From positions 1 to 24,251 of the IMG/VR virus record IMGVR_UViG_3300027362_000069: a DNA stretch of 24,251 nt. One strand, given 5' to 3'. The stretch's first letter is position 1. Each line of letters opens with the position of its first letter. Shown here piece after piece: positions 1-24,251 of the stretch. Origin of the DNA: a virus. Its lineage: Duplodnaviria; Caudoviricetes. Under the pieces are notes generated by a model that had not been told where the DNA came from, searched no databases, and was given only the letters and a program-made list of their open reading frames with translations. Position numbers and translations under genes: made by a program.

Positions 1-261
1 ACGCTCCGGCTCGCGCAGGGCGACCGCGTCAAGGCATGGCCGATCCCGATCCCGTTCGATGCCGGCGTCTGGCAGGCCGGGCGGACGTATCCCAAGGGGG
101 CCGTCGTGACGCGGCAGGGGGCGCTGTGGATTGCCCAGAAGGACGTCAGCTTGGCTCGGCCGGGGGATGAAGGCGAAGCCTCGCGCGCGTGGCGCCTGAG
201 CGTCAAGGGGGGCAAGGACGGCAAGCCGGGGCCGCCGGGACGGGACGGGTCCAACGGATGA
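1..261 (+). CDS. C-terminal fragment of head-region protein with CBM5/12-like Trp/Tyr motif and short collagen-like tail (5' truncated)
   Basis: Frame 1 translated by hand: ...FDAGVWQAGRTYPKGAVVTRQGALWIAQKD...AWRLSVKGGKDGKPGPPGRDGSNG*, stop TGA 259-261. Not in the ORF track because the start lies outside the window. Confidence 0.75.
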   Translation, partial: TLRLAQGDRVKAWPIPIPFDAGVWQAGRTYPKGAVVTRQGALWIAQKDVSLARPGDEGEASRAWRLSVKGGKDGKPGPPGRDGSNG

Positions 262-329
262 CGATCTATCATCGAGCGATCTGGCTCTCGCGCGTGAGCG
301 GGTGGGATTGGGTGTGGATTGTCCTATGA
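258..329 (+). CDS. Putative 23-aa Trp-rich mini-ORF (MTIYHRAIWLSRVSGWDWVWIVL)
   Basis: ATGA overlap with the upstream stop (258-261) and ATGA overlap with the downstream start (326-329); fills the gap exactly. Confidence 0.45.
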   Translation: MTIYHRAIWLSRVSGWDWVWIVL

Positions 330-928
330 CGATCGTTCCCAAGCTCTGGCCCGGATCGACGGTGGTCTGTATCGCCACCGGTGCGAGTCTGACGCAGGCC
401 GATGTCGACGCCTGTCGGGATCGTGGCTTTCGCGCGATTGCCATCAACAACGCCTATACCGTGGCGCCGTGGGCCGACGCGCTCTATGCCGGGGATCAGA
501 AGTGGTGGCAGTGGCATCAGGGGTGCCCGACCTTCACGGGCCGGAAATACACGCTCGAGCCCCAGAAGATTCGCTGGCCAGGGCTGGAAGTCCTCCGGCG
601 GGACGGGTCGCACGACCCCGGCCTCTGCCTGACGCCGGACGGGCTGCGGACGGGCTACAACAGCGGCTATCAGGCCATTAACCTGTCGGTGCATTTCGGG
701 GCCAGCCGGATCGTGCTGTTGGGCTATGACATGCACGGGGGGCACTTCTTCGGCAAGCATCCCGACGACACGGCGCCGCCGTTTCACTTGTGCATTCCCC
801 ACTTTGCCACGCTGGTCGAGCCGCTGGCGGCACTGGGCGTCTCGGTCGTCAACTGCACGCCCGGATCGGCGATTCCGTATTTCCCGCGCGCCCCGCTCGC
901 GTCCGTGCTCGCCGAGGTCGCGGCATGA
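326..928 (+). CDS. Maf/DUF115 (MptE-like, CstII-fold) putative glycosyltransferase, 200 aa
   Basis: Motifs VVCIATGASL, IAINNAY, ALYAGD, NSGYQAINL..HFGASRIVLLGYDM, VVNCTPGS. Start placed at ATG 326 by the ATGA overlap. Confidence 0.7.
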   Translation: MTIVPKLWPGSTVVCIATGASLTQADVDACRDRGFRAIAINNAYTVAPWADALYAGDQKWWQWHQGCPTFTGRKYTLEPQKIRWPGLEVLRRDGSHDPGLCLTPDGLRTGYNSGYQAINLSVHFGASRIVLLGYDMHGGHFFGKHPDDTAPPFHLCIPHFATLVEPLAALGVSVVNCTPGSAIPYFPRAPLASVLAEVAA

Positions 929-1833
929 CCCGCGTCTTTGGCGTGGATTATCAGTTCCGCGCCTGCGGATCGGTCTTCACCGAGGGCCTGCATCATGCGG
1001 CCGACGCGCTCGGGCTGGTCTATACCCATGCGGACTGGACGGTGCTCCCGGCGCAGATCACCGCGTTTCGACCGGATCTCGTGCTGGTCGTGCATGGGCG
1101 CAAGTTTGCCCAGCACCGGATGCGGAAGATGAAAGCGGGGGCCGCTCAGACGGCCGTCTGGCTGCTCGATGAGCCGTATGAGGTGGATGATACGGCGTCG
1201 TGGTCGTCTCGCTTCGATCACGTGTTCGTGAATGACCCGGCCAGCCTGCCTCGGCATGAACGGTCGTCCTATTTGCCGGTCTGTTATGACCCTGTGGTCC
1301 ACGTCGCAGGCACGCAGCCCCGGCCGCACGCCGTCGGATTTATTGGCGGGGGGAATGCGACCCGGGACACCTATCTCGGGGCCCTGGCCGACCTGGGCCT
1401 CCTGACCTATGCCATCGGCGGGCCGTGGTCCCATGCGGGCGTCCAGCGGGTCTGTCGCGCGCTGAACATCCCGGCCAAAGACGTGCCGCCGCTGTATCGG
1501 CAGACCCGCCTCGTGCTCAACGTGTTTCGGGAGCAGCATCACTTCAACCGCGAGCACCTGCCGGCGACCTCCCTGAACCCGCGCGTCTATGAGGCCCTCG
1601 CGTGCGGGGCGCTGGTCGTCAGTGAATGGCGCCCGGAGATCGAGACGGTCTGCCCCGAGCTGCCGACGTTCCATTCCGTGGCGCAGTGCCTCGAGGTGGT
1701 CATGGGACTGCTCGCCGATCCGGATCACGCAGAACAGATTCGGCAAGCGTGCTGGGCGCGCATCCAGCCGCACACCTACGCGGCGCGGCTCGCGCGCGTG
1801 CTCGAGCGGTGCGGGCATGAGGCCGCCGCATGA
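925..1833 (+). CDS. CgeB-family GT-B glycosyltransferase (Glyco_trans_1_2-like), 302 aa
   Basis: PDLVLVVHG, AVWLLDEPY, FDHVFVND, VGFIGG, LVLNVFR, NPRVYEALACGALVVSE, HTYAARLARVL. ATGA overlap at 925 with GAGG upstream. Confidence 0.85.
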   Translation: MTRVFGVDYQFRACGSVFTEGLHHAADALGLVYTHADWTVLPAQITAFRPDLVLVVHGRKFAQHRMRKMKAGAAQTAVWLLDEPYEVDDTASWSSRFDHVFVNDPASLPRHERSSYLPVCYDPVVHVAGTQPRPHAVGFIGGGNATRDTYLGALADLGLLTYAIGGPWSHAGVQRVCRALNIPAKDVPPLYRQTRLVLNVFREQHHFNREHLPATSLNPRVYEALACGALVVSEWRPEIETVCPELPTFHSVAQCLEVVMGLLADPDHAEQIRQACWARIQPHTYAARLARVLERCGHEAAA

Positions 1834-2528
1834 AGGCGACGACGTTTCGAACCGTAGTGGGCACGGCGCAGACGCCGACGCCGCACGTCAGCATCGTGTC
1901 GACGATCTATGACCGCACGGCGTGCCTCTCGACCTGTCTCCGCTCGATTCAGCGCAGCGGCTATCGCGACCTCGAGCAGATCGTGGTGTCGGATGCTCCG
2001 GGGCCAGCCGTCGAAGCGGAGATTACGCGACAAGTGCAGGCGCTCGCTGACCCGCGCGTGCAGTATCTCGCGCTCGACCACAGGGCGAACGATTGGGGCA
2101 TCACGCCGGCCGCCGTAGGCCTGCGCGCGGCGACCGGAACGTATGTCGCCTTCCTCAGTGATGACAACGCCTATCTGCCGACGCATCTCGGGCCGCTGGT
2201 AGCACTGCTGGACGCTGAGCCGACTCTCGGCTTTGTCTACTCGTCGTGCCTCTATGATGGGCGCGTGCAGTTGGCGGCGGCCCCGCCGAGGGGCGGCAAG
2301 ATTGACCTGGGGCAACCGCTGTTTCGTCGCGCGGTGTTGCAGGCGCAGGGCGTCGACGATCTGCCGTTTCACGCCCACGCCTGGGACTGGTATCTGATCG
2401 AACGGCTGATGGGCGCGGGCGTGCCGTGGCGGCATCATCCTGCGGCGACGTTTCTCTTTCGAGCGGCGGCGTATCCGCAACTCGTCGGGGTGGCCCGTGA
2501 GCGACGAGGAGGCCCTGATGCACCGTGA
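1830..2528 (+). CDS. GT2-family (GT-A) glycosyltransferase, 232 aa
   Basis: PHVSIVSTIYDR, EQIVVSD, GLRAATGTYVAFLSDDNAY (acidic metal-binding motif), AWDWYLIER. ATGA overlap. Confidence 0.85.
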   Translation: MKATTFRTVVGTAQTPTPHVSIVSTIYDRTACLSTCLRSIQRSGYRDLEQIVVSDAPGPAVEAEITRQVQALADPRVQYLALDHRANDWGITPAAVGLRAATGTYVAFLSDDNAYLPTHLGPLVALLDAEPTLGFVYSSCLYDGRVQLAAAPPRGGKIDLGQPLFRRAVLQAQGVDDLPFHAHAWDWYLIERLMGAGVPWRHHPAATFLFRAAAYPQLVGVARERRGGPDAP

Positions 2529-3036
2529 GGCCCTCCAGTTTTTCCACGCGGCCCTGCAACGGATCCCCCACCGCCGGGTCGTGGTGGAAATTGGCGCCCG
2601 GAACATCAACGGGTCGCTGCGCTCGCTGTTTACGCAGACGCCTCCCCAGACGTATGTGGGCATCGACCTCGTGCCTGGGCCGTGCGTCGACGTGGTCGCC
2701 AACGGCGCCACCTATACGCCGGCGTCGGTGCCCGACGCGGTGCTCTGTGCGGAGGTGCTCGAGCATACCGAGCACGCGCAGGCGATTTGCGATAACGCGT
2801 GGACGATGCTCGGCCCTGACGGCGTGTTCGTCGTCTCGGCCGCCGCCCCGGACCGCCCGCCGCATTCGGCGAAGGATGGCGGCCCCATTGACGACGGCGA
2901 GTTTTACCGCAACGTCGACCCCGCCGTGCTCCGACAGTGGCTGCGGCGATTCGAGACCGTGGAGGTCGAGCATCACCCGGACCGGGGCGACGTCTATGCG
3001 GTGGCGTGGAAACGAGACGTCACAGGGCCGACCTGA
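2518..3036 (+). CDS. Class I SAM-dependent methyltransferase (putative sugar O-methyltransferase), 172 aa
   Basis: VVEIGARNING motif I, YVGIDLVPGPCVDVV, DAVLCAEVLEH, LGPDGVFVVS. Strong SD GAGGAGG at 2506-2512 before ATG 2518. Confidence 0.85.
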   Translation: MHREALQFFHAALQRIPHRRVVVEIGARNINGSLRSLFTQTPPQTYVGIDLVPGPCVDVVANGATYTPASVPDAVLCAEVLEHTEHAQAICDNAWTMLGPDGVFVVSAAAPDRPPHSAKDGGPIDDGEFYRNVDPAVLRQWLRRFETVEVEHHPDRGDVYAVAWKRDVTGPT

Positions 3037-3083
3037 TGACATCTGGCGGCCGGAAGTGATCGCATTGCTGGGGCACGATTGAT

Positions 3084-3389
3084 ATGGCTGATCTCGTCAC
3101 GCTGACGCAGGCGAAGAATCATCTGGGGCTGCCGCTGGCCTTGACGGACAACGATGACGACGTGCGGCTGAAGATCAGCCAGGCGAGCGACACCGTCATC
3201 GACTACCTCAAGAGTCGCGCGGATCTGTCGTGGACGTCGGACAGCGTGCCCGGGCCCGTGCAGGCGGCCTGCTTGCTGCTGCTGACGCATTTCTACGAGA
3301 ACCGGGGCCAGGACCAGCAGGCCGACATGGCGGTCTGGGAGGCGGTCGGGAGGCTGCTGGTGCGGTATCGGGATCCCGCGCTCGCGTGA
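3084..3389 (+). CDS. Head-tail connector (HK97 gp6 / SPP1 gp15-like)
   Basis: LVTLTQAKNHL...DDD...VPGPVQAACLLLLTHFYENRG...LLVRYRDP is typical of the family; position fits. Confidence 0.9.
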   Translation: MADLVTLTQAKNHLGLPLALTDNDDDVRLKISQASDTVIDYLKSRADLSWTSDSVPGPVQAACLLLLTHFYENRGQDQQADMAVWEAVGRLLVRYRDPALA

Positions 3390-3392
3390 CCT

Positions 3393-3737
3393 ATGGACAC
3401 CGGACAACTGCGCCATCGCGTCACGCTACAGACACCGGGGGCCGCGGTCCCCGATGGTGAGGGCGGTTACACTGACAGCGTCACGACGCTCGTGAGCCGT
3501 GCGCCCGCGTCCGTGGAGCCGGCGACGGCCCGGATGCTCGAGCGCATCGGGGCGAACACGGTCACGCCGATGGCCACGCACCTGGTGACGTTGCGGTATC
3601 TGTCAGGGGTGACGACCAAGACGCGGGCGATCTTTCACGACGTCACCGATCGCGACTTCGCGGTGACGGGCGTCTTTGACACGGACATGCGGCATCGCGT
3701 GCTGGTGCTGACGTGCGCGGAGCGGGTGACGGTATGA
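3393..3737 (+). CDS. Head closure / head-tail joining protein (SPP1 gp16-like)
   Basis: MDTGQLRHRVTLQTP...DGEGGY...THLVTLRYLSGVT...LVLTCAE. Confidence 0.9.
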   Translation: MDTGQLRHRVTLQTPGAAVPDGEGGYTDSVTTLVSRAPASVEPATARMLERIGANTVTPMATHLVTLRYLSGVTTKTRAIFHDVTDRDFAVTGVFDTDMRHRVLVLTCAERVTV

Positions 3738-4171
3738 GCCAGAATCGACTCGTGTTCGATGGACTCGCGGAACTCAAGGCCGCGCTGCAAAACCTACCCA
3801 AAGAGCTGGTCGGTGAAGCCAGCAACGAAGCGTTGGGCGCCGCCAACGGGGCGGCGGTGGATATTCGACGCGGCTATGCGCCGACGGCTGAATCGCTGGC
3901 GCAGGCCGTGGTGGTCCAACGTGACGCGGTCAGTCAGAACGGCGCCTGGGTCGCCGGTGCCCGAGTGATCACACGGCACAAGCTCGCGTGGATCTTCGAG
4001 AACGGCACCCAGACGCGGGCGTATGTCACGGCGCTCGGCAACACGCACCGGACCGGGGCGATGCGTCCCCAACACGTGTTCGTCCCGGCCGTCATGCGCG
4101 CGCGGCTGCGGTTCTATCAGCGCTTGGCAGACCTGCTGCGGCGCAAAGGGTTACTGGTGAGCGGTGGCTGA
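3734..4171 (+). CDS. HK97 gp10-like tail-completion/morphogenesis protein, 145 aa
   Basis: DGLAELKAALQNLP...AWIFENGT...GAMRPQHVFVPA. ATGA overlap at 3734. Confidence 0.85.
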   Translation: MSQNRLVFDGLAELKAALQNLPKELVGEASNEALGAANGAAVDIRRGYAPTAESLAQAVVVQRDAVSQNGAWVAGARVITRHKLAWIFENGTQTRAYVTALGNTHRTGAMRPQHVFVPAVMRARLRFYQRLADLLRRKGLLVSGG

Positions 4172-4580
4172 TACCTCCGACATCGACGCGGCCGTGGTCG
4201 GGCGCCTGCTCGCGGACGCCACCTTGATGGCCCTGATGCCCGACGGCGTTTATTGGGACGTCGCCAAACAGGGCGCCACGCGGTTCGTGATCGTGTCGCA
4301 AGTGTTCCACCTCGACGCGCCGATGCAGGCCACGACGGCCTATGAACAGGTCACATATCTAGTGAAGGCGGTCGAGCTCGCGACGAGCGGTGCGAACATC
4401 CAGGCGGCGGCGGCACGGATCAACGTGCTGCTGCACGATACGACGTTCACGGTCACAGGCTACAGCCTGATGAATAGTCAGCGGATCGAGCGCGTGCGGT
4501 ATGTGGATCCAGACCCCGAGGATCCAGATGTCAGATGGCAGCATCGGGGCGGACGATATGAACTCACGGTATCCCCCTAG
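4164..4580 (+). CDS. Tail terminator (DUF3168 / SPP1 gp17-like)
   Basis: AVVGRLLADATLMALMPDGVYWDVA; sits between the gp10-like gene and the tail tube. GTG start. Confidence 0.8.
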   Translation: MADTSDIDAAVVGRLLADATLMALMPDGVYWDVAKQGATRFVIVSQVFHLDAPMQATTAYEQVTYLVKAVELATSGANIQAAAARINVLLHDTTFTVTGYSLMNSQRIERVRYVDPDPEDPDVRWQHRGGRYELTVSP

Positions 4581-4616
4581 GGTCGGGCAAGTGGTCTACA
4601 CGTAAAGGAGTCAGTC

Positions 4617-5024
4617 ATGGCGCGTATTCACGGCAAGAGCGGGCAAGTGCTCATGGACGAGTCGGGCGGCAGCCCGTATACCCCCACCGAAGTGGCGGAC
4701 ATCTCCGCCTTTACCCTCAACCTCTCGTCGGAGCGCGTGCCGGTCACGTGTTTCGGCGATACCAACATCGTGCGGGTCACGGGCCTGCCAGACTTCAGCG
4801 GGACGGTCGCGGGGTTCTGGAACAGCCTCACGTCTCCACGGCTCTTTGACGTCGTTCTGGCCGGCTTACCCGTCGACCTCAAGCTCATCCCGAGTCGCAA
4901 CGAGGCCACGTTCTTCTTCGAGGGTCTGGCGAACATCGACGGCTCGATCGATGTCTCCGCGACAGGTGCGGTCTCGTTCGCGGGCACGTGGGACGCGGCC
5001 GACAACTGGACGATGGCGCCCTAA
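4617..5024 (+). CDS. Major tail tube protein, 135 aa
   Basis: Strong SD AAAGGAG; RIHGKSG...VPVTCFGD...VTGLPDFSGTVAGFW beta-rich tube pattern; canonical position. Confidence 0.85.
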   Translation: MARIHGKSGQVLMDESGGSPYTPTEVADISAFTLNLSSERVPVTCFGDTNIVRVTGLPDFSGTVAGFWNSLTSPRLFDVVLAGLPVDLKLIPSRNEATFFFEGLANIDGSIDVSATGAVSFAGTWDAADNWTMAP

Positions 5025-5033
5025 GGGCTGGCC

Positions 5034-5363
5034 ATGACGACGGGCGGATTGATCCGCGCGGGCGTGGGCTACATCACGTGGTCCTACTACCGCGCGGGTT
5101 CCTGCACGCAGGTCACCGTCTCGCGCTCGACGCCTCACATTGCGTGCAAGTGTGCACGGTGCGCGGAGGGGCGCTGGATGCTCAGGGCGACGCTCGTCTT
5201 GTCGGATGCATTCAAGTTGTCGAAGAAGCCGCTGTTGTTCGTCGTGCCGACAAAGAAGGGCGACATGGTCTGGCCGATTACCGACCTGGAGATCAAAGAC
5301 CGGGCGGTGACGGCCTCGCTCGGGACACCGTTATCGGAGGGGAGTGTGGTCCGTGGGGTTTGA
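5034..5363 (+). CDS. Hypothetical beta-rich tail-region protein with CxCxxC, 109 aa
   Basis: Fills the gap between tube and chaperone; plausible codon usage; contains CKCARC. Confidence 0.7.
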   Translation: MTTGGLIRAGVGYITWSYYRAGSCTQVTVSRSTPHIACKCARCAEGRWMLRATLVLSDAFKLSKKPLLFVVPTKKGDMVWPITDLEIKDRAVTASLGTPLSEGSVVRGV

Positions 5364-5754
5364 CGCGTTCGTCCAGCCGAAGAAAGTGCGGCTGTCGCTC
5401 AGTCACGATTCGTTCATCGACATTCGCGACCGGCTCAATGCCGGCGAGCTCGAGGACTTGCATGCCATCTGGCAACCGCTGATCACGCCTGGCCAGGGCG
5501 TGAAGATGCAGACGCGGCAGGTCCGCTTCGCGAAGGTGCAGGCGTATCTGCTCGGCTGGTCCTATACCGACCACGGCCAACCCGTCGAGGTCAGCGAGGG
5601 GGCGATCAACAGCCTGGCGCCGGAAGTGTTCTCGGAGATTCACCGGGCGATCGAGCGGCACGAGTGGCAGCGTGATGCAGAAATCGAGGAACAGAAAAAA
5701 AACCCGTCTGGCGCGACCGAGTTGAGCGAAACCTCGCCATCTGTCGCGCCATGA
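5353..5754 (+). CDS. Tail assembly chaperone (gpG-like), about 133 aa
   Basis: Lies before the tape measure gene; LLGWSYTD motif; ends EEQKKNP with a slippery site. SD GGAGG/GGAG at 5336-5344 before GTG 5353 (GTG 5344 is an alternative). Confidence 0.8.
   Translation: MGFDAFVQPKKVRLSLSHDSFIDIRDRLNAGELEDLHAIWQPLITPGQGVKMQTRQVRFAKVQAYLLGWSYTDHGQPVEVSEGAINSLAPEVFSEIHRAIERHEWQRDAEIEEQKKNPSGATELSETSPSVAP
5697..5703 (+). other. Programmed -1 ribosomal frameshift heptamer A AAA AAC
   Basis: CAG AAA AAA AAC in the chaperone frame fits X XXY YYZ; the -1 frame is open to TAG 5841-5843. Confidence 0.85.
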
Positions 5755-5843
5755 ACGGCTGGCGGTACGCCTGGGTCGAGGAGTTACCGCCTGAAGTGTA
5801 TGAGGTCTTAGTCACATGGTTGACGCGTCCTCCTGAAGAGTAG
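5700..5843 (+). CDS. gpT part of the frameshifted gpGT tail chaperone
   Basis: The -1 frame reads KPVWRDRVERNLAICRAMNGWRYAWVEELPPEVYEVLVTWLTRPPEE* and stops 3 nt before the tape measure ATG. Confidence 0.8.
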   Translation, partial: KPVWRDRVERNLAICRAMNGWRYAWVEELPPEVYEVLVTWLTRPPEE

Positions 5844-5846
5844 CGC

Positions 5847-8165
5847 ATGGCCATCACGGGAAAATTCGTCGCCGACTTTGCCAGCTTCCAGGACGCGGTC
5901 CAGAAGGCGACGGTGTCGCTCGTGGGCATGGAGACCGGCGCCGGCAAAGTTTCGACCAGCCTCAACAAGATGGTCGACCAGTTCTCGGGTCGGAAGATCA
6001 TCCAAGACGCGGAGCTGATGTCGCAGGCGTTCGAGCGGTTAGCCCAGGAGGGCATCGGTCTCACGAACGCCGAACTGCAACGGATGGGCCGCGTGGCCGA
6101 CGAGGCCATCGCGAAGCTCAAGGCGGGCGGGCAAGAGGTCCCGCCGGGGATGCAGAAGATCGCGGACGCCGCGAAGAACATCAAGCCCCAGCTCGATCAG
6201 GCCTCGAGCGGCATGGACCGGATGTTTACCACGCTGAAGTCGATTGGCGGCGTGCTCGGGATCGCGTTCTCGGCCCAGGCGCTGGTCGGGTTTGTCGGGA
6301 GTGTGTTCACCGCGGCCAGCTCGGTCAAGGATTTGTCGGATCGCTTGGGCGTCTCGACGGATGCGGTCCAGCGATTCAAGTTTGCGGCCGAGCAGGGCGG
6401 CGGGTCTATTGATGACGTCGGCGCGTCGATCGCCAAGATGAACGACAACCTGGCGACCGGATCGAAAGAGACCTACGAGGCCATCAAGTTGCTCGGTCTC
6501 AGCTTCGACGCGGTGCGCCGGCAGAGTCCCGAAGACGCCTTCCTGGGAATCACGGACGCACTGAAGAACATTGAAGATCCGATGCTCCGCACGCGGCTGC
6601 AAATGGACTTGTTCGGCAAGGCCTCGGCGGGCATCGGCGCGCAGATCGCGAGCGGGTTTAGGGAAGCGTCCGATGCCGCGGACATCATGTCGGCCCAGAC
6701 GATCAAGGACTTGGAGGCGGCGCAGCAGGCGTGGGAAAACCTCGGGAATAAGGTCGTCATTGTCAGCGGGAACATCATCGCGAGCACGATGCGGACGGTG
6801 TCGCAGGCCACCAAGAGCTGGCAAGACTTCCTGGTGTTCGTGAGCAATGCCACGACGATGGGCGTGGGGGCCGCCGCTGCGTTGGCGAGCGCGACGGCGG
6901 AGGCGGCCAGGGCGGCGCAGGCGATCGACTCCGTCTCGTCCGGGGGCGCGCTGAGCCGGCAGGCGGCGATGGCGGCCGGGTTCGCCGCCACGAAGGTGGA
7001 GATGGCGGCGGCGGCCGAGGCGGCGAAGCAACTGAAGTCGGCGATGGACGCCGCGGCACAGGCGGGCGTCAAGTCGTACAAGGATCACCAGAAGCACCTG
7101 AAGGACATGGCCGACCAGACCGAGGCCGTCAACCTCCAGATGCACATCTTGGTCAAGGACAGGCTCTCTGAGCTCGGCACGCGTGGCGTGCTCCATTTGC
7201 GCTCGACCTCTGACGAAGCGGTACGGCTGGGCCTGGCGCTCTCGGGCAATATGCCGGTCGTGGCCGGGCTCGGGAGAGAGTTCGAGCACGTCGGCGCCAA
7301 AGTGCAGGTCGTGGTGCCGAAGCTGGAGACGTTCAAGCTCAACATGAGCGACCTGTCACGGGCGATGGCTGAGCTCGCGACCGTGTCGACCGGTAGTTTC
7401 GGCGCGATGGCCAGCGGATTCGCGTCCCTCATCAATGCCGCCAACGCCGCCTCGAAAGCCATCGACAACATCAAGGCCGGGTCCAAGGCCGGGTTCAGCA
7501 TGGACGGCATCCTGGGCATGGCGACGGGCATCATGGGCGTCGTCACGGCAGCAGCGACGGCCATCAACGCGATCAAGCAACTCTGGTCGGTGTTTGACCG
7601 CAACAAGGGCCGCGACGCGGTCGAGGACTTCGCGGAATCCTTCGGCGGGTTCGATGCGCTGCACAACAAGCTGCTCGAGCTCGGGGATGCCGGCGAGGCG
7701 CTGTGGGTCAAGTTGACCCAGGGCGTCGGGCGCAACAATCCCGAGCAGGCCGCGAAGGTCATCGCGGAAGTCGAGGCGGCGCTCGCGCGCCAGGCGGAGG
7801 CGCAAGACGACGTTACCGGCGCCACCGAGGAGCAAGCCCAGGCCACCATCGAGACGGCCAGCCAGGCCGCCAAGGCGCTCGACGAACTCACGCCGCGGCT
7901 GAAGGCGAACGAAGACGAGTGGCGCTCCTGGGGCGACGTCGTCACCGCGCAGATTCAGAAGATTGCGGACGGGATGCGCGGGCTCCAGATGCCGTCGCCC
8001 TCCGGTGGGGGTGGTGCGCTCCCCAGCGCGGCGGCCATTTCCCAGGCGAGCGCAGTGCAGTCGCAGAGCACGGTCATTGTGCATTCCTACATCGATGGAC
8101 GGGAGGCCGCCCAGGGCGTCGCGCCGTATATTCCCGGCGTCGTGCAAAGCTACGGGTTGGCCTGA
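5847..8165 (+). CDS. Tape measure protein, 772 aa
   Basis: Long Ala/Gly-rich helical protein; DLSDRLGVSTDAVQRFKFAAEQGG and ALKNIEDPMLRTRLQMDLFGK TMP patterns; C-terminal VHSYIDGREAA; follows the chaperone frameshift. Confidence 0.95.
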   Translation: MAITGKFVADFASFQDAVQKATVSLVGMETGAGKVSTSLNKMVDQFSGRKIIQDAELMSQAFERLAQEGIGLTNAELQRMGRVADEAIAKLKAGGQEVPPGMQKIADAAKNIKPQLDQASSGMDRMFTTLKSIGGVLGIAFSAQALVGFVGSVFTAASSVKDLSDRLGVSTDAVQRFKFAAEQGGGSIDDVGASIAKMNDNLATGSKETYEAIKLLGLSFDAVRRQSPEDAFLGITDALKNIEDPMLRTRLQMDLFGKASAGIGAQIASGFREASDAADIMSAQTIKDLEAAQQAWENLGNKVVIVSGNIIASTMRTVSQATKSWQDFLVFVSNATTMGVGAAAALASATAEAARAAQAIDSVSSGGALSRQAAMAAGFAATKVEMAAAAEAAKQLKSAMDAAAQAGVKSYKDHQKHLKDMADQTEAVNLQMHILVKDRLSELGTRGVLHLRSTSDEAVRLGLALSGNMPVVAGLGREFEHVGAKVQVVVPKLETFKLNMSDLSRAMAELATVSTGSFGAMASGFASLINAANAASKAIDNIKAGSKAGFSMDGILGMATGIMGVVTAAATAINAIKQLWSVFDRNKGRDAVEDFAESFGGFDALHNKLLELGDAGEALWVKLTQGVGRNNPEQAAKVIAEVEAALARQAEAQDDVTGATEEQAQATIETASQAAKALDELTPRLKANEDEWRSWGDVVTAQIQKIADGMRGLQMPSPSGGGGALPSAAAISQASAVQSQSTVIVHSYIDGREAAQGVAPYIPGVVQSYGLA

Positions 8166-9985
8166 TGGCGATCGTCCTGACCGTGGGCGGCGCCACGCAA
8201 CTTCCTGTGGTGGGGTCGCTGCGGATTGCGAAAGTCGCGAACGGGCGTGGGACGGCGTCGTTCAAGTTGAAGTCGCTCGCCGGCACCTACCGGCCGGCCT
8301 TGGATGCAGAGGTCATCATCACGGAGAACGCCACGCGCATCTTCGGCGGCCTCCTAGACCGACCCAGGGAACGGGGCATCGTGGACGGGTCGAGCGTCGG
8401 CATCATGACCACGATGGATGCCGTGGACTTCAACGCCTACACCGAGCGGGTCCATGTCAACGAGACGATCCCAGCCAGCACGCTCGAGGATGCGCTGACG
8501 ATCATCGTCGCCAACTACCTGACTGACTACGGCGTGACGCTGGACGCGGGACAGGTGACGGGGCCCTCGCTGCCGGAGCTCGCCTATGCCTACGTGAAAG
8601 TCTCCGAAGTGCTGAACCAGTTGGCGACGCTGACGGGCGAGGTCGGGGAGCCCTACGTGTGGCGCATCGACGACTTCAAAGTCCTCCGAATGTATCAGCC
8701 GAGCACGACGCCGGCCTCGTTTGACCTCGTGGGCGAAGCGATCCCGGAAGTTCTGGGCGACCTTGAAGTCGAGTCGACGCGCGGCACCGCGTATGGCAAC
8801 CGGGTCATCGTGCGGATGCCGCCCAACACGGAGATGAACCGCACGGAGACGTTTACCGGCGACAACACGACGACCGTCTTTCAGCTCCAATACACGCCGT
8901 TCGCGACGCGGGGCTATGTCATGACGGACTTTGCCCTCAACTGGATGGAAACCCTGAGCGCCCCTGGGGGCGGCGGGACGTGGGAACTCGACCCGGTCGC
9001 CAATACGCTCGAGCGCGTCACGGGAGCGCCGTCGACGGGGGCGGATATTCGGTTCACGTTCGATGGGACGTTCTCCGGCTTAGGGATCGCGGAGGACGCG
9101 GGGGAGATCGCCAGCTTCGGTCTGTGGGAGCGCGTCTTTACGCTCGAGGCCATCCCGTCGAATACGACCGCGCAGGCCCTCGCGGATGCCTACCTCGCGC
9201 AGTCGTTGCCGGTCACGAAGACCATCAAGTATCGGACCCTCGAGCTCGGGCTAACACCAGGGCAGAGCCAAACGGTCACCATTGCGCGTCGCGATCTCAG
9301 CGGGACGGCAGTTGTGACGGATGTCAACATCAGCGACCTTGTGATCCAGAAGGTCAACGTCCTGGTCCGCGACGTCACGGCTGTGGTCGATGCCGCCCAG
9401 ACCAATCTCGGCCGAGGCTGGCGGGACGTCTATCGGCTGTGGGCCGGCGACAAGACGGGTTCGAGCGCCGTCGCGGCCGGGACGACGGTCGGCCCCGGCG
9501 TCCCGCCTGGTCCGGGTAGTGGCGTCACCGACAGTTACGTCATCAAGACCGCCGACGAGACGGTCACGGCGAGCGCCGCGCTCCAGGACGACGACCATCT
9601 CGCGTGCCCCCTGGAGGCGAGCGCTGTCTACCTGATTGAGTTGGTGTTTTTGTTCGACTCGGCGAATACCACGCACGATATGAAGATCGGCTGGACCTAC
9701 CCGACCGGGACTACGATGCTCTGGGCCCCCCAGGCGCGCGGGGCGGAGAACTACTGGATCCCCCTCGGCGCGGCCAACTTTCAGACCGCGCTCCTGACCG
9801 AGACCACCGTCTTAGATATGGGCACCTCCGGGGTCGCCGGCATCTGGGGCGCGTGGTTCATGGGGATCGTGTCGGTGAGCACCACGGCTGGGACGTTGCA
9901 GTTCCAATGGGCGCAGAATACGTCGGACGCCGGGGCGTTGGTCGTGAAGCGCAACTCTTTTCTGCGGTATCGGCGATTGATCTAG
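8165..9985 (+). CDS. Tail tip / hub protein with C-terminal fibre-like beta-sandwich domain, 606 aa
   Basis: TGATG overlap with the TMP stop. Hub-like pattern (RIFGGLLD, YVWRIDDFKVLRMY, YGNRVIV, TAQALADAYLA, GLTPGQSQTV), Pro/Gly linker, then KTADETVT..LQDDDHL...GTLQFQWAQ. The ORF-track start at 7703 is a spurious extension. Confidence 0.75.
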   Translation: MAIVLTVGGATQLPVVGSLRIAKVANGRGTASFKLKSLAGTYRPALDAEVIITENATRIFGGLLDRPRERGIVDGSSVGIMTTMDAVDFNAYTERVHVNETIPASTLEDALTIIVANYLTDYGVTLDAGQVTGPSLPELAYAYVKVSEVLNQLATLTGEVGEPYVWRIDDFKVLRMYQPSTTPASFDLVGEAIPEVLGDLEVESTRGTAYGNRVIVRMPPNTEMNRTETFTGDNTTTVFQLQYTPFATRGYVMTDFALNWMETLSAPGGGGTWELDPVANTLERVTGAPSTGADIRFTFDGTFSGLGIAEDAGEIASFGLWERVFTLEAIPSNTTAQALADAYLAQSLPVTKTIKYRTLELGLTPGQSQTVTIARRDLSGTAVVTDVNISDLVIQKVNVLVRDVTAVVDAAQTNLGRGWRDVYRLWAGDKTGSSAVAAGTTVGPGVPPGPGSGVTDSYVIKTADETVTASAALQDDDHLACPLEASAVYLIELVFLFDSANTTHDMKIGWTYPTGTTMLWAPQARGAENYWIPLGAANFQTALLTETTVLDMGTSGVAGIWGAWFMGIVSVSTTAGTLQFQWAQNTSDAGALVVKRNSFLRYRRLI

Positions 9986-10056
9986 CTTCGCTATCGGAGG
10001 ACGGCGAGGCGTTGGAGCGTTCATCATGGCTGCGAGTTTCCCTGGGTCGTTGGCAT

Positions 10057-10362
10057 ATGACCACGCTCGACATCGACAAGCGCAACGGCCATGAAGCCAA
10101 AGACTGGGCCTCGCTCCGGGAATGGACCCGGGCCATCGGCATCATGGGCGTCGGGTCCGTCATTGCCTTGTATCTCGTCTATGTCGGGGCCAACGAGATC
10201 CCCAAGCTGCTCCAGAATCAACGCGACCAGTTGGCGAAACAGGACCAGATCCTCGCCAATCAGCACACGATCATGGGCCAGAATGCGACCATCATTCGGA
10301 GCGTGAAGCGCGCGTGTGAGAACGCGGCGAAGGACACGTATGCCAGAGACCGTTGCGACTGA
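10057..10362 (+). CDS. Single-TM membrane protein with Gln-rich coiled coil (holin/spanin-like), about 101 aa
   Basis: TM segment AIGIMGVGSVIALYLVYVGA; C-terminal Cys pair; lies upstream of the endolysin. An in-frame TTG at 10012 is an alternative start. Confidence 0.6.
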   Translation: MTTLDIDKRNGHEAKDWASLREWTRAIGIMGVGSVIALYLVYVGANEIPKLLQNQRDQLAKQDQILANQHTIMGQNATIIRSVKRACENAAKDTYARDRCD

Positions 10363-10735
10363 GCGGCAAGTGCGAATCATTATTGCGGTGGTCGGCCTGA
10401 TGGTGGCCTTCGTGCTGGTCGTGGGCGCGGTGGTCGTGCTGCGGGTGCGCGTGACGTATGACCTGCAGTCGCAGTTCAATCAGCATCGGATCGAGCACGA
10501 ACAGCTGACCACTCAGAGCGCGGTGCAGAATCGGGACGTGATCGCTCGGGTCGATAGTCTGGAGCGGGTGCTCTTTGGGGATGTCGTCACCAAGCTCATG
10601 GAGCAGGAAGCCAAGACGAAGCCGATCGCGCCGCCCGTGCGGTTACAGCAGTGGATGGTCAACCGGGACAAGGACATGCGTGAACGGTTGGAACGCATCG
10701 AGCGGCGACTACTCCAGATTGAGAGCGGGAAATGA
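10340..10735 (+). CDS. N-terminal TM plus coiled-coil protein (Rz/i-spanin-like or holin-associated), 131 aa
   Basis: IIIAVVGLMVAFVLVVGAVVVL followed by heptad-rich sequence; SD AAGGA; ATGA-coupled to the endolysin. Confidence 0.65.
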   Translation: MPETVATERQVRIIIAVVGLMVAFVLVVGAVVVLRVRVTYDLQSQFNQHRIEHEQLTTQSAVQNRDVIARVDSLERVLFGDVVTKLMEQEAKTKPIAPPVRLQQWMVNRDKDMRERLERIERRLLQIESGK

Positions 10736-11175
10736 CCGACGACGAGATCATCGACGGGATTCTCGTGCACGAGGGCGGGTATGTGAATCACCCGGCCGAT
10801 CGGGGCGGGCCGACGAACTACGGGATCACGCAAACGACGCTCGCGCGCTGGCGGAATGGCCCCGTCTCGGTCGAGGACGTCCAGGCGCTCACGGTCGAGG
10901 AGGCGCGGACGATTTACCGGGCGCTCTACGTGACGCCGTTTCTCGGGGTGGCCCAGGACATCAAGCCGCACGTCGTCGACATTGCCGTCCACAGCGGACC
11001 CGGACGGGCGCGGCAACTCCTCGCGCTGGCCGAGCGCCCCCGGCCGGGGCCCTCGCTCGGGTCGCGGCTGGTGCTCGAGCGGTTGGAATTCTTCGCCGAC
11101 CTCGTCAAGAAGGACCCGACGCAAGCCGTGTTCCTCAAGGGGTGGATCCGTCGGGCGTGTTCGTTTCTGGCGTGA
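10732..11175 (+). CDS. Endolysin, glycoside hydrolase family 108 with C-terminal PG_binding_3-like helix
   Basis: Signature HEGGYVNHPADRGGPTNYGIT, DIAVHSGPGRA, FLKGWIRR. Confidence 0.92.
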   Translation: MTDDEIIDGILVHEGGYVNHPADRGGPTNYGITQTTLARWRNGPVSVEDVQALTVEEARTIYRALYVTPFLGVAQDIKPHVVDIAVHSGPGRARQLLALAERPRPGPSLGSRLVLERLEFFADLVKKDPTQAVFLKGWIRRACSFLA

Positions 11176-11182
11176 GGGACCG

Positions 11183-13342
11183 ATGAGCTGGTGGTATCCC
11201 CGCTTCAACAAGACTGGCAGTCTCGCCTCGGGCAACGGCGAGATCTGGTTCAACGGGGTCAACCCGGGCCATCAACTCGTGCCCGGGCACTCCCCGCAGT
11301 GGTTCGGCGATCCCGAGGACAAGCTGGCGCTCGTCGGCGCCGACACCCTCCAACTGGTCGACATGCTCACGGGCGCCGTCGTCCAGTCCTGGCCGCTGGC
11401 CTTCAATCCCAGGGTAGGGAATACCTCCGGCATCGCCGCCGGCGCGGGTCACTGGTGCGGCTGGAACGTCGCGCAGGGCCTGATCTATGACGGGGTGAGT
11501 GTCGACCCCGCGGCGGCGCCTGGGGCCGTCGATCAACGCACGGGCGCGCTGTACTACCTCACGCCCTACCAGGCGAACCAGAAGCGGGTGGTCCTCGACG
11601 GGACCGTGGTCCGCGAGGGCGTAGTCGCCACCGAGATCATGGCCGGCGAGGCGTGCGCGACCTGGGGCGAGTATGAGCCCAACCGGACCCTCTACGGGTG
11701 GGCGCCGGAGACCGGGGCCGCGCGGCTGTCCCCGCTCCCGTCGACGGAGCTCACCTTTACGGGCGTGCCGGTGCGGACGCCGACGGGCCTCTGGCTGGTG
11801 ACCCTGACGCACAAGGGCCTCATCGTCTATCCGTGGGGCGGCGCCGAGGGCTACATCCTCGAAGGCGTCTATTACTACCACCACGCGATCTTTCTGAACG
11901 GCCTGATCGAGATTGCCGCGACGAACGACCAGGGCGCCCTGGTCCGGACGAGCGTCTCGCTCAACGCCCCCCGGGTGGATCTGCGGACCTATCGGCCGAC
12001 GACGGGCTCGGCGGTGCCAGTCGGCCCCATCACGCCGATCAACCGGAAGCTGTTCCTGATGTTCTACACCGGCGCCCCTGGGGCCTCCGGGGGATGGGAC
12101 ACGAACGACGACCCGCCAGGGACGAGCCCCACGCCGGGCAACGGGCGCCTCGACGTGCCCTCCGCGACGCTCGTCGACGAGACCGGGACAGCGGTCGCCG
12201 TCATGGTCACCGGGGGATCGGTCGAGGAGATCGAGCAGAAGGCCGCCGCGAGCCCGCTGACGCCCTTCTGCTATTGGGACGCCCGCCGCTGGCCACGGCT
12301 GCCGAACCTGCCGCCTGGGGCCTGGTTGGCCGTCCAGGGCTACCGCGGCGCGACGGAATCGCTCGACGCCTTCGAGGCGGACATGCGCGCCATTCTCGCG
12401 CAGCACATCGCCGAGCGGCCGCAGTTGAAGCACGCGCCCGTTCCGCAATGCTACGACTCGAACGTCGGGAACACGACCGACCTCGGGAACATCGTCTCGG
12501 TCTTCTCGCGCATCGCGGCTGAGACCCCGGAGGTCTATGCCCTCGTGCCGTTCTCCGGCAGCGGCCGGAAGACGGGCTTACAGGACCATCCCGACGTGCG
12601 GCCCTATTGGCAATCGCTCGCCGACTCCATCACGGGGCGGCCGGATTCGGAGGTTCCGATGGAAGACTTTCCGCGTGAGGCCTGGACCGTCGTCGAGGAG
12701 ATGCACGCGAAGTTCTCGCAGCGGTGCATCGACGACCATCCCTCGGACATGGAAACAGCCGCGCGGGCGTGGACGGAGATGACGATCCAGCAGCTCGTCT
12801 ACTCGTACCCCCACGGGGGATGGATCTGGAAGTCGGGCGACCCGAACCGCCCGCCTTCGAAGGACCTCTCCGCCCGTCAGCTCGCCGGCCGGTTCGAGGG
12901 GTGGGACATGCTCAAAGCGGCCAGCATCAACGGCCCCAGGGATCTCGCGGACTATCCGCCTGCGTGGCACGACCTCGCCGGGCAGCATCCGATCCCCGTG
13001 GCGGGCGTCAACTGGCTGAAGACCGAGCCCGAACCCGGGACGATCGAGGTCCGCTTTCAGGACTACCAGACGACGGTGCGGCGGTCTGACCCGAAGGGCC
13101 TCACGCTCTATTGGGACATCGACTCGACGCACCCGGTCGAGGGCTTCGAGATCACCCTCGTCGGGGCGCCGGAGGTCTTCCGGATGACCGTCCAGCCCCC
13201 GTTTCCCCCTGACGGGCGGTACTTCCGGGGGCTGGCGTGGAAACCGACCATGAATGGAACGTTTACGCCGCGGCTCCTGGTCAGGGATACCAAGGGGAAC
13301 GAGGCGACGGTCGAGGGCGTGCCGGTAACGGTCATTCCGTGA
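11183..13342 (+). CDS. Large multidomain hypothetical protein, 719 aa (beta-propeller-like N-term, alpha/beta middle, unknown domain, Ig/PKD-like C-term)
   Basis: SD GAGGG before ATG 11183; strong GC3 codon bias; Pro/Thr linkers (RPTTGSAVPVGP, TEPEPG). The ORF-track start at 10982 overlaps the endolysin and is rejected. Confidence 0.85.
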   Translation: MSWWYPRFNKTGSLASGNGEIWFNGVNPGHQLVPGHSPQWFGDPEDKLALVGADTLQLVDMLTGAVVQSWPLAFNPRVGNTSGIAAGAGHWCGWNVAQGLIYDGVSVDPAAAPGAVDQRTGALYYLTPYQANQKRVVLDGTVVREGVVATEIMAGEACATWGEYEPNRTLYGWAPETGAARLSPLPSTELTFTGVPVRTPTGLWLVTLTHKGLIVYPWGGAEGYILEGVYYYHHAIFLNGLIEIAATNDQGALVRTSVSLNAPRVDLRTYRPTTGSAVPVGPITPINRKLFLMFYTGAPGASGGWDTNDDPPGTSPTPGNGRLDVPSATLVDETGTAVAVMVTGGSVEEIEQKAAASPLTPFCYWDARRWPRLPNLPPGAWLAVQGYRGATESLDAFEADMRAILAQHIAERPQLKHAPVPQCYDSNVGNTTDLGNIVSVFSRIAAETPEVYALVPFSGSGRKTGLQDHPDVRPYWQSLADSITGRPDSEVPMEDFPREAWTVVEEMHAKFSQRCIDDHPSDMETAARAWTEMTIQQLVYSYPHGGWIWKSGDPNRPPSKDLSARQLAGRFEGWDMLKAASINGPRDLADYPPAWHDLAGQHPIPVAGVNWLKTEPEPGTIEVRFQDYQTTVRRSDPKGLTLYWDIDSTHPVEGFEITLVGAPEVFRMTVQPPFPPDGRYFRGLAWKPTMNGTFTPRLLVRDTKGNEATVEGVPVTVIP

Positions 13343-13366
13343 GACAAATTGGAGGGACGAGTGGCG

Positions 13367-13645
13367 ATGGTGCAATGGGTGGTCGCGCGGATTCAGTCGG
13401 AGCCGAACACGCTCTCAGAGCTCGTCCGGCAGTTTATGTATCTGCTCCTCGGGTTCGAGATCATCCGCTGGACCGATGCTCAGCAGGGGCTCGTCCTGGC
13501 GTTCGTCTCGGGGCTCTTGACGTTCCTCGTCCGGGGGCGGGTCGTGCCGATGGCGACGATCGAGCAGGCGGGCGGGTTGTCGGTGCAGCAGATCAAGGCG
13601 GACGCGGCGACGAACGTGGCGACGGCGAAGGCGCTCGAGGGATGA
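13367..13645 (+). CDS. Holin-like two-TM membrane protein, about 92 aa
   Basis: EP...LLLGFEII.WTDAQQGLVLAFVSGLLTFLVRGRVVP resembles small phage holins; SD GGAGGGA at 13351 (GTG 13361 is an alternative start). Confidence 0.65.
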   Translation: MVQWVVARIQSEPNTLSELVRQFMYLLLGFEIIRWTDAQQGLVLAFVSGLLTFLVRGRVVPMATIEQAGGLSVQQIKADAATNVATAKALEG

Positions 13646-13755
13646 CCCCGGACTGCCCGAAGTGCACGGCGCCGGCGAAGCACGTCGAGCCGGTCGGGCG
13701 CGGCACGTCGTGGTGGTTTTGTCGGGTGTGCAGTCAGACGTTTCGGCAAGTCTGA
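13642..13755 (+). CDS. 37-aa zinc-ribbon peptide
   Basis: MTPDCPKC...WWFCRVCSQTF (CxxC...CxxC); ATGA overlap. Confidence 0.7.
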   Translation: MTPDCPKCTAPAKHVEPVGRGTSWWFCRVCSQTFRQV

Positions 13756-13756
13756 T

Positions 13757-13824
13757 CCGGCCGACGGGGACCCGGCTGGGAACACCGATCGCCTCCGGTC
13801 GGTGAGTGGGGTCCAGTCGGCCGG
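13757..13824 (+). other. Intergenic nested stem-loop
   Basis: CCGGCCGAC 13757-65 pairs with GTCGGCCGG 13816-24; GGACCC 13768-73 with GGGTCC 13809-14; CACCGATCG 13783-91 with CGGTCGGTG 13796-804 (one G-U); 4-nt loop. Confidence 0.7.
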
Positions 13825-13848
13825 GCAGTCCTAGAAAGGCTAAAGCAT

Positions 13849-15291
13849 ATGGCGTTCCTGAATCAAGGCGACGACCTGCAGGCGGCGATAGATGCGGCGC
13901 AGCCCGGGGACGCGCTGATCCTCGCGGCGCGCGCGACCTTCACCGGCAACTTTCAGCTCCCCCCGAAACCGGCCGGGCCGCCTATCACGATCACGACCGA
14001 CGCCGTCCTCCCCGAGCGGCGGGTGACGCCGGCGGACGATCCGATCCTGCCCACGATCCGCTCGGGCAATGGGGACTCCGCTCTCCGGGGAGCGCCAGGC
14101 GTGGCGAACTGGCTCATCGACGGGGTGCAGTTCGGGTCGAATACCGGCGGGCACGGGGAGGTCATTGGCCTCGACGGGTCGGACGCGGTCACGCTCGACC
14201 GGATCCTGATCGTCGCGGGGCAGGCGGGGCAGAAGCGGGGCATCCAGGGGAACGGGACGCGGATCACGCTCCGACGGTCGCATGTCGCGAATATCTGCCG
14301 ACCCGGGCAGGAGTCGCAAGCCTTCGCGGCCTGGGATGGCGCCGGGCCCTACACCGTCGTCGACAACTACCTCGAGGCGGCGAGCATCAATGTCCTGTTT
14401 GGCGGGGCGAATAGCCTCTCGGCCGATCGGATCCCGGCGGACATTCTGGTCGAGCGGAATCATTGCAGCAAGCGGCTCGAGTGGCGCGGGGCCGGGGTGG
14501 CGGTGAAGAACCTCTTCGAGCTCAAGTCGGCGAAACGGGCGACCATCCGGCACAACACCTTCGAGCACAACTGGAACGACGCGCAGGGGGGGACGGCGAT
14601 CGTCTTCACGTCGCGCAACGACGAAGGGGGATCGCCCTGGTCGGTCGTCGAAGATGTCCTCTTCGAGCACAACACGATCCGGGACACGATGGGGCTCTTT
14701 AACATCCTCGGGGTGGATAGCTATCAACCCTCCGGCCGGGCGACGCGGATCACCATCCGGCATAATCTCTGTCTCGGCTCCGGGCCCTTCGCCCTGGTCG
14801 GGGGGGAGGTCGGACACCTGACCTTCGATCACAACACCGTGGCCCAGGAGGGCAACGTCCTGACGCTCTACGCCGGCGAGGTCTGGCTGGCGGGGGAACT
14901 CGCGGCACGTCCGGCGGCGTATGCGGCGTCGTCCCTGACGGTGACGAACCTGCTCGCCTATCACAACGAGTTCGGGGTGAAGGCGGACGGGGGAGGGAGC
15001 GGGACGCCTGCGCTCGAGCAGATGGCGCCGGGCTACACCTGGACGCACAACGTCCTGGCCGGGGGCTACCCCTACCCCTATCCCGAGTACACCTGGCGGC
15101 CGCCGGTTGAGGAGCACGCGGCGCAGTTCACGCCCGACTATGGGCTGGTGCCGAACAGCGTCTATTGCGGGGCGGCGCTCGACCGTACGGACTTGGGGAA
15201 GGTGGACCAGTCGACCGAGGCCCTCCCAGTCACGGTCGAGTGGCAGGGACGGACCTATCGGGGCGTGCTGACGGCCGACGCGGTGCGGTAA
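13849..15291 (+). CDS. Right-handed parallel beta-helix (pectin lyase-like) protein, putative polysaccharide depolymerase/binding protein, 480 aa
   Basis: DDLQAAIDAAQPGDALIL N-cap; repeated Asn-ladder coils (VVDNYLE, LVERNHC, TIRHNTFEHN, LFEHNTIRD, TIRHNLC, TFDHNTV). SD AGAAAGG. Confidence 0.88.
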   Translation: MAFLNQGDDLQAAIDAAQPGDALILAARATFTGNFQLPPKPAGPPITITTDAVLPERRVTPADDPILPTIRSGNGDSALRGAPGVANWLIDGVQFGSNTGGHGEVIGLDGSDAVTLDRILIVAGQAGQKRGIQGNGTRITLRRSHVANICRPGQESQAFAAWDGAGPYTVVDNYLEAASINVLFGGANSLSADRIPADILVERNHCSKRLEWRGAGVAVKNLFELKSAKRATIRHNTFEHNWNDAQGGTAIVFTSRNDEGGSPWSVVEDVLFEHNTIRDTMGLFNILGVDSYQPSGRATRITIRHNLCLGSGPFALVGGEVGHLTFDHNTVAQEGNVLTLYAGEVWLAGELAARPAAYAASSLTVTNLLAYHNEFGVKADGGGSGTPALEQMAPGYTWTHNVLAGGYPYPYPEYTWRPPVEEHAAQFTPDYGLVPNSVYCGAALDRTDLGKVDQSTEALPVTVEWQGRTYRGVLTADAVR

Positions 15292-15315
15292 CGGTTGCTT
15301 CTGGAGGCTACAGAC

Positions 15316-15489
15316 ATGGATCTCATTCTGCTCGTCCTCGTCTTGTGCGTGATTGGCTTTGCGGTCTGGCTGCTGACGACGAAGATCCCGATGCCACCGC
15401 ATTGGGCGACGGTCATTCAAGTGATCGCGGTCTTACTCCTGCTCTTTTATCTGGTCCGGCGGGTGCTGCCGATCCCGAACATCCTGTAA
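15316..15489 (+). CDS. Small two-TM membrane protein (Thivi_2564-like), 57 aa
   Basis: MDLILLVLVLCVIGFAVWLLTTKIPMPP...IQVIAVLLLLFYLV; SD GGAGG at 15303-15307. Confidence 0.8.
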   Translation: MDLILLVLVLCVIGFAVWLLTTKIPMPPHWATVIQVIAVLLLLFYLVRRVLPIPNIL

Positions 15490-15619
15490 CCTTCTTCGGC
15501 CGGCCGCCCTTCTTCCCGTTCTCTCGGGCGGCAGCGGCTTTGGCTTCGCTGGTGCGGCCCTTGTTGGCAAGGCCCCCGCGGCGGCCGAGGGCGACGGCGT
15601 GCGGATCCTTGCGGGCCAT
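15413..15619 (-). CDS. Small basic putative DNA-binding protein (ALGRRGG...KAAAARENGKKGGRP motif)
   Basis: Recognisable basic motif; SD GAGG; start abuts the stop of the upstream leftward ORF. Confidence 0.75.
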   Translation of the reverse strand: MARKDPHAVALGRRGGLANKGRTSEAKAAAARENGKKGGRPKKVTGCSGSAAPAGPDKRAGVRPRSLE

Positions 15620-15838
15620 TTACTCGACCTCTGTATACAGAACCTGATAGACGGTGCGGATGTTGATCCGCGTGGCGAATGGTCGCCGTGCCATACAGCG
15701 CCGGATGATGTGTTGCATGGTCTTGGGATTATGTCCGCAAGTCATCTGGATCGTGTCTCCTGCGTCTACGCTGAAGTGTTCGCGCCACTGCTGGTTCAGT
15801 GGCAACTCGTGAACCGTTTTTCGTTTCGGGTTACTCAT
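15620..15838 (-). CDS. Hypothetical protein, 72 aa
   Basis: SD GGAGG; ATGA overlap with the upstream leftward ORF; lower GC. Confidence 0.7.
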   Translation of the reverse strand: MSNPKRKTVHELPLNQQWREHFSVDAGDTIQMTCGHNPKTMQHIIRRCMARRPFATRINIRTVYQVLYTEVE

Positions 15839-16032
15839 TTTGATCCTCCGGTTCCACGCACTCGGACAGCCTTAACTGGCGTCACGCGCTTCAGCCTGTT
15901 GTCTGTAGCAAGCGACTGACTGACCATGCGAACGATACGCAGTTGATTCTCGCGGCTATCAATAATGGGGTCGCCGTACTCGATCGGCGCAACTGATTCT
16001 ATTTCAACGGTGACGCGGTAGCGGTAAGCCAT
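15835..16032 (-). CDS. Hypothetical protein, 65 aa (MAYRYRVTVEIES...)
   Basis: SD AAGGA upstream of ATG 16032; first gene after the leftward promoter. Confidence 0.65.
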   Translation of the reverse strand: MAYRYRVTVEIESVAPIEYGDPIIDSRENQLRIVRMVSQSLATDNRLKRVTPVKAVRVRGTGGSK

Positions 16033-16079
16033 GTTCCAGTCCTTGTTCGCGGCCGGCGTCAGTGCCAACCAACAAAGAC

Positions 16080-16108
16080 AGTATACGAAAGCGCTTTGGG
16101 ATAGTCAA
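16080..16108 (-). promoter_or_regulatory. Leftward sigma70-type promoter with palindromic spacer
   Basis: Minus strand TTGACT (16108-16103), 17 bp, TATACT (16085-16080); spacer holds the palindrome AAAGCGCTTT (16088-16097). Confidence 0.8.
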
Positions 16109-16152
16109 ATAGAATCGGCAGGCTCCCCGTTACCTTTTGATATGAATAGGTA

Positions 16153-16190
16153 TTGACAACCGTCCCGGCCGGGCGTAGAGTTTCCGGGAC
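16153..16190 (+). promoter_or_regulatory. Rightward sigma70-type promoter with operator-like inverted repeats; near-leaderless
   Basis: TTGACA 16153-58, 17 bp, TAGAGT 16176-81; palindrome CCCGGCCGGG 16164-73; GTCCCGG 16162-68 / CCGGGAC 16184-90; ATG follows at 16191 with no clear SD. Confidence 0.8.
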
Positions 16191-16433
16191 ATGCCGAACC
16201 GAGCCACCTACGACATCGCGCTGCTCCGGCGGGACCTGATCGAAGCCGGCTGGATGGGGGCCGACCTCGCCCGCCGCGCGAAGATCTCCCCGATGACGGT
16301 GAGCCGATTTCTGAGCGGCGAGCGGCAGACGCCGCGGACGGCGAAGAAGATCGCGCAGGCCTTGGGGTTCTCGATTCGCCGGTATCTGGTCGCGCGGGAG
16401 ACCCCGCCGACGTCCACGGAGGCCATCGTATGA
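16191..16433 (+). CDS. Cro-like XRE helix-turn-helix regulator, 80 aa
   Basis: GWMGADLARRAKISPMTVSRFLSGERQTPRTAKKIAQALG; first gene after the rightward promoter. Confidence 0.9.
   Translation: MPNRATYDIALLRRDLIEAGWMGADLARRAKISPMTVSRFLSGERQTPRTAKKIAQALGFSIRRYLVARETPPTSTEAIV
16406..16433 (+). repeat. Direct repeat copy 1 (28 bp; contains SD and ATGA)
   Basis: GCCGACGTCCACGGAGGCCATCGTATGA; 26/28 identical to 16753-16780, last 18 bp identical. Confidence 0.9.
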
Positions 16434-16780
16434 ACGACCTCGGACCGTGTATCTCGGCGTGTCGCGAGAGGCTAGCGATGGGCCAGCGTGTAGGTCGGTG
16501 CTACACATGCGTCGAAGAGCTGCGGTCGCAGGCGCGGGTTGCTATTGATGCTGGCGAGCAGCTCATCGCCACGCTCAGCGCGGAACGCGACCGGCTTCGT
16601 GCCGCACTGGCTGCACTGGTCGGCACGGATGGACGCGCGGAGCTTGAACAATTGGAAGCCGTCATGCGGTTGATGCCGGCGCCGGCCCAGGATAAGGCCG
16701 TGACGATCGACGCGATTCATGCGCTCATCGCGACGTGTCCAGAAACGACACTGCCGAAGTCTACGGAGGCCATCGTATGA
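16430..16780 (+). CDS. Hypothetical helical protein, 116 aa, flanked by direct repeats
   Basis: GGAGG plus ATGA start; N-terminal CxxC...CxxC; ends STEAIV like the upstream HTH gene. Confidence 0.75.
   Translation: MNDLGPCISACRERLAMGQRVGRCYTCVEELRSQARVAIDAGEQLIATLSAERDRLRAALAALVGTDGRAELEQLEAVMRLMPAPAQDKAVTIDAIHALIATCPETTLPKSTEAIV
16753..16780 (+). repeat. Direct repeat copy 2
   Basis: GCCGAAGTCTACGGAGGCCATCGTATGA. Confidence 0.9.
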
Positions 16781-16911
16781 CGAGGATGCAGCAGTTGCAC
16801 GCGCGGGAAGACGCGGAGGCGAACTCACGGATGGGGATCCTCCCGATCCTCTGTTACGTCGTGGTGCTCTATGTGCTCGGGCTCGCCTTCGTGGCCTGGC
16901 GCTGGTGGTAG
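16777..16911 (+). CDS. Small C-terminal-TM protein, 44 aa (not in ORF track)
   Basis: MTRMQQLHAREDAEANSRMGILPILCYVVVLYVLGLAFVAWRWW*; GGAGG plus ATGA start. Confidence 0.75.
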   Translation: MTRMQQLHAREDAEANSRMGILPILCYVVVLYVLGLAFVAWRWW

Positions 16912-17105
16912 TCAGCCGGCGGGGGTTCCTCTGGGCGCTCCTGCTGGTCACGGCGCGGCCGCAGGCCTGCCCAGCGCCCTGGGTGGGGTTGCATCCGGCC
17001 GTGGAGGCCTACTATCGCAGCCTCGGGGTGTCGTTGCGAGAACTAGAGCGGATTGGGCGATACGGCGGCGCCCCGCAGGCGCTGCAACGGGAGCGGCACC
17101 GATGA
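16905..17105 (+). CDS. Small protein with N-terminal SRRGFL (Tat-like) motif, about 66 aa
   Basis: GTG 16905 start inferred; its stop is ATGA-coupled to the next ORF. Confidence 0.55.
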   Translation: MVVSRRGFLWALLLVTARPQACPAPWVGLHPAVEAYYRSLGVSLRELERIGRYGGAPQALQRERHR

Positions 17106-17236
17106 TCAAATTACCGGAGGTTGGGATGGCACTGTTCCTCTTCGTAGTCGGGGCGATCCTGCTGACGCTGCTCGCGGGCGTGCAACCGACTCCCTCTCGG
17201 GTCCAGGTGCAGGCGCCGGTGCGGGGGCTCAAGTGA
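17102..17236 (+). CDS. Small single-TM protein, 44 aa
   Basis: MIKLPEVGMALFLFVVGAILLTLLAGV...; SD GGAG; ATGA and GTGA overlaps. Confidence 0.7.
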   Translation: MIKLPEVGMALFLFVVGAILLTLLAGVQPTPSRVQVQAPVRGLK

Positions 17237-17541
17237 CCCTGCCGCGGTGGATCGCGCGCTGGTGGGCGCCGCCGGAGTCGATCTGCGAACAGCGGCTGCG
17301 GGCCTGGTTCCCTGAGGCGTACGAAGATCGCAAGGCGGGCCGCGTGCCACCTCCGCAGAGTGGCGCCTCCGTCGTCCGGCCTGACGCGCCGACGGCCTTC
17401 GCGCTGGCGCATCCGGACCCTACGGCGCAGTATGCCATCGAGATCCGGGCGCTGCTCGACGCCGCCTACAGGGCCCCGCAGACGGACAAGCTGGTCCGGC
17501 CGCATCAGCTAGATCGGGATGGCCAGGAGATCCGGCACTAG
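17233..17541 (+). CDS. Hypothetical protein, 102 aa
   Basis: GTGA overlap; plausible codon usage. Confidence 0.65.
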   Translation: MTLPRWIARWWAPPESICEQRLRAWFPEAYEDRKAGRVPPPQSGASVVRPDAPTAFALAHPDPTAQYAIEIRALLDAAYRAPQTDKLVRPHQLDRDGQEIRH

Positions 17542-17572
17542 GGGTTATTCTAGGGGCTGGAGGTTGACAACG

Positions 17573-17746
17573 ATGAGCGACACGAACAAACCGACGGCGC
17601 CGCCGAAACCGGATCAGGGTCTGCCGGTCACGCCGGGGCCAGGACGCCCGGATCCGGGTCTGCCTGGCAAGCCTGGTGACCGTCCAGATCAGGGCCTGCC
17701 AGGAAAGCCGGGGGATCGGCCGGGGACACCGGAGCCGAAGGAGTAA
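17573..17746 (+). CDS. 57-aa Pro/Gly-rich repeat peptide (PD[Q/P]GLP x3)
   Basis: SD GGAGG at 17559-63; protein repeats encoded with synonymous codon differences. Confidence 0.8.
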   Translation: MSDTNKPTAPPKPDQGLPVTPGPGRPDPGLPGKPGDRPDQGLPGKPGDRPGTPEPKE

Positions 17747-17747
17747 G

Positions 17748-17775
17748 AAAAAAAGCCCCGGCGCCAACCGAGGCT
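17748..17775 (-). terminator. Intrinsic terminator oriented for leftward (antisense) transcripts
   Basis: Minus strand AGCCUCGG-UUGGCG-CCGGGGCU followed by a U tract (A run 17748-17754 on +). Confidence 0.6.
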
Positions 17776-17797
17776 CTCAAACCAGAAAGGATCGAAC

Positions 17798-18037
17798 GTG
17801 GACAAGCCAGTCTCTCACAGACCGCCGCCGACGGCAAACGTCATCACCAAAGAAGAAGCCGAGTACGCCCTCGACCGCGAGGAATTCGACCGCCTGATGC
17901 AGCGGCGGGGGAACGACACCATCCTGCTCTGGTGGCACGAGACGACCCTCAATCTCGCCCGCCGCGGGTACTCGGTCTCCCGCGAGACCCTGCGTGCCGA
18001 ACTGGGGCCATCGACGCCGGGAGATCCCCGCCGATGA
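17798..18037 (+). CDS. Hypothetical protein, 79 aa
   Basis: SD AAAGGA, GTG start, ATGA-coupled stop. Confidence 0.7.
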   Translation: MDKPVSHRPPPTANVITKEEAEYALDREEFDRLMQRRGNDTILLWWHETTLNLARRGYSVSRETLRAELGPSTPGDPRR

Positions 18038-18231
18038 CTGCCTGTTTTTCTCGGCAGTCGCTTACCCTCGACGCGACCGGCCGCCCCACGCGGCACTGGT
18101 CTGGCCGCAACGAAGCGGTCAAGGTATTGCGCCAGTTCGTCAATACCTATCAGCCGCAGCATCTGAGTCAGGACGAAGCGACCGACGTGGTCGAGAGCAT
18201 ACTGCGCGCGTATCTCAACGATCTGCGATGA
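18034..18231 (+). CDS. Hypothetical protein, 65 aa
   Basis: ATGA overlaps at both ends; GGAG upstream. Confidence 0.65.
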   Translation: MTACFSRQSLTLDATGRPTRHWSGRNEAVKVLRQFVNTYQPQHLSQDEATDVVESILRAYLNDLR

Positions 18232-18482
18232 CCATCCTCCAGATCGCCCAGGGCCACGGCCCCAGCCTGGACGGCCTCACCCGAGACGAAGCGGTGCGGC
18301 AGTTGACCGTGGCCGACGCGGAGTTCCTGGTGAAGTTTCCGCAGTGCGTGCCGTATCACCAGCCAGCTTGGCAGGAGCTCGAGGCCAACGATGGCGACAC
18401 GGCCCCATGGGGGCATGAATGGTATCAGGTGGTCGACGGCGTTCTACAGATGCACTCGTCCGACTACGACTCATCGGATTAG
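18228..18482 (+). CDS. Hypothetical acidic protein, 84 aa
   Basis: ATGA overlap; ends DYDSSD. Confidence 0.65.
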   Translation: MTILQIAQGHGPSLDGLTRDEAVRQLTVADAEFLVKFPQCVPYHQPAWQELEANDGDTAPWGHEWYQVVDGVLQMHSSDYDSSD

Positions 18483-18489
18483 GAGACCC

Positions 18490-19302
18490 ATGACTACCGC
18501 AATGACAGAGAAACCGGCGCCGCTCGACCCGCGCATCGTGCAACAGGTGCTGCTCGGGGGCGACCTCTCCAAGCTCACCGAAGCCCAGCGCGTCGTGTTT
18601 TATAACCGCGTCTGCGAAACGCTCGGCCTGAACCCGCTGACGCACCCATTCGCCTATCTGAAACTGAACGGGAAAGAAGTGCTGTATGCCAAGAAGGACG
18701 CGACGGAGCAGCTCCGGTTCATCCACGGCATCAGCATCGACCCAAAGGGCTTCACGCGCGAAGTGATCGAGGGTGTCTACGTGGTGACGGCGCCGGCGTC
18801 GATGCCCAACGGTCGCACCGACGTGTCAACCGGGGCCGTGCCCATCGACGGGCTCAAGGGCGAGAACCGGGCCAACGCGATGATGAAGGCCGAGACGAAG
18901 GCGAAGCGCAGAGTAACACTGTCGATCTGTGGGCTGGGGATGCTCGACGAGACCGAAGTCGATACCATCCGCCACGAGGCGCCGCCGCTCATCGTCGAGG
19001 TCGCGCCGACCCGTCCGCCGGCGCCCGAGGGGTTCGTCTACCTCGAGCGCATCGACGCCAAGACGACCAAGGGTGGGCGCGCCTATGCCGACGTGACGCT
19101 GAGCACGGGCGAGATCGTGATGGCATTCGGGCAGATGGTCAAGCTGCTCGAAGGGCTGGCGCAGGATCAGTCCGCCGTCAAACTCACGACCGAGAAGACT
19201 AATAAGGGCTTCACACACATCATCGAGGCCCACACCGTGTCCACCGTCGAGACGCCGAAGCCGGCGGCCGATCCGTTGACCGCGGCCGACATCCCGTTCT
19301 AG
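18490..19302 (+). CDS. Single-strand annealing protein (RecT/Red-beta/Rad52 superfamily) with extra C-terminal domain and DIPF tail, 270 aa
   Basis: GDLSKLT..QRV.FYNRVCETLGLNPLT.PF...NAMMKAETKAKRRVTLSICGLGMLDETEV; SD AGGAG. Confidence 0.8.
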   Translation: MTTAMTEKPAPLDPRIVQQVLLGGDLSKLTEAQRVVFYNRVCETLGLNPLTHPFAYLKLNGKEVLYAKKDATEQLRFIHGISIDPKGFTREVIEGVYVVTAPASMPNGRTDVSTGAVPIDGLKGENRANAMMKAETKAKRRVTLSICGLGMLDETEVDTIRHEAPPLIVEVAPTRPPAPEGFVYLERIDAKTTKGGRAYADVTLSTGEIVMAFGQMVKLLEGLAQDQSAVKLTTEKTNKGFTHIIEAHTVSTVETPKPAADPLTAADIPF

Positions 19303-19306
19303 GGCC

Positions 19307-19654
19307 ATGAGCACCGTCCGAGACATGGTGAAAGCGATCCAGGTGGAGATTCGGCAGACGCCTGATCTCCAGCCGGACCGGGCCGCAGAGATGCTGACAA
19401 AGCTGGCGGCGCTGCTCGGGAACATCGGCGACGAGGAGCTCGCGGCCGACCTCGCGTTCAACGCGGTCAATCTGGCGCTCTACCAGGAGCACGGGGCGGC
19501 GAGCCGCGCGAAGCTGTTTGCCGAAGTCACGCCGGAGTATCAGCGCAAGCGAGAAGCGAAGGCGTGCGGCGTGCTAGCGGTGGAGCTAATCCGGAGCCTG
19601 AAGGCGTTTCTGCGAACCAAAGAACAGGAGCGGACATGGGCGGGACACCAATAA
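19307..19654 (+). CDS. Hypothetical all-helical protein, 115 aa (possible recombination mediator)
   Basis: Clean ORF directly after the SSAP; function inferred from position only. Confidence 0.7.
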   Translation: MSTVRDMVKAIQVEIRQTPDLQPDRAAEMLTKLAALLGNIGDEELAADLAFNAVNLALYQEHGAASRAKLFAEVTPEYQRKREAKACGVLAVELIRSLKAFLRTKEQERTWAGHQ

Positions 19655-19839
19655 CGGATTACGACGTCGTGGACGCGATGCGGACCTATGGCGGCAGTTT
19701 TGTGCAGGCTATTGCTTCGGCGTTCTTCCGAGCCGACCGCGATAACCAGCAGATTATCAAGGCCGCATGGCCTGAGATATGGGCCGAGTATGCCGACATG
19801 GCGCGGCTACGGGCGGAGCGCGAGGCGGCAAGGAGATGA
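19636..19839 (+). CDS. Hypothetical phage protein, 67 aa (YGGSFV..IA.A...AD..N motif)
   Basis: SD AGGAG; ATGA-coupled to the MTase. Confidence 0.75.
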   Translation: MGGTPITDYDVVDAMRTYGGSFVQAIASAFFRADRDNQQIIKAAWPEIWAEYADMARLRAEREAARR

Positions 19840-21188
19840 GCCTGACGGTGGGCAGTCTCTTTGCGGGCATCGGCGGGTTCGACCTGGCCGCTGAGCGTGT
19901 CGGGTTTGAAGTCAAGTGGCAGGTTGAGATCGATCCATTCTGCCGGCGGGTGCTCGAGAAGCACTGGCCGCATGTGAGGCGGTACGAGGATGTCAGACAG
20001 ACGCATGTGGCCGACGCCACGCACATCGGACATAGCGGCGGGACGGCGACTGGATCGGCACGGCAACCGGACGAATCTAGCGGGGACGATGGTGTATGGA
20101 GCAAACCTGTCGGACGCCGTGACATGGACGCCGCCGGATGTGCAGGATGTCTCCCAGCCGTCGATGTTCTCTGCGGAGGATTTCCCTGCCAGCCCCACTC
20201 CCTGGCTGGCAAACGTGGCGGAGCTGCCGACTCGCGCGACCTCTGGCCCGAGTACGCCCGACTCATTCGCGAGCTTAGACCCCGATGGGTCGTGGCGGAA
20301 AACGTGCCAGGGCTACTCTCAAATGACGCTGGACGGTTCTTTGGAGGCATTCTCCGAGACCTGGCCGCGTGCGGGTATGACGCGGAGTGGGACTGCGTAT
20401 CAGCTAGTGCCGTTGGCGCCCCTCACCGGAGGGATCGCGTCTGGATCGTGGCCTACCCCAACGGCAAACGATTACAAGAACGCGGGCTATCAGACGGCGA
20501 ACGGTCGCGTGTATGTGACGCTGCCTGGAGCAACCGGATCGGCGCCAGTGAAGTGGCCGACGCTAAAATCTTCACCGAGCGGGCCGGACTATGCACGACG
20601 GAATCGGGAGGGCAGCGGGGGGGACGATTTAGCGACGGTGGTTGGTGGGCAGTTGAACCCAACGTGGGTCGAGTGGTTGCAAGGCTATCCGCTCGGCTGG
20701 ACGGAGGTCGACTGAATGGGCAGACCTCGACTGGCGGAACCGCAGAAGTGTTGCGCGCGCTGCGGAACGGAGTACCGGCGCCAGATCTTCAATGGCCGGC
20801 TCGAGGATTTGGGGGCATTCAAGCGACGGAAGTACTGCTCGCTGACGTGTGCGAATACCAAGGTCCGGCCAAGCCATTGGGAAACGTATCACTGGCGAGC
20901 GAGGAAACATCGGGGGCCGTTGTGCGAGGCGTGTGGTTCGACGGCGCGGCTACATGCCCATCATGTCGACGGGAAGCCAGAGAACAATGCGGCCGAGAAC
21001 ATCCAGACACTCTGCGTGTTCTGTCACGGATTCTTACATGCGACTGCAGAGCGGCTTGGCTGGACCCAACCGGGACGCCTTCCAAGACTTCTCGCGTGGA
21101 CCGACTTAGAGGACTCGGCAACGCCATCGTCCCCCAAGTCGCGGAGTGGATCTTCCACCGGATCAAAGACGCGGAAGGGCTAAGCTGA
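19836..21188 (+). CDS. DNA (cytosine-5) methyltransferase, alpha-type polypeptide (motifs I-VIII and X; no recognisable motif IX), 450 aa
   Basis: LFAGIGG (I), VEIDPF (II), GGFPCQ (IV), AENV (VI), APHRRDRVWIVAY (VIII), RLRGLGNAIVPQVA (X). Confidence 0.93.
   Translation: MSLTVGSLFAGIGGFDLAAERVGFEVKWQVEIDPFCRRVLEKHWPHVRRYEDVRQTHVADATHIGHSGGTATGSARQPDESSGDDGVWSKPVGRRDMDAAGCAGCLPAVDVLCGGFPCQPHSLAGKRGGAADSRDLWPEYARLIRELRPRWVVAENVPGLLSNDAGRFFGGILRDLAACGYDAEWDCVSASAVGAPHRRDRVWIVAYPNGKRLQERGLSDGERSRVCDAAWSNRIGASEVADAKIFTERAGLCTTESGGQRGGRFSDGGWWAVEPNVGRVVARLSARLDGGRLNGQTSTGGTAEVLRALRNGVPAPDLQWPARGFGGIQATEVLLADVCEYQGPAKPLGNVSLASEETSGAVVRGVWFDGAATCPSCRREAREQCGREHPDTLRVLSRILTCDCRAAWLDPTGTPSKTSRVDRLRGLGNAIVPQVAEWIFHRIKDAEGLS
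19990..20715 (+). CDS. Nested +1-frame C5-MTase beta-type polypeptide (three WPT modules and motif IX-like segment), 241 aa
   Basis: GQLNPTWVEWLQGYPLGWT resembles motif IX; WPTPRTSD, WPTPTAND, WPTLKSS modules; FSETWPRAGMTRSG. Start could be 19990 or 20005. Confidence 0.8.
   Translation: MSDRRMWPTPRTSDIAAGRRLDRHGNRTNLAGTMVYGANLSDAVTWTPPDVQDVSQPSMFSAEDFPASPTPWLANVAELPTRATSGPSTPDSFASLDPDGSWRKTCQGYSQMTLDGSLEAFSETWPRAGMTRSGTAYQLVPLAPLTGGIASGSWPTPTANDYKNAGYQTANGRVYVTLPGATGSAPVKWPTLKSSPSGPDYARRNREGSGGDDLATVVGGQLNPTWVEWLQGYPLGWTEVD
20716..21183 (+). CDS. Nested HNH endonuclease with N-terminal Zn finger, 155 aa
   Basis: CARCG...KYCSLTC; CEACG...LHAHHVDGKPENNAAENIQTLCVFCHGFLH; own SD GGAGG at 20703-07; ATG abuts the beta stop. 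Confidence 0.88.
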   Translation: MGRPRLAEPQKCCARCGTEYRRQIFNGRLEDLGAFKRRKYCSLTCANTKVRPSHWETYHWRARKHRGPLCEACGSTARLHAHHVDGKPENNAAENIQTLCVFCHGFLHATAERLGWTQPGRLPRLLAWTDLEDSATPSSPKSRSGSSTGSKTRKG

Positions 21189-21496
21189 TGCCGTTTACCG
21201 ACTCGCAACCTGCGCTGCCATTCGCCGGCAAGACCCCGACGAGCCGGCACTGCAGCCACCAGGCGGCCGTCTCTGCGGCCTCCACGCGCGTCCTGAAATC
21301 GCAGAGGTATCTCGACTGGCTCCGGCTGCAGGGCCGGCTCAGCGACCATCAGGCCGCCGACGATCTTGGCTGGCCGCTCTCGAGCATCTGCAGTATCCGC
21401 AATGGCCTGTTCGACCGGGGGCTGATCGAGGTCGCCGGCACCATCGAAGGCCCATACCACAAGCGCGTGACGCTCTGGCGCGCGGTGCAGGGGTGA
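21188..21496 (+). CDS. Winged-helix DNA-binding protein, 102 aa
   Basis: LSDHQAADDLGWPLSSICSIRNGLFDRGLIEVAG...VTLWRA; TGATG overlap. Confidence 0.75.
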   Translation: MPFTDSQPALPFAGKTPTSRHCSHQAAVSAASTRVLKSQRYLDWLRLQGRLSDHQAADDLGWPLSSICSIRNGLFDRGLIEVAGTIEGPYHKRVTLWRAVQG

Positions 21497-21717
21497 CGAC
21501 CCTAGAACTCGCCGAGAAGATCGCCACGGCCGTCATCCGCGCGACGCAACCGGCCGGCATGGCGCCCTACGGAGATGCGGCGACGCAAGCCGTGCTGACG
21601 ACGCTGATTGCGAACGAGTCCTGGTTCTGCAGGCTCAGGGTCGAGGAGTTGGCGGACGGGACGCACGGCGCAACGCACGAAGAGCCCTACGAACGTGTGC
21701 AGGGGGAGTTGTTCTAG
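21493..21717 (+). CDS. Hypothetical protein, 74 aa (C-terminal QGELF, resembling a beta-clamp-binding motif)
   Basis: GTGA overlap. Confidence 0.6.
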   Translation: MTTLELAEKIATAVIRATQPAGMAPYGDAATQAVLTTLIANESWFCRLRVEELADGTHGATHEEPYERVQGELF

Positions 21718-21724
21718 TCACGTC

Positions 21725-21755
21725 TTGATGTTGTAATCAAAATGGCTTACAGTAA
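21725..21755 (+). promoter_or_regulatory. Putative promoter of the initiator gene, overlapped by an iteron copy
   Basis: TTGATG 21725-30, 17 bp, TACAGT 21748-53, 6 nt before GTG 21760; AT-rich; GCTTACAGTAA 21745-55 is identical to 22134-44. Confidence 0.55.
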
Positions 21756-21759
21756 TCTC

Positions 21760-22530
21760 GTGTCAGGATTCACTAAACTCTTCTCGACGATTATTCACTC
21801 GACGGTCTGGCGCGAGGACATGCACGTCAAGGTTGTCTGGGTGACGATGCTCGCGCTGGCCAACCGCAACGGCTGCGTCTTCGCATCGGTCCCTGGCCTT
21901 GCGGATGCCTCCAAGGTATCGCTCGATCAGTGCTTGGACGCGCTCGGCCGGTTGTCCTCGCCGGATAAATGGAGCCGCACGAAAGTCAATCAAGGCAGAC
22001 GGATACGGGAGGTCGACGGCGGGTGGGAACTCCTGAACTATCTCAAGTATCGGGAGAAGCGCGACGACGATGAGCGGCGAATTCAGACGCGCGCGGCTGT
22101 CGCTCGGCACCGTCAGAAGAAGAAAGACGACACGCTTACAGTAAGCCACAGTAAGCCACGGAAAGCCCAAGCAGAAGCAGAAGCAGAAGCAGAAGCAGAA
22201 AAGAGAAAGAGCGCACCGCGCGGACATGCTCAACATTCGTTCTGCGGTCAACACTTCTGCATCTCGCATCGGCAACACGAATTCTTCTCGCGCGAGCTCG
22301 GCGCCGCGGCGAGCGGGTTCGACTTACTCGGGGCGTATCAGCGCTGGGATCTCCGCACCGACCCGATCGACAACCTCTTGCCGTGGGTCAAGGCTCGTAT
22401 CGCCGAGGAGTTGCCGGCGGTAAAGAAACCGTCAAGCACGCAGGCCAAGCAGCACGTCGGGCAGGGGCCATCTCCGCGTGATCTGGAACTGATCGCGGAG
22501 TGGGAGCGGGAGCACGGGAAGAGAATATGA
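21760..22530 (+). CDS. Phage replication initiator (O-like / replisome organiser), about 256 aa
   Basis: FTKLFSTIIHSTVW...VWVTMLALA...SPDKWSRT...GRRIREVDGGWELLNYLKYR wHTH-type N-term, basic helix, repeat linker. ATG 21742 is an alternative start. Confidence 0.8.
   Translation: MSGFTKLFSTIIHSTVWREDMHVKVVWVTMLALANRNGCVFASVPGLADASKVSLDQCLDALGRLSSPDKWSRTKVNQGRRIREVDGGWELLNYLKYREKRDDDERRIQTRAAVARHRQKKKDDTLTVSHSKPRKAQAEAEAEAEAEKRKSAPRGHAQHSFCGQHFCISHRQHEFFSRELGAAASGFDLLGAYQRWDLRTDPIDNLLPWVKARIAEELPAVKKPSSTQAKQHVGQGPSPRDLELIAEWEREHGKRI
22134..22210. repeat. Putative replication origin: iterons plus (GCAGAA)5 and purine tract
   Basis: Palindrome GCTTAC-A-GTAAGC 22134-46; 10-bp period ACAGTAAGCC 22138, ACAGTAAGCC 22148, ACGGAAAGCC 22158; (GCAGAA)x5 22171-22200. 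Confidence 0.75.
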
Positions 22531-22721
22531 AGAACAGCCCAATAAACATTGACGAGCACAACTGGTTTTATGACGACGAGGACGGTCTTTTGATGGTCCA
22601 TGAGACCTATAAGGATGGTCGCCACATGCAGACGGACCAGTTCAAACTGCCGTGGCGTGCCCTGCGTGCAGCGTTGGCGAGGAAGGACAAGCGCAAGTCT
22701 CCACGTCGGAGCGCGGCATGA
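22527..22721 (+). CDS. Hypothetical protein, 64 aa
   Basis: ATGA overlaps at both ends. Confidence 0.7.
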   Translation: MKNSPINIDEHNWFYDDEDGLLMVHETYKDGRHMQTDQFKLPWRALRAALARKDKRKSPRRSAA

Positions 22722-22897
22722 GAGAGCCAGGCGACGAGTCGGAGGTCGAGCAGTCGGAGCCATTGGCGCCAGCGGCGGAGCGCGGATTCGTGGAGGCGTG
22801 CCAGCAACTGATCCGGGAGATTTGCGAGACACAGGACGTCAACGTCAAGGCCATGAAGCATCGGCAACTGACCGAACGGCTGATGAGGAAGCGGTAA
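22718..22897 (+). CDS. Hypothetical protein, 59 aa (REPGDE motif)
   Basis: SD GGAG; ATGA and TAATG overlaps. Confidence 0.7.
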   Translation: MREPGDESEVEQSEPLAPAAERGFVEACQQLIREICETQDVNVKAMKHRQLTERLMRKR

Positions 22898-23076
22898 TGG
22901 GGCATCACTGGACGAAACAGGAAGCGCGGCAGGCCAGCGAGAAGGGCCTCGTGACGCGCCGCAAGAAGATGTCCGGCCACCCCGAGGCGTATCGTCGCGG
23001 CTATCAGACGGGCTGGGCAGCGTGCGAGCGGTTCTATCGTCGGATGCGGCAGGCCCAGAAGCGGACAGCGGCATGA
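22897..23076 (+). CDS. Small basic protein, 59 aa (KGG-repeat-like HWTKQEARQASEKG; YRRGY..GW)
   Basis: SD GAGGA; TAATG and ATGA overlaps. Confidence 0.7.
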   Translation: MGHHWTKQEARQASEKGLVTRRKKMSGHPEAYRRGYQTGWAACERFYRRMRQAQKRTAA

Positions 23077-23189
23077 GCAAGGCGTGGCGTATTTGCGTGC
23101 GGTTCAAGGCGGGCCGGTCGTATGCGAGCTGTTGCCGGCAGTGGGGGCGCCACGTCGTGGATCGCGCGTTGCGGGCGGCGGCAGCGTGA
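23073..23189 (+). CDS. Small basic protein, 38 aa (not in ORF track)
   Basis: MSKAWRICVRFKAGRSYASCCRQWGRHVVDRALRAAAA*; ATGA and GTGA overlaps. Confidence 0.55.
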   Translation: MSKAWRICVRFKAGRSYASCCRQWGRHVVDRALRAAAA

Positions 23190-24091
23190 GCCTGATACGC
23201 GCGGATGCCAGGTGCCTGCCGCTGGTGGATGGCTGTGTTCAGACATGCGTCACGAGCCCGCCGTACTTCGGGCTGAGAGACTACGGGGCCAGTGGGCAGA
23301 TTGGCCTCGAGCCGTCGCCTGATGCCTACGTGCAGTCGCTGTTGACGGTGTTCGCGGAGGTGTGGCGGGTGCTGAAGGCTGACGGGACCGTGTGGCTCAA
23401 TCTTGGCGATAGCTACGCCAACCACGGGCATTCGTGTCCAGTGAGGAATAAAACGACTGCTGGTATGAGGACGGCTCCGCAGCCGTGGAAAAGCATGGAG
23501 GGTCAGAAAGCGAAAGACCTACTCGGCATCCCCTGGCGAGTCGCCTTCGCGCTCCAGGCGGCGGGCTGGTATCTCCGCTCAGACATCATCTGGAGCAAAC
23601 CCAACCCGATACCCGAGAGTGTGACGGATCGGCCAACGAAAGCGCATGAGTACATCTTTCTGCTGAGCAAGCAGGAGCGGTACTACTACGACGCGGAGGC
23701 CATCAAGGAATCGGTCAGTGGGACAGCACACGCACGCGGCTCTGGCGTGCATCCGAAAAGCGCGGAGCCGGGAAGTGGTATCAAGCAGAACAGTTCATTC
23801 AGCGCAGCGGTGCGCCATTTGGTCGATGACCGCAACAAGCGCAGCGTCTGGCACGTCGCCACGCAGCCGTACAGCGGCAGTCACTTTGCGACTTTCCCCG
23901 AAGCGTTGATCGAGCCCTGCATCCTGGCCGGCTCACGTCCTGGCGATCTGGTGCTGGACCCGTTTATCGGCAGCGGCACGGTGGGCGCGGTGTGCGAGCG
24001 GTTCGGGCGGCGATGGGTGGGGACGGACTTGAACTATCAGGGGCTGGCGAAGAAGCGCACGAAGCAGCGCGGGCTCAGGTTTTCAGTATGA
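23186..24091 (+). CDS. Beta-class amino-DNA methyltransferase (SPPY; probably N4-cytosine), 301 aa
   Basis: CVTSPPYFGLRDY, WLNLGDSY, IIWSKPNP, HEYIFLL, HFATFPEALIEPCI, VLDPFIGSGT. GTGA start at 23186. Confidence 0.93.
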   Translation: MSLIRADARCLPLVDGCVQTCVTSPPYFGLRDYGASGQIGLEPSPDAYVQSLLTVFAEVWRVLKADGTVWLNLGDSYANHGHSCPVRNKTTAGMRTAPQPWKSMEGQKAKDLLGIPWRVAFALQAAGWYLRSDIIWSKPNPIPESVTDRPTKAHEYIFLLSKQERYYYDAEAIKESVSGTAHARGSGVHPKSAEPGSGIKQNSSFSAAVRHLVDDRNKRSVWHVATQPYSGSHFATFPEALIEPCILAGSRPGDLVLDPFIGSGTVGAVCERFGRRWVGTDLNYQGLAKKRTKQRGLRFSV

Positions 24092-24251
24092 AGATTAGCC
24101 TGCCCATGCAGTTCGCGGTTGCGAAGGTGCCCAAGCCTGTCACGGAGTACCGCTTCGACACGAACGGCCGGCGCTGGCGGTTTGACTACGCCTGGCCTGA
24201 GAAGAGTCTCGCGCTGGAAGTGGACGGCGGCGGGTTTGTCAATGGGCGGCA
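24088..24251 (+). CDS. DUF559/Vsr-like PD-(D/E)XK endonuclease (3' truncated)
   Basis: Hand translation MKISLPMQFAVAKVPKPVTEYRFDTNGRRWRFDYAWPEKSLALEVDGGGFVNGR...; ATGA overlap. Confidence 0.8.
   Translation, partial: MKISLPMQFAVAKVPKPVTEYRFDTNGRRWRFDYAWPEKSLALEVDGGGFVNGR

Follow-up and report, generated by a model that had tools for sequence, protein, structure and literature searches.

An HNH endonuclease gene overprinted in a two-frame phage C5-methyltransferase gene, a likely homing element that needs neither intron nor intein

Inspection of a phage DNA stretch of 24,251 nucleotides (Caudoviricetes; IMG/VR record IMGVR_UViG_3300027362_000069; hereafter the window) revealed an HNH endonuclease gene overprinted in a C5-cytosine methyltransferase (MTase) gene, which itself encodes two chains in two frames. 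Judging from sequence comparisons, the HNH gene is likely to be a homing element. It would need neither intron nor intein, as ribosomes making the methylase chain would simply read on across the insert. The element is real, under selection and probably mobile. Besides introns and inteins, it presents a third means by which a homing nuclease can reside in a gene under selection.

Organization of the three-frame locus

The window is a linear virus record with an estimated completeness of 45%. Pfam and PHROG searches identified tail, endolysin, repressor and replication-region genes. The three-frame locus sits in the replication region, upstream of a second methylase gene (N6/N4 type) at 23084. 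The features of the locus are listed by window position; "empty" and "filled" denote alleles without and with the insert.

19836..21188, + strand: alpha chain, C5 cytosine methyltransferase, 450 aa; Pfam PF00145 (DNA_methylase) E 1e-45, TIGR00675 above cut-off
19990..20715, + strand: beta chain, up to 241 aa, candidate start; +1 frame; phrog_1008 E 6e-26
20656..20676, + strand: host half of the putative homing site (beta NPTWVEW, alpha PNVGRV), shared with empty alleles
20677..21089, + strand: tract replacing 14 nt of the empty allele (recoded motif-IX end, ribosome-binding site, beta stop, HNH core)
20692..20705, + strand: repeat copy 1 (GWT of recoded motif IX), weak alone
20703..20718, + strand: GGAGG, beta stop TGA and HNH start ATG, read from the sequence; presumed translational coupling
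20716..21183, + strand: HNH endonuclease gene, 155 aa; +1 frame, wholly within the alpha ORF
20955..21047, + strand: four methylase-frame cysteines (C374, C377, C402, C404), candidate zinc site; HNH-silent T fixed
21091..21104, + strand: repeat copy 2, what is left of the original end of motif IX; alpha reads RVDR before motif X
21105..21137, + strand: motif X of alpha (LRGLGNAIVPQ), assigned from relatives and the model

A preliminary description of this DNA had placed a 155-aa zinc-finger HNH protein with its own GGAGG wholly inside the C5-MTase ORF, in the +1 frame; when re-checked, the coordinates and frames of alpha, beta and HNH held. The insert region was reproduced by contigs of four runs (two of these runs possibly being the source sample) without a single differing letter, therefore the insert is not an assembly artefact.

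Alpha consists of motifs I–VIII, a variable region, 133 net extra residues across the insert, and motif X. Its start ATG overlaps the stop codon of the upstream gene. The alpha model could be aligned with M.HhaI (Z 24.4, rmsd 1.8 Å, 201 aligned residues spanning 1–450), and motif X is predicted to dock. Residues 62–97 and 211–299 of alpha were predicted to be disordered. The C-terminus of beta carries the motif-IX-like peptide LNPTWVEWLQGYPLGWT; motif and frame are the same in empty and filled relatives. The peptide probably is motif IX, as judged by its position, its conservation and what we take to be the consensus of this motif. The layout, with motifs I–VIII and X in one frame and motif IX in an overlapping frame, is of the EcoHK31I type. 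Target recognition may reside in beta rather than in alpha.

Other features of the window include several W-P-T-P-like repeats in beta (19990–20715), whose length is variable among relatives, two glycosyltransferase genes (790–2528) upstream of the tail genes, and a 63-codon +1 ORF (23718–23909) inside the variable part of the second, N6/N4-type methylase (23084–24091).

The HNH protein and its expression signals

Among the PHROG HNH families the best match of the HNH protein was PHROG 1271 (E 9e-13). The match to Pfam HNH (E 0.002) fell short of the Pfam cut-off, and the best E-value of a PDB sequence search was 7e-4. The protein contains two Cys4 sets (C13/16/41/45 and C70/73/100/103). These zinc cysteines, as well as H83, D85, N90, N95, H104 and H108, were invariant across 52 homologues, a spread sample of the 248 HNH homologues found. 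The His and Asn residues of the beta-beta-alpha-metal motif are intact; we presume the catalytic and structural roles of the His, Asn and Asp residues from general knowledge of such nucleases. The model of the protein had a mean pLDDT of 84. A fold search with this model gave no match with an E-value of 0.001 or better; the weak rows were HNH nucleases (best E 0.1). The last 29 aa are the old tail of beta, as had been proposed.

The GGAGG sequence (20703–20707) is located 8 nt before the HNH ATG. The beta stop TGA (20713–20715) abuts the ATG, and the HNH ORF continues in the frame of beta directly after the stop. By analogy with T4 mobE, translation of HNH would be coupled to termination of beta. 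In the class-1 representatives (the class to which the window belongs, see below) the HNH start was 0–3 codons past an upstream in-frame stop in 73 of 87 cases, and a ribosome-binding motif of at least 4 nt was present in just 51 of 87. Fusion of beta and HNH through loss of the stop codon was observed in none of the 164 loci of the family, and no internal sigma-70 promoter was found in the window locus. The window sequence allows a hairpin that would mask the ribosome-binding site; this was rejected (z = -0.85; pairing not kept in the junctions of the clade). A second W-L-M-G-like stretch was noticed at or just before the HNH start codon in L203, L111, L098 and L102 and in the class-1 loci L091, L093 and L109, which suggests that the start codon arose from another copy of the target.

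Boundaries of the insert and empty alleles

Contigs carrying the empty allele were found in runs containing the window; their sides are short and they probably derive from other phages. They match the window up to 20676, depart after this position and rejoin at 21090, with 14 different bases between. Thus, the tract 20677–21089 has 413 nt in place of 14 nt, a net difference of 399 nt. Approximately 40 nt of the tract fall outside the HNH ORF.

The preliminary description had regarded two direct repeats as the ends of the element. Its figures were right (11/14 identical, 399 nt apart), but the tract starts at 20677, 15 nt further upstream, and the repeats are the worn-down trace of a duplicated half of motif IX that was once longer. 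Because 14 places in the window, counting the repeat, match repeat 1 at 11/14, the repeat by itself is no better than chance, and it was rejected as stand-alone evidence.

A first search with alpha found 80 viral loci, of which 46 gave both motifs by pattern; the spacing was short in 45 of the 46. When more loci were surveyed, the motif IX-to-X spacing was the same in 123 of 133 empty ones, and the window is exactly 399 nt longer; the predicted empty alleles, shorter by exactly this length, do exist. In four filled/empty pairs (alpha 92–94% identical) the sequences agree through W-V of motif IX, diverge between W-V and E-W, and agree again beyond the insert, from E-W-L-M-G or shortly after. 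The element therefore entered inside motif IX, carrying its own recoded second half. The original half of motif IX persists downstream: some lineages have all of it, and in the lineage of the window erosion has reduced it to the 14-nt repeat.

In four empty loci (L011, L026, L029, L325) motif IX shares its frame with motif IV, and the other frame holds motif X. A frameshift within the variable region, which is doubly coded, could explain such a swap of chain ends; assembly errors could also be the cause.

The methylase frame stays open across the family

The family was collected with an HNH profile. The 175 loci comprise all 15 genome loci, the 80 best among 176 viral ones and the 80 best among at least 350 confirmed metagenome stretches. 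After leaving out two identical copies, one duplicate, one truncated locus and eight weak hits, 164 full-core entries were counted, the window included; 107 representatives with less than 90% amino acid identity were drawn from them. The HNH gene was in methylase context in 163 of the 164 loci. An additional 25 full-length methylase proteins hold the insert in frame (54–67% identity).

The preliminary description had noted that the MTase frame is open through the insert to motif X. The frame leading to motif X was stop-free not only in the window but in 105 of the 107 representatives, where synonymous resampling predicted 1.5, and the third frame was open in 6 of 107. Stops in the methylase (shadow) frame, which if common in filled homologues would have spoken for a broken gene, were thus confined to two representatives: L248, which is free-standing with no methylase nearby, and L216, which is cut by the contig start. 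The free-standing HNH gene (L248:2444–2947) lies beside a primase-like gene and is nested in the tree among methylase-borne copies. In the 105 open representatives T was found at 0 of 1756 stop-making third positions and at 1790 of 5462 positions elsewhere; the zero is partly by construction, the two closed loci having been left out. The relatives are not independent, but their divergence (most HNH pairs are 40–70% identical) still leaves ample time for stops to appear. Four-fold sites were near saturation in pairs with less than 70% identity (0.32–0.37 versus 0.29–0.30), thus the family-wide constraint is mainly that of staying open. The methylase-frame residues of the insert are mostly unconserved across the family. 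A single open frame contained motifs I, IV, VI and VIII in 92 of 96 filled loci and in 125 of 128 empty ones.

Loss of the putative target site and probable mobility

At a fixed site between motifs IX and X, alleles are filled or empty in a patchy pattern. In a tree of 184 alpha catalytic regions (built by a fast method, with long-branch warnings) filled and empty alleles interleave, and the nearest rows of the window are empty. The state "empty" required 27 changes on this tree, at least 10 of them forced by strong branches. The hosts of five HNHs of the window's clade were rejected as one clade (AU test, p 4e-58; 39 rows, chosen after the first tree had been seen). The window shares 80% identity in alpha and 55% in HNH with L204, and 47.5% and 75%, respectively, with L164, and the HNHs of L111 and L119 are 96% identical in methylases whose alphas are 45% identical. 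Against homing, the identities of HNH and alpha do show a weak correlation (rho 0.19–0.29), and the filled label clusters beyond what label shuffling gives. Close pairs, too, have different variable regions, a sign of frequent recombination. Tree conflict alone is no proof of nuclease-driven homing, since phage methylases recombine often.

Of 108 distinct empty alleles 94 had the EWLMG peptide of motif IX intact; the upstream copies of filled alleles had it in 1 of 94, the latter figure representing fewer independent events because altered copies are inherited within clades. The losses occurred via many different substitutions at E, W or M, while the neighbouring residues are conserved. Such a pattern is what one expects of a homing target. 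Many filled alleles retain EWLMG in the downstream copy, and the window's variant WLQG is present in two empty alleles, L346 and L351; consequently, EWLMG is not the whole site. These two are possibly resistant alleles or precise losses; motif X of L346 is short and degenerate. WLQG was rejected as an indicator of the filled state, since a pattern search gave 10 unrelated hits among 16, the others being 4 filled loci already known and 2 empty ones. The doubly coded motif-IX block was the most conserved of four 30-nt blocks among empty alleles (0.78 versus 0.67–0.68; 0.86 versus 0.78–0.83). This fits the preference of homing nucleases for conserved sites, as described in the available text of PMC2988022.

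Alternatively, the methylase might have domesticated HNH as a partner for restriction-like attack or competition, directed against unmethylated DNA of rival phages or the host, with the overlap preventing separation. The presence of nearly all family members inside a C5 methylase gene, the conservation of HNH and its apparent co-translation with beta would agree with such a role, as would weak matches to ZorE HNH models (E 6e-8), although these cover the HNH core only and are far under the family cut-off. Near-identical HNHs reside, however, in very different methylases and vice versa, an identity pattern that argues against the co-travel of a restriction-modification pair; most close methylase relatives are empty, and what is specifically lost in filled alleles is a site in the DNA of the methylase gene. 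We therefore regard a partner role as unlikely, and the suggestion that the nuclease had been tied to its protecting MTase fits poorly with the L111/L119 pair. The other suggestion of the preliminary description, a selfish homing element, fits the patchy spread and the loss of the target site.

It is similarly improbable that an old insertion now spreads passively by ordinary recombination between phage methylase genes, with HNH kept for some other job or slowly decaying. The modest identity of most HNH pairs and the frequent recombination of the variable regions would agree with passive spread. Against it speak the invariant catalytic residues, recent-looking transfers such as that between L111 and L119, sharp junctions in hosts of 92–94% identity, and the systematic loss of the target peptide.

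A sister architecture with motif X on beta

In 37 filled loci (13 representatives; some of the 37 are the same contig in two collections), termed class 2, alpha stops before the insert. They include L092, L094, L098–L103, L111, L119, L203 and L212. Class-2 beta runs from motif IX through the shadow frame of HNH to motif X. The insert is 454 nt long in 32 of the 37 loci, which is not a multiple of three. The class-2 layout was found in none of the 133 empty loci. Of the 80 viral relatives nearest to a class-2 alpha, 74 were sorted by layout; 71 had motif X on alpha, the layout of 3 was ambiguous, and none was filled. On the HNH tree class-2 HNHs occur in four places, at least two of them forced by strong branches. 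Transfer of motif X from alpha to beta by a 454-nt insert was not found described in the open-licence literature.

The open frame tracks whichever chain must reach motif X, and this sequence pattern is the best argument for a working, unspliced methylase. That an overlooked intron, ribosomal bypass or an intein removes the insert from the RNA or the protein is very improbable: the duplicated junctions do resemble matching take-off and landing sites and the class-2 insert is not a multiple of three, but there was no Rfam match, and hence no sign of a group I or group II intron, at E up to 1 in 19500–21500, no intein or Hint domain on alpha in Pfam, PHROGs or NCBIfam, HNH fills nearly the whole insert, the class-2 open frame is the one continuous with beta, and there would be no point in selecting against stops in the read-through frame if RNA splicing or skipping left the stretch untranslated. 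The open frames and the lack of an Rfam match agree with the earlier proposal that the insert is tolerated by overprinting.

A candidate zinc site in the shadow frame of the window's clade

In 12 of 12 loci picked by HNH similarity, an HNH-silent T was fixed at the four methylase-frame cysteine positions and at W320, W367 and F368. In the same loci three doubly silent sites varied (7/5, 6/6 and 10/2). Within the clade Cys-forming T occurred at 47 of 65 sites versus 31 of 76 at doubly silent sites; outside the clade it was depleted (few independent sites). The alpha model had pLDDT values of 56–86 over residues 331–410. An Atlas search with the methylase-frame insert found unnamed viral clusters and no structural match above TM 0.37. 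A zinc-bound mini-domain in the alpha insert is a lead; the model may echo covariation of the other frame. The insert of the window's clade may be partly folded. Of the about 133 unstructured residues previously proposed to be added to the MTase, the number stands as the net gain, whereas "unstructured" is doubtful for this clade in view of the fixed cysteines and the model. An apparent avoidance of proline in the methylase frame was discarded as an artefact of the null (against doubly synonymous sites, 0.56 versus 0.51 outside the clade, not significant inside).

Proposed mechanism

In the homing model that we prefer, ribosomes finishing beta would restart at the abutting ATG and produce HNH. 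During co-infection HNH would nick or cut the empty allele in the W-V-E-W-L-M-G stretch, which is doubly coded, or close to it. Repair would copy in the element together with the recoded motif-IX end, by which beta would be restored and the filled allele become resistant. Alpha would bear the 133 extra residues as a loop or small domain with motif X still docking, and alpha and beta together would methylate DNA as M.EcoHK31I does.

More tentatively, and with somewhat less than even confidence in the whole, the data can be read as a widespread, splicing-free homing family with a doubly coded site, which brings along a cut-resistant motif-IX end, whose shadow frame in the window's clade is a folded zinc-bound domain, and whose non-3n insertion in several sister lineages turns an EcoHK31I-type enzyme into a working AquI-type enzyme at each invasion.

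Comparison with known systems

The arrangement is less new than the preliminary description had assumed. Arsenault, Gosselin and Gogarten (2025, PMC11855218) described, in the text available, the ShiLan domain, a hidden out-of-frame HNH in actinophage methylases; reports of the related kind, also available in part, are Gosselin et al. 2023 (PMC9957025), that on phage Applejack gp55 (PMC12613952) and bioRxiv 2025.01.02.630785. According to these accessible parts, ShiLan and the window have in common a zinc-finger HNH in another frame of a phage methylase whose own frame is open, the absence of intron or intein signals, and an insert start resembling the sequence past the site. The patchy spread of ShiLan was likewise read as homing, and the evidence is computational only in both cases. 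The window shares with the ShiLan kind an HNH lying wholly inside a stop-free methylase ORF, but it falls outside the strict ShiLan domain family. The ShiLan host gp65 is an N6/N4 methylase (PF01555) and that of the window a C5 methylase. As given in the same text, the ShiLan HNH (195 aa, HNH_3 type) is in the +2 frame, has a GTG start without ribosome-binding site, and was described in about ten phages. The window family differs in its +1 frame, ATG start with GGAGG presumably coupled to the beta stop, doubly coded candidate target and size (at least 164 loci), and in that stop depletion and target-site loss have been measured. The two HNHs are 27% identical over 120 aa. The different host methylase, the different frame and this low identity indicate that the window family is independent of ShiLan.

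A hidden out-of-frame HNH in a phage methylase is thus an already published kind, of which the C5 two-frame family is a new variety. Neither this family nor its target was found described in the open-licence literature (subscription journals and the authors' online survey files were outside the scope). The family supplies the population evidence missing from the 2025 proposal, in that stops are depleted, the insertion point could be mapped and a candidate target was identified.

M.EcoHK31I resembles the window in having motifs I–VIII and X on alpha and motif IX on a beta chain encoded in an alternate frame inside alpha; an inserted nuclease is not described in the available text of the two sources (PMC2836561, PMC3404938), and the likeness seen here is one of layout and motif order. 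In M.AquI, according to the part of PMC3404938 available, alpha contains motifs I–VIII and beta motifs IX–X. Class-2 relatives share this division of motifs; the window itself is class 1. Class 2 differs from M.AquI as described there in that it arises via a 454-nt HNH insert in an EcoHK31I-type gene, with beta reading through the shadow frame.

The available accounts of mobE in nrdA of phage Aeh1 (PMC3045599) and of mobA in T4 gene 60 (PMC2988022) show, as in the window, HNH genes in coding regions without splicing. In Aeh1, element-derived sequence became needed protein tails (PMC3045599). Both insertions split the host gene into separate polypeptides, whereas in the window the host frame runs through the nuclease gene. 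The family is a natural experiment in the origin of new protein sequence by overprinting and in a two-chain enzyme shifting a motif between its chains.

Occurrence in cultured phages

Hidden HNHs escape annotation, as they did in two cultured phage records; counts of phage homing nucleases are for this reason probably too low. Komagataeibacter phage phiKX1 (LC644975; L258:854–2495) has the same alpha/beta/HNH layout as the window, with the HNH gene at L258:1977–2495, and its record annotates just beta and the last 68 codons of alpha. As phiKX1, a phage of Komagataeibacter xylinus, has been cultured, the questions raised here are directly testable.

Staphylococcus phage CUB-EPI_14 (ON325435; L257:2001–2483) carries a related, unannotated HNH (37%) in the +1 frame with GGAGG. 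It lies at a different site, before motif IX inside a single-chain C5 methylase of 601 aa. The homologue in phage IME-SA4 spans approximately 520 nt less. In Gordonia phage Inspectinfecti (PP978792; L260:1186–1641) the annotated endonuclease gp6 is nested in the +1 frame in a C5 methylase alpha; gp6 has a LAGLIDADG-like motif by eye and no Pfam hit, and its stop directly precedes a beta-like ATG at 1642.
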